DNA of 64,000 nt, taken from the IMG/VR virus record IMGVR_UViG_3300028800_000096, positions 907 to 64,906 of that record; one strand, 5' to 3'. A program made the position numbers and the translations under genes. Below are positions 1 to 64,000 of this stretch, one piece after another. How positions within the stretch are numbered: position 1 is the first letter of the stretch; each line of letters opens with the position of its first letter. This DNA is from a virus (taxonomy: Duplodnaviria > Caudoviricetes). Under the pieces are notes generated by a model. The model saw only the letters and a program-made list of their open reading frames with translations. It did no database searches and had not been told where the DNA came from.

Positions 1-2346
1 ACAGACGTGTTCGATTACTTCGGGTGGAACGACGATGTTCCGGGCGAGTGGGAACGTGGCACAGGTCATATGTCTGATGCCGCGACACTCGTTCGCGACA
101 CGGTTCTCGCGAGTTCCAACAGTGGGGCAGCCGTAGATTGGTCTGCCGGCACAAAGCATCTGACCAACGACATCCCGGCTGCAAAACAGCTCTATCTCGA
201 CGCATCCAATAATCTCACGGTGCCAGGAACAATTACGCAGGACGGGAATGCTGTTCTTGATGCTTCAGACATAGGGTCTAAAGTTCAATCCTATGATGGA
301 GCGGTCAACCTCAAGGACTGGGGTGCGAAGGGCGACGGCATCACAAAGACGGATGGCGCCATTACCTCAGGCGACAACACGCTGACCTCTGCAAGTTCGT
401 CATTTTCATCAGCCGACGTTGGGAAGGCTATCCTCGTTACCGGAGCCGGGACAGCCGGTGCGCTGCTGGTGACGACGATTGCCAGCATCAATTCCGGAAC
501 ATCTATAGAACTGACGGACGCCGCGTCAACAACGGTGTCATCATCGGGGAGATTCGTCTACGGGACTGATGATACCGCCTCGATCAACGATGCGTTCGCG
601 GCCCTTGTGTCCGGGCGGGCCGTTCTGCCCTTCGGTGATTACGTCGTCACCGACACGATCCAGCTACTCCATAAGAACGACGCGAACAATCAAGGTATGC
701 GCAATCTTGAGATTAGCGCTTATGGAGCGAAGATCACCACGTCCGTCGCAGCGGGAGAAACTGCATTCCTGCTCGACGATGTTAAGAACCTGACGCTACG
801 CGGATTAGAAATATTCGGTGAGAACTATCCTGATTTCAACATCGAGGGCGCATGGTGCTGCCGGTTTGTTGATCTTCGGGCGACGACGCTGCCGCTAAAC
901 TTCTCGAAGCTGAACCTCCCCGAGACGACGTTCGACATAAACCTGTGGCTCAAGTTCGATAATTGCGAATTCAGATGTCTGGGGATGTACACAGGCCCCA
1001 CAGCAGGCGACTCGCTGGACTTAAACGCGACTTATTTTGATGCCTGCCGCATCGGAACGGCGCGCGCAAATATGACCGTGACGGCACCTGATTACCTCAT
1101 ATCGGTTTACGGATCGCGCGGCCCTCGTGGCGTGCATTTTATGAACTGTGATTTGAGCTACTACGGCGTCGCAATGTTCTACATTGACGAGCAGGTGGAT
1201 GCAGGCGCGGGCATCAACATCTACGGCGGGTATATGGATAGCGCCTTGATCGGAACGCCGGTCGATCTGAAAGGTTTGGTAATCAACTTCCGCGGCGGCG
1301 TCGTCGCACACAGTACTCCGAAATACTTCGACACAGCCGTTGCTGACGTGGGATCGCAGCAGGTTCTTGACTTCTCCTGGGGCGACAGAAACGGCTCCCG
1401 GTATCCCGTCTCGTCTTCGAACCTTTTTAAAAACGGCGACCTTCGTTACGGCCTGCGTGACATAACCTATAATTCCACAGTCGATCTTACCAAGACCGTC
1501 GAAACTGGCGCGGGTGTCTACGGCAAATTCGCAAGGTTCGTGACATCTGCGAACCGTGGCATCAATTTCAGTTCGATCGATCTGCCGTTCGATGGTGTCT
1601 ATTCCATCGTCCTAATGATCCGTAATCGTGGAGATGCTCTGACGGGTAGCCTTTACGATGGCGTCGGAACAGCCATAGCCTACAATGCACTCGACATCCC
1701 AGGAGCCATTGACGAATGGGTTATTGCGTCGGTGATTACACCTGTAATATCTTCAGGAACGAGCATTCGGCTGCAACTCACTGGCGTGGACAGCTACAAT
1801 CTCGACTTCGATATTGCTTATGTCGGGTTGACCTACGGTCGTATTGCTCCTCTGCTGTCGTTGCCGCCGCCCGATACAAACATGTGGAAGGTGCTCGCCC
1901 ACGACGCGGCCGGGTGGAGTCATACCGGAGACACGTCGGAGACGGCGCTGGTCAATGTTAAAATCCCCGGCGGTTATCTTGGCGCCAACGGAATGGTGCG
2001 CATTACGACACTTTGGACTGGAACCAGCAGCGCCAATAACAAGTCCATGAAAGTGAGACATGCTGCGTCTTCTGGCGTTACCGGTAACACGTACACCTCG
2101 GTATCGACGACCACGTCGGCGACATCAAAATATCAGACGGAATTTCACAACCGGAACTCTGTGTCGTCACAAGTCGGAGGATTGTCTGCGGGTACCGGAG
2201 GATGGGGCACAACGAGCCTTGGGCTAATCTCTGGCACAGTAGATACGTCGGCGGATAGCTATATCAATATCACGGGCCAACTCGCAAACGGCGGCGAAAC
2301 ACTGACGCTCGAAGCCTACACGGTCGAAGTTCTTTACCAATCCTAA
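1..2346 (+). CDS. Tail fibre/tailspike protein, 5'-truncated at the window edge, with a pectate-lyase-like beta-helix region
   Basis: Frame is open from base 1. WERGTG..TLVRDTVLASSNSGAAVDWSAGTK virion N-terminal module; VNLKDWGAKGDG..DDTASINDAF beta-helix entry motif. Confidence 0.8.
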   Translation, partial: TDVFDYFGWNDDVPGEWERGTGHMSDAATLVRDTVLASSNSGAAVDWSAGTKHLTNDIPAAKQLYLDASNNLTVPGTITQDGNAVLDASDIGSKVQSYDGAVNLKDWGAKGDGITKTDGAITSGDNTLTSASSSFSSADVGKAILVTGAGTAGALLVTTIASINSGTSIELTDAASTTVSSSGRFVYGTDDTASINDAFAALVSGRAVLPFGDYVVTDTIQLLHKNDANNQGMRNLEISAYGAKITTSVAAGETAFLLDDVKNLTLRGLEIFGENYPDFNIEGAWCCRFVDLRATTLPLNFSKLNLPETTFDINLWLKFDNCEFRCLGMYTGPTAGDSLDLNATYFDACRIGTARANMTVTAPDYLISVYGSRGPRGVHFMNCDLSYYGVAMFYIDEQVDAGAGINIYGGYMDSALIGTPVDLKGLVINFRGGVVAHSTPKYFDTAVADVGSQQVLDFSWGDRNGSRYPVSSSNLFKNGDLRYGLRDITYNSTVDLTKTVETGAGVYGKFARFVTSANRGINFSSIDLPFDGVYSIVLMIRNRGDALTGSLYDGVGTAIAYNALDIPGAIDEWVIASVITPVISSGTSIRLQLTGVDSYNLDFDIAYVGLTYGRIAPLLSLPPPDTNMWKVLAHDAAGWSHTGDTSETALVNVKIPGGYLGANGMVRITTLWTGTSSANNKSMKVRHAASSGVTGNTYTSVSTTTSATSKYQTEFHNRNSVSSQVGGLSAGTGGWGTTSLGLISGTVDTSADSYINITGQLANGGETLTLEAYTVEVLYQS

Positions 2347-2398
2347 TTGGCAGATTGGAACCGTTCGCGCACGTAGCAGCGAAGCATAGGACACAGCC

Positions 2399-3109
2399 AT
2401 GATCGGTAACTTCATTGGAGCACCGATTGGTGGTGTTGTCGTTCGGGAAGACAATTCTCTCGTTGTTATCCCGGCAAATGTCGCGATCTCCGGTCAGTCC
2501 GTGGCGCTCGTGGCAGACCGTAGGATGGCGGTTTCTGCTGCGGACGTTACAATTGGAGCGCAAAGCGCTGATCTCGCTCTCGACCGTCGCATAACGATCA
2601 ATGCGGCTGATGTGGAGATCGCCGGACAAAGCTTAGTCCTTCGCGCAACCCGCTATCTCTACGTTTCAGCCAGCAACGTTGCGATTGCAGGTGTTTCCGT
2701 TACGCTGAACCTTAATAGAATGCTGCATGCGCTTGTTGCAGGCATTTCTGTTGCGGGTCAGACTGTCTTTCTCAGAGCCCAACGCGCGGCACTGACCGTT
2801 CTGCCAGCCAATGTGGCGATCTCTGGCTATGCCATCCGGATCGCCCGGACGTATGCCATTCTGGTCGAACGTGCGAGCGTTCTGATCCATGGCATGACGG
2901 TCCGGTTGCTCCGGACGCGGGTTCTGAGCCCGGTCGATGCACCGCCTTCTGCAACGTTAGTTCCGATCTCGTCTCCAGATTCGGCGACCTTGATTGATCT
3001 CACTCAACCGGCAAGCGCAGTCCTTATAGATCTTGCAGCGGCTTCGAACGCAACCCTGATACCTGTCGATGCCCCCACATCTGTCACGCTTTTTGAAGAT
3101 GCGGCCTGA
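2399..3109 (+). CDS. Hypothetical virion protein with beta-strand repeats
   Basis: Repeated A(N/D)VxI(A/S)GQSV units; located in the structural operon. Confidence 0.6.
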   Translation: MIGNFIGAPIGGVVVREDNSLVVIPANVAISGQSVALVADRRMAVSAADVTIGAQSADLALDRRITINAADVEIAGQSLVLRATRYLYVSASNVAIAGVSVTLNLNRMLHALVAGISVAGQTVFLRAQRAALTVLPANVAISGYAIRIARTYAILVERASVLIHGMTVRLLRTRVLSPVDAPPSATLVPISSPDSATLIDLTQPASAVLIDLAAASNATLIPVDAPTSVTLFEDAA

Positions 3110-3129
3110 CACAACAAGGTTTTGAATTC

Positions 3130-3810
3130 ATGGCAACCAGCGGCAGCACTGATTTCTCGATCAACGCCCGCCAGCTTATCCAGTACGCTCTGGAGAAGAT
3201 CAACATCGTCGCCGAAGGCCAGTCGATGAGCGATACGGCGGCGGAAAAAGGACGCATCGAACTCAACCTTCTCCTGCATTCCTGGCAGAAACACCCGGCA
3301 CTCTGGCGGACGAGCGAAGGTTACGTTGGCCTCATTGCGAATACACCCGCGATCGCACTGACGCCACGACCCTATCGCGTTCTCGATTGCCGCTTTCGTC
3401 AAACAACCGGCATCGATATTCCAATGGTCGAATTGACCAAGCAGGAATACATGGACCTGCCCAACAAGACGACGACCGGCATTCCAACGCAATGGTATTT
3501 CGAGCCGCAGAGGGACAGCAGCAACCTTTATGCCTGGCCGGTTCTTTCCTCAGTCACGACGGAAACGGTCCGCGTTACCTATCAGAGGCGATTTGAAGAC
3601 ATCGACGATCTTGCCAATGACATCGACATCACGCAGGAGCACCTCGATACGGTGCGAATGAATTTGGCGGCGCGATTGGCCGATAGCTATGGCCGGGCCG
3701 GCCCCCACATCGACCGCATTATCCAACGCTCTGAATCGTTGCGCGAGGAAATGGAGGACTGCGACCGCCCGGAAACTCTGAGGTTTGTCCCGGAGACACG
3801 GTATGGGTGA
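3130..3810 (+). CDS. Head-tail adaptor (P22 gp4-like)
   Basis: MATSGSTDFS..LIQYALEKI start, LYAWP motif, NLAARLA; directly upstream of the gp10-like gene. Confidence 0.75.
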   Translation: MATSGSTDFSINARQLIQYALEKINIVAEGQSMSDTAAEKGRIELNLLLHSWQKHPALWRTSEGYVGLIANTPAIALTPRPYRVLDCRFRQTTGIDIPMVELTKQEYMDLPNKTTTGIPTQWYFEPQRDSSNLYAWPVLSSVTTETVRVTYQRRFEDIDDLANDIDITQEHLDTVRMNLAARLADSYGRAGPHIDRIIQRSESLREEMEDCDRPETLRFVPETRYG

Positions 3811-5230
3811 GTCTCTGACGCTCGATTTCGGGCTCGGCTCCGAGCCTGGACGTTATGGCCAGGATACAGGTCCGAGGCACTGGAACGCCATCGTCGAAGC
3901 CAAGCAGAAGGGCAAGGTTCCGGCTCCGATCTATGTCGAAGACGGTTTCACTGTATTCTCGCCGGGACGAACGTTCGCCGCCAATCGAGGCATGGTCGTT
4001 CTCGACGATACGACGATGTACGCCCTGCTAGGGACGGTCTTCACGAAGATTGGAGCCGATGGTCAACGCACGGGTGTTGGTAATATCGCAGGCACCGCAC
4101 GCGCCATCATGGCGCGCAATGAAGCGTCCACGGTTCAAATCGCCATCGTCATCGATGGAAACAAGTTCATTTGCTCCAATGACACGGTTACGACGTTGAG
4201 CGATGCCGATCTGCCGGCGGCAAATTCGTGCACGTTTCTCAACCGCAAGATTATTTTCGGAATTGATGACGGACGCTTTTTCTGGTCGGCTGTCGACGAT
4301 TCCACAAGCATCTCGGCGCTCGATTTTGCCGAAGCCGAAGGCAATCCGGATGGGGGTGTCCGGGTCATAGCGCATCTGCAGGAACTCTGGATTTTCGGAA
4401 CCGAGAGTATCGAAGTCTGGTACGATAATGGCGATGGGTTCACCCGCCGGACCGGCGTCGTCATCCCAAAAGGATGCCTCGGAAAACATAAACATACCAT
4501 TGCCGAACTTGATAAGGATCTGTTCTGGGTCGGAAACGATAACGTCGTCTATGCGGCGGCGGGCTATGGATTCGAACGCATCTCGACCGATTACCTCGAA
4601 GAACTAATCCGACTAACGCAGGACAAGTCGACGCTCGTCGCCACGGCCTATTTCAAGAACGGGACGGGGTTTTATGTCCTGAGTTCAGACGAGTGGTCCT
4701 GGGCCTTCAACCGGACGCTTAGTCAGTCGTCGGGACAGGCGTGCTGGTCGGAGAGATTTTCCAAGGGCGGAACGCGCTGGAAGGGGAACGGCGCGGTTAA
4801 CTTCGCCAACCGGGTCATCATCGGATCGAAAGACGACGACGCTCTGTATCAGATGAGCCAGGCGGCCTTTACCGAAGCGGGAGAGGAAATCATCTGGCGA
4901 GTTCGCTGCGCACCGATGCATGCGTTCCCAAATCAGATTTGCGTCGACCGTCTGCATCTCGATCTCTTTACCGGCTTTGGACTTAACTCCACGGATGAGA
5001 AAAAATCCGATCCGAGAATTGGCCTCCGATGGTCCGACGACGGGGGAAGGACATGGAGCAACCAGTTGTTCCGGTCACTCGGCAAGATCGGGAAGGGTAT
5101 GACGCGGGTGACGTTCGACGCCCTGGGCTTGACGGGTGTTTCGGGAAGGATTTGGGAGCTGGAAAGCTCAAGCCCAACGGTTAGGGGGTTGATGCAGGCC
5201 AAGATCGAAGGCGATCTAAACTCAACATGA
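3803..5230 (+). CDS. Packaged DNA stabilisation/tail nozzle protein (P22 gp10-like)
   Basis: FAEAEGNPD, ELWIFGTESIEVWY and LRWSDDGGRTWSN motifs typical of the gp10 family. Confidence 0.88.
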   Translation: MGESLTLDFGLGSEPGRYGQDTGPRHWNAIVEAKQKGKVPAPIYVEDGFTVFSPGRTFAANRGMVVLDDTTMYALLGTVFTKIGADGQRTGVGNIAGTARAIMARNEASTVQIAIVIDGNKFICSNDTVTTLSDADLPAANSCTFLNRKIIFGIDDGRFFWSAVDDSTSISALDFAEAEGNPDGGVRVIAHLQELWIFGTESIEVWYDNGDGFTRRTGVVIPKGCLGKHKHTIAELDKDLFWVGNDNVVYAAAGYGFERISTDYLEELIRLTQDKSTLVATAYFKNGTGFYVLSSDEWSWAFNRTLSQSSGQACWSERFSKGGTRWKGNGAVNFANRVIIGSKDDDALYQMSQAAFTEAGEEIIWRVRCAPMHAFPNQICVDRLHLDLFTGFGLNSTDEKKSDPRIGLRWSDDGGRTWSNQLFRSLGKIGKGMTRVTFDALGLTGVSGRIWELESSSPTVRGLMQAKIEGDLNST

Positions 5231-5239
5231 GGAAACGAG

Positions 5240-5767
5240 ATGGCCAATAACGATCTTCGGGTCCCGCACATCAACGAAAACTTGAGCACGTCTCAGGGCC
5301 GAGCCAATGATAACTGGCATCGGTTTTTTGATGAGATGTCGGCAAAGGCCAACGGCACCGCAGCAGCGCTGTCTAATATCGCCGAAGCGACGGTTTCGGA
5401 CTATCGGACAGATGCCGCCGGCTTTAAAGCGCTCACGCCTGAAACGGTCTGGGATTCGACGGCCTATGTGGCATTGACTGATGGCACGACCATCGCAGTA
5501 GATATGTCGGCGGGGTTTAACTTCTCGGTGTCGATTGCAGGTAATCGAACGCTAAGCAATCCGACCAACGTCAAAATGCAGGCCGGAAAATTCAAGGTCA
5601 CGGCTTCGGGCGGAGATCGAACGATCGACGTCGGGACGAACTATAAGAAAACGGCCGATCTTTCGTTTCCGGTCACGATAGTCTCAGGTGAGACGGCCTT
5701 CATCTATTACGACGTCGACGATTCGACGCACATTAACATCACAGCCGTTTTGAACAATCCCGCATGA
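5240..5767 (+). CDS. Tail protein (needle/fibre-like)
   Basis: Follows gp10; LTDGTTIAVDMSAGFNFSVSIAGNRTLSNPTN module seen in phage tail proteins. Confidence 0.6.
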   Translation: MANNDLRVPHINENLSTSQGRANDNWHRFFDEMSAKANGTAAALSNIAEATVSDYRTDAAGFKALTPETVWDSTAYVALTDGTTIAVDMSAGFNFSVSIAGNRTLSNPTNVKMQAGKFKVTASGGDRTIDVGTNYKKTADLSFPVTIVSGETAFIYYDVDDSTHINITAVLNNPA

Positions 5768-6516
5768 TACCCGGAGCGTTTCCAATTGTTGCTGGCGCTT
5801 CGCGGTATCGGGCGAAAGGCATCTCCTTCGATGGGTCTAGCTACCTAGAACGTTCGTCGAATTTCAGCGGCATAGCAGATGGTCGAACTGGGACGCTCTC
5901 GTTCTGGATCAGGTTTTCAAACGCCGCTGACGATGGAAAGTCTTTTGTAATTATGTTTTCAGGCAGTTCAAGGATCGTCTTTACTCGAAACTCATCCAAT
6001 CTAATAAGCTTAAATCTTCTCGCCTCTAACGATGTAACGCTGTTTTCCTTCAGGAATACGACACAAATATTGTCGGATAGTACCTGGCACCATATTATCA
6101 CATCTTGGGATGTCAATGCTTTCGGCAATCTCCGCCTCTATGTCGACGGGGTTGACGACCTTAATCCAGCCGTAAGCGGCTCAACATCACGTGACATTGA
6201 CTATACGGATGCGCCTTTCCGAATAGGAAAATTGACGCCGGGATGGTCCGGATCATCACCATTGAAGGGTGATCTGGCCGAATATTGGTTCGCGCCGACC
6301 TATATTGACGTGTCGGTTGCGGCAAATCTCGCGAAATTCCGCTCAACGTCTGGGCGGCCGGCGTTTCCAGGTGTTGACGGGTCTTTACCGACCGGAAGCC
6401 CACCAACAATTTACGTCACTGGTCCAGCATCGACTGTCACGACCAACAAGGGCGCGGGCGGTGATTTCACGATGAGCGGCGCACTGACGGACGCTTCGAC
6501 TTCTCCCTCTGACTGA
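5764..6516 (+). CDS. LamG/concanavalin-like domain protein
   Basis: TLSFWIR, WHHIITSWD, LRLYVDG motifs; ATGA overlap with the previous gene. Confidence 0.75.
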   Translation: MIPGAFPIVAGASRYRAKGISFDGSSYLERSSNFSGIADGRTGTLSFWIRFSNAADDGKSFVIMFSGSSRIVFTRNSSNLISLNLLASNDVTLFSFRNTTQILSDSTWHHIITSWDVNAFGNLRLYVDGVDDLNPAVSGSTSRDIDYTDAPFRIGKLTPGWSGSSPLKGDLAEYWFAPTYIDVSVAANLAKFRSTSGRPAFPGVDGSLPTGSPPTIYVTGPASTVTTNKGAGGDFTMSGALTDASTSPSD

Positions 6517-6530
6517 ACAAGGCAAAACTT

Positions 6531-7004
6531 ATGGGCTTTCTTGCACCCGTCGAGAACCGGCGGCCTCGGACCATCATGCGCTTTGCCAAGGCGGGCGACG
6601 TTCCACGGCTCGTTGATATGGGCCTGAGGTTTATCGAGGAAAGCTCATACAACGGACGCTTAGCCAAGAACCGGCATGCGCTGGAAAAACTCATGCTGCG
6701 CCTGATCGAACAGCCGGACGGATATCTCGCAGTCTCAGAACGTCTGGGGATCCTCACGGGCATGATCGGTTGTGCCGCCTACGTGCACCCCTGGTCCGGA
6801 GAATGGATTGCCGGAGAATTGTTCTGGTGGGTCGAACCTGAGCACCGGGGGTCTGGCGTGTCTCTGATGGGCGCCGCTGAGAGATGGGCGAACGATAAAG
6901 ATTGCGTGCGGTTTCAGATGATCGCCCCGAACGAGAGATTGGCGAACCTCTACGAAGCGCGCGGATACATGAAACTTGAAGAAGCCTGGCAGAAGGATCT
7001 TTAG
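6531..7004 (+). CDS. GNAT-family acetyltransferase
   Basis: ELFWWVEPEHRGSG and LYEARGY GNAT motifs; lies before the ejection genes. Confidence 0.8.
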   Translation: MGFLAPVENRRPRTIMRFAKAGDVPRLVDMGLRFIEESSYNGRLAKNRHALEKLMLRLIEQPDGYLAVSERLGILTGMIGCAAYVHPWSGEWIAGELFWWVEPEHRGSGVSLMGAAERWANDKDCVRFQMIAPNERLANLYEARGYMKLEEAWQKDL

Positions 7005-7007
7005 ACG

Positions 7008-7688
7008 ATGGCTGGTTCATTACTTGCAGCCGCGATCGGAGCGGGTGCGTCACTGCTGGGCGGCAAGATGCAGTCCGATGCCGCCAAGGCCGCCGCGAAA
7101 CAACAGCAGAAAGCCATTTCGCAGGGCATCACCGAATCTCAGCCCTATTTCGAGCAAGGTCAGAACTATCTGAAACCTTACATCGGTGCTGGAACCGATA
7201 GCCTCGGGATCATCAACGACATTCAAGGTTTGAACGGTCCAGAGGCACAAGCCAAAGCCCTGGAGATGTACAAATCGAACCCGAGCGCCGCGCTTTTGAC
7301 TGATGTCAACAACGAAGCGGTGCGGAAGACGATCGGCGCTCATGCCGCCGATGGCAGCGGGAATTCAGGCTCGGCAACAGTCGATCTTGCACAGCGTCTC
7401 TCGGCCAACACGCTCAATGATTATTACAACTGGCAGAACCTGTCGTCGGGTCTCGTCAACACGGGAGCCAATGCAGCCGGAGCTGGAGCGAACCTCTCGC
7501 AGAACTACGGCGACACAATTCTCAATGCACGGACAGGACAAGGGACGGCCGCGGCATCAGGAACGGTCGGGGCATCGAATGCGCAGGTCGGCGGCATGAT
7601 GGGGGCCACGAACTGGCTGAGCTACCTGAGCGGCCAGAACGGCAACGATCTGACCAAGGCCATCAGTCCCGCATCGACGCCGAGATAG
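7008..7688 (+). CDS. DNA ejection protein (P22 gp7-like)
   Basis: Gly/Ala-rich AAAIGAGASLLGG N-terminus, AAKQQ, PYIGAG; position in the operon. Confidence 0.7.
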   Translation: MAGSLLAAAIGAGASLLGGKMQSDAAKAAAKQQQKAISQGITESQPYFEQGQNYLKPYIGAGTDSLGIINDIQGLNGPEAQAKALEMYKSNPSAALLTDVNNEAVRKTIGAHAADGSGNSGSATVDLAQRLSANTLNDYYNWQNLSSGLVNTGANAAGAGANLSQNYGDTILNARTGQGTAAASGTVGASNAQVGGMMGATNWLSYLSGQNGNDLTKAISPASTPR

Positions 7689-7697
7689 GACGAGATC

Positions 7698-9293
7698 ATG
7701 GGATTCAATGGAATAGGCGCCTTGCCCGCGCTTCAAGTCGACACCGGCTATCTTTCGAGCCCGACGCCGATCAACGCATTCCGGCAGGGCATGCAGGATC
7801 GCCAGGTCCAGGACCAGACGAATCTTCTGAAGCAGGTCGGGCAAGTCGCGAGCACGGGCAACTATCTCGATGCGGCAAAAACCGCGATGGCCGGCGGCGA
7901 CATCAAGACCGGAATGGACATATCGAATTGGGATACGGGCCGGCGAACGAAGGCGATTGATTTCCTGACGGAAGGCGCGCAGCGCGCCGATACGCCGGAG
8001 AAATGGAATGCGCTTGTGGACGTTGCTGAAAACGCGTTCGGCTCTGATCTTGTAGGGAAGTATCGAGACTTCAATTCGCGGCCTGCTGCCTTGACGGCCC
8101 TGCAATCGGCACAGCTTAAAATCCAGCAGGCGAACGCAGATCGGGAAGCCCAGGAAAGCGCTGCACGTATTCCCTATCTCAATGCCCAGACGAAATCTCT
8201 CGGTCAGAAAGATGCGTTGAACGAAGCCATCGCAGGTATGGTGACGAATGCGACGAAACCCGATGCGACGGGTGCAACTCCGGCACCAGACCAGACGGCA
8301 CCGACCGTTCAGCCGCAGAGCTTCAACGGTGCTCCAACAATGCCGGGTGTTACTTTGGCGTCAAACACGCAAAGCGTTCCAGGCCCTGTCCCTGCACCGT
8401 CCTCAACTCTGGCGGCGCCATCGCCTACACTTCCAAGGTTCGCCCCGACCGACCTCGCAGCGCGCGCGCCGATTGCTTCTCCCGTCTCATCTGCCGGACC
8501 ACAAGGCGGAAATCTCATTTTTGCCGGGGATACCCCCGCGCCGGCCGCTAAGGCTGCTCCGGCTCAACCTGTTTTGATTGACACCCCTTTGGGGAAGATG
8601 ACCGCTGCAAAGGCAAAACAACTTGGACTGGCTCTCGCTCTCTCTGGTAAAGGCGATGCCGGAAAGCTTCTGACAGACGCGGCCAATCAAGGAGAACTCA
8701 GCAAAGGCGCAACGACACAGAACGACAAGGAAGAACTCGCGGCGACGGGACAGCTTGCGACGCTCGATGCGGTGAAGGATGCTTTTGACACCAAGTTTTT
8801 GAATATTCCAAATCGGTTCAAGTTCTGGTCCTCGGCACTGGCAGAGAAATTCACAACGTTGTCCCCCAAGGATCAGGCAGATCTCGCGGCTTATACGCAG
8901 TTCCGGCAGGCCACCTTCCATAACGTCAACCGGGTTCTGAAAGACCTGTCAGGTACGGCGGTTACGGAAAACGAAATGCAACGGCAGTTGAAGGATCAGC
9001 CCAACGCCGGCAACGGCATCGGAGACGGGGACTCCCCAACCGAGTTTGCCACTAAGCTCCGGGGTGAACTCGCTTTTGCACATTCCGCCATTGCCAGAGC
9101 GCGGTATCTCCGGGCGCACGGGTTCACCGGAAAACCTTGGGACAGCGGGATTTCAATCGACGACATGCCGGCGATCATCAATCAGCGAGCCAAAGAAGTC
9201 GAACAACAGATCAAGGAGTCCAACCCCAACGTCGATCCAATGAAATTGCAGGGTGCGGTGACGCGGCAGATCAAGCAGGAGTTCGGAATTTGA
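7698..9293 (+). CDS. DNA ejection/internal virion protein (gp20 position)
   Basis: Long Ala/Gln/Pro-rich protein with an LSGTAVTENE motif; synteny. Confidence 0.6.
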   Translation: MGFNGIGALPALQVDTGYLSSPTPINAFRQGMQDRQVQDQTNLLKQVGQVASTGNYLDAAKTAMAGGDIKTGMDISNWDTGRRTKAIDFLTEGAQRADTPEKWNALVDVAENAFGSDLVGKYRDFNSRPAALTALQSAQLKIQQANADREAQESAARIPYLNAQTKSLGQKDALNEAIAGMVTNATKPDATGATPAPDQTAPTVQPQSFNGAPTMPGVTLASNTQSVPGPVPAPSSTLAAPSPTLPRFAPTDLAARAPIASPVSSAGPQGGNLIFAGDTPAPAAKAAPAQPVLIDTPLGKMTAAKAKQLGLALALSGKGDAGKLLTDAANQGELSKGATTQNDKEELAATGQLATLDAVKDAFDTKFLNIPNRFKFWSSALAEKFTTLSPKDQADLAAYTQFRQATFHNVNRVLKDLSGTAVTENEMQRQLKDQPNAGNGIGDGDSPTEFATKLRGELAFAHSAIARARYLRAHGFTGKPWDSGISIDDMPAIINQRAKEVEQQIKESNPNVDPMKLQGAVTRQIKQEFGI

Positions 9294-11698
9294 CCGATTA
9301 TTTCTCGCTTGCGACGGGTCTCGACAAGATTGGTGCGTCACAAACGTCGGCTTCAGCGTCGGCGTCGCCAGGATTAAAAGGTGGCATCGGTGATCGCTAT
9401 GACGACTTCGGGAATCTCCGAACGTCTGACGCAGCACCCGTTATCCAGCCCGTCGATTATTTCGCTAAGGCCACCGGTCTTGATAAGATCGGCGCGCCCT
9501 CGGAATCTCCGACCATCGATCCCAATGCGACCCCCGATGCGCCGACATGGCTTGGACGCCGGGTTCAGGATATCGAAGGCAAGCAAGACCCCCGTTTCAA
9601 GGATGTCGGAACCGTATTCGACCAGTTCAGGGGTGAACTTCGTGGTCCAACCGCAACGGCTGCAACCTTCGGTGCAGGCGACGAAGCTATGGCCGATATC
9701 GTCCAGAAAAATCTCGGAGACAAATTCATCCGCCGGGAGAAGGACGCCAACGGCTACGATATCTTTGTCACCAAAGGCCCGGACGGCAAAGAGCAGAAGG
9801 GCTACCTGAACAAGCCAGGCCTTGATCTCGAAGACGTCGCACGAGCCGGATATGGATCGTTGCCATATCTAGCCGTTGGCGGGGTTACGGGGAAGGTACT
9901 GCAGGGCGCAGGCATGGGCTTAAGAGCTGCGGGGCAGTTCATAGCCAATGGGGCCACAAGTCTTGCCGGCGACGTCGGCAATATGGTTCAGGGCTCGGAA
10001 CAGGGCATCGACATTCCGAAAGCTGGCGTCGTTGGGACGTTTGGTGCCGCGGCAGAACCTGTCTCAAGCGTCGTCGGATCGATGTTCCGGAGGTTCTGGA
10101 TCATCCCCGGCCTGATCGATAAGTCCTCGGGACAGTTGACGGCCAAGGGCATTGCCGCGGCCAAGGAAGCCGGAGTTGATCCGACGCAGATTAGCCCGGA
10201 CTTTGCCAAGGCTTTTGCCCAATCGATGGCGACGACAGGGGACCCCGCCGCTGCCGCGACACAAGCCGGATTGGACCGATTTGGTATCCCCGCCACGCGA
10301 GGTCAGATCACAAAAGATCCTTACCTGTTGACGCAAGAGGAAGGTATGCGCCGGCGTCTCTATGGCCAAGGCGCGCAAGATACCATGCTCGGCTTTGATA
10401 GAGGCCAGCAGGACGCCATTAAGCGCTCGGCTCTGGGCAGTGACGGGACGAGTGCGTCGCCTCCAATCCCGTCCGCGCCGTCGCAAGGCATTGGCGAGCA
10501 GTTGAACCCCGGTCGACAGCCCGGCGCCAACCCCAATGACATCCAACCGGCGACGCTGGGTAATTCCGTGCAGGATGCCATCCAGGGAGCAAGGCAGAAC
10601 GCTGCTAGGCAGGAATCGCTACTGTGGGATGATAAGGTCAAGGACCTCTCGGCCACGCCAAAAGCCCTGAATAACCTCCGGCCGCATATCAGTTCGGCGC
10701 TTGCCGACGAGACGGCGTTCACACCCACTGGCCAGAAAATGGCCGAGGCGATCGGAGAATTCGCGGAAGGCACCGCACCGACTGTCGAAGCCGGCGGCGT
10801 CCAGTTAAAGCCGATCAAGAGCGTCGATCAGATGCGGCGGCATCTCGGAAAACTTGTCGGCAGCGCCGAAGACGGAAGCGACAAGCATCAGGCCGGAAAA
10901 ATCTATGACGCCTTTAACGATTGGATTGGGGATTCCGCCTCGAAAGCCTTACTTGACGGCGATCCGGCCGCGGCGATGCAGATCGTCAAAGCCAGAGGAT
11001 TTACAAAATCCGTCCGGGAACTATTTCAACCTCGCGCCAAGGATGGAACACTAACCCCATCCGGCAACCGCATCAGCAAGATCCTCGACAATGGCAAGGC
11101 CGACAGCGGCGAGGCTGTGATCGATACGATTCTCGGTTCGGGAGGATCGACGCGGATCACCGGCGGAACGGTCGGTGCGGTCACCAATATCAAAAAAGCA
11201 CTCGATACCTTTGCCGATCCCGCCGCGGGAAAACAAGCGTGGGACGATATCCGCTTGGCTTATTGGAGTCGGTTGGTTCTCGACAAGAGCGGGAAACTCT
11301 ACGGGCCAACGGCCATTCAGAGCAATTTGAACCGCGCTTTCCACGGTCAAAGCTCATTGATGCAGGCGCTTTATTCTCCCCTCGAAATGCGTTCGATGCG
11401 GGAGTTCGAGCTGGCGATTTCCGCCGTCGCCTATAAGCCCCCGAACGCGTCGGGATCAGGGTATACAGCCGCTTCATTCATCAAAGACGGGCTGATGAAG
11501 ATCGTCGACTCCTTCGGACTTGGAGGCCCGGCACGAGCTGCCTTGAAGGGCTTCGGGATTGAGGATGCGTTCGGTGCCGCAGCAGCAAAACAAGCGGTGC
11601 AGAAGATCGTTCGGCCAATCCGTCCCAACCTTGCGCCGATCACGACAAGCACAGGATCAGCACTTTACAACGGTCGGCCTCAGTCTCCGGGCGGGTGA
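9290..11698 (+). CDS. Large DNA ejection/internal virion protein (gp16 position)
   Basis: Probable TTG start overlapping the previous TGA; GIPATRGQIT and PNASGS motifs; about 800 aa. Confidence 0.65.
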   Translation: MTDYFSLATGLDKIGASQTSASASASPGLKGGIGDRYDDFGNLRTSDAAPVIQPVDYFAKATGLDKIGAPSESPTIDPNATPDAPTWLGRRVQDIEGKQDPRFKDVGTVFDQFRGELRGPTATAATFGAGDEAMADIVQKNLGDKFIRREKDANGYDIFVTKGPDGKEQKGYLNKPGLDLEDVARAGYGSLPYLAVGGVTGKVLQGAGMGLRAAGQFIANGATSLAGDVGNMVQGSEQGIDIPKAGVVGTFGAAAEPVSSVVGSMFRRFWIIPGLIDKSSGQLTAKGIAAAKEAGVDPTQISPDFAKAFAQSMATTGDPAAAATQAGLDRFGIPATRGQITKDPYLLTQEEGMRRRLYGQGAQDTMLGFDRGQQDAIKRSALGSDGTSASPPIPSAPSQGIGEQLNPGRQPGANPNDIQPATLGNSVQDAIQGARQNAARQESLLWDDKVKDLSATPKALNNLRPHISSALADETAFTPTGQKMAEAIGEFAEGTAPTVEAGGVQLKPIKSVDQMRRHLGKLVGSAEDGSDKHQAGKIYDAFNDWIGDSASKALLDGDPAAAMQIVKARGFTKSVRELFQPRAKDGTLTPSGNRISKILDNGKADSGEAVIDTILGSGGSTRITGGTVGAVTNIKKALDTFADPAAGKQAWDDIRLAYWSRLVLDKSGKLYGPTAIQSNLNRAFHGQSSLMQALYSPLEMRSMREFELAISAVAYKPPNASGSGYTAASFIKDGLMKIVDSFGLGGPARAALKGFGIEDAFGAAAAKQAVQKIVRPIRPNLAPITTSTGSALYNGRPQSPGG

Positions 11699-11901
11699 TA
11701 GTCCCAATACCGCCAGCAGTAGATCACGAGAACGACGATAACCCCGCAGAGGTAACCCCAGTGGTGGGTCTGGTGAACCCATGACAGCCACCAGCCGAGC
11801 GCGATCAGAATAATCGTCGTGACGACAAAAATTAGAACTTCGCGCCAGAAATATTGATTACACCAGAGGGCTTTCCAGGCGTTGGGATCGATCTTCAACA
11901 T
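11680..11901 (-). CDS. Small two-TM membrane protein, antisense to the late operon
   Basis: Two hydrophobic segments; fills the intergenic space. Confidence 0.5.
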   Translation of the reverse strand: MLKIDPNAWKALWCNQYFWREVLIFVVTTIILIALGWWLSWVHQTHHWGYLCGVIVVLVIYCWRYWDYHPPGD

Positions 11902-11939
11902 TCGATAGAATTAGCACAAAATCGTAAAAGGGAACAGAT

Positions 11940-13004
11940 ATGGCCGGACCATCCCCAGCTATACAACCCAACTATTTAGAGATTGCCCGCAAGGGCGTTC
12001 CGGTCGATGACGAAACCTTCAATGCATTGCAGGCCGCAACACGGCCATCTGTTCCAACCGGGGTTGAGGGTGATACGCGTTCCGAAATTCAAAGATATTC
12101 TGACGCTTATGCCCAGCCTGATCCGAGGGACCGACTCGACCGGTCGCTCCTGAGATACGGAAACAACGTCCTGATTCCTCCGGTCGAGGAACTTCCCGGA
12201 GCGGCGCTTGATGCTCTGAACAGAGCCGGCGAGATAACCTTAGCCTATGGCCCTCCGAACCTTGGTCCAGCAGGCCCAGTGGCGGAAGCAGTCGGCATGG
12301 CGCTTAAAGCTCCGAGAGCCCTGTTTCCAGCAAGCCGAGTGGCAGAGATAGCGGCTTCTCCGGGTGAGACAGCCCTTGCTGCGGAAGGTGATCGGGCGGC
12401 GCGCTCTGTGGCAGCCAGAAACGCTGCTGGAGCGGCCCGGCGCGATGCAGCCTATGCTGAGGCCAACCCCGATCTCGGGCCGACAGTGCCCAAAATTGAC
12501 GCCTACACGCCCATGAAAGAGAGGAACGCCGTCCTCGATTTTCTGCAGAACAATCCGTATGTGCAACCCATAAAAGGACGGCAGGGAATGCCGACCAAGC
12601 AAGAGCAGATCGGTCTTGCCAATCAGTTCTTTGAAAGAGGCGGGAGACTCCCCGAGGCTGGCCCGTGGGGCAGGGACGTGCCGGAAAGCGTCCGTTCCGT
12701 CCTTCGGGGTGAGAATTCCAAAGCGTCGGGATCGAGCGGCGTAAGACAGAACCGTCCTGGCTATCCCGATATGTTGAACGCCATCAAAAAATCAAATGAG
12801 GAAATCCAGGCTCTGACGGACCGGCTTCGGGCAGCCAACGCCGAGGACATTCCGGCGCTCCAGGAACAGTTGCGATTGGTCCGAGGCCGGGCGGATCGGT
12901 ACATGGATCAATGGCTGGCTTTGAAAAACGGGGCTGACGACATTGCCCCGGTCAATCCGCCGGCGAGACTGCCGCCACGGATTTATCGCAGTGGGACGGA
13001 GTAA
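11940..13004 (+). CDS. Hypothetical protein (possibly internal virion)
   Basis: 354-aa ORF with a GGGA RBS. Confidence 0.6.
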   Translation: MAGPSPAIQPNYLEIARKGVPVDDETFNALQAATRPSVPTGVEGDTRSEIQRYSDAYAQPDPRDRLDRSLLRYGNNVLIPPVEELPGAALDALNRAGEITLAYGPPNLGPAGPVAEAVGMALKAPRALFPASRVAEIAASPGETALAAEGDRAARSVAARNAAGAARRDAAYAEANPDLGPTVPKIDAYTPMKERNAVLDFLQNNPYVQPIKGRQGMPTKQEQIGLANQFFERGGRLPEAGPWGRDVPESVRSVLRGENSKASGSSGVRQNRPGYPDMLNAIKKSNEEIQALTDRLRAANAEDIPALQEQLRLVRGRADRYMDQWLALKNGADDIAPVNPPARLPPRIYRSGTE

Positions 13005-13252
13005 ATTCGTTCCGAAATCCGGTCGGCGCATTCCTCGCCCTGACGGTATGCAACCCAGTCATAATTGCGACGAGCAGTCTCTCTGAATTGAGAGGAAATT
13101 TCGCCACGCTTTTCCATCAGGCGATGCTCGGCACCCTTTAGCAGGGACTGGACCATGAATTCATGGTCCGGAAGACGGCTCCAGGCTTCGATCCACGGCT
13201 TAACCGCCCGGTGGATGGCCTTCTTGAGTCGCGTCCTGTCACTACCCGCCAT
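12983..13252 (-). CDS. Hypothetical protein
   Basis: 89-aa ORF convergent with the upstream gene. Confidence 0.4.
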   Translation of the reverse strand: MAGSDRTRLKKAIHRAVKPWIEAWSRLPDHEFMVQSLLKGAEHRLMEKRGEISSQFRETARRNYDWVAYRQGEECADRISERIYSVPLR

Positions 13253-13294
13253 GACCCATAACCTTCAAATCGGCATCGGAAGGATAGAAAATAT

Positions 13295-13555
13295 ATGAAG
13301 CCCATCAATTACTTGGAATTGGCCCAGAGCAAAGCGAGCAATCCTTCCAAGCCGGCACCACCCGATGATCAGGATGAAGACGATAACCCCGAAGACATGC
13401 CGGGTCAAATCGCTCTTTTATCCTCCATCCTGAAACGAATGGCGCATAAGCACGCGGCAGCGGACGCGAAGTCATCAAAGGGGAAAGCTGCCGATACCGG
13501 CCTTCATCCTTCGATACCGATCATGATGGCGTCGAAGACGAGACCAACTCGATAA
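13295..13555 (+). CDS. Hypothetical protein
   Basis: 86-aa ORF with an AAGGA RBS. Confidence 0.55.
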   Translation: MKPINYLELAQSKASNPSKPAPPDDQDEDDNPEDMPGQIALLSSILKRMAHKHAAADAKSSKGKAADTGLHPSIPIMMASKTRPTR

Positions 13556-13580
13556 CCACCTTAACCGTTCATCCACCCAT

Positions 13581-13613
13581 AACGCCCGGACCTTGGTTCC
13601 GGGCGTTTTTATT
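13581..13613 (+). terminator. Intrinsic terminator
   Basis: AACGCCCGGA-ccttggt-TCCGGGCGTT followed by a T-rich tract. Confidence 0.8.
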
Positions 13614-13625
13614 TGAGGAGTCGTT

Positions 13626-14930
13626 ATGGCGGACTCAACGCTCGTCAAGTTCAGCGGCGACTGGATTTTCTATCAAGGTCTCGTCGCGGATGGAGCGACC
13701 CTGGCCGTTCTTAACGCCGGGGGCGCAGATAACGACTACGCGAGTATCTTCACCGATGCGAGCCTGACCGTTTCGAGCGCCAACCCAATCACCGCCGATA
13801 GCGGTGGGTTGATGCCGTTCGCCTACATCGGAACGGACGATTACAAGATCATTCTGAAAACCAAGACCGGCGTCGAGATCAAAACGCAAGACAACATCCC
13901 GGGCGCAAGTTCGACGGCAATCTCAGCCAATGTGGCCATTCCCATCGAAACGGTCAACGAACTTACCGGAGACACGACGCTTGGAACGGCGAATATCGGG
14001 CAGACGCTGAACTGCACGCCAAGTTCAGACTTTACCGTGACGCTTGGCTCGGCCGTAACGATTGGCGACGGGAAGGGCTTTCGGATCGTCCACACCGGAG
14101 CGTCACACTATGTCAAGATCGTTTCATCAAACGGCGAAACGATTGCCCGAAACGACAAGTCGGTTACGGCCTTTTCTCTTGTCAGGTTCGGCCATGCCGT
14201 CAAACTGATTTCGGATGGGGCCAACTGGCTCGTCGTCAGTGAAACGCAGCCCGGTCCCGTGTCAAGCGGCAGGGTTCTGCCGATTGCAGATCGCGTCTCG
14301 GCGGCTCCAAGTTCGCCAAACCCCGGAACGCTCTATATCGTCTCGTCGTCGTTTTCGACGTATGCCACGGGGGATGTCCTTGAGGCGGATGGGCAGGGCG
14401 GATTTACGGCTCACACACCGCCAACCGATTGCGGGTGGCTCGCTTTCGTCCAGGACGAGAATCTGTTTTATAGGTTTATCGATTCCGCCTGGGTTGCGGA
14501 AAACGCCTCAACCTCGCGTGCTGGCACCGTCAAGACCGCAAGTCAATCGGTTCAAGAAACCTCGACGGCAACCGATACGGCGGTAACGCCGGCAACGCAG
14601 CAGTTTCACCCGAGCGCGGCCAAGTGGTGGCTCAAGGCCGCCGTCTCGGGTGGAACGCCATCTGTCTCCGCGTCCTACAACAACACCTCGATCACCGACA
14701 CCGGGCAAGGCGATCTGACGGCCACGATCGCCACGGATTTTTCCAGCGCCAACTGGTCGTGTCTCGCAACGGTCATGGGTCCGGATACCACCCAGGGCCG
14801 CGCGGCGTTTCTGCTTGACGGGACGCAGGCGGCCGGCGCGGTGGAATTCCTCTGTTACACGCTCGGCAGCTCGTCGCCCTCGAAGACCGATCCGACGACG
14901 TGGAATTTCGCGGGGTACGGCGATCAATGA
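13626..14930 (+). CDS. Tail fibre/head-binding protein
   Basis: N-terminal IFTDASLT..NPITADSGG (P22 tailspike head-binding-like); DUF2793-like GWLAFVQDE; C-terminal SYNNTSITDTGQG fibre tip. Confidence 0.75.
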   Translation: MADSTLVKFSGDWIFYQGLVADGATLAVLNAGGADNDYASIFTDASLTVSSANPITADSGGLMPFAYIGTDDYKIILKTKTGVEIKTQDNIPGASSTAISANVAIPIETVNELTGDTTLGTANIGQTLNCTPSSDFTVTLGSAVTIGDGKGFRIVHTGASHYVKIVSSNGETIARNDKSVTAFSLVRFGHAVKLISDGANWLVVSETQPGPVSSGRVLPIADRVSAAPSSPNPGTLYIVSSSFSTYATGDVLEADGQGGFTAHTPPTDCGWLAFVQDENLFYRFIDSAWVAENASTSRAGTVKTASQSVQETSTATDTAVTPATQQFHPSAAKWWLKAAVSGGTPSVSASYNNTSITDTGQGDLTATIATDFSSANWSCLATVMGPDTTQGRAAFLLDGTQAAGAVEFLCYTLGSSSPSKTDPTTWNFAGYGDQ

Positions 14931-15394
14931 CGCGGGAGCGGATTCTTGACACCCGGCCTAACGGTCGGGTTGCGATCACCTGCCCGGCTGAATGCGGCAT
15001 CATCTATTTGATGCGGGGGGCGTCCGATCCATTTCACCCCTGGCATGGACGGGAATGGTGGTTCTGGATCGTCCAGTTCAACCGCATGCTGGCCAGAGGC
15101 GTGAAGCCCGGGGCGGCCTATCGCTATGCCCGCATGATGGTGACGGGCGGCTGCTCACGTCGAGAAGCAATCGAGATCATTGCCGAGCGTGACTGCGGTC
15201 ATTTGGGAACAGCCATCGAGATCGTCGACGTGTCTGAGATTCCGACCGACCGAACCTACAGGGATGCTTGGCGAAGGTCGACAAATGGCGGCGAAATCTG
15301 GCTGGACGAGAGCATCGTCCAGAAGATTGATGAGCGGCTGGCTTGGCAGTCTTATGAGGCTGAAGATGGGGAGCGTTTATATGCGAAAGCCTGA
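14927..15394 (+). CDS. Tail-fibre-associated hypothetical protein
   Basis: ATGA overlap; IPTDRTYRDAW motif seen in genes that follow phage fibres. Confidence 0.6.
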   Translation: MTRERILDTRPNGRVAITCPAECGIIYLMRGASDPFHPWHGREWWFWIVQFNRMLARGVKPGAAYRYARMMVTGGCSRREAIEIIAERDCGHLGTAIEIVDVSEIPTDRTYRDAWRRSTNGGEIWLDESIVQKIDERLAWQSYEAEDGERLYAKA

Positions 15395-15554
15395 GGATAT
15401 GGCGTGGTATGCGGTTCAGGGACCTGATGGCCAGCCAAGAGCCTGCCATTGCGTGAAGTCGACGCCACCTGAGAACGGAAAAGAGATCACGCAGCAAGAG
15501 GCTGCGCTGATTTCGAAAGATGTTCGAGACAGGGAAGAAGCAAAAACGTCCTGA
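15381..15554 (+). CDS. Small hypothetical protein
   Basis: ATG with a GGGAG RBS, overlapping the previous stop. Confidence 0.45.
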   Translation: MRKPEDMAWYAVQGPDGQPRACHCVKSTPPENGKEITQQEAALISKDVRDREEAKTS

Positions 15555-15597
15555 TTTTGGCTATGGCGCGTGCGCGTTTTGCGAAAGAAACCACGCA

Positions 15598-15795
15598 ATG
15601 ATTGAAATTATCGTCGTTGCCTGCTTGGGAGCCCAATGCCGGGATTTCTCCCTGACCTTTGCAGAAGTGTCCTTGATGCAGTGTCAGATCGGGATCGGGG
15701 CGCAGATGCAGATCGCAGATTGGAAAAAGGGCCATCCGAATTGGCGCGTGGAAAAATACCACTGCCAGATCCCGGGGACGTTCGCGAAACTCTAG
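15598..15795 (+). CDS. Small Cys-containing hypothetical protein
   Basis: MIEIIVVACL..C..QC..W..HP.W.V..Y.C pattern typical of small alphaproteobacterial proteins. Confidence 0.6.
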   Translation: MIEIIVVACLGAQCRDFSLTFAEVSLMQCQIGIGAQMQIADWKKGHPNWRVEKYHCQIPGTFAKL

Positions 15796-15804
15796 GAGGC
15801 TTCC

Positions 15805-15996
15805 TTGATCAGATTGATTAGCTTGGCCTTCGCAGCTTTCTTTATGGTCCTGATGGCGTCCATTCTTGGGATGATGGTCACGCTCTTTGATGCCGTCGAG
15901 TGGCAGCCGTTCTTCGTTAAAAGCGCCATTGGGGCTTTTGCGATGCTTATCGTTCTCGGTGCTGTTGAAGCGATCGGCGCGAGAGAAAAGTCTTAA
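15805..15996 (+). CDS. Two-TM membrane protein, holin candidate
   Basis: GGAGG RBS, two TM helices, directly upstream of the endolysin. Confidence 0.5.
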   Translation: MIRLISLAFAAFFMVLMASILGMMVTLFDAVEWQPFFVKSAIGAFAMLIVLGAVEAIGAREKS

Positions 15997-16012
15997 AGCT
16001 AAGGAATATATT

Positions 16013-16957
16013 ATGGACTTGAGCTTCGACGCCCTGGCGCCGAAATACGAGAGCCTATGGGCGAGTTGCGTCATTCTTCCAAGCCGGAAGAGCGCCGCCG
16101 ATCTTTCAGCCTCCCGCATCATCGCCAATAAAGCGCGATATGTCGAAGTCGAAAAGGCGACGACCGTTCCATGGTTTGTTGTCGGCATGATTCACGCCAT
16201 GGAGGGCGGCCTCAACTTCAACACGCATCTGCACAACGGCGATCCGCTCTCTCGCAGGACAACGCACGTCCCCAAGGGGCGTCCGCTGCACGGCAACCCT
16301 CCGTTCACGTGGGAAGAGAGTGCCATTGACGCACTGACGATGGACGGGCTCGATAAGATCAAAGACTGGACGCCGACGCGTCTTTGCTACGAACTCGAAC
16401 GCTACAATGGACTAGGCTACCTTAAGTACCGTCCGAGCGTGAACACGCCATACCTCTGGTCGGGAACGAACCAGTACACGAAAGGCAAGTACGTCGCCGA
16501 TGGAAAATGGGACGGAAACGCAGTCTCAGGCCAATCGGGTGCGATCGCGATTCTCAAATGTTTGATGACGCGGGATACGCAGGTTGCGGAAAGCCTTGAG
16601 CCTAAAGAGCAGGACATTGCACTCGAAGATGTTCAGTCGGACTCGCTCGTACTTCCTCCGTCATCGGCAGACATTCTGAATGCGCACGACCTTGCCTCTC
16701 AAAGTCGAAAGGTCGCTCTGATCGTTCGCTTGCGTAATTGGGCAGCCGGACTCTTTGCGGGCGGATCGAGCCTGTCTCTGGCTGATTTTGAAGACAAAGG
16801 GAGCCAACTGCATCAGATCGCGATGTTCTTCAAGGACAACGCTTTCCTGCTTCTGTTGGCCGGCTGCGTGGTTGGGTTCATTGCAGCGCAGGTCCTCATC
16901 AATTGGACGATGCAAGACCACGCAGCCGGCCGCTATCAGCCATCTAAGGAGGAATGA
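16013..16957 (+). CDS. Endolysin (lysozyme-like) with a C-terminal membrane segment
   Basis: VPWFVVGMIHAME, HLHNGDPL, ERYNGLGY, PYLWSGTN..GKYVADG motifs. Confidence 0.88.
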   Translation: MDLSFDALAPKYESLWASCVILPSRKSAADLSASRIIANKARYVEVEKATTVPWFVVGMIHAMEGGLNFNTHLHNGDPLSRRTTHVPKGRPLHGNPPFTWEESAIDALTMDGLDKIKDWTPTRLCYELERYNGLGYLKYRPSVNTPYLWSGTNQYTKGKYVADGKWDGNAVSGQSGAIAILKCLMTRDTQVAESLEPKEQDIALEDVQSDSLVLPPSSADILNAHDLASQSRKVALIVRLRNWAAGLFAGGSSLSLADFEDKGSQLHQIAMFFKDNAFLLLLAGCVVGFIAAQVLINWTMQDHAAGRYQPSKEE

Positions 16958-17271
16958 TGTTTGGCTTCAATCTTCTTCAAACCGTTGTCGGCGGCATCGC
17001 GGCTGTTTCGGTCAGCTTTATCTCTGGATATGTGTACGGAAATAGTTACGGAAGCAACGCCTACAAGCTTGCATCCGCTCAGGCTCAGCTCAATGCCACG
17101 AACAAGGCTCTCAAAACCCTGCAAGCGGAAGATGCCGTTGCGGCTGCGGAAGAATGGGAACGGGCTGTACGGAGAGACGCGGACTTCGCGAAGACGGCAC
17201 CCTCATTGAACAAATGCATCCTTGATAAAGATCAGGTCGAAGCTCTCAACAAACTGACGGATGGGGGCTGA
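16954..17271 (+). CDS. Inner-membrane spanin (Rz-like)
   Basis: N-terminal TM helix plus coiled coil, after the endolysin. Confidence 0.6.
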   Translation: MMFGFNLLQTVVGGIAAVSVSFISGYVYGNSYGSNAYKLASAQAQLNATNKALKTLQAEDAVAAAEEWERAVRRDADFAKTAPSLNKCILDKDQVEALNKLTDGG

Positions 17272-17548
17272 CGAAATGATACTCAAACTCTCTATTGTGC
17301 GAAAAATGGTACTCATCCCGTGCATTTTGGTACTCAGCGGCGTTTCTGGCTGCGGTTCGGTTCCCTACGACACCGCCTCACTCGTCCCACCCGCCAAACG
17401 CTGCATGACCTCGCCGGCGGCCATTCCAAGGCTCAAGGCCGGGGATGATCTCGTTCAGTCCTATGCGTCTGTAACCCGGTCCTACGGGCGTGAAGCGTCG
17501 AAGACACGCTGTCTTCAAAAGTGGGTTCGCACCGTTCTCAGCAAATAG
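17261..17548 (+). CDS. Outer-membrane lipoprotein spanin (Rz1-like)
   Basis: Lipobox VSGC; Pro-rich; overlaps the Rz-like gene. Confidence 0.65.
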   Translation: MGADEMILKLSIVRKMVLIPCILVLSGVSGCGSVPYDTASLVPPAKRCMTSPAAIPRLKAGDDLVQSYASVTRSYGREASKTRCLQKWVRTVLSK

Positions 17549-17557
17549 GAGACTCGA

Positions 17558-17899
17558 ATGGAAGGTTTTACTTGGGCGTCTGTTGCCGCTGCCCTGCTTT
17601 CTGGGCTGAAAATCGTTTTCGACGGCATCGTGAGCACGCTGAAAGCATCATACGAAGCGTCCCATAAATGGTTTGCCGTTGGTTGCGTGATTTTCCTCGC
17701 GCTCGTCTGGTTCGGCTATGCGCATTTCCCGACGTTCTCCGCAAAAGACGAAGGCGTGTCGAAGCAGCTTACGATGATGTCGGTAAAGCTCGATAGCATG
17801 GCCTCTGAGATCGATGGTCTAAGGATTTCCCTCGATACCCTCAAGGACATGGGACCTTCGAAAATCACGACCGGTTCGATCAAAAAGCGCCAGAAGTGA
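17558..17899 (+). CDS. Membrane protein
   Basis: GGAG RBS; TM segment and coiled coil. Confidence 0.55.
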   Translation: MEGFTWASVAAALLSGLKIVFDGIVSTLKASYEASHKWFAVGCVIFLALVWFGYAHFPTFSAKDEGVSKQLTMMSVKLDSMASEIDGLRISLDTLKDMGPSKITTGSIKKRQK

Positions 17900-17942
17900 G
17901 AGCGGGCCATGACCTTTGCAGAGCTTTCGGGGGAATTAGAAT

Positions 17943-18224
17943 ATGTCCTCTATCGATCTGATCTGGGAAACCCTGCCGGCCAAAGATCAGATCACAATCA
18001 TTCGCCACGAGCAGTTAGACCTCAGCCGCAGAGTTGGCGAGATGGAGAAAAAGTTCAGCAAGATTCGCCCGAGCCTGCTCTTAGAGGTGTTGGGGGTTTT
18101 AAAGGAAATCGGCAGCCTGAAGGAGTGGATCGTCGGGATCATATTGCTCGCCTTGCTGCTCAAGGGGACGATCTCTCCGGAGGACGTGAAGTCTATCTTT
18201 CTCAGTGCGCACGGCGGCGGATAA
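17943..18224 (+). CDS. Small membrane protein
   Basis: 93-aa ORF with a C-terminal hydrophobic helix. Confidence 0.5.
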   Translation: MSSIDLIWETLPAKDQITIIRHEQLDLSRRVGEMEKKFSKIRPSLLLEVLGVLKEIGSLKEWIVGIILLALLLKGTISPEDVKSIFLSAHGGG

Positions 18225-18381
18225 GAGTAGGGATCGCACTCATCGGCGCGGTCTGGTTCGGATTCGCTCTCGGACAAATTGTGATGGCGGATACGTCGGT
18301 GACGGTGCATCTGCCAGAATTTAGGATCGGCGCAATGCGTTGATATGCGCAGAAACCCGGCTTTTGACGACATATGTCACT

Positions 18382-19017
18382 CTATATGTCGCTGTCGTGA
18401 GCATGTCGGGGTCGGCGCTGGCTTTTCCACTTCTTCCACTTTGAGGCTTTGGGCGTGTTTTCCGAAGCGGAGGAATGCAATATCCAGGGGTCTTTCAAGC
18501 CATCTCCAAGCGTTGCGCAGTAGCGAAGATCGAGCACGCTGAACGCGCATCCGGGCACACGTCCCATCGCGACCATCAGCGTGTCCTGATCATGTGAATA
18601 GGCTGGGGCCGAGGCGTTCAGATCGCGCCATGCTTCGACGAAAGCGCGCGCTTTGTCAGTCGGCTGAATGAGCAGTGTCCCTGACCGCACGCCCCACTTA
18701 ACGCCACCAGCTCTCCGAAAGCGCGTGCGGATGTAAAATCCGACATCACATCGCCGGGACTTCAATTCCAATAACTTGCCCGGATTGCGCACCTCGCAAT
18801 CGACGTCGATAAAAAAGATCGTCTTGTCGTGGTGGCGATTCATGGCCTTAAGAACCTGATCGGCTTTGGCTCTCGTCTTCTGTTCCCAGCTTCCCGTAAG
18901 CTGTTCAATTTTCACGACATCATGCGGAAGTCCATGGCTCTTGAGGTTGCTCAAGAGCTTATCCGCCCAAGGCTGATAGTCCGGCGTGTACCAGCCGCAG
19001 ACAACGATGTCCTGCAT
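18382..19017 (-). CDS. GT-A-fold glycosyltransferase-like protein (moron)
   Basis: FFIDVD DxD motif, SGTLLI, HDQDTL, ILHSSAS; G-rich RBS before ATG 19017. Confidence 0.7.
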   Translation of the reverse strand: MQDIVVCGWYTPDYQPWADKLLSNLKSHGLPHDVVKIEQLTGSWEQKTRAKADQVLKAMNRHHDKTIFFIDVDCEVRNPGKLLELKSRRCDVGFYIRTRFRRAGGVKWGVRSGTLLIQPTDKARAFVEAWRDLNASAPAYSHDQDTLMVAMGRVPGCAFSVLDLRYCATLGDGLKDPWILHSSASENTPKASKWKKWKSQRRPRHAHDSDI

Positions 19018-19116
19018 TGAAATCCCCCCCGCTGCGTACTCGCAGACATCGGCGATATGTCCGCAATCTGAACAATCCCTAAGAAACATTTAACGTCAAG
19101 CGGCGATTATTGCCGC

Positions 19117-19323
19117 ATGAGCGATGACGAACTGAAACCGTTCCAGATCCGCGTTTCCGACCCCTGGATAGCCGCGGTCGACGACTGGCGCCGGAAACAA
19201 CCGCAAATTCCGTCCCGAGCCCATGCCATCCGTGAATTAGTCATCATAGGCTATGAGGCTGATAAAGCTGGATTTGTTCCTCCTGCATCTAAGCGAGGAT
19301 CAAAGAGGGGTCCGTCTACTTAG
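19117..19323 (+). CDS. Ribbon-helix-helix DNA-binding protein
   Basis: FQIRV..WIAAVDDWRRKQ..IPSRAHAIRELV signature. Confidence 0.75.
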   Translation: MSDDELKPFQIRVSDPWIAAVDDWRRKQPQIPSRAHAIRELVIIGYEADKAGFVPPASKRGSKRGPST

Positions 19324-19387
19324 TATTCCTCCAAGACGATTGATTTCCCGCTAGAGAGCGCGCCCCCGCCCTGCTCTAGTCGGGTTG

Positions 19388-19434
19388 CCCCGTCGCCGGT
19401 CTCCCTCCGCTGGGATCGGCGGCGGGGTTTTTTT
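19388..19434 (+). terminator. Intrinsic terminator, possibly bidirectional
   Basis: CCCCGTCGCCGGTC..GATCGGCGGCGGGG stem followed by T7. Confidence 0.75.
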
Positions 19435-19447
19435 CGTTACAGGTTTA

Positions 19448-19741
19448 TTATTCCGTCCTCATCGTGGACCAAACTGCGCCCACGCGCTCGGCTCGTGGAT
19501 CGTTTGTAATCTGCAAGTCGTGCCACCAAGCCCAGATAGGACGTCGCCCCTTCTCCATATTGCAGGCCCGGCAGCAAACGACGCGATTAGCCATGTTGAG
19601 ACGGCCGCCGTTTGCTTTTGTCACCACAGCATGATCGCGACTGGCTTGTCGTGACTTGTCCCCTGCGTGTGTTGGCGCCTCCATAATCACGCCGCAGTAA
19701 GGGCACGGCTGACCTACATACCTCGCCAGCTTCAGCGTCAT
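19448..19741 (-). CDS. Small HNH endonuclease
   Basis: CPYCG..SRDHAV..GG..N..CCRACNMEKG. Confidence 0.8.
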   Translation of the reverse strand: MTLKLARYVGQPCPYCGVIMEAPTHAGDKSRQASRDHAVVTKANGGRLNMANRVVCCRACNMEKGRRPIWAWWHDLQITNDPRAERVGAVWSTMRTE

Positions 19742-19823
19742 TCTTCCCCCTGTCTGTGTTCCCTTACCGTCCCCTCGCTGGTCTCCCTTTTAGCTGGGGA
19801 GGCTGGCGGGGGTGTTTTGCGTT

Positions 19824-20375
19824 CTAGTCTTTCCACGGGTCGACCGCTGCTCTTCGTCTTTCCTGCTTTCTTGCAAATGACCTGAATGTCGGCGAATCGG
19901 CACCTTCGCCTTCTGTAATGCCGTGCTCAGATAAGTATTGGACGGCTCTTAGGAGGATTTCTGGCCGGTCGGCTGCGCAGCCGAGCAATCGGTTGCACTG
20001 TCCGCAGAGAAGGCCTCTCACGGCGAGTGTCTCATGGTCATGATCGACGTAGAGATGAACATCACCTCCACACATTGCACAAACACCGCCCTGCGAACGC
20101 CACATGCGCGCATAATCCTCTGGCGTCAGGCCATACTGTTTTAAGCGACGTCGCATAACTTTTAGTTCGCTTACCGTTTTATCAGGCCATGCAGATGACC
20201 TTTCAGCACAAGCAGGTGCGTGCCTTCCCATATTCCCAGCACCCATAGAGATACCGCACGTCGGGCAGGATCTCTTGATGTGAATTGCCAATGGCGCTTT
20301 GCCATGTAATTTTTCCGCAATGCGTGTCTTGGTCTTGATCGTGTGCCTAAAACCTTTTTTCTGTCCTCGTCCCAC
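19824..20375 (-). CDS. Endonuclease VII-family (homing) endonuclease
   Basis: YGLTPEDY..QGGVCAMC..VDHDHET..VRGLLCGQCNRLLG. Confidence 0.88.
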   Translation of the reverse strand: MGRGQKKGFRHTIKTKTRIAEKLHGKAPLAIHIKRSCPTCGISMGAGNMGRHAPACAERSSAWPDKTVSELKVMRRRLKQYGLTPEDYARMWRSQGGVCAMCGGDVHLYVDHDHETLAVRGLLCGQCNRLLGCAADRPEILLRAVQYLSEHGITEGEGADSPTFRSFARKQERRRAAVDPWKD

Positions 20376-20379
20376 AGTC

Positions 20380-21726
20380 CTAATCCTTCCATGGATCTTC
20401 AGTTCTGCTTCCTGCCATCACAACAGCGAACGGGCGAAGCCTATAAAGCACTCGTGTTGATGTCGTGTGATAGGCCAGAACGTCGTCAAGACGGCGATAG
20501 GCCATCGGGCTCTCGTCTAGGTCGGCTCCAATCAAAGTCACTCCGCGCTTTTGCAGCCAATCGTTCATCTCTGACTTTGTGAAGCGACGCTTGGCTTCCT
20601 TGCGACCAAACAGGCGTCCCGCTCCGTGCACGGTTGAATATAGAGACGCCTTGGCCTCTGGGCTATCGACGCCTTCTAGGATCACTGCATCGTCGCCCAT
20701 CGAGCCGCCGACAAATCCGCGCTGTCCGGGAAATGCGGGCGTCGCGCCCTTCCGAACAACCCACAAGTCGCGGCCGTCGTGCGTCTCGCGCCACGCATAA
20801 TTATGGTGGTTGTGCACCATATCCGTCACGTTGCCGCCAATGATCTTTCGGACGCGTTCGACAACCCATTCCCTGCCTGCGTAGGAATACCGGCCGGCAA
20901 GCTGCATGGCCGCGATATAGCGACGGCCGATCTCGCTATCTTCGTCGACTACCGCAGGCGGCACGTTGATCCCGTCCTGACCGCCAGCGGCCTTCAGGTA
21001 GCGCGTTGACGAAGTATGGCCGAAGCCGCGCGAGCCGAAGTGCACGCCAATCCAGACGAACCCATCTTCGTCGCGCATCAGATCAACGTAGTGGTTGCCG
21101 CCGCCGACCGTGCCAAGCTGCCCGACTGCCTTCTGCCGATATGACTCCATATCGGATTCCTTCCAAGCTTCGGCATCGTCGAACAGTTCATGCTCAACCC
21201 GTTCTTCGTTATTGCGGCCAATACCGAACGAAACGGCTTTTGAAACGTCTCGGATGATCTCGCCTACGCGGTCTTCGATTGCTGAGAATGGCGTATCGAG
21301 GCGAACGGCCATGTTCCCGCAGCCGATGTCGAATCCGACACCGGAGATCGAGATTTGCTTCTCGTAAGCAATGACGCCGCCGACCGGCTGGGCATAACCT
21401 AGGTGGCCGTCAGCACAAATCACCCCAGCGACGGCGTTTCCGACTGCCATGCAGTTTTTCATCTGGGCAATCGTTGCGTCATCGTGCTGCCCAATGATCG
21501 TCAGAGGGCTATTCTGAAAGCGCGGCTCTTGCGGACGCAGGCTCGCAATCTCTTTGGCTGCTTCGGCAGCTTCGCGCGCCAAATGTTCCTGCCGCGCCGC
21601 GTCGCGGAACGTGCACCACACCGGCATAGGCCGCTGGCCGGGACGATCGATCTTCCCGTCCGGATCAAGTCCGGCCACAACGGCCAACTCTCGTGCACGC
21701 GCTTGGTAAGGATCTGATCGCTTCAT
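20380..21726 (-). CDS. rtcB: RtcB-family RNA ligase
   Basis: ADGHLGY.PVGG, GVGFDIGCG, QLGTVGGGNHY, HFGSRG, HNHHN, RKGATPA, GSMG, STVHGAGR and DESPMAYR motifs. Confidence 0.95.
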   Translation of the reverse strand: MKRSDPYQARARELAVVAGLDPDGKIDRPGQRPMPVWCTFRDAARQEHLAREAAEAAKEIASLRPQEPRFQNSPLTIIGQHDDATIAQMKNCMAVGNAVAGVICADGHLGYAQPVGGVIAYEKQISISGVGFDIGCGNMAVRLDTPFSAIEDRVGEIIRDVSKAVSFGIGRNNEERVEHELFDDAEAWKESDMESYRQKAVGQLGTVGGGNHYVDLMRDEDGFVWIGVHFGSRGFGHTSSTRYLKAAGGQDGINVPPAVVDEDSEIGRRYIAAMQLAGRYSYAGREWVVERVRKIIGGNVTDMVHNHHNYAWRETHDGRDLWVVRKGATPAFPGQRGFVGGSMGDDAVILEGVDSPEAKASLYSTVHGAGRLFGRKEAKRRFTKSEMNDWLQKRGVTLIGADLDESPMAYRRLDDVLAYHTTSTRVLYRLRPFAVVMAGSRTEDPWKD

Positions 21727-21789
21727 AGATTCCCCCACTTATGCCCCGCTCTCATCAATTCGTTCACGTCAGTTTATGACTCGTTCCCG

Positions 21790-21812
21790 CGCGTGAAACA
21801 TCGCGTGAAACA
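21790..21812. repeat. Direct repeat CGCGTGAAACA x2 in the attP arm (candidate Xis/Int arm sites)
   Basis: Exact 11-bp copies at 21790-21800 and 21802-21812. TT(A/T)TGCCCC motifs also occur at ~21739, ~21958 and ~21983. Confidence 0.55.
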
Positions 21813-21840
21813 ATAAAAACCAATGATTTCAATGAGAGTA

Positions 21841-21888
21841 TGGCGCACCCGACAGGATTCGAACCTGTGACCTTCGCCTTCGGAGGGC
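21841..21888 (-). other. attP core = 3' part of tRNA-Arg(CCG)
   Basis: Minus strand reads GCCCTCCGAAGGCGAAGGTCACAGGTTCGAATCCTGTCGGGTGCGCCA: anticodon CCG, T-loop GTTCGAA and a CCA end. There is no 5' half, and it lies 6 bp past the integrase stop. Confidence 0.9.
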
Positions 21889-21894
21889 CGCGTC

Positions 21895-23136
21895 TCATTG
21901 ATTTCTAGGCAGTGAGTTTTTAGCATGTTTTCCTAGCAAAAGCACGCGTTTTTTGAATTTTGCCCCACTCTGTTTCCCCCGCTTTTGCCCCATCGATCCG
22001 TCAATCTGTTCAATGAACGCATCAGCAACCTGATGCACCGCCGCGTTCGTTTCCGTCTTCGCCAAGTGACCGTAACGACGCGACAGCATTTCGATGGTAT
22101 CCCACCCGTACATCTTCTGAACGTGGAGCAGGCTGTAGCCTGCGAGCAGGGCGCGCGTCGCCGCCGAGTGCCGGCCAATGGCGTGCGTTCCGAAGTAGGG
22201 CACCGTTCCGTGCTCCCGGATGTAGTCGCGGGCTTTGGCTTCGTCGATCTGCGGCGGCCGTCCTTTGACCTTGCGTTGAAAGTCCTTCGGGTCGAAGCCG
22301 TTCGCCTTGAGCACGGCGATCAGAATATCTTTCCGCACGTTGTTGCCCGAGTTCGGACCATCCCGAAATAGCCATCGCCGTTTGCTCCAGTCCGGCATCA
22401 GCTTGATGGCTTCGACGACAGTCGGATGCAGGTCGATGAACAGTGGCTTCCCTGTTTTGGTTTTGCCGATCATCAGGGTTCCGGCCTTTGGGTCGAAGTC
22501 ATCCGGAGAGCGACCAAGCGCATCGCCCAAGCGGCGTCCGTGGATGGTGAGAAAGTAGACCAGAGCCCGCGTGTCGATCCCCATATGCTGTCCGACGATG
22601 CGAAACCATTCCTGGTCTGGGATCTGGATCTCGGGCGAATCCTTATGGCCTTCCGGCCGGGTCAACTGAGGCGTCGCTTCCTTGAGCGCCATCTTCAGGA
22701 TCGCATGTACGGGCGTATAGAGGTGTCGATTAATATAGGACGGTTTTGCGTCTGGTTTGAAGATCGCTTGCTTCGCCGCGAGCATCACGCTGTCGTCAAT
22801 CTCGATGCACTGGCGAACGCCGAGTTCGTGAAGGATCTGTTCACCGAGCATCGGCACTTCTTTGCCGACGCCGATATAATTGTTGTACGCCTTGGCGAAC
22901 GTCAGGGAGACGTTCTGTGCGCTATCTTCAAAAGCTTGGTTGAGTTTATCGACTTCGGCTTGCCTTTCCTTAGCCGTGTGGCCTCCAAGGCTGCGCTCAA
23001 TTCGTCTTCGGGCGAAAGTGCCGTCTCGTCTTCGAACTGGAATGAAGCCTCGCGCCACCCAGTACGTTTCGAAGGTGCCTTCCTTCGTTTTCTTGCGCCG
23101 CTTAATTGGTTTAAGCTTGGAACGGTAGCCTTGCAT
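21895..23136 (-). CDS. int: Tyrosine recombinase (integrase)
   Basis: HGRRLGD (R), KTKTG (K), HAIGRHS (HxxR-like), YGW..MLSRRYGH (W, Y); adjacent to the att core. Confidence 0.92.
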   Translation of the reverse strand: MQGYRSKLKPIKRRKKTKEGTFETYWVARGFIPVRRRDGTFARRRIERSLGGHTAKERQAEVDKLNQAFEDSAQNVSLTFAKAYNNYIGVGKEVPMLGEQILHELGVRQCIEIDDSVMLAAKQAIFKPDAKPSYINRHLYTPVHAILKMALKEATPQLTRPEGHKDSPEIQIPDQEWFRIVGQHMGIDTRALVYFLTIHGRRLGDALGRSPDDFDPKAGTLMIGKTKTGKPLFIDLHPTVVEAIKLMPDWSKRRWLFRDGPNSGNNVRKDILIAVLKANGFDPKDFQRKVKGRPPQIDEAKARDYIREHGTVPYFGTHAIGRHSAATRALLAGYSLLHVQKMYGWDTIEMLSRRYGHLAKTETNAAVHQVADAFIEQIDGSMGQKRGKQSGAKFKKRVLLLGKHAKNSLPRNQ

Positions 23137-23309
23137 AGGTGCGCCTTGAATTTGTCGATCAGAGCATCAGTCGTGTAACACTCTCGGCCGTCATAGACGA
23201 CGCATTGAACGGCCGCCATTCTCTCACGCAGGGTACGCACACGCGGGCGGCGGTCTGGCGGATAGATCGCCTCCGCTGCTTCCTCGAATGTACGAAACAA
23301 GGCCATCAA
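22902..23309 (-). CDS. Excisionase-like protein overlapping int
   Basis: TFEEAAEAI..VRTLRE winged-helix start; overlaps the int 5' end. Confidence 0.55.
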   Translation of the reverse strand: MMALFRTFEEAAEAIYPPDRRPRVRTLRERMAAVQCVVYDGRECYTTDALIDKFKAHLCKATVPSLNQLSGARKRRKAPSKRTGWREASFQFEDETALSPEDELSAALEATRLRKGKPKSINSTKLLKIAHRTSP

Positions 23310-23317
23310 TCCCTCTC

Positions 23318-23767
23318 CTAGAGGCTGGGGTCGGAAGATTTAAGTGGTTGGGATTTCAAGCTCACAGCGTCGCTCCCGGCCTCGTTCGAGATAGTCAACT
23401 TGCCAGTCGGTAGCGCAGCGAGAGCTTCGTCGATTGCTCCATTCAACGCTTCAGCGCACGTCGCAGGCTGGCAAAGATCACAATGAAAGCCGCCATCGAA
23501 TAATTTGTCATCGAGCAGAATGGCATCCGGACCGGCACTGTCTGGACCAATAGAAGCGTGTGTCCATGGCCTATTGATCGGTCCGATGGAAGCGTCCGCA
23601 GAGACATGACAAGACCCAACGCTCCACCACCAGCCCGGCAGCTCTTTTTCCAGTCGCTGGATTGCATCCAACAGCGCCATTAAATTCTCAGACCCCTCTG
23701 GCTGCCACTCAGGAACAGAGTTGACTTTCTCGAACAGCGCAGGTCCGCTGGCGTCCGCTTGAACCAT
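23318..23767 (-). CDS. Hypothetical protein
   Basis: 149-aa ORF in the early-left operon with an LPGWWWSVGSC motif. Confidence 0.6.
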   Translation of the reverse strand: MVQADASGPALFEKVNSVPEWQPEGSENLMALLDAIQRLEKELPGWWWSVGSCHVSADASIGPINRPWTHASIGPDSAGPDAILLDDKLFDGGFHCDLCQPATCAEALNGAIDEALAALPTGKLTISNEAGSDAVSLKSQPLKSSDPSL

Positions 23768-23789
23768 CTACTTCACTTCCTTTCCCGCT

Positions 23790-24077
23790 TTAGCGACTGC
23801 TTCTGATAAAGAGCGGAGATCGCTTTTCGTCAGAGTATCGTCCGTCATCGGAAAGCATCCAATCGTCGGCAAGACCATCCATTAGACCGTTTGCTATCAC
23901 GAACGGCTCTGCTTTATCTACCAGTAGAGCTAGGAGTTGTTTGAGGGTGGATATTTCAGCACGGCACAAGCGCAAATCATCAAGATCAATATTCGGCACA
24001 AAGACGCCCGCAATATCGCTGTCGCCGTTCTCTCCGTCTGCTATGGCGGCATCTAACTTTGCAATCACTTCGCTCAT
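23790..24077 (-). CDS. Hypothetical protein
   Basis: GGAGG RBS before ATG 24077. Confidence 0.5.
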   Translation of the reverse strand: MSEVIAKLDAAIADGENGDSDIAGVFVPNIDLDDLRLCRAEISTLKQLLALLVDKAEPFVIANGLMDGLADDWMLSDDGRYSDEKRSPLFIRSSR

Positions 24078-24210
24078 GTCCGACCTCCAGTCGTCCGAAA
24101 CCATCGTCGCTCCATCTGACGGCGCAGGATGCGTTGATAGGCGCGCGAAATGCGCTCCTCTTCGGTCATGTAACCGTTGGCTACACGCCAACTGTCGAGT
24201 TCATCGTCGC

Positions 24211-24633
24211 TCATGTGCCGCTCCTATTAAGAAGGCCGCGTGCGAAATCGCTGATCTTTATCGGGACCGCCGTCCACTTATCAACAGACGGGGCGAAGGT
24301 TTCCGGGGTTGCCAAAATCTCCAAGCCTCGTTCGAGTTCAGCAATGCGCGCCCTCGCTTCTTCGAGTTGAGACGTAAGGCTGGCGATCTCATCGGCCATT
24401 GCGTCAGGCGTGTCGCATCCGGCGATTATTCCAACGCGAAGCCCTGCATCACGCAGCCGTTCGTCATCCGCACGAATTGCACCGCGCAACGTCTCTATCT
24501 CTCTCTGCTGGCTCTCGATGAGGTCGGCGGCTTCGTCAGAAACTTCCGATGCGTTCGGGCCTCCAAGCCGGAGACGCGAGACAAGTTCCTCGATTGCCGA
24601 TCGTTCTCTCTGCTCTATTGCTGTGTCAGACAT
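24211..24633 (-). CDS. Coiled-coil hypothetical protein
   Basis: LVSRLR..EAADLIE motif common in phage early accessory genes. Confidence 0.6.
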   Translation of the reverse strand: MSDTAIEQRERSAIEELVSRLRLGGPNASEVSDEAADLIESQQREIETLRGAIRADDERLRDAGLRVGIIAGCDTPDAMADEIASLTSQLEEARARIAELERGLEILATPETFAPSVDKWTAVPIKISDFARGLLNRSGT

Positions 24634-24990
24634 GGCTGCGAAATTTCCTAGTTTGCTGGTCCATCGATATTCTCGACGGTTTCATGCGGTTGACGCAGAG
24701 CGAAGGCACGGAGCTTGTCGCGCGCCATCATGCGGATGTCTGTCGGGAGTTTTTCGCCGCAAGCGATGGTCATGTAGAAATCAACGATCTTGTCTCCCGT
24801 GTCCGTCCTCACGTTGGTTCTCCTGAAACTAGGGCTATGGTGATGTTTGCTGACGTAAAAAATTCTCCGACCACCCATTCGCCCGGAAGAGCTTCATCAA
24901 GAACATCACATGCGCTGTCGGCCTCGACGTCCGTTGATGAGACGTTCACCTGTTGACCCGGCCCGTACCACTGCGCTCGCACGCGGAATT

Positions 24991-25467
24991 TCATCCCACA
25001 GCCTCCTTAGCTTCTAGCTGCACGATTGCAGCGGATATGATCGCGTCGATGAATGTCAGACAGTCGTTGGCGAGACGGTTGGCGCCGTCCACCATGCTCC
25101 TGCCTTGGGCGCCTAATCGATTTCGTCCGCGCCAAATCCAAAAATCACCATGCCGATCACGGTTCCACTCGCACCCCGGCAGCACTTCACTGAGCAGAGA
25201 TACGCAAGCATCAAGCGAGGCGGTGTAGCGAGGCACTCCGGGCTTGCTATCGGCTTCGCGGAATTTCCGGGGTGATCCAGGAGCCAGCAATCCAACAACG
25301 TATTCGTCGTGTGGAGGTTTCGGGTTCCGCGCAAGAATGAAATCCTGATGCTCGCGGACCGCCCGCCCGTCCCGAACAACCGCGCGGAGCAAGCAATCAA
25401 GCTCTCTATCCGGTCCCGTTGCCTCACGGATGCGCTGCCGTAGAGATTTGAGAGTGGTGATGTTCAT
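24991..25467 (-). CDS. Hypothetical protein
   Basis: ATGPDRELD..PRYTASLDA..LPG motif of a phage accessory family. Confidence 0.65.
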   Translation of the reverse strand: MNITTLKSLRQRIREATGPDRELDCLLRAVVRDGRAVREHQDFILARNPKPPHDEYVVGLLAPGSPRKFREADSKPGVPRYTASLDACVSLLSEVLPGCEWNRDRHGDFWIWRGRNRLGAQGRSMVDGANRLANDCLTFIDAIISAAIVQLEAKEAVG

Positions 25468-25811
25468 GTCCCGACCTTTTCGCCATCATCCCAGACAAAC
25501 TCACCGTCCTCGCCGATGGGGAAATGTGAGCCGCAGCCGCAACAGAACGTGCCGCTGTAGAAGTACGGGTCTCGGGCGTAAGTCTCAGCAAGCGCCTGCC
25601 CCATCGTTGTGGCAACGCCGCACTTCTGATGCACGTAGGTGCGTCGCACGGGCCGCACGAAGCCCTTGGCGCGTTCCTCGGCGGAGAGAACCACGTAATC
25701 CTTTTGTTGGCCGTTCGGCTTCAATTCGGTGTGGCTATTATCAGCGGGCACAGGCGAGCCGCTTATCAGCACGCGGGCATTACGATCGACGGGATGGGCT
25801 TCGTTCGTCAT
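25464..25811 (-). CDS. Zn-binding hypothetical protein
   Basis: H..CG..T.M..AETYARDP.FY..TFCCGC. Confidence 0.7.
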   Translation of the reverse strand: MTNEAHPVDRNARVLISGSPVPADNSHTELKPNGQQKDYVVLSAEERAKGFVRPVRRTYVHQKCGVATTMGQALAETYARDPYFYSGTFCCGCGSHFPIGEDGEFVWDDGEKVGT

Positions 25812-26026
25812 CTGCGTTTCTCCTGAACAACGAAGTGGAAAATTCGGGTGTCAGGATCGAGCGAAAACGCGAGATTAAATTTGCCGGTCCCATCGACTTC
25901 GGACACCGGAATATCGGCGGCGCCTCCGAGACGATTTAAGAGCACAATCAGCAATTGGCTTTTCATGGCCTCGATAGCCTGCTGGTGATCGTATGAAAGA
26001 TCGTTGAGGCTGAATGCTGTCATCAC
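25808..26026 (-). CDS. Small hypothetical protein
   Basis: Start/stop-coupled ORF. Confidence 0.55.
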   Translation of the reverse strand: MMTAFSLNDLSYDHQQAIEAMKSQLLIVLLNRLGGAADIPVSEVDGTGKFNLAFSLDPDTRIFHFVVQEKRR

Positions 26027-26220
26027 CCCTCCTGCTGTGATTGGGATTTGGCGCGGCCAATGCAGTAGTGCTCGGCAAATTCTTCAAGTGTGTGCTCGCC
26101 GTTCACGAGGCCAACGATGTGATCGTGCAGTTCTTCGAGGCAAAACGCGTAGTATTTGCGCTCGCGTGAGTTCAGCGCCGCAGAGACGTTTGCCAATAAG
26201 CCGCTAAGGCTAACTTTCAT
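26023..26220 (-). CDS. Small hypothetical protein
   Basis: Start/stop-coupled ORF. Confidence 0.55.
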   Translation of the reverse strand: MKVSLSGLLANVSAALNSRERKYYAFCLEELHDHIVGLVNGEHTLEEFAEHYCIGRAKSQSQQEG

Positions 26221-26492
26221 CGCGTATCAGCCTTCTGTAAAGCGGCGCGGTCGCCAGTGATCTTATAAAGCGCCGAGAGACAGGCGGTGATGTCGTCCCT
26301 AACGCTTTGGTCCCATTCGGACCATGCGTTTTCCGCGCTCCATTCGATCTTCACGACGTCGATAATTTGGCAGACATTCGTCAGTGTGCGCTGGCAGGCA
26401 ATAATGGCCGCAATCATCTTTGCGCGCTCTGCGAGGCTTTCGATAACGGCTTGATTGTAGCCTTCGTCTCGTTCTGATGGCGTCAGCGTCAT
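26217..26492 (-). CDS. Small hypothetical protein
   Basis: GGAGG RBS; coupled ORF. Confidence 0.55.
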   Translation of the reverse strand: MTLTPSERDEGYNQAVIESLAERAKMIAAIIACQRTLTNVCQIIDVVKIEWSAENAWSEWDQSVRDDITACLSALYKITGDRAALQKADTR

Positions 26493-26740
26493 TGTCCCCC
26501 CTCCTGCTCTGATTGGGATTTGGCGCGGGACGTCAGGATGTAGTCGCCAGTCACATCCAATGTGACGTTCAATTTTTCTCGTTTGGCCATCGCTTCGACA
26601 TCGACCCAGCAAAGGCATCCACGGTCGTCTCCCCTTGCGCCGTTTGGAGTGTCTGGCAGATAGATGATATCGCCGAGGCGAGCCTTAAGATCGCCCTGCC
26701 GTTCAAGACGTGAGGCACCAATTATGATCGACACGCACAT
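26489..26740 (-). CDS. Small hypothetical protein
   Basis: Coupled ORF. Confidence 0.5.
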   Translation of the reverse strand: MCVSIIIGASRLERQGDLKARLGDIIYLPDTPNGARGDDRGCLCWVDVEAMAKREKLNVTLDVTGDYILTSRAKSQSEQEGGQ

Positions 26741-26746
26741 CGCCTA

Positions 26747-27121
26747 TCAGCCTTCTGTAAGAGCGGCGCGGAACTCGTTCCACATGATCCGGTAGCCTTT
26801 GAACGGCAGCGAGCCGTATTGATTCCGAAACCAGTCGCGCATGGCCGCGAGGCTTTCAAAGCCGTCGATTTTCGCGATGTGGGCAGCGTCGCCGGAAGGT
26901 AGCCGAAAACACCCGACAGCAATGTAATCCTCGGCAATTGTAATCGGCTCGCAGATCGCGCATGTCGCCGTTCCGATTAGCTCGCAAGCGTTGGTCCTCT
27001 GTCCGGTGTAAAGCTGCATCTCGTCGCCTGTCTTGCAGCGTTCTGTGGAGCGGATCGTCTGCGTCTTCCGGCCGGCGCGAATATCGGACGCGAATTGCTT
27101 CTGAAAATTGATCGCGACCAT
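26747..27121 (-). CDS. ASCH/PUA-like domain protein
   Basis: INFQKQF..IRAGRKTQTIR..GD..QLYTGQR..A.IDGF motifs. Confidence 0.8.
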   Translation of the reverse strand: MVAINFQKQFASDIRAGRKTQTIRSTERCKTGDEMQLYTGQRTNACELIGTATCAICEPITIAEDYIAVGCFRLPSGDAAHIAKIDGFESLAAMRDWFRNQYGSLPFKGYRIMWNEFRAALTEG

Positions 27122-27514
27122 CTATCGTTCCTCCTGTGCATCTGATAGAGCGGCGCGGACTTGAAGGCTGATGAATTGCTGAACAGCCTCGGAGATAATG
27201 CTCGAAATAACAGGTCCGAGTTCGGTGAGGCGCTCAAGATCGTCATGGTCGGCGGCCGACGTCGCAGCACAAGCGACGGCAAAACCCGCCGCGCGAGACA
27301 TTTCCATGATCGTGTCAGCGTAGGCCGCGCCCGCCTCCGTCGATTGCCGCGCGCCCTCAATTGCCGCGACGGTGAAAAGCCGAATGAAGCGCGTCAGTTC
27401 GCGGTGATGTTCATTGGACGACTTGAGATACTGGCGTGTTGCGTCCTCAAGACCTTCCCAGCCGTCCCCGCGCTGCCCGTCTCCGATCAATTGTGCAAGC
27501 GTTGGAATTGTCAT
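27122..27514 (-). CDS. Hypothetical protein
   Basis: 130-aa ORF in the operon. Confidence 0.55.
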   Translation of the reverse strand: MTIPTLAQLIGDGQRGDGWEGLEDATRQYLKSSNEHHRELTRFIRLFTVAAIEGARQSTEAGAAYADTIMEMSRAAGFAVACAATSAADHDDLERLTELGPVISSIISEAVQQFISLQVRAALSDAQEER

Positions 27515-27714
27515 CGTTCCCCCTGTGCATCAGACCGGCGTTGTACTTCTCCGCGCCACAGCAACCCGACTAACTCGAATGGACCTACGAAGCGGGCATC
27601 GCCGAACATACAGTTACGCAGCATTGCGATAGCGAAAGCGATGAGCCAAATGCCGACGCCGATTTGCGCAATCGCCGTCAACAGGTCAAAGATGATGAAA
27701 AGCCAATCTGTCAT
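27511..27714 (-). CDS. Small membrane protein
   Basis: Hydrophobic N-terminus; coupled ORF. Confidence 0.5.
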   Translation of the reverse strand: MTDWLFIIFDLLTAIAQIGVGIWLIAFAIAMLRNCMFGDARFVGPFELVGLLWRGEVQRRSDAQGER

Positions 27715-28193
27715 CTGGTCGGGTTCCCCTGTGCATCTGATACGCGCGCCTCACCAAGAGAAGAACGGGCTTTTTGGACGAGATCAAACATAGGTCCGTA
27801 GTGCTCGCCGTACTCGCCGCCCATGATCGCCTCAGCTTCTTTAATTGCTGCCTCGTATAGATCCAGCGCATCCCGCATTGTATCGATAAGGGCCTGATGT
27901 TGGTTCAAGCTATCAGCGGAGCAAGGTTCTTCTGGTTTGCGTTCACCTTGCCTTGGGAGGAATTGCACGACCACATCGCCGGGACCGACGACAGTCGTTA
28001 CCGGAACACGAATAGTGATGAATATTCCGTTCAGCCGATTGCCATCGTCATCTTCCGGATCGAAAACTGCGGAATACATCGTGCCGCGAACGACCTGGTA
28101 GGGTGAACGCATTAGCTCATCCGAGAGTGACCCTGTTTGTTGAACCATTTCCTTTCCCATTCTTTTATTCTCCTGATCCTTTAGAGCGTTCAT
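27711..28193 (-). CDS. Hypothetical protein
   Basis: 160-aa ORF in the operon. Confidence 0.5.
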   Translation of the reverse strand: MNALKDQENKRMGKEMVQQTGSLSDELMRSPYQVVRGTMYSAVFDPEDDDGNRLNGIFITIRVPVTTVVGPGDVVVQFLPRQGERKPEEPCSADSLNQHQALIDTMRDALDLYEAAIKEAEAIMGGEYGEHYGPMFDLVQKARSSLGEARVSDAQGNPTR

Positions 28194-28221
28194 CCCGTCG
28201 TCATTCCCGTCCGTGATGAGG

Positions 28222-28689
28222 TCATGAGGTGGGGTCCTTCGCGCTCTTTGGCTTTCGGTGAGCTAGGATGATGCGCGTCATGGCAGAAGCATCCGGGCTT
28301 GCTGCCCAAAGTGCCGCTGCTAGTTCGATCGGTTCATCGATGCCATGATCGCGAAACCATCCCGGCTCTCGTTTGGCGTTCGGCGCATCGACTTCGACGC
28401 CCATCATGTGATGCGCGTGGCATAGCGGGACCAAGTAGCGATCGGTTGCTTTCCGCCCCATTGAGCGCTCTGCGGCAGCGGGTCCGTGCTTAAGGTGGTG
28501 CGGCTCGACTCCGACGACGTTGCAGCCCGGAATGCAGCATGGAAGTTTTTGGATCGCGAGCTTATGCGCCTCGCTATTGCCGGGGCGCTTCGCACGCCTC
28601 TTTTTCGGAGCAAGACGTTTTGACTTCTCCCGTTCTGTGACGGTAGGACGGAAGTTCCCTATGACCTTCTCTCCGAGGTAAGCCATCAC
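28222..28689 (-). CDS. DUF968/Ref-like HNH-type nuclease
   Basis: LPCCIPGC..EPHHL..MGRKATD..VPLCHAHH. Confidence 0.75.
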   Translation of the reverse strand: MMAYLGEKVIGNFRPTVTEREKSKRLAPKKRRAKRPGNSEAHKLAIQKLPCCIPGCNVVGVEPHHLKHGPAAAERSMGRKATDRYLVPLCHAHHMMGVEVDAPNAKREPGWFRDHGIDEPIELAAALWAASPDASAMTRIILAHRKPKSAKDPTS

Positions 28690-28931
28690 GCAGCCTCCTT
28701 GATCGCGTCGAGTTTTGCTCCCATGCCGATCAACCTGCGGAGTGTTTCAAAGAGTTCAGGTTCTTCTTTTCTGAGACGCATGAGTTCCTTCAAAACAAGT
28801 TCGCCCTTTGCCATCCATTCGAGAGTCTTGATGGCTTGCCCTAAGCCTGAGCGAATGTCCTCGTTGCGAGCCAAGGGGAGACAATCCCGGAGGCACGAAG
28901 CTTGGAAGGCGAGGCTTCTGAGTTCGCTCAT
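28686..28931 (-). CDS. Hypothetical protein
   Basis: Coupled ORF. Confidence 0.5.
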   Translation of the reverse strand: MSELRSLAFQASCLRDCLPLARNEDIRSGLGQAIKTLEWMAKGELVLKELMRLRKEEPELFETLRRLIGMGAKLDAIKEAA

Positions 28932-29824
28932 GCTGCACCCATCAAGTCCAACAGAGTGCCGCCAGAGACTTCCTGCTCGATGCCTGCGAGGTTCCGCGCC
29001 GCTTGGCGCCAGTAGCTTTCCTTAAGCTCGCAGCCGATGAATTTCCGTCCCGCCTTGATCGACGCAAACCCTTCCGAGCCGATGCCCATAAATGGAGAGA
29101 GAACCACGTCCCCAGGGTTCGACCAGAGCCGTATAGCTCGCTCGATCAGATCAAGCTGTAATGGGCAGACGTGGCGTTCGTCGTCGCTCTCGCGCGCTGT
29201 ACGCCCGTTCAGAACGTCTGTCTGGTCTATGTCCATCCAAACCGGAGACGCCCACTTCTGCCAAAGATCGACGGGGAATGAGCCCTTGTCTTTGCCGACC
29301 GGCTCCGGGTTATCTCCGGGCTTACGGAAGACGAGAACGTAATCCGCCAAGCCAACCCGGCTCATTGCACTGTCTTTGCAAAGCTGCTTGTAGAGAAGTC
29401 CGAGAGCCTTCGTGCGCTGCATTTCGACTACAGGGTCACGCCAGACGGTTATGCGGCAGTGATAAATCCAGCCCTCGGCCTCATGCGCATCACGGATTTG
29501 ATCGGAGAACGCCTTGATGCCGATAAACCCGTCTCTGAATTTGCGCGTCGGCAGATCAGTACAATGGACGGCGGTCAGCCGCCCCGGCTTCGTCACACGA
29601 TGAACTTGCCGGATGATGTGCCGATACTGCTCGAAAAACTCGCTCTCATTCTTGCAGTTTCCAAGGTCAGCGGCGCTGTCCGAGTAAACAAACAAATCAA
29701 CGAACGGCGGCGAGTAGACCGAAAAATGTACCGACGCTTCCGGCAATTCCGAAAGAGCGTGTGCGCTGTCGCCGTGAATGGCGGTCCAGTTCTGGCCCGT
29801 CTCTTGATTGAGAATGGTCGTCAT
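28928..29824 (-). CDS. DNA N4/N6 methyltransferase (beta class)
   Basis: SPPF catalytic motif before the VLSPFMGIGS SAM-binding motif; HVCPLQ. Confidence 0.9.
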   Translation of the reverse strand: MTTILNQETGQNWTAIHGDSAHALSELPEASVHFSVYSPPFVDLFVYSDSAADLGNCKNESEFFEQYRHIIRQVHRVTKPGRLTAVHCTDLPTRKFRDGFIGIKAFSDQIRDAHEAEGWIYHCRITVWRDPVVEMQRTKALGLLYKQLCKDSAMSRVGLADYVLVFRKPGDNPEPVGKDKGSFPVDLWQKWASPVWMDIDQTDVLNGRTARESDDERHVCPLQLDLIERAIRLWSNPGDVVLSPFMGIGSEGFASIKAGRKFIGCELKESYWRQAARNLAGIEQEVSGGTLLDLMGAA

Positions 29825-31230
29825 GATGCCCCCAAGAATGCCGGAAGTTGAACGGTGCGGTTCGGCTTATATGGCGCGCGAGCCACCTGCTTGTTCGCGG
29901 CGCGGGTCATAGCGGCGCGCATCGCTTCGCCCATTTCATCGAAGCCGTCAGCCTTGCGCGATATTGCTTCGATGATCGATTGCTCCGTGTCCGCCATTGC
30001 CACATGGACATGCACGGGCCGTTTTTGCCCGAATCGCCAGCACCGCCGCACGGCTTGGTAATAGCTCTCAAACGAGAAGGACAAGCCGGTAAAGGCCATC
30101 CTGGCGCAGTGCTGTAAGTTTAGCCCCATGCCTGCGATCGACGGTTTCGTGACTAGGATGCGCGACTGCCCACGAATGAACGATAGAAGGCGTTCCTCTT
30201 TCTCATCCGGCTTCATGTTGCCGCGAACTTCGATGGCATCCGGCAACAGCGGCATGATGGCGTCGGCGTCATAGTCGGTATCGACCCATATCAACCAAGG
30301 CTCATCGGGTTCGGCCGCAACGAGTTCAGCAACGACGTTGGCGCGTCTTTGAGCGGTCAGACGCTTCTCTTTATGGATGGACGTGGCAGACGTATCCGGG
30401 ATGCGGAAAATACGCCCCTGACCGTCCTTCTCGGCTCCTACGTCAATCGACCGATCGGCTTCAACGATGTGCGTCTTGGTGATCAGCTCCGGAAGGACAT
30501 GCATTGCGTCATCAAAGCCAAGGTCGCTCGGCCGCGTCATGCACCGCGCCCAAGATGCGACCCAATTCCAGAAAGGTTCGACTGCGTGACCTTTGAGCCG
30601 CCAGACTTGGCTCGCCGTGCTCGTGTCGTTGATGAACCAGCGCGAGAGCATTTCCATTGAGCGCATTGCGCCGAGAAATTCAGCTTGCTGGCCAAGCTCC
30701 ATATGATCGTTCGGCGCCGGCGTCGCGGTGGCGGAGAGCTTGAACGGCAGACCGGAGAACTTCTCAATCAAAGCGCGAGAGGTTCGGCCGTTAAATCCCT
30801 TGAGGATCGAGCTTTCATCCAGAATGACGGCGCCGAAGTCCACATCGTCAAACAGGTGCAGGCGTTCGTAGTTGGTCACGTAAATGCGCTTTCCGGCGAT
30901 CTCTGACGGATCACGAATGGCCTTGGCGTCGATGCCGAACTTCTCAGCTTCGCCTTGGTGCTGATTGGCGACCGCCAGAGGCGCGAGCATTAAGACGGGC
31001 TTATTCGTTGCCCGAACCAGCACTCGGCCATAGTCGAGAGAGCAGAGCGATTTACCCAAGCCCGTTGCGAGAAAAAGTCCCGCGCATCCGGTGCGGAGTG
31101 CAAATTCGGTGCAGGCCGCTTGGTGCGGAAACATCTGAGAGTTGAGCGCCGGGATACGCTTCAAACCCTTGGGTTCGAACGTCACCGCTTTGCGGGCGAT
31201 CAGATCGCGGTAGGCCGCTAAGTCTGTCAC
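29821..31230 (-). CDS. SNF2-like superfamily 2 helicase
   Basis: TGLGKS, DESS, SATATPAPND, GMGLNLQ and RCWRFGQ motifs. Confidence 0.9.
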   Translation of the reverse strand: MTDLAAYRDLIARKAVTFEPKGLKRIPALNSQMFPHQAACTEFALRTGCAGLFLATGLGKSLCSLDYGRVLVRATNKPVLMLAPLAVANQHQGEAEKFGIDAKAIRDPSEIAGKRIYVTNYERLHLFDDVDFGAVILDESSILKGFNGRTSRALIEKFSGLPFKLSATATPAPNDHMELGQQAEFLGAMRSMEMLSRWFINDTSTASQVWRLKGHAVEPFWNWVASWARCMTRPSDLGFDDAMHVLPELITKTHIVEADRSIDVGAEKDGQGRIFRIPDTSATSIHKEKRLTAQRRANVVAELVAAEPDEPWLIWVDTDYDADAIMPLLPDAIEVRGNMKPDEKEERLLSFIRGQSRILVTKPSIAGMGLNLQHCARMAFTGLSFSFESYYQAVRRCWRFGQKRPVHVHVAMADTEQSIIEAISRKADGFDEMGEAMRAAMTRAANKQVARAPYKPNRTVQLPAFLGAS

Positions 31231-31397
31231 CGTATCGTCTCCACATCTTCCCCAGCGTCTTTCAAAAGACGAATGAAGAATTTAGATTCCGCATAAAACT
31301 CATCTGCCTTGGCGTAGTCTCCACGGGCACGAGCCTTCAGATGCTTTTCCATAAGCTCCACGGCTTTTGCTCTGGCATCTGCAACAGGGTCGATCAT
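31227..31397 (-). CDS. Small hypothetical protein (56 aa)
   Basis: Read by hand (MIDPVADARAKAVELMEK...); overlaps both neighbours by 4 nt. Confidence 0.5.
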   Translation of the reverse strand: MIDPVADARAKAVELMEKHLKARARGDYAKADEFYAESKFFIRLLKDAGEDVETIR

Positions 31398-32044
31398 CGT
31401 CCGGCTCTTGCCATGCGTTTATGAACTGGTAAGCTGGTTGGCTCCGTGAGGGCGCGTTCGACACTCCAGCCGTAGTTTACAAGTCGAGCCTTCAGACAAT
31501 CCTTGTGCAAGCCGACTTCGCGAGCCCACGCTGATAGATGTTGGGTGCGGCCATTCCAGGTGATGTAGTGGTTGTCGGTCCGATGCTCGCCCTGTTCTAA
31601 GGGAGTTGCCCAGCGACAATTCCCAGGCTCGTAGTGCCCGTTCACGTTCAGCCTATCCACGCTGTGTTTCAGGGAGGGTCTTGGGCCGAGTTCCGCAAAG
31701 AATGAGGCGAAGTCTCCGAAGTGACATTCGATGCCACGGCCCCCATAATATTTGTAAGCCTTGTTCTTCGGGTTTGAGCACCGAGATATGATATGCCGCC
31801 AAGCTTGATGCTCTGGCGTGTTTGTCATGCCGTGCTGAAACTGATTCCTCGCGCCCATCTCTTTTCGCATGCAGCCACACGACTTAACGTGACCGCTCGA
31901 TAATTCAGACGCTCGCGCGACGATGGTTCGGCCGCAGTCACAAACCGCAGTCCATTTGTTAAGCTTGAGGTCATTGCGTCTTTCAATGATCACAAGACGC
32001 TCGAAGCGCATCCCCGAGGCGAGTTTTATTGCAGCTGCCATCAA
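31394..32044 (-). CDS. HNH-type homing-endonuclease-like protein
   Basis: CDCG..KSCGC..YGGRGI..SVDRLNVNGHYEPGNCRWAT. Confidence 0.85.
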   Translation of the reverse strand: MMAAAIKLASGMRFERLVIIERRNDLKLNKWTAVCDCGRTIVARASELSSGHVKSCGCMRKEMGARNQFQHGMTNTPEHQAWRHIISRCSNPKNKAYKYYGGRGIECHFGDFASFFAELGPRPSLKHSVDRLNVNGHYEPGNCRWATPLEQGEHRTDNHYITWNGRTQHLSAWAREVGLHKDCLKARLVNYGWSVERALTEPTSLPVHKRMARAGR

Positions 32045-32418
32045 CCCCTCGCTAAGCGCATCTGCATACGCTCAGACGCCTCATTTGATACGCTGCACCA
32101 GTAATCACGATCCAATGCTCGCCAGTCTGCGCGGGCCAAATTTGCGGCGTGGCGAGCCTCATGCATTTTCTTGACGTAGGACTTCCACTCGTCAGAACCG
32201 CGCACCATGTCTTCTGCTGCCGCCATGCTCTTGGCTATTTTGTTTTCGACCAACGCCAGCTTCATTTCCGCCATGACGATGGAGCGGCCTTCCTCGAAAC
32301 GAGCAGCGCGATCCTCGCAATCAGCCCAAGCCCGTTCTGCAACCCGTACCTGCTCTGATAGGTGCAGCCGTTGCTCGTGGGCTGGCATGTCGGTGACGAT
32401 GCGTTGGTGCGCGTTCAT
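32041..32418 (-). CDS. Coiled-coil hypothetical protein
   Basis: Coupled ORF. Confidence 0.6.
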   Translation of the reverse strand: MNAHQRIVTDMPAHEQRLHLSEQVRVAERAWADCEDRAARFEEGRSIVMAEMKLALVENKIAKSMAAAEDMVRGSDEWKSYVKKMHEARHAANLARADWRALDRDYWCSVSNEASERMQMRLARG

Positions 32419-32909
32419 CAGGCCGCGTCCTCTTTGCGGATCTGGTTCTCTATCCATCGCCGCACTCGTAGGAACCGCGCTTCTGGCGTCTCTCTTCCGA
32501 GGCCGCCTTCGTCATTCACGTAGGCAATCTCGCGAACGAGAGGTTCGGCAACATCAAACAGTGCTGCCACCTGGGGCGGGTCGTCAGGATCGACGTTGCT
32601 GGTATCGAGAGCATGATGCTTGGCGTAAGCGCCCATCGCACATACTGCGCCCATAGGTAGTTCGCGTCCGCATTCATCAACAAGCTCGTCGCCGCCGACA
32701 ATGATCTCATCCAATCCGGGAAGGCCATCATTGACGAGCACGTTCGGGTAAAGCTTCTTTTCCGGCATCGCGTCCATTGCCGCGAGAATGCCTTTCAGAA
32801 ATTTCTGACCCCGCTTGCCGCGCGTCGCGCTTTTAACTTGCGCGCGGTAGCGACCGCACCAGAGAACGTCGTCATCGTCATAATCGTCAATGTATCCGCT
32901 TCGGCTCAT
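32418..32909 (-). CDS. Conserved phage hypothetical protein
   Basis: MSRSGY.DD..RGKRGQ.FL..DAMP..EI.Y.NDE..ETPE.R family pattern. Confidence 0.7.
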   Translation of the reverse strand: MSRSGYIDDYDDDDVLWCGRYRAQVKSATRGKRGQKFLKGILAAMDAMPEKKLYPNVLVNDGLPGLDEIIVGGDELVDECGRELPMGAVCAMGAYAKHHALDTSNVDPDDPPQVAALFDVAEPLVREIAYVNDEGGLGRETPEARFLRVRRWIENQIRKEDAA

Positions 32910-33112
32910 CAGTCGTCCTTCCGGTTCTTCTGCAATCCTGAAAAATCATCGAACGCAAACCGAACGCGGGAAACGGTACAATGGGCTGTAACGCGAGATA
33001 ACTTTGTCTGCTCTATGATGGCGTCGAGGCTGTAGCCTTCTTTCGCCATCCATTCGGCGTCTGCTATGCGCTGCCAAAGCTGGCGGGTGTCATTAGTCTC
33101 CGGCATCCTCAT
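32909..33112 (-). CDS. Small HTH-like protein
   Basis: EGYSLDAIIEQTKLSR. Confidence 0.45.
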   Translation of the reverse strand: MRMPETNDTRQLWQRIADAEWMAKEGYSLDAIIEQTKLSRVTAHCTVSRVRFAFDDFSGLQKNRKDD

Positions 33113-33900
33113 GCAACTTCCACTTCTGACTTCGCTCGGCATGTCGAACACAGGCGGTTTCCGGGTCCGTCAGAAACGAATTCGGCCGAGCATGTTAGGC
33201 ATTTGCGGAGATGCTTCTTTTCCACGAATTCAAACAGACGTTCACATTCGCATATGGCCTCGTGCGCAAATCGAAGCTGGCTCAATGTGTCAGACCAAAG
33301 TTCGCGTGCCTCCGCGTGCTCTTCCGCCCACTTTTTGAGATCGGCAAGGGAAGCCTCAGTTTGCTCGGCTATGTCGGAATCGGTTGCGATCTGCTCTTGC
33401 ATCTCGTCAATCTGCGCAAACACTCCGACGAATGCCTTTCCAATGCGCTCCCACTCGTCTTGGTGCTGCTCGTAGCGGGCACGCCAATGGGATAGCTCTT
33501 TAAGCGCGTTACGCATCATGTGGACGGCGACAGCGCGATCTCCGTGAAGGACTGTGAATTCCTTGTAGCGGCGGCCGCCATCATTTTTGGCTTGGTCCTT
33601 GGTCACCAAGAACGCTCTGCCGCTCTTCGGTGTGCCATTCTCTGTGTATCGAACACGCACCGAACGGAGCATGTGGCGCGCCTGCTCAAGCCGAAAGAGG
33701 TCCGCGGCTCTGGCATCATTCCATTCAAAATAGCTATGCAACGGCGAATTGGACGACTTCGCCACGTCAACGATGTCACGAGGCTTCACTTCGCCCTTTG
33801 AGGCCAACTCGGAAAGCGCCGGACCAATCACCGCCGCGTCCTTGTCGGATAGGCGAGAGCCAACTACTGCATAGTATTCTTTGATCGAGATAATGGTCAT
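33109..33900 (-). CDS. Hypothetical partner protein downstream of the pentamer array, with a C-terminal Zn ribbon
   Basis: IVDVAK..SPLHSYFEWND..AA..RLEQAR.MLR motif; C-terminal RKCLTC..NRLCSTC. Confidence 0.7.
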   Translation of the reverse strand: MTIISIKEYYAVVGSRLSDKDAAVIGPALSELASKGEVKPRDIVDVAKSSNSPLHSYFEWNDARAADLFRLEQARHMLRSVRVRYTENGTPKSGRAFLVTKDQAKNDGGRRYKEFTVLHGDRAVAVHMMRNALKELSHWRARYEQHQDEWERIGKAFVGVFAQIDEMQEQIATDSDIAEQTEASLADLKKWAEEHAEARELWSDTLSQLRFAHEAICECERLFEFVEKKHLRKCLTCSAEFVSDGPGNRLCSTCRAKSEVEVA

Positions 33901-33906
33901 TGCTTT

Positions 33907-34171
33907 GTCTTTGCTATTGCGAGCCGGGCTGCGCTTAGGTTTGCAGGACTGGTCGCAGGTGTGCACGGCTCCAAACGAAAATCATAAATTGTCTAAGTAT
34001 CTTTGCTTTGGCCTGGTTATCTGTGCGACGGTTTGCATAGCAAAACATTGCATGCTCGGCGGTGCGCAGCAGAGAACCTGAAAATGGAATAAGAAATCTT
34101 TGCATCGGTTTGTTCTTCGCTAATCAGGGCAACGCATATCAGGTCAAAGGTCGGCTCTACTACGCTCAGCC
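33907..34171 (-). repeat. Three-unit array of 5-nt periodic motifs (triplet HGC/ACC/WGA + variable NN); candidate guide-RNA array
   Basis: Each unit has about 13-15 pentamers and ends in GCAAAGA (at 34103, 34006 and 33914). AT-rich linkers end in ATTTTC. Confidence 0.8.
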
Positions 34172-34173
34172 AT

Positions 34174-34770
34174 TTATTCCGCAGCCTCAGCGGCGACAGA
34201 ATTCTTCAATGTGAATTGTCCAAACACGCCGTTGCACTCTGGACGCCATGCCCCGAAGCCAACGGCAAAACCGGCGATCTGGAACAGGTTTAGAATTTGC
34301 GCTTCGCCAATCAGGCCCGCATTGAAAACAACCGGTATATCCATCGACCACGGGTTAAACATTGGACGATAGGCGATGCTGGTGATGCCGCCCTGCAGGC
34401 GAACCGTATCGCGGCGCATCGTCGGTTTAGAGCCCTTGATCGGGATCAGATCTCCCATGATGTTTATGAGACCACGAAGGTGGGTCATCTTCTCATCGGC
34501 AAACCGGCCGCCTGCCACGACGAGAGCTTTTTTGATGCCAACTGCCGGGAAGCCGTACACACCCTTGGAGATGACGTGCAGCGCGTCTTCAAACTCTTGC
34601 TGGGGGATGCGCGCCTCTTTCGCACCCTTGGCTTTCTTCTGCTGCTTTGCCTCAATCATTTCTACGGCGCGATCACCGAAGCGATTTGTTAGAAGCGGTG
34701 TTTGTCCCTCGATGGAAACAAGCATGCTCTGAAGGCGTATTTGAGGGATTTCGATTATTCGTTCGGTCAT
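34174..34770 (-). CDS. Stand-alone RAMP/Cas7-like protein
   Basis: SIEGQTPLL (RAMP beta1), YGFPAVGIKKAL (resembles the IPGSSLKGALR helix of Csm3/Cmr4), C-terminal Gly-rich loop GFGAWRPECNGVFGQF. Confidence 0.7.
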   Translation of the reverse strand: MTERIIEIPQIRLQSMLVSIEGQTPLLTNRFGDRAVEMIEAKQQKKAKGAKEARIPQQEFEDALHVISKGVYGFPAVGIKKALVVAGGRFADEKMTHLRGLINIMGDLIPIKGSKPTMRRDTVRLQGGITSIAYRPMFNPWSMDIPVVFNAGLIGEAQILNLFQIAGFAVGFGAWRPECNGVFGQFTLKNSVAAEAAE

Positions 34771-34781
34771 CGGGATTGATC

Positions 34782-35483
34782 CTAAAAGTGATAATTCATG
34801 CCGACGCGAACAGAATCCGCATCGAGGGTCGTATGATTTCCATAGCCGTGGCCGACAGGAGGATCGGTCAGAGAGGTCTGATCGCCGTTCTCAGTCCCGA
34901 AGTCGTAGTGGGCATATTCGAGCTTGAGGCTGATGTTCTCGGTCAGCTTTCTCTCAACGCCGCCACCGACAACAAATCCCGTGAACGTGTCCGTGCCGTG
35001 TGTCTGATAGCCTTTGGCTGTCGTCGTCTGCGTGGCTTCGCCCGTGTAGAGAGAAAAGCCGCCCTTTGCGAAGATCAGGGTCGCCGGATCAATCAGGAAG
35101 CCTACGCGGCCCGTGAAGGCGCCGAGGAAGCCACCATCAAGTGAAATGTCCTGATGGTTGCCAGACTGCGACGAAGGCGTCGCGATGCTGCCCGAAAGAT
35201 CGGCATAATCGAGGTCCGCTTCAACGCCGAAGACGAAGCGATCCATCTGCAGATTGTAGCCGAGAGTGCCACCGCCAACGAAGCCGCCGACACTGTTATT
35301 AAAGGGTCCGACAAACTTGGGGTCCTTGCCCCAGTCCTTCACGTTGTCCGTGGTCGTGGCATCGCCCCAGACATAGCCAAGGTTTGCGCCAGCATAAGCA
35401 CCGGTCCATGTGTCACCGGCCTGTACCGGGCTCGCTGCAAGGATCGCAGCAATTGAAACAGCAGTTAGAGTAAGAGCTTTCAT
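34782..35483 (-). CDS. Outer-membrane beta-barrel protein (Omp25/RopB-like)
   Basis: Signal peptide, WTGAYAGANLGY, GYNLQ..FVFGVEAD, LKLEY, C-terminal RVGMNYHF. Confidence 0.9.
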   Translation of the reverse strand: MKALTLTAVSIAAILAASPVQAGDTWTGAYAGANLGYVWGDATTTDNVKDWGKDPKFVGPFNNSVGGFVGGGTLGYNLQMDRFVFGVEADLDYADLSGSIATPSSQSGNHQDISLDGGFLGAFTGRVGFLIDPATLIFAKGGFSLYTGEATQTTTAKGYQTHGTDTFTGFVVGGGVERKLTENISLKLEYAHYDFGTENGDQTSLTDPPVGHGYGNHTTLDADSVRVGMNYHF

Positions 35484-35503
35484 TATATCCCCCTTGTTGG
35501 AAA

Positions 35504-36406
35504 TTATTGAACGGCTTCGAACGCCTTCTTGAGTTCGAGTGCCCCGGCCTTGTCCTTCGCCCAATACTCTTTCAGCGCCGCAGCATTGCGGTTGTGGAAC
35601 ATGCGAACACGGTCGGGATCTTCAGACTTGTGCTGAGCTATGAAGGCGAGAACCTTGTCGCCAAAGACGCCGACAGGTTCGCGAGCAAGCGGCTCGCCAT
35701 CGCACCAGTCGATCGTGATGCAGTTCGCACCACCGATGAGTTCGAAGCGCCGCTTTTGTTCCTCGCCTTCGATGATCTCGGTTGCGGTTAGGTTCAGGAC
35801 TTCCGCCTGATCCAGTTCGCCTTCGGAATAGGAACCGGCCGTCTCTTCTGGGAATGCCTTGCGGATGACGGCAGCTTCAACGCACTTCGCCATCATCGTT
35901 TCTGGCATCGTCCACCAGTTCTTTTTCTTGCGATCGAGAGTGAACTTTCCGGTCGGTTTGTTGTTCTCCCAAACCTCTTTGATCGGCGCGCGTTCTTCCC
36001 AGCGGAGTTTTTCCGAAACCTCAAACCATTCGCCGTGTGAATGGACGAAAACAGACACCTCGCAATCGACCATGCCGGTCGGATTGCTGTCACTCTTGAG
36101 TTCTTCGTCGTAGGTGAAGCGGGCAGGGCGATTATCTGGTCGATAGTTCTTCGACCGTGCGGCGATCTTGCGATAAAGGCCAATGCCGAGAACGGGCACC
36201 ACGTTGCGTGACGGCTCGTCAGGGTCGAAGCAGAAAAAATATATATCCCTTACAAAAGGGTTCGCCCCATAGATTTCGCACCATTCGATTGCTTCATCTA
36301 TTTCGGCGCCTCGCAGTTCCTTACCGACCGTCGCTTTGAATAGCGACAGCTTGCGGGCATCTAGGCGGGTGAGAGCTTTGTTTGTGATTGGAACAATATT
36401 AGACAT
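35504..36406 (-). CDS. bet: ssDNA-annealing recombinase (Red-beta/RecT family)
   Basis: C..YGANPF..IYF, GLYRKIAARS, W..MPETMMAKCVEAAVIRKAFP. Confidence 0.88.
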   Translation of the reverse strand: MSNIVPITNKALTRLDARKLSLFKATVGKELRGAEIDEAIEWCEIYGANPFVRDIYFFCFDPDEPSRNVVPVLGIGLYRKIAARSKNYRPDNRPARFTYDEELKSDSNPTGMVDCEVSVFVHSHGEWFEVSEKLRWEERAPIKEVWENNKPTGKFTLDRKKKNWWTMPETMMAKCVEAAVIRKAFPEETAGSYSEGELDQAEVLNLTATEIIEGEEQKRRFELIGGANCITIDWCDGEPLAREPVGVFGDKVLAFIAQHKSEDPDRVRMFHNRNAAALKEYWAKDKAGALELKKAFEAVQ

Positions 36407-37061
36407 TCGCGGACTCCTTATTGGCCCAATATCTCCGACGTTCGGCCGCTCTGAATTTCTCTGGATTGGCGGCGCGTCTGGCATTGGCTCTCTCTCGTGC
36501 GCAAGTCCGGCACGAACGCGCGTTGTCAGGTCGCCAATGCGTGTTTTCGTCGTCGTATGCATGACCATGCGGGCAATGCGTCTTCATCGCATTGAACCGT
36601 TGTGTTCGGCCTTTCGAGACACAATCTGCGACGTTGTCAGTTTGCGTTCCGACGAAGAGATGGTCTGGGTTCACGCAAAGCGGCTGGTCACACCCGTGGC
36701 AGACGACGTGACCTTTCGGGATGGACCCTTTGTGAAGAATGTAGCTGACGCGGTGCGCGGTGACTTCGCCCGAGAAATGGAATATGCCGTATCGAAATGC
36801 GCCACGTCCGCTTGTCCCGGCTGTCCAAAGCCAGCATCCGGTGTTTGGCTCCGGCGTATACTTACGGGCGAAGCGCTCTATGGCAGGTTTCGATCGTTGC
36901 GTATTGGGTCGTAACTGATAGCCAGCGGCCCGCATCATCACGCTGATCGTTCCGATCGATGCGCCGCAGGCGGCTGAAATCTCGGCCAGAGTCAATCCCG
37001 TCGCGTACAAATGTGCCCACTGGGAAACATCACCTGCGCCGTACAATTTCGTCGGTGCCAT
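36399..37061 (-). CDS. HNH homing endonuclease
   Basis: GCWLWT..YG..AHRVSY..VCHGCD.P.CVNPDHL..GT..DN, plus a KTHCPHGH tail. Confidence 0.9.
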   Translation of the reverse strand: MAPTKLYGAGDVSQWAHLYATGLTLAEISAACGASIGTISVMMRAAGYQLRPNTQRSKPAIERFARKYTPEPNTGCWLWTAGTSGRGAFRYGIFHFSGEVTAHRVSYILHKGSIPKGHVVCHGCDQPLCVNPDHLFVGTQTDNVADCVSKGRTQRFNAMKTHCPHGHAYDDENTHWRPDNARSCRTCARERANARRAANPEKFRAAERRRYWANKESANV

Positions 37062-37570
37062 CAGCGCACCCGTAAACTGATGGTTTCGGACCCATTGCTC
37101 AACGTCGCTCCAGGCACTTCCTCTTTCGCCTTGAGCGCGTCTAGGATGGCCTTCCGATCGAGCTTCGGGTCTTGCGGCTTGAAGAACTTCGAAGGGATCA
37201 GCGCTTCGTCGGTGATCTCGGCTTTCGGCGGCACGGCGCGCACGCCCAAGGTTGCCTGCGGGAGTTCGACCTTGCGAAGCTCCGCCTGCCCCATAGCAAC
37301 GTGGATTGCCGCTTTGATGCGCTCCGACTGATGCGAGAACCGTTCCTTGCGCTCTGAGAGGGCCTTGATCTGAGCCGCAATGGCTTCCTCATGCGCATCG
37401 AGTTCAAGGATACGATCGACCGCAGCCGAAATGGCCTCCTTGAGGTTTGTTTCGCCCTCTATCGCCGTCTCGATCATCTCGGCGTCATCTTCGACAACGT
37501 CTTTGATGTTGAGCAGCAACGCTCTTGCGGCTTCGCCCTGAATGTGGAGTTCACGCGATACATCCGCCAT
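37061..37570 (-). CDS. Siphovirus Gp157-family protein
   Basis: Coiled coil followed by ITDEALIPSKF..KLDRKAI..LK..EVPGA.L. Confidence 0.85.
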   Translation of the reverse strand: MADVSRELHIQGEAARALLLNIKDVVEDDAEMIETAIEGETNLKEAISAAVDRILELDAHEEAIAAQIKALSERKERFSHQSERIKAAIHVAMGQAELRKVELPQATLGVRAVPPKAEITDEALIPSKFFKPQDPKLDRKAILDALKAKEEVPGATLSNGSETISLRVR

Positions 37571-37797
37571 TACACAGTCTCCTTCGTGAACATCTTCCGC
37601 GCTCTCGAACGCCAGTCGTGCGTGTTCGCAATGCTGTCTGCAATCTGATACCGACGAGCGATCACAATGGCAGTGACGCGTTCCCCGTATCGTTTTTCGC
37701 AGCGATCGATTGCTTTAAGCAGCGCTGTTGCAGGGTCTTCGCCTTGGTCGTAAGCCGTGGCGCGAGGCACAATGTCGAGATTAATGACGTTGCTCAT
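37570..37797 (-). CDS. Hypothetical protein
   Basis: Coupled ORF. Confidence 0.5.
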   Translation of the reverse strand: MSNVINLDIVPRATAYDQGEDPATALLKAIDRCEKRYGERVTAIVIARRYQIADSIANTHDWRSRARKMFTKETV

Positions 37798-38069
37798 TGT
37801 CCGACAATCCCTCGCATCAGTGCCTCTAGAGCGTGCATTTCCATCGCGTTGATCTGCGCTCTCTCTGCGCATCGCTCTCGGTCGGCTAGGTCCCAGAGGG
37901 TCCCCGTGCGTTTGTCGAAGTCCGCTAGGAGCTGTTCGCAGCGTTTCATGTTGCGATCAAAGCGCTGGCGGGCGTTGCGGTACTGGCGTCGAAGGCGCTT
38001 GGCGGATTCCTCGCGGTCCTCTTTCGAGAACACGCGGTCAGCTTCGGCTTGCGACAATGGGTGAACCAT
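37794..38069 (-). CDS. Hypothetical protein
   Basis: Coupled ORF. Confidence 0.5.
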   Translation of the reverse strand: MVHPLSQAEADRVFSKEDREESAKRLRRQYRNARQRFDRNMKRCEQLLADFDKRTGTLWDLADRERCAERAQINAMEMHALEALMRGIVGQ

Positions 38070-38275
38070 CAGGCCGCCACTCCCGTAAGAGCGCGCTTCA
38101 TCCCCTCGGTGACGCCACGTTCAAACATGAGTTCGAGAGCATCCGCGAAAGAGCCGAGAAGTTGTTCCGATTGGCCCTGAACGAAGCCATCAAGCGAGTG
38201 CGTGTCGCTGAGGTAGATGAACAATCCGCGAGCACCGAGTTCAGCAAGTTCGCGAGATAGGTCAGTGGGTTTCAT
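38069..38275 (-). CDS. Hypothetical protein
   Basis: GGAG RBS before ATG 38275. Confidence 0.45.
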   Translation of the reverse strand: MKPTDLSRELAELGARGLFIYLSDTHSLDGFVQGQSEQLLGSFADALELMFERGVTEGMKRALTGVAA

Positions 38276-38693
38276 CGCTACTGCTCCATCTTCGCCACAA
38301 AGGCGAGGTATCCAATGATGAGGTTTGGAAGAAGAATGAGCGCTGTTCCAAGCGCGATGCTCAGAAGGTCTTCCATCACCGGTCCCCATATTTGCGTTCC
38401 ATCCGTTCCGACAGATGCGCGAGAACACCGATGGTGATGATCGCGACAACGATGACGGAAAGGATCGGGTGCTCACCGATGAAGGAAAGGATTGAACAGG
38501 TGTTCATGTGCTCACCGTCCCTTCGCATAAATTCTGTGATGGGTTCCGAAGTGGCTGCGAGGATTGAAGCCCTGAGCGGCGCCGTCGATAAAATCGGGAT
38601 CGGCAACGAAGCCCTGCCCATCGCAGCACGAGCAGACTTCATCCATGTCGAGGAAGTACTGACAGGGAGAGCCTTGGCACTCGCCGCAGAGGA

Positions 38694-38897
38694 TCAGTCC
38701 GCTGTCGAGATAGAGCGGGTTGATTTCCGGCTCTCGGTGTAAATCGCGTAACCCAGTTTCCACTCGTCCATCGCGACCGGGTTCATCGGCTGCTTCGTCA
38801 TCGCTGCGAAGTATCCAGCCTCGACGACTTGCTGCAGCCAGGTCGGCATCTCGCTCAAGTTCGGCCATGATCCGCTGTCCATCTTCGTCACGCTCAC
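38694..38897 (-). CDS. First small gene of the PL operon, hypothetical
   Basis: 67-aa ORF just after the PL leader. Confidence 0.4.
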   Translation of the reverse strand: MSVTKMDSGSWPNLSEMPTWLQQVVEAGYFAAMTKQPMNPVAMDEWKLGYAIYTESRKSTRSISTAD

Positions 38898-38905
38898 ACG
38901 GGGTT

Positions 38906-38999
38906 AAAAAAGGGAGCCGGAACTGACGGGTGCTGATCTAGAGGGTGTCAGTCCCGGCTCAACCGTTGGAGCCGCAGACGGGATGTCTCTGGCTCCAAC
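38906..38999 (-). promoter_or_regulatory. PL leader: two tandem hairpins followed by a U-tract
   Basis: Stems 38965-38973/38991-38999 and 38914-38927/38947-38960, followed on the minus strand by CCTTTTTT. Confidence 0.65.
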
Positions 39000-39052
39000 C
39001 CCGCTGCGAACAAGAACGGCTAGGGAGGGTGTCGTTCGCTTCGGTGATTTGG

Positions 39053-39096
39053 AAGGTACAAAATGTACCCATCACCGTCAAGTACAAAATGTACCC
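39053..39096 (-). promoter_or_regulatory. PL promoter with two operators
   Basis: Minus strand TTGACG-17-TACCTT; palindromes (G/A)GTAC-AAAAT-GTACC at 39055-39069 and 39081-39095. Confidence 0.8.
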
Positions 39097-39196
39097 AAAC
39101 GCATTTTTAATTGCGAATTGTGCGTCGGCGGAAGCGCGCCATTGACTTTGTTCCGTTTTGGACAAAGCTTAACGCAGGGAAAATGGGGGTGAATCT

Positions 39197-39448
39197 ATGC
39201 GGACTGTGCTGATACTAAGCGGATTGGCTCTGCTCTCATCATGGGGCAGCGCAGTAGCCGACAACTATGTGCGGGGCTATACCCGCGGCAACGGCACCTA
39301 CGTTCAGCCGCATTACCAGACGGCACCGAACACCACTAAGTTCGACAACTACAGCACCAAAGGCAATTTCAATCCCTATACGGGTAAGGCCGGCACGGTC
39401 GATCCTTACAAGGTGCCGTCCTATGGCAGCTATGGCCAGCGCCGATAA
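39197..39448 (+). CDS. Small secreted protein
   Basis: Signal peptide; YVRGYTRGNGTYVQPHY..NYSTKGN.NPYTG family motif. Confidence 0.75.
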   Translation: MRTVLILSGLALLSSWGSAVADNYVRGYTRGNGTYVQPHYQTAPNTTKFDNYSTKGNFNPYTGKAGTVDPYKVPSYGSYGQRR

Positions 39449-39465
39449 TCCGGTGATCTGATAAA

Positions 39466-39738
39466 ATGCCAGCCTTAATCGCGATCCTTCTGGCACTCTG
39501 GTACTTCGGCTACATGCCGAGTTGCGATTTCTGGCGAAAACACTATGCGGCCGAAGTCGGCTACTACCAGGGGACGGAGGTCGCATGGGATCTTTGGGGC
39601 GACTACACGACTCTGGACGAGTGCCGTGACGCAGCGATAAGCCGGTACAACTTCTACTATGCACAAAACCGGCGCGAATACACTTGGTCTTGCCTGGAGA
39701 AAAACGGAAATGGCGGATACGCCAACCGGTCTAGGTAG
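39466..39738 (+). CDS. Small exported/membrane-anchored protein
   Basis: Hydrophobic N-terminus; Cys residues. Confidence 0.55.
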   Translation: MPALIAILLALWYFGYMPSCDFWRKHYAAEVGYYQGTEVAWDLWGDYTTLDECRDAAISRYNFYYAQNRREYTWSCLEKNGNGGYANRSR

Positions 39739-39766
39739 GGTGAGGGGTAGGTTGGGAAATTATCGC

Positions 39767-40126
39767 ATGAATTGGCTGAATATCAGCCGGTCTCGGGCGC
39801 TAGTCCAGATGCTGGCGTGGACTTTTGTTGCCATAACGGGCTCTCATTCCGCTTTGGCTAAATGCAACCTATCCAAGATTATTGGATACACCGTTGTTGC
39901 TGAAAAAATAGTGTCGGGCTTCGTTCAAGGTGGGACAATAAAGGACGGGTTCGAGGGATGCGATTTTGATCGAACCATCATTTTTAGCGACAATACAGGC
40001 GTAAGGTGTGCAGGTTATTCATATACTTACGCCTTTTCTCCAACGGCTTACATCTTCGTCAACAAACTGGGCTCGGCGAAGATGTGCATCGACGACGAGA
40101 TGTATGAAATCGAATTACTGCATTGA
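39767..40126 (+). CDS. Secreted hypothetical protein
   Basis: Signal-like N-terminus; FEGCDFDR..C..YSYTYA..MCIDDE. Confidence 0.6.
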   Translation: MNWLNISRSRALVQMLAWTFVAITGSHSALAKCNLSKIIGYTVVAEKIVSGFVQGGTIKDGFEGCDFDRTIIFSDNTGVRCAGYSYTYAFSPTAYIFVNKLGSAKMCIDDEMYEIELLH

Positions 40127-40175
40127 TTTTTGGGGAGGCGTCGCACAGAACGGATTGAGCGGCGCCAGCGATCGT

Positions 40176-40955
40176 CTATCGGCGGTAGCTGATGTGCTGG
40201 ATCATACAGCCTATTACTCGCCCAGGGTTGGTCTTCGGGTTCACGGACTCCGTCCTGTAGCTGCCGTTTAAAGGCTTCAGAATGAAGTTCTTTTCAGGGT
40301 CCAGACGACTATCCGACTCCTGCCATTTCCTAAAGATTGCAGTGTCCTCAGACTTCACCTGAGCGCAAACGAAATCCCCTGGTTTTGGCCGCACATCTGG
40401 GTCGATCAGAACATCATCCCCTGGCAAGAAACGCCTCTCCTCATATGGAAAGCTCGGGACCATGCTGTCGTCTTCGATAGGCATGAGAAAGGAGTTCGGT
40501 CCGATCTCATGACCCGGTTTCGACGCCACGGGCTGAAGTCTATTTTCTTTTTTTGCCTGCTCTTTCACCGTCTCGAACGCTGATGGTATCATGACAGCCT
40601 CTCTGGCAGTCAGTCGCGGCAGCATTAATAATCTCGGGCGTGCTGCTGTATGTTGCGGCCGACTTCCCCACTCTGGTTCCTCATCGCCCAAGAACAGCCA
40701 GTCGAAAGAGCCCTCTGGAGATTCAAAAACTCCGAGCGCCAACCTGGCTTCGTCGGCAGGTATCTCTCGCGTGCCTTTTTCGTAGGCTCTGTAGGAATCC
40801 ACCCCCCGCTGGAATCCCGCAGATCTCAACGCTTCGAACGCCAAATCGGTATTATTAAATTTGGCCTTCCTGAGCTGAAAAAGGCGCGCACCTATTTTTT
40901 TCCTGCGCTCCGAATTCTTCTTGGTTCGCTCAACAACCAGCTTCTTGGTTGTCAT
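40176..40955 (-). CDS. cI: CI-like repressor (HTH + S24 peptidase)
   Basis: YRAYEKGTREI HTH; DDSMVP..GD.VLIDPD..PGDFV..FRK..LKPLN..Y autocleavage domain. Confidence 0.9.
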   Translation of the reverse strand: MTTKKLVVERTKKNSERRKKIGARLFQLRKAKFNNTDLAFEALRSAGFQRGVDSYRAYEKGTREIPADEARLALGVFESPEGSFDWLFLGDEEPEWGSRPQHTAARPRLLMLPRLTAREAVMIPSAFETVKEQAKKENRLQPVASKPGHEIGPNSFLMPIEDDSMVPSFPYEERRFLPGDDVLIDPDVRPKPGDFVCAQVKSEDTAIFRKWQESDSRLDPEKNFILKPLNGSYRTESVNPKTNPGRVIGCMIQHISYRR

Positions 40956-40974
40956 TTCTAACGCACCTCTCTAA

Positions 40975-41020
40975 GGTACGATACGTGCCCCTTGACAGCA
41001 ATGGGTACTTTTTGTACCTT
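40975..41020 (+). promoter_or_regulatory. PR promoter with operators
   Basis: TTGACA(40992)-17-TACCTT(41015); operators GGTAC-GATAC-GTGCC (40975) and GGTAC-TTTTT-GTACC (41004). Confidence 0.8.
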
Positions 41021-41027
41021 TAGTAAC

Positions 41028-41276
41028 ATGTTCGAGACCCACCGACAGATCATAATGGCTTGGCCGCATCTCTCAGACTTCGCTGGCGACATCGGAGTCT
41101 CGGAGAATACTGCCAAAGGTATGCGACAAAGAAATTCAATCCCAGCTGACTATTGGCCTAACGTTGTGAAGGGTGCGCGAAAAAGAAAAATAGAAGGTGT
41201 TTCAACGGATTTGCTCGCCGCATTGAGAAACGCAGCGAGGATGCAGCGAAGGGTACAATCCGTACACGCGGCGTAA
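41028..41276 (+). CDS. cro: Cro-like HTH repressor
   Basis: Divergent from cI; FAGDIGVS..AKGMRQRNSIPADYW pattern of alphaproteobacterial phage Cro proteins. Confidence 0.8.
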   Translation: MFETHRQIIMAWPHLSDFAGDIGVSENTAKGMRQRNSIPADYWPNVVKGARKRKIEGVSTDLLAALRNAARMQRRVQSVHAA

Positions 41277-41340
41277 CAAAACACTCTGTGACGTTTTTGT
41301 AAACGGGGTTTTCCTGAGTTCCAGTTTCCTTGCGTAACGA

Positions 41341-41880
41341 GCCCACTTCGCTGGGCGGCTACAGAGGGTTGTCAGGTCATGTCTCCAACACCTGATGTCA
41401 CTCGCGATCCAGTGTAGCCGCCTTGGGAATTGAGTTTCGTAGCAGGTGCCGTACTCATCACCGGCCCGGGTTCGGAAGGGGTCGGAACAGGCCTGATGCT
41501 TCTCGGGGGAGAAGTTAAAGCGGTGGCGCTGCGCAGATCCTCGACGGTCTGTATTGGAATGCCGCTAATCAGGCTCAAAACTTCCGGCGTTGAAGTTGTG
41601 TACACGCGTCTAAGCGTTGTCACCACAGAAGGGGTTCGGACCTCACCGAACCAACCCGGGATTAGTCGTTACCTCTGCGGACCGACGCGGAGTGACGGTC
41701 TGAACGGGAAGCAAGGTGAGATTCGGGAAGCCGATCGCTGAGCCGGTTAAAGCCTCCGGGCGCCGCTGCGATCTTGATGGGGGAATTGATCACCTCCTGC
41801 TCCGGGCCCCTTCTGTTGTGCCAGCGTCAAGCTGCAACCGGGCCGCTTTTGTCAGCGTGCGGCCGAAATTTCGCACGCGA
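41341..41880 (+). ncRNA. Candidate large structured RNA (~540 nt)
   Basis: Many nested local and long-range stems (see findings); no convincing ORF. Confidence 0.55.
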
Positions 41881-41892
41881 AGCAAAAGACAA

Positions 41893-42432
41893 ATGGCAAA
41901 CCAATTTACGGGACGACACGGCTGGACCGATGAGCGGATAGCGCTTTTGAAGCAGCTCGTCCGCGAGGGATATTCCGGAGGCTTGATCGCCGCGAGGATG
42001 GGCGTCACCCGAAGTTCCGTGATCGGAAAAGTCGTGCGTCTCGGAATGCAGCTCGGCAACACCCGCAATTCTCAGCGGAACCTAGACCAGCATTTAAGGC
42101 TCAAGGCCAACTACACAAGACGAAAAAAGGCCGGTGACCGGCTTCGCCCGCCGCCTCCAAAGGTCAGGTTCACGGTCGAACCGCTGCCCGTTCAGAATAT
42201 CGAGGACGTGGCGCGGAAATCTCTGCTCGATTTAAACCTCAATGATTGCCGTTATCCAGTTGGAGACCCCAAAACTCCGGGATTTGGTTTCTGCGCCTTA
42301 GAGCGCGTTCCGGGCTCCGCCTACTGCCATGCGCACAAAGAGCGGTGCTCCGGTGGTCTACCTCCAAAAACCCGTCAGAAGCCAGTTCTGGCCCGTGAAA
42401 CAGCCCCCGTGAAGGAGACGGCCGATGCTTGA
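41893..42432 (+). CDS. gcrA: GcrA-family cell-cycle regulator homologue
   Basis: WTDERIALLK.L..G.S..IA..MGVTRSSVIGKV.RLG and LLDL..CRYPVGDP..FC..YC.AH. Confidence 0.92.
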   Translation: MANQFTGRHGWTDERIALLKQLVREGYSGGLIAARMGVTRSSVIGKVVRLGMQLGNTRNSQRNLDQHLRLKANYTRRKKAGDRLRPPPPKVRFTVEPLPVQNIEDVARKSLLDLNLNDCRYPVGDPKTPGFGFCALERVPGSAYCHAHKERCSGGLPPKTRQKPVLARETAPVKETADA

Positions 42433-42967
42433 TGGCTCCTACCTCCTTTCAACGGCGATGTCATTTGTAGGGTATTCGCCCAATACCGGATTTGTGCGGA
42501 CCGATCCGCCGCCACTCCAATTCGATCTGGCATTAATCCCAGACGTTCCTGTCGGTCGTCCGACAACGACGGTATCCCCACGGCCGGAACTGGGATTAAT
42601 GCCAGTCAATGCGTCATTGAAATCCAATAAGAAAACGCGAACTGGCAGCAATCCGGAACAGAAACGAGCCGAAAAAACGGCTGCTGGTATTAATGCCATT
42701 CGGTTCTTTATTTCCGATTGGCTGGATGCGGCCGGCGAAACCATCACGCGTCTTGATGAGCTTTTGTCCGCCTACAACGATCTGCGTTCGAGGCATCCGG
42801 AACTACCGGAGTGTTCGAAGATCAAGTTCAGCAAATTGCTCGCCGCAGCCGGTTGCCGGCGCATGACGGAGTCCCTCCCGAGAGACGGCAAGGACGAGCG
42901 CGGCAGGCGCTTTGTCGTCTTTGAAATGCGGGCACCGCGCAAATCTTCACATCGGAGGGCGGCATGA
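42425..42967 (+). CDS. Hypothetical protein (winged-helix-like C-terminus)
   Basis: 180-aa coupled ORF. Confidence 0.5.
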   Translation: MLDGSYLLSTAMSFVGYSPNTGFVRTDPPPLQFDLALIPDVPVGRPTTTVSPRPELGLMPVNASLKSNKKTRTGSNPEQKRAEKTAAGINAIRFFISDWLDAAGETITRLDELLSAYNDLRSRHPELPECSKIKFSKLLAAAGCRRMTESLPRDGKDERGRRFVVFEMRAPRKSSHRRAA

Positions 42968-43231
42968 CTCCCCGATCTCCCCGATCTCACACCTTTTGGA
43001 TGCTCTGGTTCGCGTTCTTAGCGCTCGGAAACGCCTATTACGACACGCCGCTGATCGCGTGTTTGATGATCGTTTTATCGACCTATTCGATGTTTCAGGT
43101 TTGGGCCGATCTTCGCAGGAGGGCAGCGCAATGACCCTCTACTTCATCTACCCCGCCCTGGTCTTCTGCGGCTTGGCTCTTGCCTGGTCGATGTACGAGC
43201 TTGCGAAATTCATGGTCAGGAGCAAGCGCAA

Positions 43232-43426
43232 ATGACCCTCATCACGAAGGCTGTTTCACGGTTTGAATGCAGGGATTTTCAGCGAATTCAGGCTGAGGCT
43301 CGGGCTCAGATCGCGCTCCATCATTTTTATGGTTTCACGGGCGGGAAGACTACAATGGAACGTCTTTGCGAGGGTCTTGAACGCCGCAAACTCATCGTCA
43401 GGAGGCAATATGGACGCCCTTCCTGA
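43232..43426 (+). CDS. Small hypothetical protein
   Basis: ATGA-coupled ORF. Confidence 0.4.
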   Translation: MTLITKAVSRFECRDFQRIQAEARAQIALHHFYGFTGGKTTMERLCEGLERRKLIVRRQYGRPS

Positions 43427-43788
43427 TGCCATTGAGCGCGCCAGCCGCAGGGCTCTGGCACACCGTGCCTATTTCTTTTTCGGTTCGGGCTGGAACAGCT
43501 TCGAAATCGCTCGTGTACTTCACGTTTGCGAAGATTTTGCCGTGGATCTCATCCACGAGGGCCGCAAGCAGGCGCGTGAACCGGAGGACTAAAAGCAGGA
43601 AAGCCCCCAAGCCTGCCAGGGCTCAGAGGCTTTCGAATTTGTTGCTCGAAGACTGCCAGGTCAAGAGCGTTGTGATGAAGGACCTTGCCACGGTCGATCG
43701 ATAGAAAGTTCGTAACGATGCTTCTACACGAAATGGCATCCCGGCGCAATGGCCGCCACTGGATAACCTGTGGATTGTGGAGGTGCAA

Positions 43789-44781
43789 ATGACCTCCATC
43801 GGACACAACGGACCTCCGACGTTCTCATCCGACAACGGTTGGGTTGCGATTGCTCGATCTATTCGGACGCATCCGCTTGTCGGCATTCACCTCTTTGCGA
43901 AACCGGCCGATCCGTTGCGCGGCGCCGTGCAGCCCATGCTGGCTTTCATCGATTTGATCATGGAATGCCGATACGAGGACGGCTTTGTCCAGAACGGCGG
44001 CCGCAAGATGGAAGTCAAGCGCGGCCAGCTTGTTGGTGCCGTTTCATGGCTTGCCGCCCGTTGGAATTGGACGCCAATGGCGGTGCGTATTTGGCTCGAT
44101 AAACTCGAGGCAGATATGATGATTTCGAGGTTCGTTCCGGGTGCTTCTGAAAGCAACAAACACCGTGGGCGCGTTGCAACCATCCTAAGTCTTTGTAATT
44201 ACGATCAATATCAGCAATCGACAGCAAATGAACAACAAACAAAACAACAAATAAACAGCAAACAAGCAACAAACGAGCAACAACAATATAAGGATAACAA
44301 GGGAACAAGGGAACAAGGGAACAATATCTCTCCGCCCTTACAGGGCGGAGAAGATATAAATATTAATCCTTCGCGCGCCGAAACCGCGCGTGTCGGAAAG
44401 GGAAGTCGGAAGTCTATTCGATCCGATTGGCTTCCTGCCGACCCGCCCGATGGTTCGCAAGGGCTCCTGTTCGAAAATGGCAAGCTCACTGCCTTGAACG
44501 GCTTCGCAGCCTCGCTGCGAGAGGAATTCGAGGGCATCGATCTCGCCGCGGTCTGCAACAAGGCTGCTGCGGATATCGCCAAGCTAAACAATCCGACGCA
44601 TCTGCAATGCGTGACCGCGCTCCGGCGCCATTGCCAGTACGACCTGGACTACCGGAAGCGGTATGGCGTCGCCAGCGCATCGGGCGGCCGCGGACCCAAA
44701 AGAGATTTGCTGGCGGGTCTATCCCCTGAGCAGCGGGCGGCTGCACAACATGCGCTAGCCAGCAAGCGGGGGCCGCACTGA
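43789..44781 (+). CDS. Phage replication initiator
   Basis: GWVAIARSI..HP, VKRGQLV..WLAARWNW..L.KLE..MI, LCNYDQYQ; internal iterons. Confidence 0.85.
   Translation: MTSIGHNGPPTFSSDNGWVAIARSIRTHPLVGIHLFAKPADPLRGAVQPMLAFIDLIMECRYEDGFVQNGGRKMEVKRGQLVGAVSWLAARWNWTPMAVRIWLDKLEADMMISRFVPGASESNKHRGRVATILSLCNYDQYQQSTANEQQTKQQINSKQATNEQQQYKDNKGTREQGNNISPPLQGGEDININPSRAETARVGKGSRKSIRSDWLPADPPDGSQGLLFENGKLTALNGFAASLREEFEGIDLAAVCNKAAADIAKLNNPTHLQCVTALRRHCQYDLDYRKRYGVASASGGRGPKRDLLAGLSPEQRAAAQHALASKRGPH
44222..44323 (+). repeat. Replication origin iterons inside the initiator gene
   Basis: A/C-rich AAAC(A/G)A(A/G)CAAC-type repeats, then AAGGGAAC x3. Confidence 0.7.
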
Positions 44782-46163
44782 TGCTGGACCTCGCAGGAAC
44801 GCCGTTTGCAGACGCCGAACTCGAGCGGGCGCTCATCGCGCTGGTTCTGAAGGACGGCCGCGCAATCGAGCGCATCGGCAATCTCGAGCCGGACGATCTG
44901 ACCGATCCGTCTCTCAGCGCCGTGCTCGAGGCGGCGCAAGCGATGGCGAAGGACGGTAAGCCGGTTAGTGCCGTGACGCTTCTGCCGCGGCTCCGGGGTA
45001 TCGTGGCGCTGGACGGATCGACCGGACTCGATGTCGTCGGCAAGCTGACCGTTGTCGGCAATGAGCCCAAGGTCGAGGAGATCGCTCGCCGTCTGAAAGA
45101 GATCGCCCTTCGCCGCGGCATGAGCGATTATCTTGCGGCCATAGCTCAGCAGGCGACGGACGAGAAAATCAAACCGCGCGCGCTCGTCGAAGAGGTCGGC
45201 AAGCATCTAGAAACCTTCGTCAAAGTCGAAAATGACGCGATTGCGCCGGAGACGATTAGTTCCGTCTCGGAAAAGTTTCTCGAATATCTGAAATCTGATG
45301 TGGCGGCCATCGAGATCACCACCGGGCTCGCGGACCTGGATGCTTCAACAGCCGGATGGCACCGCGGACAATTCGCCATCGTTGCCGGTCGCCCGTCGAT
45401 GGGCAAGTCATGTTTCGCGCTGTCGTCGCTTCTTAAAACCGCTCAAGCGGGGCACGGCGTTATGTTTTTCTCGCTCGAGATGTCGGCGTTCCAGCTTGCC
45501 GCGCGCGCCTTGACGGATCTCGCCTATACCGAGCCTGTGATCCACTACAAGGATCTCCGACCTGGAAAAGCCGAAGCGCATATTCGGCGCCTCGAGAACG
45601 CCGCGGCGACATTCAAGGGTCTGCCGATCCAGATCGACACAACGCCTGGTCTAACGGCTGCGGATATCTTCGATCGCACGAAACGCGCCGTCGAAGCATT
45701 CAAGCGGGCAGGCAAACGCCTCGACTGCGTTTTTATCGATCACCTTCTGAAAGTCTCGCCCTCCGGCCGGTATGCGGGACAGCCGGTCAAGGAACTCGAT
45801 GAAATCAGCAGCGCCATGTGCGACCTCGCGAAAAAGCTCGATGTTGCCGTCATCGGATTGCACCAGCTCAATCGCCAGAACGAGGATCGCGACAACCAGC
45901 GTGCGTTGCTCTCCGATCTCCGCGGATCTGGCTCGCTCGAGCAGGATGCTGATTTGGTTCTGTTCTGTTACCGCCCAGCCTATCGCCTCGAGCGGCTAAA
46001 TCCTGAATCGGAAAGCGAACGCGAGGAACGTGACCTCGTTCTCAGCGCGCTCCGCTACACGCTCGAACTTCAAATCGCAAAACAGCGGCAGGGTCCGACC
46101 GACACCATAGAATTGTGGTGCGATATCGGCGCCAACGCCGTGCGCAACAAGTCATGGAGGTAG
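44781..46163 (+). CDS. dnaB: DnaB-like replicative helicase
   Basis: AGRPSMGKS, FSLEMS, IDHL, QLNR, LSDLRGSGSLEQDAD, KQRQG. Confidence 0.95.
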   Translation: MLDLAGTPFADAELERALIALVLKDGRAIERIGNLEPDDLTDPSLSAVLEAAQAMAKDGKPVSAVTLLPRLRGIVALDGSTGLDVVGKLTVVGNEPKVEEIARRLKEIALRRGMSDYLAAIAQQATDEKIKPRALVEEVGKHLETFVKVENDAIAPETISSVSEKFLEYLKSDVAAIEITTGLADLDASTAGWHRGQFAIVAGRPSMGKSCFALSSLLKTAQAGHGVMFFSLEMSAFQLAARALTDLAYTEPVIHYKDLRPGKAEAHIRRLENAAATFKGLPIQIDTTPGLTAADIFDRTKRAVEAFKRAGKRLDCVFIDHLLKVSPSGRYAGQPVKELDEISSAMCDLAKKLDVAVIGLHQLNRQNEDRDNQRALLSDLRGSGSLEQDADLVLFCYRPAYRLERLNPESESEREERDLVLSALRYTLELQIAKQRQGPTDTIELWCDIGANAVRNKSWR

Positions 46164-46165
46164 GA

Positions 46166-46978
46166 ATGTTTATCGAAGCAGCCGACCTCTACGTGAGTCT
46201 TGGATTCAAGGTTTTTCCGCTCGGTCACGGGTCGAAACTTCCTGCGATCAAAGGCGGGAAGGGCTTCAAGGACGCAACCGACGATCCGACCCAGATCGAC
46301 GCTTGGGCTCGAGCTTATCCCAAGTGCAACATCGCAATTGCCACGGGCGAACCGTCCGGGATTGTCGTCATCGATGTTGATCCAAGGAATGACGGCTTTG
46401 CTAGTATTTCAAAGCTCGCCGGCGCCGGTAATCTGTTTCCGGCATGTCCGACCGCGAAGACGGGCAACAACGGTCGGCATATGTACTTCCGCCTTCCGGA
46501 AGGATTGAAATCGAGCAAGGACCGGCTCGGCCCCGGCATTGATGTGAAATCCACGGGTGGCTATGTCGTGGCGGCGCCGAGCTGGATTGCACCGACTGAG
46601 GCCGGACCAGGCGGAACCTATCAGTGGCTCGTGTCGCCCGAAACGACACCGATCCAACCGCTGCCGCGTTGGTGCGTTGAAAAGCTCATGCCGAAAGCTC
46701 GCGCCCTTCCGCGGTTCGAGCCGATGCAGACTTCCGAAATGGCACATCGCAGCCTCGAGGGCATGGCACGAAAGCTGGCGACGGCCGGCGCCGGAACGAG
46801 GAACAGCCTCCTCAATTGGGCCGCATACACAGTCGGCGCGCTCATTCGGCAAGGCAAACTCTCGAGCACATTAGCGGACCAGCGTTTGACGCAGGCGGCA
46901 CTCGCATCTGGACTGACGCTTCCCGAAATCAAGGCAACTATCGCAAGCGGCTTCCGTGCCGGGGCAGGTGCGGAATGA
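46166..46978 (+). CDS. Bifunctional primase-polymerase (Prim-Pol)
   Basis: VFPL..K.P, NIAIATG..VVIDVD, T..GRHMYF, GIDVKSTGGYVVAAPS. Confidence 0.9.
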   Translation: MFIEAADLYVSLGFKVFPLGHGSKLPAIKGGKGFKDATDDPTQIDAWARAYPKCNIAIATGEPSGIVVIDVDPRNDGFASISKLAGAGNLFPACPTAKTGNNGRHMYFRLPEGLKSSKDRLGPGIDVKSTGGYVVAAPSWIAPTEAGPGGTYQWLVSPETTPIQPLPRWCVEKLMPKARALPRFEPMQTSEMAHRSLEGMARKLATAGAGTRNSLLNWAAYTVGALIRQGKLSSTLADQRLTQAALASGLTLPEIKATIASGFRAGAGAE

Positions 46979-47601
46979 ACAACTACGACGGACGCACGAA
47001 TGGATTATTGCTGCTTGATCTGATGCGGACGCTAGGCGCAAGCGACGCTGGCAATGTTGGTGGTTTTTTTGACGTCCCAGCGGAGTGGAGGTGTCCATGC
47101 TGTTATCGCACCAAGCCCGAGATGGCACGTCTCGACAAGAATGGGAATCTTCTCTGTTCAGTTCACCTGCATCACGATCACTATTGCGAACGCTTCGACA
47201 TAGACGTTCGCAAACTGTCGCCGGGTGATTTCCAATTCAGCCGCGTCGTTCAGGATAGTCTCATCCGGTTCCCCGACACGTTCATCTGCAACGATTGCAA
47301 CGTAACGGAACCAAGAGCCAAGAAAGTAGTCGGGGCGCCGTCGTACTTCACGTTCGCACCGGTTGAGATCGCCTACTTCATCACTGTTTCAAGTGACGGT
47401 GAGGTGAGTCTCGATCCGGACCGGGCGAAGCGCGCCTATGATGCCGCAATCCCGACGATGAAACTGCTGTTCGAGAGAATTCAATCCATCACGAAAGCCG
47501 TCGCCACTGGTTCGGACTTTGAACCGCTCGCCGCATCTGTCGGCCGGGTCATGTCTCGGCTCCACGCCAACATCATCAATCGCAAAGAGGCCGCTGAATG
47601 A
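46975..47601 (+). CDS. Zn-binding HNH-like hypothetical protein
   Basis: WRCPCC.R.K, HHDH, ICNDCN. Confidence 0.6.
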   Translation: MNNYDGRTNGLLLLDLMRTLGASDAGNVGGFFDVPAEWRCPCCYRTKPEMARLDKNGNLLCSVHLHHDHYCERFDIDVRKLSPGDFQFSRVVQDSLIRFPDTFICNDCNVTEPRAKKVVGAPSYFTFAPVEIAYFITVSSDGEVSLDPDRAKRAYDAAIPTMKLLFERIQSITKAVATGSDFEPLAASVGRVMSRLHANIINRKEAAE

Positions 47602-47783
47602 AATTCGGAACTCGCATCAAAGGCTTCAAGGTCAAGCAGGACGGACGCGGGAAGGTCACGCTTGAGCCGATTGCATTTTACAATCGCAAGGATGCGAGCG
47701 CGAAGCTTCGTGCATGGAAATCTAGCAAGGCAGTTCCAGTGCGTCAGGGTGTGCTCGGTTTACATTTCAAGGGGGGAAAATGA
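47598..47783 (+). CDS. Small basic protein
   Basis: Coupled ORF. Confidence 0.5.
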   Translation: MKFGTRIKGFKVKQDGRGKVTLEPIAFYNRKDASAKLRAWKSSKAVPVRQGVLGLHFKGGK

Positions 47784-48109
47784 GTTCTGAAATCGACCGC
47801 TTCAACCAAGGTCTGCAAGACCTGATCTTCATCCGGGAAAAGCTCAATGCTGAACTGAATGGAGAACTTGCACGATCAGATAAACTCGCAAAAGCTGTTG
47901 CCAATCTTCAGCACCTGAACGACGCGGCGCAGAATGTGATTGAAGATACTCTGTATCGGATTGGAGTTTGGCACGATCCGGATTCAGCGGGAGAGCCGCC
48001 GCCCCTTCCGGATATCAAGATGCCCAATATCGCGAGACCAAAACCCCTACCTTCGGAAAACTACGCCGATCATCTTTTGAAACAGGCAAACGGGAGCCGG
48101 GTGAATTGA
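47780..48109 (+). CDS. Hypothetical protein
   Basis: Coupled ORF with an RBS. Confidence 0.55.
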   Translation: MSSEIDRFNQGLQDLIFIREKLNAELNGELARSDKLAKAVANLQHLNDAAQNVIEDTLYRIGVWHDPDSAGEPPPLPDIKMPNIARPKPLPSENYADHLLKQANGSRVN

Positions 48110-48885
48110 AAATCATCTCGTCTGCGGCCATGCTGAAGCAACGCCTATCCCTGAAACGGCAGGGACGATTGGGCGAGAATATGACCGTGCCACCTAGAAG
48201 CCCTGAGGATCGCGTCAGAGCGGCAAGAGCGCGTCTGGCTATCCAAGGAGCGCCTCACCTCTACAAAGCTCCACAGCGCGCTCCTGCTTACGAGAACGAG
48301 CCAACTGCGGAGTGGCTAGAGAAGAACAGCGGCAACATAGAAACGCGCCACGTCAAATATGGAAAGGGAGGCTCTCACAAAGGCTACCGTGTTCGCCCGA
48401 TCACCGAAGCGCACGCTGAGTCATTCCCAGATGAAATGCACCTCGCTTTTGCGCGGTTTATGCAGGATAGCGAATATCACCTCCGCATAGGTGTCTCGGA
48501 TATCAACCGATCTGGAGGGGGAAGTCCATCCGCGCGGCTCGGAGGTCTGGGGTTAGTTCCGCAGTATGTCCGTGAAGGTCACCACAGACACGTCTGGCTG
48601 GAGCAGCAGCTCGCCGGCAACGCAGTCTTCAACCAGGTGCTCCGGAAGCTGGTCTACCGCTCCGACGTTCACGCAGATGGGAAGTCCTTCGATCTCGTCG
48701 AATTCGGGAAAGTCCTTTGGCCAGCGCTCAAGGATCAAAGCGCGCTGAGATGGAGCACGAAGACAGCCTTCCTCGCCTTTGGAGCGGAATTGATGCGGCT
48801 TTACAAGGATCCGAGGTGCCCAAGGGTTATTTGGATCAACGACGAAGAGCGGGAAGGGGTTCGGAGACTGGAGATGGCACGATGA
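48106..48885 (+). CDS. Hypothetical protein, possible late transcription regulator
   Basis: Position at the end of the early-right operon; the function is inferred only. Confidence 0.45.
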   Translation: MKIISSAAMLKQRLSLKRQGRLGENMTVPPRSPEDRVRAARARLAIQGAPHLYKAPQRAPAYENEPTAEWLEKNSGNIETRHVKYGKGGSHKGYRVRPITEAHAESFPDEMHLAFARFMQDSEYHLRIGVSDINRSGGGSPSARLGGLGLVPQYVREGHHRHVWLEQQLAGNAVFNQVLRKLVYRSDVHADGKSFDLVEFGKVLWPALKDQSALRWSTKTAFLAFGAELMRLYKDPRCPRVIWINDEEREGVRRLEMAR

Positions 48886-49109
48886 GCGGCATCATAGAAC
48901 ATTTGCCGACGTCGCGGCTGACGCCGGACGTGGTACTTCATAGGGCTCTGGGTGATATTGAAAACACCCAAGCAGTCGTATTGCTAGTTCAGGACACCGA
49001 TGGACTTTGGAGCATTGAGTGGTCGCAAATGTCCGCCAGCGATCTGTGCTTTGCGGAGAAATGGCTTTCTCTCGAAATTGCTGATGTTCTACTCGGAATA
49101 GAAGGCTGA
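48882..49109 (+). CDS. Small hypothetical protein
   Basis: ATGA overlap, GGAG RBS. Confidence 0.55.
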   Translation: MSGIIEHLPTSRLTPDVVLHRALGDIENTQAVVLLVQDTDGLWSIEWSQMSASDLCFAEKWLSLEIADVLLGIEG

Positions 49110-49246
49110 CATGACATTGTCTCGATGAATACGACTGATGCATTGACGCGAATAGCGGGGGTTTAGATGCCGAGATATTTTACGGTCGTCCGAGACGAAC
49201 GGCCCAAAAGCAGTCGGCGCGACGAATCTTCGGTCGATGGGGATGG

Positions 49247-50431
49247 GTGGGGAAGGCTCTCGCACTTCCGTGGCAGGCGTATCTCGCTTGGCAGTTTTTC
49301 GTTCTTGTGGCGGCTGGCCTCATGACGAGGTGGGCCGCAATGCAAACCTATGCCCCGAACCTATCCAGTGTGGGATGGCTGCTTGTTTATATTGCTCTGT
49401 CATTTCTCCTTGTCGTCATATTAGCCGCCTGCGCATGGCTCGCGGGCTGGGCGCGAAAACAATGGATGGCGACTCCGGAGGCGGGACACACAAAAGGCGA
49501 AAAAGCCAGCTCCAGCGGCGTTGCACACGTCCCTCCAACCAATCTTGCGACAAGGCTGTATGTTGGAGAAATGGGCGTTGACGCGAATAGGCTGGTCACA
49601 GAACAGATTATAGAAATTTGGGGTCGTTGTTTTAATGCTACCGGCCATTCCTTATGGCTGCATCGCGTAAAGGGTAAAATCGAGTTGGGGCTTCAGTCCG
49701 ATGGCACTGTTCGCAAGTTGGGAATGCTCCCGCCACCACTTATTTTAGCAGAGAGATCGAAAACCGAGAATCTGGCTGATGCGACAGAGATATTCTTCGT
49801 CCTCGAACAACGCATCCCGCAAGAATTCACCGAAATATTGCAATCTGTGACAGATGCGAAATCGGTACAGCTACTTTTTGAAAACCTGACCTTCGTCTTG
49901 GCATCGCACGAGTCCGCAACGGTGCAGCTTGAGATGCCCTTATGGGGAGGCGTCAGGATATACCGAAATCCCGAGCGAATACAGTCATCTCGCATCTTCA
50001 TAATGCGGGTGGAAACGGCGACGCTTGGCGGGGTGAAAAACTCCAACGGCGGTGCCACGAAAATCCCACTCATCGAGGCTGCGACCCGGTGCTTGGAGCA
50101 GACCGAGCATACAATCATCCCTACATTTGATAAGATGTTCGATAATTCGCCAGACGGGCGTTTGAGGTGGCATTGCAATGCCCTTTGGGAACGCGCCCCG
50201 ATCTACGGCGTTGCACCACCATCCCGGGACGTGAAACAATTTCAATGGGCAAAATGGCGTCACACATACGGCATGAAAGTCGAAAACGGCGTAGCCTTTC
50301 TGAATCACCGCTACGAAAAGACTCGAATTGAAAAGCTGGAAATCAGAGAAGAGGATTTGAAAAAAGCGATTGTTGCGCTGTTAGCAATCGCCGGAGACGG
50401 TCAAGGTCAACAGGAGGAGAGCAATGTCTAG
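49247..50431 (+). CDS. Membrane-anchored hypothetical protein (moron)
   Basis: Two N-terminal TM segments; appears lower in GC; TTGACG upstream at 49143. Confidence 0.55.
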   Translation: MGKALALPWQAYLAWQFFVLVAAGLMTRWAAMQTYAPNLSSVGWLLVYIALSFLLVVILAACAWLAGWARKQWMATPEAGHTKGEKASSSGVAHVPPTNLATRLYVGEMGVDANRLVTEQIIEIWGRCFNATGHSLWLHRVKGKIELGLQSDGTVRKLGMLPPPLILAERSKTENLADATEIFFVLEQRIPQEFTEILQSVTDAKSVQLLFENLTFVLASHESATVQLEMPLWGGVRIYRNPERIQSSRIFIMRVETATLGGVKNSNGGATKIPLIEAATRCLEQTEHTIIPTFDKMFDNSPDGRLRWHCNALWERAPIYGVAPPSRDVKQFQWAKWRHTYGMKVENGVAFLNHRYEKTRIEKLEIREEDLKKAIVALLAIAGDGQGQQEESNV

Positions 50432-50439
50432 AGAATGGC

Positions 50440-50655
50440 GTGCCTGTTGCCCGCGTGCTGTATCGGACAAAGGCTGGGGCAAGAGTTTGGACGACCGCAT
50501 GGTGGGCGTTCAACGAGCACCGGAACGAGTATTGCTGGCATCGTGCGTTTGACGACTACGGCCCATTGGGCAACGTGATCGATGTAGATCAAGCCTCAAT
50601 GGATGAGGCGGCGGCGTTTGTTGAGCGGGAATGGAAGCGGAGGATAAAGCGGTGA
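50440..50655 (+). CDS. Small hypothetical protein
   Basis: ORF coupled to the next gene. Confidence 0.4.
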   Translation: MPVARVLYRTKAGARVWTTAWWAFNEHRNEYCWHRAFDDYGPLGNVIDVDQASMDEAAAFVEREWKRRIKR

Positions 50656-50855
50656 CGGTCTACGCTGTCGTAACGTCATACGACTATGAGGGCTACGGGC
50701 GACCTGTCATCTTCTCATCTCTTGAGAAGGCGATGGCATATGCCAAATCAGACCGCTTCTCGAAAGCCGTCGATGATGTCGAAGTTCGCGAGATCGCACT
50801 GGACGGCGAGGACGAGGGGAAAGAGGTTTGGTCAAGACGGCGTAACGCGGCATAA
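50652..50855 (+). CDS. Small hypothetical protein
   Basis: VYAVV..YEG..IFSSLEKA pattern common in small phage genes. Confidence 0.55.
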   Translation: MTVYAVVTSYDYEGYGRPVIFSSLEKAMAYAKSDRFSKAVDDVEVREIALDGEDEGKEVWSRRRNAA

Positions 50856-50923
50856 AAAAGAGGATTGCCTGGATGACAAACCCAGCGTCGTTTTCAACTA
50901 GGGCGTGCGCTGTAATTCAGCGA

Positions 50924-51097
50924 TCAGCCTTTCGATTTTTCGGATTTCTTCGCCTTCCCGATGGGCGCTTTGGCCAGCGCTTTGAGGGCGCGGTCGAAAG
51001 CCTCTGGGCTCTCGTCTGTTTCGAGTTCGCGCGCCTTGTCGATGAACTTCTGGCGCTGCGTTCGCGTGTCGGGCTTTTCGACTTTGGTTTTCGTCAT
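50924..51097 (-). CDS. Small protein (57 aa)
   Basis: Read by hand: QRQKFIDKARELETDESPEAFDRALKAL, a recurrent small alphaproteobacterial ORF type. Confidence 0.65.
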   Translation of the reverse strand: MTKTKVEKPDTRTQRQKFIDKARELETDESPEAFDRALKALAKAPIGKAKKSEKSKG

Positions 51098-51140
51098 GGT
51101 CTCAGTCTAGCTGATTTGGCGGCGTGCCACGAGGTGCGCC

Positions 51141-51317
51141 ATGGATGAGGTAGTTGTAACGCCAGAGATGATAAGCGCCGGGCTTGCAGAAATCAGCGGC
51201 ACTGAATTGATCGACGCATGGGAAGGTTGGCATAGTCGAGAAGAACTGCTTACGGCGATTTATCAAGCGATGGAGAAACAGCGACGCGCGTCTGAACGAG
51301 CACGTCCGAGGGCCTGA
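51141..51317 (+). CDS. Small protein with a VTPEMI.AG motif
   Basis: GAGG RBS; 58 aa read by hand. Confidence 0.55.
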   Translation: MDEVVVTPEMISAGLAEISGTELIDAWEGWHSREELLTAIYQAMEKQRRASERARPRA

Positions 51318-51474
51318 CTTTGAGACGGAGGTTCCGGGTTTGGGTTTCCGCCGACGAAATACCCGCGAGGCCAGGGAATTTTTCCAAGTAGAGCTTCGGG
51401 CAAAAATGATGTGAAATTGTCTAAGCCTAACTCGGTAACGGAAAAGGCATGGGCGATTAGAAACAATAAAGGGC

Positions 51475-51550
51475 TTGACATCGCGCCGAATCACCTGCAT
51501 ATTGCGCGTACATCAGGCCACGCCCGGAGCAATTCGCTTTCGGGCGTTTT
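51475..51550 (+). promoter_or_regulatory. Sigma70 promoter immediately followed by an intrinsic terminator (pR'/tR'-like)
   Basis: TTGACA-17-CATATT, then CGCCCGGAGC..GCTTTCGGGCG-TTTT. Confidence 0.65.
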
Positions 51551-51719
51551 CTATTTCAAATCAATATCTTAAGACCAAATGCCACTATATTCCGACATGC
51601 GAATCAAACAGGGCAATAACGGTCTAAGGTGATTTGGAAGGTAATTGGATCTCAATCTGAGGTGCTGTCCTAACTAGGACAGTCGCCCGTCCACAACCCA
51701 CTTGACTTAGGGCACGTGC

Positions 51720-52028
51720 TTGATGGGAACGATTGAAGTCGATGAGCTTGCTAGAGTTCTATTTGAGAAAATGGAGACTTTGGAGCCAACTGAAAAAGGA
51801 GATGAAGGCTGGGACGCGCTCTCGGAGCACGATAAGGATTTTTATCGAATCTCCATTTGGGCCATTATCGAGGCGCTAGGAATTCCGGTCGCCACAAACA
51901 ACCTCATCTGCAAGTTGACTATCTTACGTTCGCCACTTAGTGAGCACGACAGGGCGGCGATAATTACAACTGAGATGGTGTACGAGGGGCGATTGGCGAT
52001 AAGTCGGGGGCTTTGTACGCTGTTATAA
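51720..52028 (+). CDS. Hypothetical protein
   Basis: 102-aa ORF. Confidence 0.45.
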   Translation: MMGTIEVDELARVLFEKMETLEPTEKGDEGWDALSEHDKDFYRISIWAIIEALGIPVATNNLICKLTILRSPLSEHDRAAIITTEMVYEGRLAISRGLCTLL

Positions 52029-52107
52029 TCGCGCTCGGAGTCATCGGCGTTTTAGGCTACGCGGTGTTTATTGTGAGGACTTTGGTAAGGTCACGGAACA
52101 GATTTCG

Positions 52108-52320
52108 ATGTGTAATGATTCTTCGCGACAGGGCGGCAATGAAAAGGGGGTCCCTCAGATAGAGGTGACGCCTGAAATGATTGAGGCTGGTGTGAAGATT
52201 TACACCGATTGGTGGGAAGGGCGCGCAATATTGCCCGCACCTACCGAGGCGGCTTTTGTCGAGCATCTGTTTCGACATATGGCTGCCATCCAACAGCGTG
52301 GCAGCCAGAGGTCGCCATAA
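52108..52320 (+). CDS. Small protein with an IEVTPEMIEAG motif
   Basis: 70-aa ORF. Confidence 0.55.
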   Translation: MCNDSSRQGGNEKGVPQIEVTPEMIEAGVKIYTDWWEGRAILPAPTEAAFVEHLFRHMAAIQQRGSQRSP

Positions 52321-52346
52321 AACCACGGTTGCCACCACTTACCGGA

Positions 52347-52592
52347 AATCACGGATAGTTGCTCTATGCAACAGTCGAATTAGGCCAGCCATCCGGCCTA
52401 TACGCTTGTCTCGCGTATCACATTTTCCAATGTGGAAAGGATGGCACCATGGACAGCAGCAGTCTCGAAAAGGCCCGCAAAGACCCGTTCGGCGGAAACG
52501 CCGTCCCGTGGCTCATCTTGCCGGCTGAGCCGAGTAGCTAGAGATTCACGCCGTCCTGAACAAGACAACGGCCTGGGGAAACCTGGGCCGTT
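52347..52592 (+). ncRNA. Candidate multi-hairpin RNA upstream of the packaging genes
   Basis: At least seven adjacent stems (see findings). Confidence 0.4.
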
Positions 52593-52613
52593 TGGAATTT
52601 TGGAGGCACTACC

Positions 52614-54437
52614 ATGGCTGACGATTTCGGAGCATGGCTCGCAGGGCAGACCGCAAGTCTTGGCATTCCGAGATCCGCTCCGGTTCCGAAGAATTTCCTG
52701 GATCAGGTTGCTACGCACCCATACGGGTATCTGAAGACCAATGCTGGCCATGAGACTAGTGAACCGACCTATCGCATGAGCATGGCCGATTATCGCGACG
52801 ACAGCGCCGGAAACTACGGAACGTGGTCCAATCCTCAGGATCAGTCCTGGCCCGATTGGCTCAAGATGAAAGTTTCCGACGTTCAGGAAGGCGGCCGCAA
52901 TGCTGAACTCAATGTGCTTTCGGCTCTGTCGCCCTATGGCAGCGAAGGGTGGCAAGTTCCCCCCGCCGTGCATGAGCCCGTCAATGCGTTGATGAGGCTG
53001 TTCGGCACGCCATCTAATCCAGGCACGTTCACCCAAGGACCGGATGCACCCGGCAACGCTGACGACATGCGGACGCTTCTGTTCTCGATGTACGGCGGCA
53101 ACGCGCTGAACCCGGGAAGGATGTTTGAGGGCACGGCGGCGAAGGCGGCAGCAGCGCCAGATGCAGTGCGTGCCCTCCAAGACGCGGCACTAGCATCAAA
53201 AGCAGATCGGCAGTTCCGCAAATCCATTGATACGGATTGGTATCACGCTGCGTGGCCAGATTTTCAACAGTTCAACGACCCAACCGACTATCTCGGTGTT
53301 CATGTTACGCGCCATCAGCCGACTGCGCTTGATTTCCAGGCGGAGCGCGGCGGTCCTCTCCTGAGAATGGATGCCCCGTTTCAGAAACCGTTCACGATGC
53401 CGCCTGCTGACTCTCCTGCTTATGCGACGGCTCTCAGGGAGGCGCAGGATTTCCTACCGGGTTTCGATGGCACAAAGGAAAGCCTAGAACAGAACGCAAA
53501 AGCCTTCCGGGACGCTCTGACGAGCCGGGGCTATGATTCGATCGTTTCTCAGGACGGTCGGTTACTCGACGACGCCTACGAGGCTATAGCACTCAATCCA
53601 AGATCGCTGAACGATGCAATTTACTCCGACACCGGTAAGCCCACGTTGATGGGTTCGGCTTTGGCGGGAGCAGAAAAAGCAAAAGCCCCAGACCGGAGCC
53701 TGGGGCTATCTTATGGCTCCCCATCCAAAGACGGAGCCTTGTCAACGGAGGCCGAAGCAACCGCGACACCCCTGCACTTTTCCGATGCAGCCTCCGCCCC
53801 ACGCTCAAAGGTTCTAGCAGAGAACGGCGCGACGGAGGCCAACCTTGATAGCATTCGCAGCGAGGCGTTGCAAGCGTTCCGAAACGACATAGACCGCAAT
53901 GGATCAAGATATTTCGACGATTTCAGTCTTGCGGAAATACCCGGAAAGTTTGACGCATGGGGCGCTCCCGCTTGGGGCACCATCAGTCCTACGCAGCAAG
54001 AGCTTTTAACCACAAATTTCCTGTCCAACAATCATCCGGTATCGGCTCTAGGCGAAGCCCTGAACGCCGCGGCCCGTGCATCGGGTCGCGAACTTGATCT
54101 CATGCCCTACGGTAGTGCTCCTCTTTCTTCCAACTATGGCACGCTTCGAACACCTGCCGGAAACCAATATAAGGTCCGTGTCGCAGATCATGCACGGACG
54201 TCAATGTTTCACGACGCGCCCGACTTCAACATCGCTCCGGGAGAAATGACGCCCGACGAATTCATCAACCTGCTGCCAACGCTTTATAGCGACACAGGTA
54301 AGCCCTCCCTTATGGGAAGTGCGCTCTCACCCCAAGATCAAGACTTCGACCAAGAGCTAAAGGGAATTGCGAATAAGTACGGCATCCCGATTCAAGTCCA
54401 ATCACCACAGCCACAGAACTACCTAGCCACACACTAG
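52614..54437 (+). CDS. Modular polyvalent-type protein with a possible ADP-ribosyltransferase-like domain
   Basis: GGAGG RBS; WYH..F..F..GVHVT..A..F..GYDSI pattern; internal repeat YSDTGKP(T/S)LMGSAL. Confidence 0.55.
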   Translation: MADDFGAWLAGQTASLGIPRSAPVPKNFLDQVATHPYGYLKTNAGHETSEPTYRMSMADYRDDSAGNYGTWSNPQDQSWPDWLKMKVSDVQEGGRNAELNVLSALSPYGSEGWQVPPAVHEPVNALMRLFGTPSNPGTFTQGPDAPGNADDMRTLLFSMYGGNALNPGRMFEGTAAKAAAAPDAVRALQDAALASKADRQFRKSIDTDWYHAAWPDFQQFNDPTDYLGVHVTRHQPTALDFQAERGGPLLRMDAPFQKPFTMPPADSPAYATALREAQDFLPGFDGTKESLEQNAKAFRDALTSRGYDSIVSQDGRLLDDAYEAIALNPRSLNDAIYSDTGKPTLMGSALAGAEKAKAPDRSLGLSYGSPSKDGALSTEAEATATPLHFSDAASAPRSKVLAENGATEANLDSIRSEALQAFRNDIDRNGSRYFDDFSLAEIPGKFDAWGAPAWGTISPTQQELLTTNFLSNNHPVSALGEALNAAARASGRELDLMPYGSAPLSSNYGTLRTPAGNQYKVRVADHARTSMFHDAPDFNIAPGEMTPDEFINLLPTLYSDTGKPSLMGSALSPQDQDFDQELKGIANKYGIPIQVQSPQPQNYLATH

Positions 54438-54458
54438 AGAGCCAAGAGAGGAAAAACG

Positions 54459-54974
54459 ATGGCACGGGCAAGAAAGGCCAAGCCAGCGGGTAAGGCAAAG
54501 AAATCAGCAAGCAGCAACCAGAAAGTAGGGCGTCCGTCTGAATTCAAGCCCGACTATTGCGAGCAAGTTGTGAAGCTTTGCCGCCTAGGAGCTACGGATC
54601 AAGATATTGCCGAGTTTTTCAATGTATCAACTACAACAATAGATAATTGGAAGATCAGATATCCGGAATTTCTTGGGGCCGTTCGCGCAGGAAAGATCGA
54701 AGCGGACGTTCAGGTCGCCAATTCTCTGTTCAAAAAAGCCACTGGATACGTGGTCGAAGTTGAAAAAGTCGTTGGTCGCGCTGACGATCGCAAGATCGTC
54801 AAGATGAACATCGCGATCGAGCCAGATACGCAAGCTTGTATGTTCTGGCTGAAGAACCGACGCAAAGATCAGTGGCGCGACAAGCAGGAAATCGACGTCA
54901 CCGTTATGAACCATGAGCAGGCTCTTGAGGCTCTGGAACAAGAGGCCAATGCAGACGTCACCCGCGTTCACTGA
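54459..54974 (+). CDS. terS: Terminase small subunit
   Basis: GRPSEF..LGATD.DIAEFF.VS..TI.NW..PEF..FWLKNRR..WRDK. Confidence 0.9.
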   Translation: MARARKAKPAGKAKKSASSNQKVGRPSEFKPDYCEQVVKLCRLGATDQDIAEFFNVSTTTIDNWKIRYPEFLGAVRAGKIEADVQVANSLFKKATGYVVEVEKVVGRADDRKIVKMNIAIEPDTQACMFWLKNRRKDQWRDKQEIDVTVMNHEQALEALEQEANADVTRVH

Positions 54975-56556
54975 GCGCGAACTTAAACTGCGTCGGACCT
55001 TGCGAGATGATTTTGAGTCATACTCACGATCTTGCCTAAAGATCAGAACGAAGACCGGACAAACAACCCCACTGCTTTTAAATCGGTCGCAGCGTTATCT
55101 GCACGACAGGCTTGAGCAGCAGCGGCAGACCAAGGGGCGGGTTAGGGCTCTCGTCCTCAAGGGACGCCAGGTTGGGATATCCACCTACATCGGCGGGCGG
55201 TATTACTGGCGCACCACGCATGGCCGTGGTCTGAAGACGTTCATCTTGGCGCACCTTGATGATGCCTCGACGAATCTTTTCAACATGGCGAAGAGGTTTC
55301 ACGATAACTGTCCGCCATTGTTAAAGCCTGAGACCGGCGCAGCGAATGCGAAGGAACTGAGCTTCCCGCGACTGGATAGTGGATATAAGGTTTCGACAGC
55401 CGGGAGCGCCGCAACGGGCCGCTCGGATACCCTGCAGCTTTTCCACGGAAGCGAGGTGGCCTTCTGGCCTGCGGCTGCTGACCATTTCGCGGGTGCTATG
55501 CAGGCCCTTGCCGACGCGCCGGGTACTGAATGCGTCCTGGAAAGTACTGCGAATGGAATCGGGAACACATTCCATTCTCTATGGAAATCTGCGGAGCGCG
55601 GCGACAGCGGTTTTGAGGCGATCTTCATTCCGTGGTTCTGGCATGAAGAATACATTCGGGAAGTGCCTGAGGATTGGCATCCGCCTGCGACGTTCGAGGA
55701 TTACGCGGTCAATCATGGACTTACGAGAGAGCAAACGTACTGGGCTTTCGTTAAGAACCGAGACTTGGCGGTCAGCGCTGGCGGCAGCTTTGACGAGATA
55801 AACTGGAAATTCATGCAGGAATATCCGGCGACCGCCGAAGAAGCCTTCCAGACATCAGGCGCTACGTCCTTTATCGCGCCGACGGTCGTTCTGAAAGCCC
55901 GCAAGACAACGACGGTCCAGCCATACGGGCCGATTGTTCTAGGAGTGGACCCGGCTCGAGGCGGTGGCGACAAGACGGCGATCATCGACCGGCAAGGGCG
56001 AGTCCTTGGCAAGAATGTCTGCGCGATCCTCGATCATAACGACCTGATGGCCACGGCCGGTGAAGTCGTTCGCTGTGTGCGCTGGTTCGGGAAGAAGGAC
56101 CTGCGCAAGGTCATCATCGACACGACGGGCTTAGGGGCTGGGCTTTACGACCGGCTTCGAGAGCAGCTTGGCGACCTCATAATGGGCGTCAACTTCTCGT
56201 CTCGCGCTTTCAATCCGGATGGATACGTCAACCGCCGCGCTGAAATGTGGGACCTGATGCGCATGTGGTTCGATGATCCGGCCGGGGTTTTGGTTCCGGA
56301 CAGCGATCAGTTTCAAGGCGACGTCTGCGCTCCGACACGCGGCAAGGGCGCGACACGTTTCGATAGCGCAGGTCGTTTGATCCTTGAGGACAAAGACCAC
56401 ATTCGGGATCGGCTAGGGTTTTCTCCTGATCTCGGAGACGCAGCAGCGCTGACGTTCGCGGTTGATATGGGAATGTTTCGAGACAATACCGCCAATGACG
56501 ACGAAGACAACGACATCAACTCACGTCACACACGCAGCGGCGTGACAGGATACTAA
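54949..56556 (+). CDS. terL: Terminase large subunit
   Basis: LKGRQVGIST, FHGSEVAFW, ESTANG, GVDPARGGGD, SPDLGDA. Confidence 0.93.
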   Translation: MQTSPAFTERELKLRRTLRDDFESYSRSCLKIRTKTGQTTPLLLNRSQRYLHDRLEQQRQTKGRVRALVLKGRQVGISTYIGGRYYWRTTHGRGLKTFILAHLDDASTNLFNMAKRFHDNCPPLLKPETGAANAKELSFPRLDSGYKVSTAGSAATGRSDTLQLFHGSEVAFWPAAADHFAGAMQALADAPGTECVLESTANGIGNTFHSLWKSAERGDSGFEAIFIPWFWHEEYIREVPEDWHPPATFEDYAVNHGLTREQTYWAFVKNRDLAVSAGGSFDEINWKFMQEYPATAEEAFQTSGATSFIAPTVVLKARKTTTVQPYGPIVLGVDPARGGGDKTAIIDRQGRVLGKNVCAILDHNDLMATAGEVVRCVRWFGKKDLRKVIIDTTGLGAGLYDRLREQLGDLIMGVNFSSRAFNPDGYVNRRAEMWDLMRMWFDDPAGVLVPDSDQFQGDVCAPTRGKGATRFDSAGRLILEDKDHIRDRLGFSPDLGDAAALTFAVDMGMFRDNTANDDEDNDINSRHTRSGVTGY

Positions 56557-58542
56557 ATGGCATCAAAGCGCAGACCTAAATCGGCAAAGCCTGAAAAGCG
56601 GGTGAGTGCCGAGGTCGCCCTGCGTCAACTTCTGGACTGGGCCGACTCCATCAACGTGGCCGAAGACCTGGACGATGATATTATCTCGAACATCGGCGCC
56701 AAGGTCGTTTCGGAATTCAACATCGATTTAAGTTCCCGGTCGGAGTGGGAAGAAAAAGCCAAAAAGGCGCTTGACCGCGCTAAGATGAAGACCGTCGAAA
56801 AGACCTATCCGTTTCAGGGCGCTTCCAACGTCAAGTATCCATTATTGGCGACAGCAGCGCTTCAATTTGCCAGCAGGGCATATCCGGCCATCGTCGACGG
56901 TCAGAAGATCGTCAAGGGCCAGGTGATCGGGGATGACAGTGGAATACCGGTGCAAGGTCCGAACGGTCCCGCAGTAGACCCGCAGACCGGTCAGCCGCAA
57001 TGGCAGGTTCCGCCGGGTGCCAAACGGGCTAAGGCCGAACGCATTTCAAAACACATGAGCTGGCAGCTCATTAACGAAATGCCGGAGTGGGAAGAAGACA
57101 CAGATGCCCTGCTGCATCAGCTTCCGATCGTCGGCTGCGCGTTCCGCAAGGTCTGGTTTGATCCGACGCTCGGCCGAAACCGATCCGAGATGATTTCCGG
57201 CATCGATTTTGTCGTCAATCAGAAAACCCGCTCCCTCGATACGGTTCCTCGGGGAACGCATTGCTACACCCTCTATCCCCACGAGATCGAGGAACGTCAG
57301 GCCGATGGTGTGTTCCTTGATGTCGATGTTGGAGCTTCCGTTGGAACAGGGGATGACACCGACGCGCCGCATGAATTCCTCGAGCAGTTCCGCTATCTCG
57401 ATTTGAACGAAGATGGCCACCGCGAGCCTTGGATTGTCACGGTCCACAAACAAACTGGTAAGGTGCTGAGGATTGTTGCGAACTTCGATCCCGCAACCCT
57501 CGCGCTCAGGGATAACAAGCTCGCCCGCATTGCCCGTTACAACCTCTATGTCAAATATCCCTTCTTCCGCGATCCGGAAGGCGGGTTTTATGACTTAGGG
57601 TTTGGCGAACTTCTCGAAACGCTTTCGGAAGTCATCGATTCTACCCTCAATCAAATGTTGGACGCCGGCCATCTGCAGAACGCCGGCGGCGGTTTCATCG
57701 GCTCGGGTCTGAGACTGAAGAAATCACAGCTTCGTTTTGCGCCGGGGCAATATCACGTCGTTGAAGCGCAAGGCGCGAAGATCCGCGAAGCCATCTACAA
57801 TATGGAGCACCCCGGCCCGAGTCCGGTTCTGTTCCAGTTGCTCGGAACGATGATAGAGTCCGGGAAAGAAATCGCCAACATCAAGGACATTCTGACCGGC
57901 TCACAGAATTCCAACACGCCAGCAACGACAACTCTCGCGCTCGTTGAGCAGGGCATGAAGGTTTACACGTCGATTTACAAGCGCATCTATCGGTCGCTGA
58001 AAAAAGAATATGGGCTTCTGTTCGATCTCAACGCCAAGCACTTGGACGATAGGCAATATTTCACGGTGATGGACAGCCCTGAGGCGGTGGCGAAAGAAGA
58101 TTACGACGCCAAGTCGTTCGATGTGTCGCCCGTGGCAGATCCGAATGTTGTGACGGACGCACAGAAGATGGCGCGGGCGCAGATTTACCTTCAAGTGGCT
58201 CAGGCTCCGCAGGTCAACGGCCACGAGGCCATGCGGCGGTTCTTTGAAGCAATGGGCGCCGAGGATATCGATGCGATCCTTCCGCCGCCTTCAGGTCCAA
58301 GCCCGGCAGATCAGTTGAAAATGCAGGAAGCAGCGGCGAGCACCGACGAGAAGAAAGCCAAGACCGAAAAGGCAACGCAGGAAGCCCGCAGGACCGGCGC
58401 TGAAGCGACGATCATGGAAAACGCTGCCGCTAAAGATCAGCGCGTAACCGAAGCCTTGGATTTCTCGAAAGAATTGCAGAACGGCTTGCAAATGCTGATG
58501 AACCCGGGCCCGGCAGCCCCGACGCCTGAAAGAGTGCAATGA
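56557..58542 (+). CDS. Portal protein
   Basis: 661 aa directly after terL; PFQGASNV.YPLL, G.AFRKV.FD, FYDLGFG, NQMLDAG. Confidence 0.88.
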   Translation: MASKRRPKSAKPEKRVSAEVALRQLLDWADSINVAEDLDDDIISNIGAKVVSEFNIDLSSRSEWEEKAKKALDRAKMKTVEKTYPFQGASNVKYPLLATAALQFASRAYPAIVDGQKIVKGQVIGDDSGIPVQGPNGPAVDPQTGQPQWQVPPGAKRAKAERISKHMSWQLINEMPEWEEDTDALLHQLPIVGCAFRKVWFDPTLGRNRSEMISGIDFVVNQKTRSLDTVPRGTHCYTLYPHEIEERQADGVFLDVDVGASVGTGDDTDAPHEFLEQFRYLDLNEDGHREPWIVTVHKQTGKVLRIVANFDPATLALRDNKLARIARYNLYVKYPFFRDPEGGFYDLGFGELLETLSEVIDSTLNQMLDAGHLQNAGGGFIGSGLRLKKSQLRFAPGQYHVVEAQGAKIREAIYNMEHPGPSPVLFQLLGTMIESGKEIANIKDILTGSQNSNTPATTTLALVEQGMKVYTSIYKRIYRSLKKEYGLLFDLNAKHLDDRQYFTVMDSPEAVAKEDYDAKSFDVSPVADPNVVTDAQKMARAQIYLQVAQAPQVNGHEAMRRFFEAMGAEDIDAILPPPSGPSPADQLKMQEAAASTDEKKAKTEKATQEARRTGAEATIMENAAAKDQRVTEALDFSKELQNGLQMLMNPGPAAPTPERVQ

Positions 58543-58850
58543 ACAACCAGCCCCAGATTACCGAGGAAGACTTCTCGGCATGGAAGGATAACCCCATCAC
58601 GCGGGCGGTGATTGATTATCTCGCGAGCCGCAAGGACATGGCCTACGGCATCTGGATGAGCCAGGTCCATGACACGCAGAGCACAAAAGATCAGGTCGAA
58701 TTGTTGCGCGTCGAGTTACGAGCGAAGTTGGAGTTCATCGAGGACTTTATCGAGCTAAAGCTGGAGGACATTCAGGACAATGACACTGGAGCTAACGTCG
58801 TTCCCATCGAGCCTGCCAAACGGACCGGCAAGCCCAATCGCACCCATTGA
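58539..58850 (+). CDS. Hypothetical protein
   Basis: F.AWK.NP.T motif; coupled to the portal gene. Confidence 0.65.
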   Translation: MNNQPQITEEDFSAWKDNPITRAVIDYLASRKDMAYGIWMSQVHDTQSTKDQVELLRVELRAKLEFIEDFIELKLEDIQDNDTGANVVPIEPAKRTGKPNRTH

Positions 58851-59232
58851 GGGGAAGAAGAAGCGCGGCCGTCCGGCCAAGGTCAAAACCGTTGACCCCA
58901 TGGAAAACGCATCAGGCATTCACCCGACAGAATTCAAGGTCGTGATCCTGCCGGATGAGGCGGAAGATTTCATCACGCTCGGTAATGGGCAGAAGCTCTA
59001 CAAGCCGACCGATGTGGTTGATAAAGAAAAGCACGCATCACAGTCCGGGGTCATTATCGCGGTTTCGCCGCTGGCGTTCCGTTATGAGATTTGGCCGGAA
59101 GGATCGGAGCCGCCGAAGGTCGGGCAGAAAGCCCTCTACGCCAAATACGCGGGTATCGCGCGAAAAGGCAAGGACGGGAAAGAGTACCGCGTCATGAATG
59201 ACCGCGATGTCGTAGCGGTGCTGGAGGACTGA
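58780..59232 (+). CDS. GroES-like co-chaperonin (start may be 58900)
   Basis: P..FKVVI.P, G.IIAVSP, KVG..YAKYAG..DGKEYRVMNDRDVVAVL. Confidence 0.8.
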   Translation: MTLELTSFPSSLPNGPASPIAPIEGKKKRGRPAKVKTVDPMENASGIHPTEFKVVILPDEAEDFITLGNGQKLYKPTDVVDKEKHASQSGVIIAVSPLAFRYEIWPEGSEPPKVGQKALYAKYAGIARKGKDGKEYRVMNDRDVVAVLED

Positions 59233-59261
59233 TCCGCGTTGATTATAAATTGAGTCAAACC

Positions 59262-59289
59262 GGCCCGCCAGCGAGCGGGCTTTTTTATT
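59262..59289 (+). terminator. Intrinsic terminator
   Basis: GCCCGC-cagcga-GCGGGC-TTTTTT. Confidence 0.7.
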
Positions 59290-59306
59290 GAGCCAAGAGG
59301 CAAGCA

Positions 59307-60272
59307 ATGACAGTCGAAAACCAACTGGTCGTCGCACCGGATCCGGGCGGCGAAGGAAGCCCTGCGCCCGAAGCGATACAGACCGACAATGGCACCGGTG
59401 CGGATGACGGTGCACCGCAAACCAAGGCCGTCAGCTATGAGACGGAATCGGAAGCCCGCGGCATGGGCTGGGTCCCGCAGGCTGAATGGCGCGGCGATCC
59501 CAAGGCATGGCGCCCCGCCGATGAATTCGTAACACGTGGCAAGGAAGTCCTGCCGATCGTGCGCTCTCAGTTGGACCGGGAACGCCGCAAGGTGCAGGAT
59601 CTTGAAAGCAAGCTCAATGAGCTTCCGGGATCGATCGAGGCCAAATACGCCGATCGCTTCAAGCGCCTTGAAAAGATGAACACGGTGGCGCTGCAAAAGC
59701 AGGCCGATCAGATTTACCGACAGTTCGAAGAAAAGAAACGCGCCGCCGTCGAGGCCGCCGATCCTGCCGCCTACGATCGAGCATCAGAGGCGCAGCGCCA
59801 AGCCCTGGCCGATCTCTCGACCGATTACGAGTCACCGGCAGAAGTCGAAACAAAACCGGCGCCGCAGCCGCAGCAAAAGGCACCTCCGGAAGTGTCGGAC
59901 TGGATCGACCGGAACAGCACGTGGTTTAACAAGGACCCGGTTTTGACCGCTGCGGCGTCGGCCTACCACGGCCAGCTTCTGAAAGACGTTCCAGGCATGG
60001 CCTTGGACCAGAACTTCCGCAAGGTCGATGAGTTCTTGCGCCAGAAGTTCCCCGAGAAATTCGGCATCGAACCGCAGACCCGAGCGCATGCTCCGCAGGT
60101 CGAGGGCGGCAGCGGACGTCAGGCTGCCGGCACAGGCAAGGCAAGAGGCTGGAACGAACTCCCTCCTGAGGCCGTGAAGGCGGGACAGAAATTCATCGAC
60201 CAGGGGCTTTACGGAACAGATCAGAAGAAAGCCCGCGACGAATACGCGAAAGATTATTGGAGCCAGGAATAG
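59307..60272 (+). CDS. Scaffolding protein
   Basis: Acidic, helical; ARGMGW.P..EW..W..ADEF; WF..DP; position before the capsid genes. Confidence 0.7.
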   Translation: MTVENQLVVAPDPGGEGSPAPEAIQTDNGTGADDGAPQTKAVSYETESEARGMGWVPQAEWRGDPKAWRPADEFVTRGKEVLPIVRSQLDRERRKVQDLESKLNELPGSIEAKYADRFKRLEKMNTVALQKQADQIYRQFEEKKRAAVEAADPAAYDRASEAQRQALADLSTDYESPAEVETKPAPQPQQKAPPEVSDWIDRNSTWFNKDPVLTAAASAYHGQLLKDVPGMALDQNFRKVDEFLRQKFPEKFGIEPQTRAHAPQVEGGSGRQAAGTGKARGWNELPPEAVKAGQKFIDQGLYGTDQKKARDEYAKDYWSQE

Positions 60273-60276
60273 AGCC

Positions 60277-60795
60277 ATGAGCAAAGCACCCAAAGCAGCA
60301 GACATTATTGAGCAAGACAAGACCACCGATTCCGTTGGTAAGCGCATTGAAGAGATGCGCGCCAAGAGGAAAGAGCGCAGCGCCATGAGCGAGACCGGCT
60401 TTCATCAGAAGCTATCGGTCCCGCAGAAGTTCCTCGACCCCCGGCTTCAGCATCGCTGGGTTGTCGATAGAGGAACGCGCGTCATCGAAATGGAGCAGAA
60501 GGGATATTTCCCTGTTTCCAGTGAATCTCTGGTCGACGATGACCGGAACTCAGGCATTGGGAGCGTGACACAGCGCGTAGCAAATTCGCGCACTACAGAA
60601 GGTGGCCGCGTCGAGCACACGATCCTGATGGCAAAACCCAAGGAATTTTACGAGGAAGACAAAGCGAGAGAGATCGCAAAGATCAAGGCGGAAGAGTTGG
60701 CAATTACGCGCGGAGAGCGACGCGACGCTGATGGAAAGTCTGCCGAAGGCACATACGTTCCGTCAGGCGGGACGAGCATCAAGCACGGGGGCTGA
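60277..60795 (+). CDS. Head-associated hypothetical protein
   Basis: HRWV.D..R..GY..V..LMAKPKEFYEED pattern. Confidence 0.65.
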   Translation: MSKAPKAADIIEQDKTTDSVGKRIEEMRAKRKERSAMSETGFHQKLSVPQKFLDPRLQHRWVVDRGTRVIEMEQKGYFPVSSESLVDDDRNSGIGSVTQRVANSRTTEGGRVEHTILMAKPKEFYEEDKAREIAKIKAEELAITRGERRDADGKSAEGTYVPSGGTSIKHGG

Positions 60796-60832
60796 TGTCC
60801 CTCGTAACTTCCATAATTATCGGAGAATTTAA

Positions 60833-61486
60833 ATGGCAAACGTTGATACGCCGATGGGGCTCCGGCCTCTTCGGCACAAGAGCGGTGCGCCTTATAACGG
60901 CTCAGTGTCTCCCTACTACATTCCCTCAAGCTACAATACGGCCCTGTTTATCGGTGATCCCGTTGTCAAAACCGGAACATCGAATACCACAGGCATTACC
61001 GTCCCTGGCGGAGGCTCTTTCAACGTCGGCACGCTGCCCGAGATCAACAAGACGGCAGCCGGTGACGTTGACGGTATGACCAAAGCGATTACCGGCGTCA
61101 TCGTCGGCTTCTCGCCACTCCCGAGCAACTTGGACCTGAAGCACAACCCGGCCAGCACGGAACGCGTCGCGTACGTCTGTGATGACCCGGATGTCGTGTT
61201 CGAGATCCAGGCAGATGGCGCGGTCCCGGCAGCTTCGATGGGACTAAATGCCGTTCTGATCTACACGCACAGCGGTTCCGAAACGACCGGATTGTCGGGT
61301 GCAGAACTCGATACGACTTCTGACGCTCCAGCAGCCGACGCATCGAACCAGCTTCTTATCCTTCGTGCTGTGAATCGTGAAGACAACGACACGACACTCA
61401 CGCATGCGAAGGTTGAGGTCATGATCAACGCCCATACTGAGGGCTCAAGCTACACGACTGCCGGCAGCGGCACGCTCGGTATTTGA
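60833..61486 (+). CDS. Capsid decoration/cement protein
   Basis: MANVDTPMGLRP..IGDPV..V.DDPD.VFEIQ; directly before the major capsid gene. Confidence 0.7.
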   Translation: MANVDTPMGLRPLRHKSGAPYNGSVSPYYIPSSYNTALFIGDPVVKTGTSNTTGITVPGGGSFNVGTLPEINKTAAGDVDGMTKAITGVIVGFSPLPSNLDLKHNPASTERVAYVCDDPDVVFEIQADGAVPAASMGLNAVLIYTHSGSETTGLSGAELDTTSDAPAADASNQLLILRAVNREDNDTTLTHAKVEVMINAHTEGSSYTTAGSGTLGI

Positions 61487-61502
61487 TAGGAGGGCTTTCG
61501 AT

Positions 61503-62408
61503 ATGGGTGGTGTAATTACATCCGGTTCGCATCCAAAATCTCTTTGGCCGGGCGTCAAAGCATGGTTTGGACGCGAGTATTCAAAGTATCCCGAGGTCTG
61601 GAAAGAACTGTTTGACGAAGACAGCTCGGACAAGTCGTATGAAGAAGACGTCGAGCTTACTGGCTTCGGGCTTATTCCGGTAAAGCCTGAAGGTTCGGCG
61701 ATCGAGTACGATTCGGAAACGCAGGGATACACCAAGCGCTATACCAACGTCACGTATGGTGGTGGCTATATCGTGACGCAGGAAGCGCTTGAAGACGACC
61801 TCTATGAGAAAGTCTCCAAGCGCCGTTCTGCGGCTCTTGCGTTCTCGGCTCAGACGACCAAAGAGACGGTGCACGCCAACATCTTCAATCGCGCCTTTAC
61901 CTCCGGATACAACGGCGGTGATGGCGTGTCGATGATTGACGCGAGCCATCCTACGGCATCTGGCGTGCAGTCGAACGAGTTAGCCGTCGCGGCCGACCTT
62001 TCGGAAGCCTCCCTTGAGGATGCTTGCATTCTGGTGATGAATGCGACGAACTCACGTGGCCTCCGCATCCAGCTCCGTCCCACGAAGCTGGTTGTTCCGA
62101 CGAGCCTCCACTTTGATGCCCGTCGCATCATCGAGTCCGAACTGCAGAACGACACTGCGAACAATGCCAAGAACATCGTTGGCGGCATGTTCAAGGGTGG
62201 CCTCGTGTCATGGTCGTTCCTGTCGGACCCGAACGCTTGGTTTGTTCTGACGGATTGCCCTGAAGGTCTGAAGCACTATACGCGCCGGCCGGGCAAATTC
62301 GAGCAGGATAACGACTTCTCGACGTCAAACGCCCGTGCCAAGTTCACCGAGCGCTACAGCGCTGGCTGGACGGACTGGCGTCGTGTGTTTGGGTCGTCTG
62401 GCGCTTAA
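61503..62408 (+). CDS. Major capsid protein (HK97 fold)
   Basis: LWPGV..FG.EY, SYEE..GFG..KPEG, GGDGVS..SHP, LVVP, ERYS.GW.DWR..GS.GA. Confidence 0.9.
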   Translation: MGGVITSGSHPKSLWPGVKAWFGREYSKYPEVWKELFDEDSSDKSYEEDVELTGFGLIPVKPEGSAIEYDSETQGYTKRYTNVTYGGGYIVTQEALEDDLYEKVSKRRSAALAFSAQTTKETVHANIFNRAFTSGYNGGDGVSMIDASHPTASGVQSNELAVAADLSEASLEDACILVMNATNSRGLRIQLRPTKLVVPTSLHFDARRIIESELQNDTANNAKNIVGGMFKGGLVSWSFLSDPNAWFVLTDCPEGLKHYTRRPGKFEQDNDFSTSNARAKFTERYSAGWTDWRRVFGSSGA

Positions 62409-62426
62409 CCTAGCTTCCAAATCAAT

Positions 62427-62460
62427 GAACCCGGCTGCAGCAATGTGGCCGGGTTTTTCA
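62427..62460 (+). terminator. Intrinsic terminator after the major capsid gene
   Basis: AACCCGGCTGCA..TGTGGCCGGGTT-TTTT. Confidence 0.8.
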
Positions 62461-62522
62461 TTCTGACAGCGCCCCTCGCGGGCGTTTAAACCTGAACGCT
62501 TTCAGATCAAAGGATCTTACAC

Positions 62523-63227
62523 ATGGCCGCCCCTTCACGCTTTCCTTCCGGCGTTACCAACGTCGTTAAGCAAAATCCGATGGGCATGCTCGGCATGCCG
62601 GATCCGACGCAGTTTCACACCTTCTTCGATGACTTCGATCGCTATGTCGTCGGCGATTGGACCATCACGACCACCGAGGCTGGCGGAAGTTCGGCGTCGG
62701 AAGCCTTGGCCGATGTTGATGGTGGCGTTCTTCTGATCACCAACGACGCTGCGGACAATGATGCTGACTTCTTCCAGAAGATTGGCGCGAGCTTCTTGAT
62801 GGAAGCTGGCAAGTCGGCTTGGTTCAAGGCCCGTTTCAAGGTCTCGGACGCGACGCAGTCGGATTTCGTGATCGGTCTGCAGATCACCGATACGTCACCA
62901 CTCGATGCAACGGACGGCATCTATTTCCAGAAAGATGACGGCGACGCCAACCTGGACTTCTATGTCCGTAAGAACGCGACGACGGGATCGAACAGCGCCT
63001 CGGCGATTGCGACCGTGGCCGATGATACCTTCATGACGGTGGCCTGGTATTACGACGGCAAATCGAGCGTCGCATACTTCGTCAATGACGTGCAGCTTGG
63101 GACGTTGGCTGCATCATCCACGTATCTGCCGGATGCGCAGTTGACGGTGAGCTTTGGGGTGCAGAACGGTGAGGCTGTCAGCAAGACGATGAGCGTCGAT
63201 TACGTCCTCGCCGTCAAACAGCGCTGA
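62523..63227 (+). CDS. Virion protein (lectin-like)
   Basis: SRFPSGVTN..FFDDF..W; position after the major capsid gene. Confidence 0.65.
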   Translation: MAAPSRFPSGVTNVVKQNPMGMLGMPDPTQFHTFFDDFDRYVVGDWTITTTEAGGSSASEALADVDGGVLLITNDAADNDADFFQKIGASFLMEAGKSAWFKARFKVSDATQSDFVIGLQITDTSPLDATDGIYFQKDDGDANLDFYVRKNATTGSNSASAIATVADDTFMTVAWYYDGKSSVAYFVNDVQLGTLAASSTYLPDAQLTVSFGVQNGEAVSKTMSVDYVLAVKQR

Positions 63228-63291
63228 GGTCATAGCAGATCGAACCAGTGAGGCGGTCTTCTGGCCGCCTCTTTCATTTGGAGATTTGTAA

Positions 63292-63687
63292 ATGGCCAAC
63301 ACGATTACAACGACCGTCATTAATGACGGGTCGAAGCACCTTGATGTTGTCGTGAACATCTTGGGCGACGGGTCGGGCGAAGAAACCGATACGCTCCTGA
63401 TCGATCGCTCCACCTATGCTCCCGCAGGAACGAAAACGAGCGTCGTTGAGGTCTATGGAAACCTTGGCGGGTTTACTGCGGCGCTGTCATTCGATGCGAC
63501 GGCTGATCTTGTTTTTGCCCGTCTGCCCGATGGCAATCCGTTCAAGTACCAATGGTTCGATGATGAACCGCAAGGCATCTCGTCAACCAAGGCTGGTGCG
63601 GGGGCGACAGGTGATATTCTGATATCGACGTCCGGTCTCGGCAATGGCGAAGGTGGCACGTTCACGCTTCGCATGCGGAAATTCTGA
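63292..63687 (+). CDS. Virion hypothetical protein
   Basis: GGAG RBS; GATGDILIST motif. Confidence 0.6.
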   Translation: MANTITTTVINDGSKHLDVVVNILGDGSGEETDTLLIDRSTYAPAGTKTSVVEVYGNLGGFTAALSFDATADLVFARLPDGNPFKYQWFDDEPQGISSTKAGAGATGDILISTSGLGNGEGGTFTLRMRKF

Positions 63688-63938
63688 TGGGCAAAGCCGA
63701 TTTCTACCGGGCCGGATCGCACAACTGCATCTGCATGCGGTGCGGGTTCAAGCGCAAGGCCGAAGATATCACGAAGGAATGGACGGGTTTGCTCGTCTGC
63801 CGTGACACGTGCGCCGACAAGCGCAACCCGCAGGATTTCGTCAGAGGTGTCGCGGATCGGCAGGCCGTCGCCATGAATAGCCCTGAGTCGCCCGACGTGT
63901 TTCTGGATGTCGGCGATGTTACGCCGGAGTCCCTTTAA
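63687..63938 (+). CDS. Small Zn-finger protein
   Basis: ICMRCGFK..EWTGLLVC..C.D.RNPQDF. Confidence 0.7.
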   Translation: MGKADFYRAGSHNCICMRCGFKRKAEDITKEWTGLLVCRDTCADKRNPQDFVRGVADRQAVAMNSPESPDVFLDVGDVTPESL

Positions 63939-63974
63939 GTCTTCCTATAATTCGTCCAACGAGGACCGCGAGCG

Positions 63975-64000
63975 ATGCCTACAGCGACGTTCACGCAATT
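63975..64000 (+). CDS. Start of the next structural gene (truncated by the window edge)
   Basis: GAGGA RBS followed by ATG CCT ACA GCG (MPTATFTQ). Confidence 0.5.

What the first reader, a model, noticed from the sequence alone, without database searches (positions are those of the whole stretch)
33907..34770. Stand-alone RAMP/Cas7-like gene followed by a 5-nt-periodic triplet+NN array: candidate RNA-guided system with a non-contiguous code
Seen: directly after the stop of the 198-aa gene (34770-34174, minus strand) are three non-coding units of about 70 nt that are not identical repeats but share a 5-nt register. Unit 1: ggc TG agc GT agt AG agc CG acc TT tga CC tga TA tgc GT tgc CC tga TT agc GA aga ACAA acc GA tgc AA aga. 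Unit 2: tgc TG cgc AC cgc CG agc A tgc AA tgt TT tgc TA tgc AA acc GT cgc AC aga TA acc AG gcc AA agc AA aga. Unit 3: agc CG tgc AC acc TG cga CC agt CC tgc AA acc TA agc GC agc CC ggc TC gca AT agc AA aga. All end in GCAAAGA (97 and 92 nt apart), and the linkers end in ATTTTC. The protein has RAMP-like hallmarks: beta1 IEGQTPLL, a helix GFPAVGIKKAL resembling Csm3/Cmr4, and a C-terminal Gly loop GFGAWRPECNGVFGQF. No cas genes or CRISPR repeats are nearby. Established: Cas7/RAMP subunits polymerise on RNA with a fixed nucleotide step. Inference: each unit is a processed RNA, one subunit binds each pentamer through the constant triplet, and the variable NN pairs spell a gapped target, perhaps in competing phages. 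From memory (unverified), this resembles the reported phage VIPR systems with GGY/NN RNAs, but the triplet here is HGC/ACC/WGA and may be a different code variant.
Basis: partly seen in the sequence, partly recalled or inferred. Interest (0 to 1): 0.93.

Follow-up and report, generated by a model that had tools for sequence, protein, structure and literature searches.

The report
Phage VIPR locus with relaxed repeat
A temperate soil phage carries a copy of the recently described VIPR RNA-guided DNA-silencing system whose guide RNAs use a looser five-letter repeat than the published one, and one guide spells a conserved motif of a jumping-gene (IS1595 transposase) enzyme.

Summary
The 264 nt after the 198-aa gene have a strong 5-nt period (lag-5 z=4.7 against 2000 shuffles) and parse into three units of 12-15 pentamers N-G-(C/A)-N-N.

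The protein is a Vipr. It matches the solved SUSP1 Vipr (PDB 36pp, E=4.5e-5; profile 1.2e-6). Its model has a Cas7/Csm3 fold. This is therefore a member of the VIPR systems described in 2026 preprints, not a new kind. The scan's notes already hold VIPR wording for at least 646 genomes.

Three points go beyond that:
- **Relaxed scaffold.** The scaffold is NG(C/A), not GGY. The two SUSP1 residues that read the first G (H17, D177) are N29 and A174 here. In relatives, G at position 1 is lost where the acidic residue is lost (5 of 5 lineages against 3 of 35).
- **A target for guide 3.** Its 11 variable dinucleotides match, 22 of 22 bases with the wobble base skipped, the IDGAYFGGHVR motif of IS1595-family transposase genes. 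Sister arrays hit the same gene at other motifs.
- **A conserved accessory gene** follows the array.

Guides 1 and 2 have no target found. No expression data exist.

The parts
34174..34770 (-). vipr: 198-aa Vipr (RAMP/Cas7-fold guide-RNA-binding protein). N29 and A174 stand in the columns of the SUSP1 G1-reading residues H17 and D177. R135, W175 and R176 correspond to SUSP1 R138, W178 and R179.
   Evidence: phmmer hit to PDB 36pp_D 'SUSP1 Vipr protein', E=4.5e-5; profile E=1.2e-6. AF2 model pLDDT 78.8. Foldseek Csm3/Cas7 hits. MAFFT with the SUSP1 CDS. PHROG 4652, E=2.6e-19, function unknown.
34097..34171 (-). vrRNA unit 1. It has 12 in-register pentamers (NN = TG GT AG CG TT CC TA GT CC TT GA AC), a 1-nt register slip, then the conserved 3' handle ..tgcAAaga. 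No target was found.
   Evidence: HMM parse. A 15-nt (3-pentamer) in-register deletion and one NN substitution occur in an isolate's copy. Target searches were negative.
34075..34096 (-). Linker 1 (T-rich, contains ATTTTC). No stable structure predicted (-4.9 kcal/mol with flanks).
34000..34074 (-). vrRNA unit 2. It has 3-4 pentamers, a register slip (agc A), then 10 pentamers (NN = AA TT TA AA GT AC TA AG AA) ending in the handle agcAAaga. No convincing target was found.
   Evidence: HMM parse. Five exact viral hits lie in unrelated AT-rich phages with no common motif. 0 of 121 genomes matched.
33971..33999 (-). Linker 2 (contains ATTTTC).
33908..33970 (-). vrRNA unit 3. It has 11 variable pentamers (NN = CG AC TG CC CC AA TA GC CC TC AT) plus the handle agcAAaga. 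By the published 1-nt-skip rule it matches codon positions 1-2 of I-D-G-A-Y-F-G-G-H-V-R in IS1595-family transposase genes.
   Evidence: 15 IMG/VR loci match the last 9 NN exactly, all in the same motif. 6 of the 15 match all 11 NN (22/22 bases). Pfam DDE_Tnp_IS1595, E=5.6e-36. 3 of 61 genomes matched against 0 for the reversed control. Codon phase 0 in 18 of 18 target genes.
33109..33900 (-). Conserved accessory gene (263 aa), a candidate vap. It has an N-terminal alpha/beta domain with the SPLHxYFEWND motif, a coiled-coil hairpin and a C-terminal CxxC..CxxC ribbon.
   Evidence: Found after the array in 6 of 6 close loci L001-L006. Its N-domain is also next to vipr in GGY-type relatives L017, L023 and L026. 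18 homologues. AF2 model pLDDT 75.7. No significant fold match. No likeness to SUSP1 Vap1. The sister form in L005 ends in an OmpR-type Trans_reg_C domain, E=2.8e-9.

Best explanation
This is a VIPR (Viral Interference Programmable Repeat) locus in the early region of a temperate phage of an alphaproteobacterium. It holds vipr, three vrRNA genes and a conserved accessory gene, all on the minus strand.

Shown here:
- The protein is a Vipr relative with a Cas7 fold.
- The three units are pentamer arrays with a constant triplet N-G-(C/A) and free NN.
- Relatives carry the same layout.
- Guide 3's NN string matches IS1595 transposase genes by the published rule.

Inferred from the SUSP1 cryo-EM and reporter work:
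- Each unit is cut out as an RNA of about 65-95 nt.
- One Vipr protomer binds each pentamer. It holds the scaffold G with R135 and W175, and the next base with R176, and it presents the NN pair.
- The filament pairs NN with double-stranded DNA, skipping every third base, and blocks transcription.

In this clade the two residues that hydrogen-bond the first G in SUSP1 (H17, D177) are Asn and Ala. Position 1 of the repeat is no longer G (7% G across the clade). The scaffold readout is therefore reduced to the second G plus a non-G base.

The most likely job of guide 3 is to silence IS1595-family transposase genes, whether in resident insertion sequences or in rival prophages that carry them. It does so at a motif that cannot change without altering the enzyme. 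What guides 1 and 2 aim at is unknown.
For: **Identity**
- PDB 36pp SUSP1 Vipr, E=4.5e-5 over residues 130-187; profile E=1.2e-6.
- Cas7/Csm3 fold.
- The family has 4413 representative clusters at E<=0.001.
- The record is a virus record rated 100% complete by CheckV.

**Arrays**
- Period 5 is significant.
- 13 clade loci, about 640 pentamers: position 1 A .52, T .25, C .16, G .07; position 2 G .74; position 3 C .44, A .40, G .00; positions 4-5 near uniform.
- Relatives at about 40% identity carry plain GGY-NN arrays on the same strand (G .92, G .88, Y .98).

**Residues**
- SUSP1 H17/D177 align with N29/A174. R138, W178 and R179 are kept.
- Of 40 dereplicated lineages with a parsed array, G at position 1 is <=0.14 in 5 of 5 with A/C/S at the Asp column, and <0.3 in 3 of 35 with D/E. 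Fisher p=8.5e-5, not corrected for relatedness.
- D177A abolished silencing in SUSP1 (720927, section 5).

**Target**
- Guide 3 matches 22/22 bases in 6 loci and 20/22 in the other 9 of 15 viral loci (21-22 of 24 with the handle pair counted), all in [VA]EIDGAYFGGH[VIM]RP of IS1595 transposases, with the skipped base at the wobble position.
- 3 of 61 genomes of the order of a relative's host match with <=2 mismatches; the reversed pattern matches 0.
- 39 of 272 nine-NN windows from the 13 sister arrays hit the same loci at >=16/18, against 1 of 272 reversed.
- Five guides read by hand lie on QYKTAFVLAHKLRE and one on YANEAAWKEDHRR; one lies on KGISALQLS.
- There is no self-target in the window and no IS1595 domain in the phage.

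**Selection**
- An isolate's copy has 0 changes in vipr (597 nt).
- In the array it has 3 substitutions (2 at NN, 1 in a linker, 0 in scaffold triplets) and a 15-nt in-register deletion.
Against: - There is no RNA evidence: no listed sequencing run is RNA. Transcription, processing and RNA ends are all inferred.
- No promoter-like or terminator-like site was found near the array.
- Two of three guides have no target: for guide 1; for guide 2.
- Both of those guides contain a register slip that the published filament model does not explain.
- The three genomes that hold the guide-3 target lack this Vipr. One Vipr-bearing MAG searched for that target (G001) lacks it, and the other (G002) was not searched with guide 3. 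No natural co-occurrence of guide and target was seen.
- The residue-scaffold rule has exceptions. L130 (H/E) and L105 (H/D, weak parse) have low G1. phiHSIC (N/D) has NGC arrays. Cyanophage Cy-LDV1 (A/E by an uncertain alignment) has GGC arrays.
- The five non-acidic lineages all belong to the window's wider clade, so they may reflect one event.
- The automatic parse failed on the window itself and dropped 43 of 102 loci.
- The HMM was seeded with G at position 2.
- The 3' tail has no predicted stable fold, unlike the SUSP1 pseudoknot.
Confidence: 0.8

Rival explanations
1. The system is a working VIPR, but the guide-3 match does not mean control of insertion sequences. It marks rival phages or satellites that carry an IS1595-type transposase gene, so the function is the inter-phage competition described for SUSP1 and P. 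fulva.
For: All 15 exact hits came from IMG/VR viral contigs. In three loci examined, the transposase gene lies within about 5 kb of a RecT-like gene (L044), a tail sheath gene (L042) or phage-type methyltransferase domains (L036). The published cases aim at satellites' recombinases and prophage regulators.
Against: The same site also occurs in 3 of 61 bacterial genomes searched. The motif is the conserved core of a widespread IS family rather than a phage marker. Viral contigs can include IS insertions or host flanks; only 3 of 15 loci were looked at.
Confidence: 0.3
2. The array is a decaying, non-functional remnant of a GGY-type VIPR array. The loose triplet reflects drift, not a different readout.
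For: There are two register slips in three units. Two guides have no target. There is no stable 3' tail. [quoted passage not shown]
Against: The same N-G-(C/A) consensus, with G avoided at position 1 (7%) and absent at position 3, recurs in 13 loci whose Viprs are 65-99% identical. The protein is under constraint: 66 invariant columns in 33 sequences and 0 changes against an isolate's copy. Guide 3 matches its target 22/22. Both G1-reading residues changed in step with the RNA.
Confidence: 0.07
3. The ribonucleoprotein binds RNA rather than DNA, like type III Cas7 filaments. Guide 3 would be antisense to the transposase mRNA and block its translation or stability.
For: The closest solved folds other than Vipr are RNA-targeting Csm3/Cmr4 subunits. 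Guide 3 is complementary to the coding strand, and hence to the mRNA.
Against: Sister guides hit the transposase gene in both orientations: L005 and L006 guides are in the sense orientation. That fits DNA and not mRNA. SUSP1 VIPR binds double-stranded DNA and silences from either strand.
Confidence: 0.05
4. The 5-nt period is a compositional accident or an unrelated repeat, and the protein is a RAMP-fold protein with another role.
For: TRF does not call the region. No curated family (Pfam, NCBIfam, PADLOC) names the protein.
Against: 0 of 2000 shuffles reach the lag-5 signal. There is a direct sequence match to a solved Vipr. The array-plus-partner layout is conserved. There is a gapped 22/22 target match.
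Confidence: 0.02

Closest known systems
Type II VIPR of Escherichia phage SUSP1 (Vipr + Vap1 + four vrRNAs). Sources: bioRxiv 10.64898/2026.04.26.720920 and 10.64898/2026.04.26.720927; PDB 36pp; locus KT454805.2, read here as L032.
   Same: - The effector is a small Cas7-fold protein (198 against 195 aa) with a shared G-loop motif GxWRP and a thumb Arg.
- The guide units lie downstream on the same strand and are built of about 12-15 pentamers with a free NN.
- A second gene sits in the operon.
- The setting is a phage.
- The 1-nt-skip, wobble-aligned match falls in the catalytic core of a mobile element's DNA-breaking enzyme, as shown for the satellite recombinase in 10.64898/2026.10.15.759431 (passages read).
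   Different: - The scaffold triplet is N-G-(C/A), not G-G-Y.
- H17 and D177 are replaced by N and A.
- The array lies between vipr and the accessory gene.
- There is a short T-rich linker with a conserved AGC-AA-AGA end instead of a pseudoknotted tail.
- The accessory shows no detectable likeness to Vap1 (hhalign probability 0.05-0.1%).
- The target is an IS1595 transposase rather than a satellite recombinase.
VIPR systems with alternative repeats ('NNNGG, YNNNG and NNNNG'), named in the Methods of 10.64898/2026.04.26.720920 and shown in its fig. S17 (legend only seen).
   Same: In the paper's notation the repeat here is (C/A)-N-N-N-G. That falls under YNNNG/NNNNG.
   Different: I could not see which of the seven types uses this repeat, nor whether this clade is among the 667 representatives, because the supplements are closed. 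The main texts I searched do not link the alternative repeats to changes at H17/D177.
Hammerhead-interspersed VIPR arrays (fig. S19 legend of 720920: type I and type V examples).
   Same: The nearest GGY-type relative with flanks (L017, Vipr 63-64% identical to the window's, H and D retained) has a Hammerhead_II-like element between units (34.7 bits, E=7e-4, below the gathering score of 37). It also has the same accessory N-domain.
   Different: The window has no ribozyme match and no structured linker.
Type III CRISPR-Cas Cas7 subunits (Csm3/Cmr4).
   Same: Best solved folds in the Foldseek library, which ends 2026-04-08: 6xn3_F at E=3.1e-6, and 6s6b_I at TM 0.58.
   Different: Sequence identity is 8-15%. 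No CRISPR repeats or other cas genes were seen nearby. The guide is a pentamer array, not a spacer.

Membership tests
VIPR system | Vipr protein: a single-RRM RAMP with G-loop and thumb, related to known Viprs | tested here: met
   phmmer hit to PDB 36pp_D SUSP1 Vipr, E=4.5e-5; profile 1.2e-6. Cas7/Csm3 fold with 69 PDB matches at E<=0.001. G-loop GAWRP and thumb R135 align with SUSP1 GDWRP and R138.
VIPR system | vrRNA genes: runs of about 9-16 pentamers in which a conserved triplet alternates with a hypervariable NN | tested here: met
   Three units of 12-15 pentamers. Period 5 at z=4.7. Positions 4-5 are near uniform in 13 loci.
VIPR system | The conserved triplet is GGY (canonical YNNGG repeat) | tested here: not met
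   Window counts: position 1 G in 4 of 42; position 2 G in 34 of 41; position 3 C 31, A 9, T 3 of 43. The preprint allows 'a related consensus' and names YNNNG/NNNNG repeats. This therefore fails the canonical motif but not the family as its authors define it.
VIPR system | Invariant, structured 3' tail after the repeat tract | tested here: inconclusive
   A conserved end AGC-(A/C)A-AGA recurs across the clade. The linkers fold weakly (-4.9 and -7.3 kcal/mol). No covariation analysis was done.
VIPR system | Minimal locus with a vipr-accessory (vap) gene that binds or acts on DNA | tested here: inconclusive
   The partner gene is conserved in 6 of 6 close loci and next to GGY-type relatives. 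Sister forms carry an OmpR-type winged helix; the window's form has a CxxC..CxxC ribbon. No likeness to Vap1. The identities of vap2-6 are in supplements I could not read.
VIPR system | Encoded by a virus or provirus | tested here: met
   IMG/VR virus record of 64,906 bases, rated 100% complete by CheckV. RecT-type phage genes lie alongside. The same DNA occurs in an isolate's sequencing run.
VIPR system | Guides match natural targets by the 1-nt-skip rule, mostly wobble-aligned in coding sequence, and do not match their own genome | tested here: met
   Guide 3 matches 22/22 with codon phase 0 in 18 of 18 target genes. There is no self-match above shuffles at skip 0-2. Guides 1 and 2 have no target found.
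VIPR system | vrRNAs are expressed and co-purify with Vipr; the complex binds dsDNA and represses transcription | not testable with these tools
   No RNA run is listed. This needs wet-lab work.
CRISPR-Cas (type III-like) | CRISPR repeat-spacer array and further cas genes (cas10, cas6 and others) beside the Cas7 gene | tested here: not met
   The neighbours are an outer-membrane beta-barrel gene, RecT and the partner gene. PADLOC and NCBIfam gave no Cas family for the two locus proteins. TRF found no array. Only these neighbours were scanned.

The most novel reading that the evidence does not exclude
This clade of phage VIPR systems has rewired the protein-RNA handshake. The residue change that kills SUSP1 VIPR (D177A) is the natural state here, together with H17N. 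The guide scaffold has shifted with it from GGY to (A/U)-G-(C/A). The clade's arrays are dedicated largely to silencing IS1595-family transposases at motifs that cannot mutate. That would make it a phage-borne, RNA-guided anti-transposon system and a second, orthogonal VIPR scaffold.
Probability: 0.4. Interest if true: 0.6.

Novelty: new member of a known kind. Interest (0 to 1): 0.4.

Why it matters
VIPR is a months-old class of RNA-guided DNA binders, and only GGY-type systems have been studied at the bench.

This locus is a natural test of the published structure. Both contacts to the first guanine are gone, and that guanine is gone from the RNA as well. If the pairing of protein and scaffold is specific, it would provide a second scaffold that does not cross-talk with SUSP1-type guides. 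That is useful for multiplexed silencing.

The guide-3 match adds insertion-sequence transposases to the recombinases, regulators and vipr genes named as targets in the main texts I searched. The word 'transposase' occurs 0 times as a target, but the supplements were not seen. This scan has already noted such targets twice on other DNA (e1-5795757, e1-6176482).

The locus itself is otherwise an ordinary member of a very large family, with 4413 representative clusters.

Tried and rejected
**Targets for guide 1**
- Exact scans of IMG/VR with 11 NN, the first 9 NN and the last 9 NN each gave 0 hits.
- 0 of 401 genomes of the order of G001 matched with <=3 mismatches; the reversed control matched 1.
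- 0 of 2 Vipr-bearing MAGs matched.
- The best match on the 15 IS1595 loci was 16/24, no better than shuffles.
- My guess that it spells an IS3-type 'S.GTYG.R' motif was recalled, not tested beyond these searches, and found no support.

**Targets for guide 2**
- 5 exact viral hits fell in phages of 28-39% G+C with no shared motif. I read them as chance.
- 0 of 121 genomes matched with <=1 mismatch; the control matched 1.

**Guide 3**
- The full 12 NN including the handle pair AA gave 0 exact hits. The handle pair does not match the target.
- 0 of 4 related virus records matched; L009's record is not held.

**Accessory protein**
- Pfam: only sub-threshold hits.
- Foldseek pdb: nothing at E<=0.001.
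- VIA wide search: only generic coiled-coil matches, Z about 8, over residues 118-230. The N- and C-terminal domains were barely tested.
- hhalign against SUSP1 Vap1: no likeness.
- PADLOC and NCBIfam: only chance-level rows.

**Other checks**
- Expression: no RNA holder is listed among 21 runs. The runs that were laid are DNA contigs only.
- Promoter/terminator scan: 0 promoter-like sites and 1 terminator-like site, which lies on the other strand.
- Rfam and ARAGORN: nothing in the window's locus.
- VIPR type (I-VII): cannot be assigned from the text. The supplements (fig. S16/S17, data S4) were not seen and may already hold this clade, its repeat logo and its vap.
- Wider residue-scaffold test: the genomic context of the 25 (N with A/S/C), 3 (H,A) and 3 (S,A) representative clusters could not be read.
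Full report
**What is there**

Read on the minus strand, the 198-aa gene (34770..34174) is followed at once by 264 non-coding bases. Then comes a 263-aa gene whose ATG is at 33900. RecT and an outer-membrane beta-barrel gene lie upstream on the same strand. The window is nearly all of a 64,906-base IMG/VR virus record that CheckV rates complete.

- Lag-5 identity over 34173..33907 is 0.378 against 0.250 +/- 0.027 in 2000 dinucleotide shuffles (z=4.68; none of the shuffles reaches it). Lags 10, 15 and 20 follow at z 3.6-3.8.
It finds three phased stretches (34173-34111, 34074-33998, 33970-33900) broken by two linkers, with a register slip in each of units 1 and 2.
- Window counts: position 1 A22 T12 G4 C4; position 2 G34 C7; position 3 C31 A9 T3; positions 4-5 use all four bases.
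- GCAAAGA ends the three units, 97 and 92 nt apart.

**What the protein is**

- Pfam, NCBIfam and PADLOC have no family for it. PHROGs has one of unknown function.
- Against PDB sequences it hits one relevant entry, 36pp 'SUSP1 Vipr protein' (E=4.5e-5, residues 130-187). A 33-sequence profile gives E=1.2e-6.
- The AlphaFold model (pLDDT 78.8) matches type III Cas7 subunits (Csm3/Cmr4; 69 matches at E<=0.001; TM 0.5-0.58). That Foldseek library predates the Vipr entry.
VIPR systems are described in three 2026 preprints (listing). I read the Results and Methods sections 20 and 26 of 10.64898/2026.04.26.720920. I read sections 5 and 6 of .720927. I read passages of 10.64898/2026.10.15.759431.
- The family is very large: 4413 representative clusters at E<=0.001.

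**Relatives**

- I collected 2 loci from genomes, both Lichenihabitans MAGs.
- I collected 5 and then 80 loci from IMG/VR, 23 from metagenomes, and six named phages.
- Close relatives (65-99% identical) all have the layout vipr, pentamer array, partner gene.
- Relatives at about 40% identity have plain GGC/GGY-NN arrays right after vipr or after the partner gene. Strand and layout are therefore as in published loci.
- One relative (L017) separates its units with a hammerhead-like element. Another (L009) does so with tRNA-like minihelices.

**The scaffold differs**

- Over 13 clade loci (about 640 pentamers) the triplet is: position 1 A .52, T .25, C .16, G .07; position 2 G .74, C .18; position 3 C .44, A .40, T .16, G .00.
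- In ten GGY-type regions parsed the same way it is G .92, G .88, C .61/T .37.
- The discovery preprint's Methods mention alternative 'NNNGG, YNNNG, and NNNNG repeats', so the category is in print. Its logos are in a supplement I could not open.

**A structural reason**

- In SUSP1, G1 is read by H17 and D177, and G2 by R138 and W178. Y3 sits in a pocket that includes R179. D177A abolishes silencing.
- I aligned the SUSP1 CDS, whose numbering matches the paper's. H17 falls on N29 and D177 on A174 of the window protein. R138, W178 and R179 fall on R135, W175 and R176.
- All GGY-type relatives in that alignment keep H and D/E.
- Among 150 representative proteins, H goes with D/E in 84, N with A/S/C in 25, N with D/E in 20, and H with A in 3; 18 are other combinations.
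- An automatic parse examined 102 loci. 59 passed the quality cut-offs and 40 remained after dereplication at 80% identity. G at position 1 is <=0.14 in 5 of 5 lineages with A/C/S at the Asp column. It is <0.3 in 3 of 35 with D/E and >=0.8 in 26 of 35. Fisher p=8.5e-5.
- Caveats:
  - The five non-acidic lineages are all from the window's wider clade.
  - The parse failed on the window itself in that run and dropped 43 loci.
  - L130 (H/E), L105 (H/D) and phiHSIC (N/D) lose G1 while keeping the acidic residue.
  - Cy-LDV1 keeps GGC with a doubtful A at the His column.
- The main text of .720927 does not discuss such variants.

**Targets**

- By the published rule (replace the triplet by one wildcard, search both strands), no guide matches the window itself above shuffled controls at skip 0-2.
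- Guide 3's last nine NN gave 15 exact IMG/VR hits. All 15 lie in the same motif, [VA]EIDGAYFGGH[VIM]RP, read on the opposite strand, in proteins of about 320 aa.
- One of those proteins (from L034) was scanned against Pfam and gave DDE_Tnp_IS1595 (E=5.6e-36) and Zn_ribbon_IS1595.
- Six of the 15 match all eleven variable NN (22/22). The conserved handle pair AA does not match.
- In 18 of 18 target genes, NN sits on codon positions 1-2 and the skipped base on the wobble position.
- In 61 genomes of the order of a relative's host (Hyphomicrobiales by the NCBI name of that MAG), 3 have the site with one mismatch. The reversed pattern has none.
- The sister arrays converge on the same gene. 39 of 272 nine-NN windows hit these loci at >=16/18, against 1 of 272 reversed. 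Of the guides read by hand, five lie on QYKTAFVLAHKLRE and one on YANEAAWKEDHRR; one lies on KGISALQLS. They occur in both orientations.
- That this motif holds the first catalytic Asp of the IS1595 DDE triad is my recollection, not a result.
- Guides 1 and 2 found nothing convincing.
- The phage has no IS1595 domain of its own.
- Genomes with the site lack this Vipr. One Vipr-bearing MAG (G001) lacks the site; the other (G002) was not searched with guide 3.
- 'Transposase' does not occur as a target in the main texts searched. The principle of wobble-aligned targeting of a mobile element's recombinase active site is in print.
- Two earlier follow-ups of this scan reported IS1595 or transposase targets on other phages.

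**The partner gene**

- It is conserved after the array in 6 of 6 close loci.
- Its N-terminal domain (motif SPLHxYFEWND) also accompanies GGY-type Viprs.
- The C-terminus varies. The window's form has a CxxC..CxxC ribbon. L004-L006 and L030 carry a longer C-terminal extension; in L005, the one scanned, Pfam finds an OmpR-type winged helix there (E=2.8e-9).
- The model shows an alpha/beta domain, a coiled-coil hairpin and the ribbon. There is no significant fold match and no likeness to SUSP1 Vap1.

**Microevolution**

An isolate's sequencing run holds the phage. Over 1701 bases it differs by 9 substitutions and one 15-nt deletion.
- None of the changes is in vipr.
- Three substitutions are in the array: two at NN positions, one in a linker, none in scaffold triplets.
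- The deletion removes exactly three pentamers of unit 1.
- These numbers are small, and the pattern is only suggestive.

**Verdict**

This is a genuine VIPR locus and a new member of a known kind. Three things are worth recording: its relaxed scaffold, the matching loss of the two G1 contacts, and the IS1595-directed guide. Expression, processing, binding and silencing are all inferred from the SUSP1 work.

Noticed in passing
L009:3312-3352, 3433-3473, 3539-3579: In a 77%-identical relative the vrRNA units are separated by three tRNA-like minihelices: a 7-bp stem, 9 nt, then a 5-bp stem with a GGTTCRACTCC loop region (-19.6 to -21.7 kcal/mol). The stems differ in sequence but share the same shape. 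This suggests RNase P/Z-type processing punctuation. 'tRNA' and 'RNase P' occur 0 times in the main text of 720920. Rfam and ARAGORN did not call them.
   Followed up: partly
L017:1131-1194: A relative whose Vipr is 63-64% identical to the window's has a Hammerhead_II-like element between GGY-NN units (34.7 bits, E=7e-4, below the gathering score of 37). This fits the ribozyme-interspersed arrays named in the preprint's fig. S19 legend.
   Followed up: partly
L033:2613-2962 (Gordonia phage UmaThurman) and L058:3616-3923 (Listonella phage phiHSIC): Annotated hypothetical CDSs lie on pentamer arrays next to Vipr homologues: UmaThurman gp40 on a GGYNN array, and phiHSIC ORF21 (opposite strand) on an NGC-NN array. 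They are probably vrRNA arrays mis-called as genes.
   Followed up: partly
L130 (IMG/VR contig, whole locus): This Vipr keeps H and E at the G1-reading columns, but its 64 parsed pentamers have only 23% G at position 1 (G2 .95, Y3 .94). It is an exception to the residue-scaffold rule.
   Followed up: no
window 34123-34137: An isolate's copy of the phage lacks 15 nt here, exactly three pentamers of vrRNA unit 1. It looks like guide-length change by whole repeat units.
   Followed up: partly
window 34782-35564 (-): An outer-membrane beta-barrel gene (OMP_b-brl, E=1.4e-18) sits between RecT and vipr in the phage early region. It is a moron-like insertion.
   Followed up: no
window 44221-44324: AC-rich tandem repeats of periods 8, 11, 18, 23 and 34 (TRF scores 55-93).
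   Followed up: no
L044:635-1558 and 5616-6611; L042:3597-5168 and 9387-10370: IS1595-type transposase genes carrying the guide-3 site lie within about 5 kb of phage genes (RecT-like, tail sheath) in IMG/VR contigs. Such elements therefore sit inside, or beside, other phage genomes.
   Followed up: partly

Follow-up and report, generated by a model that had tools for sequence, protein, structure and literature searches.

A previously undescribed structured RNA, possibly an early-transcript leader, between the cro-like and gcrA genes of a temperate phage

To our knowledge, few RNA elements that control the early operons of temperate phages are known (nut sites, put and a few sRNAs), and almost all of them are enterobacterial. 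Through the β' zinc-binding domain, the put RNA confers terminator resistance on RNA polymerase. The ROOL and GOLLD RNAs are often associated with prophages and tRNA genes, and DicF is a short base-pairing sRNA that is processed from an operon transcript.

The elements putL and putR of the lambdoid phage HK022 are cis-acting RNAs of protein-independent antitermination; put is ~70 nt long, with two stem-loops and with copies after PL and after PR, and putR, ~270 nt downstream of the PR start, sets a precedent for a cis-acting RNA at that place (PMC9378689). The conAn2 regions of Gram-positive conjugative plasmids, a second precedent of this kind, are portrayed as cis-acting regions of 260-600 bp in conjugation operons, poorly conserved in sequence, with a 16-bp GC-rich stretch and the stem-loop SL1 as key features, and as depending, when they act over long range, on the ConAn1 protein, whose gene lies immediately upstream (PMC8191782). 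ROOL and GOLLD are presented as large, elaborately folded RNAs of unknown function (PMC5737381, bioRxiv 10.1101/2024.12.08.627333), and DicF as an sRNA of the dicBF operon in the Qin prophage of E. coli (bioRxiv 10.1101/2023.04.14.536235).

Here we describe the 617-nt gap (41277-41892) between a cro-like gene and a gcrA gene in a 64,000-nt stretch of phage DNA (the window; IMG/VR record IMGVR_UViG_3300028800_000096), together with two relatives recovered from a viral contig (L002) and a metagenome contig (L146). Our favoured reading, to which we give a little less than an even chance, is that the gap holds a plus-strand structured RNA working in cis as a leader of the early transcript. As with put, this would be a structured RNA that a temperate phage makes within its early transcript, here predicted to start at the cI/cro switch, and it would occupy the slot behind cro, where the conserved block containing its first hairpin, H1, begins at 41318, ~290 nt after the predicted PR start. 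Like conAn2, it fills a long intergenic region in the predicted main early operon of its mobile element, and like DicF it would be an RNA in an immunity-proximal prophage operon beside a gene whose product acts on the division or cell cycle of the host.

The cro–gcrA gap and its coding potential

Upstream of the gap, a cI-like repressor is encoded on the minus strand (40176..40955; Pfam Peptidase_S24, E 3.8e-06; PHROG 4, transcriptional repressor, E 3.1e-15). The adjacent PR/OR region on the plus strand (40975..41020) carries the operator-like pattern GGTAC-N5-GTACC at 40975 and 41004, with six matches in the whole window against 0.40 expected. Candidate PR hexamers were chosen by eye (−35 TTGACA, 40992-40997; −10 TACCTT, 41015-41020, plus strand); they were not picked up by a consensus promoter scan, which returned no promoter-like site on the plus strand from 40800 to 42100. 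The cro-like gene adjoining the repressor (41028..41276, plus strand) encodes a protein that falls in no Pfam or PHROG family and is 80% identical to its L002 homologue. Behind the gap lie the phage gcrA gene (41893..42432, plus strand; Pfam GcrA, E 1.1e-27) and replication genes encoding a DnaD-like protein, a DnaB-like helicase and a primase. GcrA is a sigma-70 cofactor in Caulobacter, and, judged by the gcrA gene, the host is probably alphaproteobacterial. The comparison with the position of cII in lambdoid phages, drawn in an earlier note on this DNA, is a fair one as regards layout.

The plus strand of the gap folds to −265.3 kcal/mol (z −4.32), which none of 20 dinucleotide shuffles equalled; the minus strand gave a z of −1.19, and 3 of 20 shuffles equalled it. 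The homologous gaps gave z −4.97 in L146 (0/100 shuffles) and z −6.72 in L002 (0/20). Of the earlier proposal of a structured non-coding region of ~540 nt, the non-coding character and the plus-strand structure hold, whereas its unity as a single RNA gives way to a modular mosaic. The modules (H1, mid, core and H2) differ in their evolutionary partners when the window is compared with L002 and L146. All the stems listed in the earlier note do occur in the sequence at the positions given there.

Mechanical ORFs of 84-103 aa are present, and the gap might encode one or more small proteins, in ORF 41430-41741 (plus strand), ORF 41372-41626 (minus strand) or a minus-strand frame ending at 41662. 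One minus-strand frame keeps its stop position and a common peptide, KIAAAPGGFNRLSDRLPES, in all three sequences. This peptide, however, falls exactly on a nucleotide-invariant stretch and therefore carries no protein-level signal; beside it the peptides diverge radically (SRSDRH / SVQVHH / FRSDFH), and the start codon is not common. ORF 41430-41741 runs into a stop codon in L002 and shifts to another frame in L146, and its one match among 5.8 billion proteins (100% identical, 81 aa) is most likely the window's own product. A frame extending gcrA upstream had no match in the same set, and no Pfam or PHROGs family was found. The earlier note had named conservation of ORF 41430-41741 or 41372-41626 as evidence against its own reading; neither is kept in the relatives, 41372-41626 being judged by frame comparison alone. 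A small protein is the least probable of the explanations considered here, and on the evidence of these comparisons the gap is non-coding.

Several other candidate features of the gap were set aside. An own promoter at the point where homology between the window and L146 begins was rejected, as an acceptable −10 element was absent by eye. GcrA/CcrM sites were dropped, the gap having a single GANTC and the window 1.7 per kb, and a tRNA-like T-arm in GGGGUUCGGACC was rejected, being unconserved in L002 or L146 and negative in ARAGORN. The idea that phage gcrA loci generally contain a long structured gap was also dropped, the mechanical ORF count being uninformative.

The conserved core

A core of ~215 nt (41614..41827, plus strand) is present in the window, L146 and L002, and lies directly upstream of gcrA in all three. 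Its closing helix P1 (41614-41640 with 41801-41827) surrounds a four-way junction. The long-range stem CACCACAGAAGGGG (41621)/CCCCTTCTGTTGTG (41807) seen earlier is real, with its length understated: P1 comprises 26 pairs. It appears in every predicted fold, no competing pairing was found, and it seems too stable for a riboswitch-type switch. The P2 arm (41642..41720) is built from an outer helix (41642-41647 with 41715-41720), a second helix (41655-41658 with 41705-41708) and a third (41662-41679 with 41686-41703), the last capped by the invariant loop GACCGA. The junction AGAUUCGGGAAGCC and arm P3 (41733-41754 with 41759-41773, with a UAAA internal loop and a UNCG-type loop) make up a near-invariant stretch (41719..41778), in which 56 of 60 positions are identical across the three sequences, third codon positions included. 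Hairpin P4 (41777..41798) combines an invariant GGGGG/CCUCC stem with a 9-nt loop that is different in each of the three sequences, and an additional loop variant occurs in contigs of other sequencing runs. A small ORF that the SD-like GGGGGA of P4 might serve was rejected, its start codon not being conserved. In riboswitches generally, the closing helix of a conserved aptamer competes with a variable expression platform. Here the junction is conserved and the 3' flanks vary, the hairpin of L002 being terminator-like and those of the window and L146 different.

On the plus strand the core (41612-41836) gave z −4.57 (0/200 shuffles) and on the minus strand z −0.36 (67/200), so that gap and core both fold better than shuffled sequence, as the earlier note had anticipated of a real RNA. 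Separate predictions for the window, L146 and L002 gave an identical fold. The consensus of the three sequences, which are 78.5-84.3% identical pairwise with a 1-nt indel within the conserved part, has 76 pairs, with 96.5% of cells paired. Compensatory change affects 10 of the 76 pairs, compared with 0-3 in slid controls, and none of 500 shuffles reached 10; both kinds of control are generous, the consensus structure having been derived from the same three sequences. The P2 arm holds seven of these ten pairs (helices 2, 3 and 4), and the helices of P3 (6 and 7), being invariant, give no covariation evidence. Covariation among homologues, to which the earlier note had looked, is thus present, in these ten core pairs and in five of the mid module. 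Two shorter pairings that it had listed occur in the sequence and are displaced in the conserved fold: GGTTCGG, formerly paired with CCGAACC, becomes an extension of the long helix, with CCTCAC forming a stem with GGTGAG instead (two compensatory pairs), and CTCTGCG/CGCGGAG, together with a longer arm, takes the place of GACCG/CGGTC.

In the core, 8-10 of the 76 pairs are G-U and would not pair on the opposite strand, and the core covariance model (R1) scored 244-255 bits on the plus strand versus 33-38 bits on the minus strand. These observations bear on whether the gap is instead a DNA-level element (an array of binding sites, an operator or an origin) or a ColE1-type pre-primer RNA origin. 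The replication genes downstream would suit such an element, the invariant 60 nt might just as well be DNA that a protein binds, and some prophages have RNA-based origins (PMC7157519). Against this, the pairing-preserving compensatory changes, the one-strand G-U pairs and the strand-specific stability argue for RNA rather than duplex DNA, there are no iteron-type repeats (matches elsewhere in the window are ≤13 nt), and the phage has its own initiator-type protein; we judge this explanation very unlikely. A slightly smaller chance still is given to a non-functional scar or spacer, in which G+C-rich DNA folds by chance and is conserved through close kinship. Only three related sequences (78-84% identity), a mid module at chance stability and the great rarity of the family would fit it. 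However, in none of the three sequences did a dinucleotide shuffle attain the observed energy of gap or core, substitutions cluster in compensatory pairs, and the 60-nt stretch is near-invariant amid ~20% divergence. That the RNA is a real, selected structure is, in our estimate, highly probable.

The core is a structured RNA that matches no described family and was previously undescribed. A search of Rfam 15 (cmscan, E ≤ 10) with window positions 40000-43500 and each of the three homologous gaps gave no family at its gathering threshold, whether riboswitch, ribozyme, RNase P, 6S, tmRNA, ROOL, GOLLD, alphaproteobacterial sRNA or other. Matches in the core or mid module were confined to chance-level eukaryotic snoRNAs, miRNAs and lncRNAs (12-18 bits), and the best in the three homologous gaps was SorX, in the L002 tail (21.8 bits vs a gathering score of 46.6, E 0.0085). 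A sucA match on the minus strand across the gcrA start was rejected (24.3 bits vs a gathering score of 40). Across the whole window ARAGORN detected neither tRNA nor tmRNA genes.

The family is also rare. Within the window there is no second copy of the core (best other R1 match E 4.7; blastn-short matches ≤13 nt), and the PL leader, read directly, carries other hairpins. The gap had no blastn match in 50,697 phage records or 72,556 plasmid records, nor was there any in the 401 genomes searched, sampled from the class of an alphaproteobacterial MAG. Exact core words retrieved 6 (18-mer), 4 (16-mer) and 45 (GC-rich 16-mer) stretches from viral contigs, each time with a single true match, the L002 contig; a degenerate 17-mer retrieved 14, the true one again being L002, and R1 found nothing in the 13 new ones. 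An 18-mer retrieved 105 stretches from metagenome contigs, of which L146 alone was true, and a 19-mer retrieved six from the genomes of 185,579 species, all of them local matches of 19-36 nt and none true. A GcrA protein search of viral contigs gave no relatives among 9 stretches, and translated frames of the gap gave no new ones in the 5.8-billion protein set. At 25 other phage gcrA loci (L168 and 24 more) R1 returned nothing below E 0.04; since gcrA occurs there without the core, the core is not a general requirement for gcrA expression.

Flanking modules

On the cro side, H1 (41341..41435, plus strand) is a long, irregular, branched hairpin of ~95 nt (z −3.25, 2/200 shuffles). It is conserved in L002 and travels with the cro/immunity module; L146 has at the same place an unrelated hairpin of similar size (z −3.02). 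The 10-bp stem GGCGGCTACA (41354)/TGTAGCCGCC (41413) reported earlier is present, and in L002 it persists with a single G-C pair replaced by A-U. The TCAGGT/ACCTGA pairing that it was said to enclose is likewise in the sequence, but lies in the apical part of H1, which cannot be aligned with L002, and finds no support there.

The mid module (41424..41611, plus strand), common to the window and L146 only, contains several hairpins of uncertain architecture. Its covariance model (R2) found it in the window and L146 and not in L002 or L168. Taken alone it is at chance stability (z +0.12, 107/200 shuffles as good), and separate consensus predictions proposed two different folds. The consensus has 55 pairs, five with compensatory change, compared with none in six slid controls, and 12 of 500 shuffles were as high; the fold is weakly supported. 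CGGAAG/CTTCCG and CTTCTC/GAGAAG, both listed in the earlier note, show compensatory changes in L146, as does a GCGGT/GCCGC helix, and pairing of GCCTGAT/ATCAGGC and GCAGATC/GGTCTGT, listed there too, is kept through one-sided changes. The stem CGGCCCGG (41462)/CCGGGCCG (41838), put forward as closing a 385-nt domain, belongs to the window's own minimum-energy fold but is not conserved: it is missing from the consensus of the window and L146, and on an alignment reading four of its eight pairs survive in L146.

On the gcrA side, H2 (41846..41888, plus strand; CUUUUGU..GCGUGCG / CGCACGC..GCAAAAG) ends 4 nt short of the gcrA AUG. It is predicted in the window and in L146 with one compensatory pair, so the final GCGTGCG/CGCACGC hairpin pointed out before is kept there, and a related GCGUGC hairpin occupies the same place in L002 and L168. 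The stability of H2 alone in the window is not significant (z −0.62).

As far as the available sequences go, the core shows genetic linkage to the phage gcrA, and H1, mid and H2 are exchangeable modules around it. The window's GcrA protein is 62% identical to that of L002 and 69% to that of L146. In L146 the core precedes gcrA even though the cro gene has no alignable similarity to the window's and the repressor is distant, with the S24 domain alone in common (29%). Such linkage would equally fit a co-inherited trans-acting RNA.

Possible roles and comparison with known systems

Action of the gap RNA in cis as a leader is a tentative proposal, somewhat short of an even chance; its role would probably be control of the genes behind it. 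The gap lies on the same strand as these genes, and no promoter of its own was found in the plus-strand scan of 40800-42100. On this model, the early rightward (PR) transcript would include the whole stretch, which would serve as a cis-acting leader of the delayed-early genes. Its compact fold may keep 600 untranslated nucleotides from serving as a Rho entry site, the long duplexes H1 and P1 could be pause or RNase III-type processing sites, and the invariant arm might bind a factor, either RNA polymerase or a protein. The combined effect would set the transcription and translation that reach gcrA, with the ribosome-binding region held in H2. Two results count against antitermination: no put-like second copy was found near PL, and the consensus scan of the window's gap gave no terminator-like sites. 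Downstream of the gap such sites are at chance level (28 vs 23 ± 4.5 expected). With no more than three sequences known, the case is as yet fragile.

An RNA processed from the transcript and acting in trans comes close to the cis-acting PR leader in likelihood, though by itself it is on the unlikely side. The core, with or without the mid module, would be excised from the PR transcript (for example at P1) or ended by a downstream hairpin, giving a stable ncRNA with a host or phage target. It would act either as a scaffold or decoy for proteins, perhaps jointly with the phage GcrA, or as a large ornate RNA of the ROOL/GOLLD type. The four-way junction, the 26-pair helix and the invariance of 56 of 60 positions exceed the needs of known cis antitermination RNAs, and the modules are exchanged independently, as expected of a separate gene. 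Behind the L002 core come a GGGGC-UUCG-GCCCC hairpin of terminator-like form and a run rich in U, a stretch that weakly resembles alphaproteobacterial sRNAs (SorX, below the gathering score). A prophage sRNA in an operon with a cell-division gene has a parallel in DicF (bioRxiv 10.1101/2023.04.14.536235). On the other hand, the consensus scan saw no promoter belonging to the core, a canonical terminator after the core was not found in the window, and the core was never found away from gcrA (3/3 carriers).

It is a rather improbable, more far-reaching idea that the core is the founding member of a new class of large phage regulatory RNAs working without a dedicated protein. In one form, the class would consist of put-like RNAs riding on RNA polymerase and built on a four-way junction; in the other, of excised stable RNAs that would cooperate with the phage GcrA and re-program host transcription or the cell cycle when alphaproteobacterial phages choose between lysis and lysogeny. 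If functional, the core would offer a compact object of ~215 nt, its helices clear and one arm near-invariant, for studying the timing of a hijacked cell-cycle regulator in alphaproteobacterial temperate phages, and the few large structured RNAs known from phages would gain a further family.

Set beside the known systems, the locus differs from each. Compared by description with put, the core is a single-copy four-way junction of ~215 nt and H1 one branched hairpin of ~95 nt, in a phage whose host is alphaproteobacterial by its gcrA, while the host of HK022 is enterobacterial. From conAn2, again by description, it differs in architecture, in its temperate phage context and in the gene upstream, which is cro-like and belongs to no recognised family. 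Unlike DicF, which is a short base-pairing sRNA, the RNA here is a multi-helix junction. Finally, ROOL and GOLLD are distinguished from it by the lack of an Rfam match, by the window's lack of tRNA genes and by a smaller conserved part, ~215 nt or up to ~400 nt with the mid module, whose location is fixed between cro and gcrA.

Layout of the immunity region

The virus record is 64.9 kb long and complete according to the collection's own estimate, and in the window the surroundings of the cro–gcrA gap show a lambdoid immunity region layout. One gene there, at 40176-40955 on the - strand, encodes a repressor containing an S24 peptidase domain (Pfam 3.8e-06, PHROG "transcriptional repressor" 3.1e-15); operator-like GGTAC-N5-GTACC sites lie on either flank of it (six matches in the window versus 0.4 expected). 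Along the + strand, a cro-like gene at 41028-41276 and a gcrA homologue at 41893-42432 (Pfam GcrA 1.1e-27) enclose the gap (41277-41892), and genes for a DnaD-like protein, a DnaB-like helicase and a primase follow; RecT-like and nuclease genes occupy the left side of the region. A published study describes gcrA as carried by phiCbK-like Caulobacter phages (PMC9437464). The nearest GcrA proteins in the phage collection (19 records, 18 of them from Caulobacter phages) are at most 33% identical to that of the window.

The cro-like ATG (41028) lies just 7 nt past the -10 hexamer of PR, the predicted early rightward promoter, which would be compatible with a leaderless cro mRNA. An operator-like site with one mismatch falls within the 3' end of cro (41252-41266). 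Directly behind its stop codon, in the window alone, a small hairpin followed by UUUU (41283-41312) could be a weak terminator; it is absent from L002, a related viral contig, because the cro frame of L002 continues across it. The region of PL, the predicted leftward promoter (38904-39095, - strand), mirrors PR, with a -35 TTGACG (39081-39076), a -10 TACCTT (39058-39053) and two GGTAC-N5-GTACC operators. In the PL leader, a strong terminator-like hairpin (38960-38914) and then a six-U run (38911-38906) immediately precede the first leftward ORF (ATG at 38868), so antitermination may be needed for transcription in the early leftward direction.

Structure and strand of the gap RNA

The earlier note had proposed a large structured RNA in the gap, to be compared with dinucleotide shuffles. 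Folded as + strand RNA, the gap reaches -265.3 kcal/mol (z -4.32), and none of 20 shuffles was as good; on the - strand, z was -1.19, with three of 20 shuffles as good. The signal came mainly from two parts, 41612-41836 (z -4.57 and 0/200 shuffles on the + strand, versus z -0.36 and 67/200 on the - strand) and the first hairpin, H1 (41341-41435; z -3.25). Taken alone, the mid module (41424-41611) did not go beyond its shuffles (z +0.12, 107 of 200 as good). The proposal of a structured RNA thus holds, but the RNA is smaller and more modular than had been drawn.

An RNAalifold consensus of the core (41614-41827), built from the window, L002 and L146, a related metagenome contig, contains 76 pairs. 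A 26-pair closing helix, P1 (41614-41640 with 41801-41827), encloses a four-way junction of P2 (41642-41720), a branched arm capped by an invariant GACCGA loop, P3 (41733-41773), with a UAAA internal loop and a UCCG/UUCG loop, and P4 (41777-41798), with a GGGGG/CCUCC stem and a variable loop. This fold is the minimum-energy prediction for each of the three sequences separately, and 96.5% of cells pair in a model-guided alignment. Compensatory changes were found in 10 core pairs, versus 0-3 with partners slid by 1-3 columns, and 0 of 500 shuffles reached 10, although these controls are lenient, since the three sequences tested are those that yielded the structure. Chance pairing is, in our estimate, very improbable. 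All ten pairs lie within P1 and P2; P3 and P4 are backed by energy alone, since neither ever varies. Across 41719-41778 (the junction and P3), 56 of 60 positions are identical, and pairwise identity over the whole core is 78.5-84.3%. G-U pairs make up 8-10 of the 76, and R1, a covariance model of the core, scores 244-255 bits on the + strand versus 33-38 bits on the - strand; the + strand, which also carries cro and gcrA, is therefore the one that encodes the RNA. We give little credence to an element acting at the DNA level.

All the stems listed in the earlier note lie where it had placed them, and some were reassigned in the consensus. In place of GGTTCGG/CCGAACC, GGTTCGG extends P1 and CCTCAC pairs with GGTGAG (two compensatory pairs), while GACCG/CGGTC is displaced by CTCTGCG/CGCGGAG and a longer helix. 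The 41462/41838 stem, thought to close a 385-nt domain, appears in the window's own fold but is missing from the consensus of the window and L146. For the mid module that consensus gave 55 pairs, all retained in both sequences. Five are compensatory (CGGAAG/CTTCCG, CTTCTC/GAGAAG, GCGGT/GCCGC and two in an outer helix); slid controls gave none, and 12 of 500 shuffles were equally high. A consensus run on a longer stretch chose partly different pairs; we take the individual hairpins as likely and the overall shape as provisional. The last hairpin, H2 (41846-41888), ends 4 nt upstream of the gcrA AUG, with one compensatory pair retained in L146.

The P4 loop and 3' arm (41786-41797) read GAUCACCUCCU, presumably a match to the 3' end of 16S rRNA (anti-Shine-Dalgarno); this is probably coincidence, because L002 and L146 keep only ACCUCCU, paired with GGGGG. 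The mid module (41512-41519) and P3 (41745-41752) each contain one copy of the 8-nt word GUUAAAGC, in both cases at an internal loop beside a helix.

Two ORFs had been named as possible signs of protein coding, and neither has a conserved frame in L002 or L146. ORF 41430-41741 (+) is interrupted by a stop codon in L002 and shifts frame in L146; for ORF 41372-41626 (-) the verdict comes from comparing frames alone. The conserved part of the gap also contains a 1-nt indel. Similar peptide fragments occur in all six frames, as expected from DNA that is 80% identical. One - strand frame retains a stop and a common peptide across the sequences; we rejected it as a protein signal, the peptide sitting on invariant nucleotides between radically different flanking residues, without a common start codon. 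Among 5.8 billion proteins, ORF 41430-41741 had a single match (81 aa, 100% identical), probably the window's own product, and a frame extending gcrA upstream had none. We regard protein coding as highly unlikely. At E <= 10, Rfam 15 gave no credible match in the window stretch or in any of the three homologous gaps, and ARAGORN detected nothing. A limited literature search of open-access main texts, which also covered ROOL and GOLLD, turned up no account of an RNA located between cro and gcrA among the hits listed. The gap holds a real structured RNA, apparently undescribed.

Carriers and shared modules

By blastn, the gap had no match in the phage or plasmid collections. L002 was reached through its cro-like protein (80% identity), and was the sole match in the viral collection to exact words from the conserved part. 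The exact-word search gave six stretches, all chance, in one genome per species (185,579 species), and one true match, L146, among 105 stretches in the metagenome collection; blastn of 401 sampled genomes of one alphaproteobacterial class gave no match. The family is rare, and its known carriers are just three. Further, partly different copies were found as fragments in public-run DNA contigs from rhizosphere metagenomes and from isolates of two organisms. In one isolate run, parts of 41000-42100 occur in several versions at differing depths, and the assemblies break within the gap. Summed depth is much higher for the gcrA part, a pattern that a host gcrA gene or the presence of several related prophages would produce.

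In L002 the repressor and cro are those of the window, and 41318-41440 (H1) and 41616-41830 are shared as well; the 200 nt separating these blocks do not align to the window, and R2, the covariance model of the mid module, finds no copy there. The cro of L146 has no alignable similarity to the window's, and its repressor shares only the S24 domain with that of the window. From 41426 to the gcrA start, L146 is nevertheless 80% identical to the window, and where the window has H1 it carries a hairpin of comparable size (z -3.02) that is unrelated. H1 therefore travels with cro and the core with gcrA (3/3 carriers); the mid module is an optional part. Behind the core, the L002 tail (1931-1996) contains a GGGGC-UUCG-GCCCC hairpin and a U-rich run, and weakly resembles the alphaproteobacterial sRNA SorX (21.8 bits versus a gathering score of 46.6, E 0.0085).

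R1 found the core in none of 24 other phage gcrA loci. At L168 (2570-4235), a phage locus whose gcrA is 56% identical, R1 and R2 found neither core nor mid module; its 430-nt gap before gcrA is non-homologous and folds better than shuffles (z -3.06). The hairpin directly before gcrA is common to L168 and L002. Directly after gcrA in L168, ORF 3510-4235 contains a DPPY motif, read by eye, such as CcrM-like N6-adenine methyltransferases typically have.

Possible roles and precedents

The conserved + strand structure is linked to gcrA and follows cro, ahead of the first delayed-early gene. A scan of 40800-42100 found no promoter-like site on the + strand, and we infer that the gap RNA is part of the PR transcript. 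The reading we favour, tentatively and with somewhat less than even confidence, is a cis-acting leader. In such a leader the fold would keep Rho off 600 untranslated nucleotides, H1 and P1 could serve for pausing or for processing of double-stranded RNA, RNA polymerase or a protein may bind the invariant arm, and H2 would hold the gcrA ribosome-binding region. Against it, no terminator-like site was seen in the window's gap, P1 is probably too stable for switching, and other phages have gcrA without the core; there is no second copy near PL, yet the PL leader bears its terminator-like hairpin. A processed, trans-acting RNA, which we rate somewhat less likely than the leader, accounts no less well for the size and the invariant arm, and fits the terminator-like hairpin behind the core in L002.

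Nothing in this analysis demonstrates a new mechanism. The favoured cis-acting leader has precedents in putR of HK022, about 270 nt past the PR start (PMC9378689), and in the conAn2 regions of 260-600 bp (PMC8191782), and the RNA represents a new family within a known kind, the structured RNAs of phage early operons.
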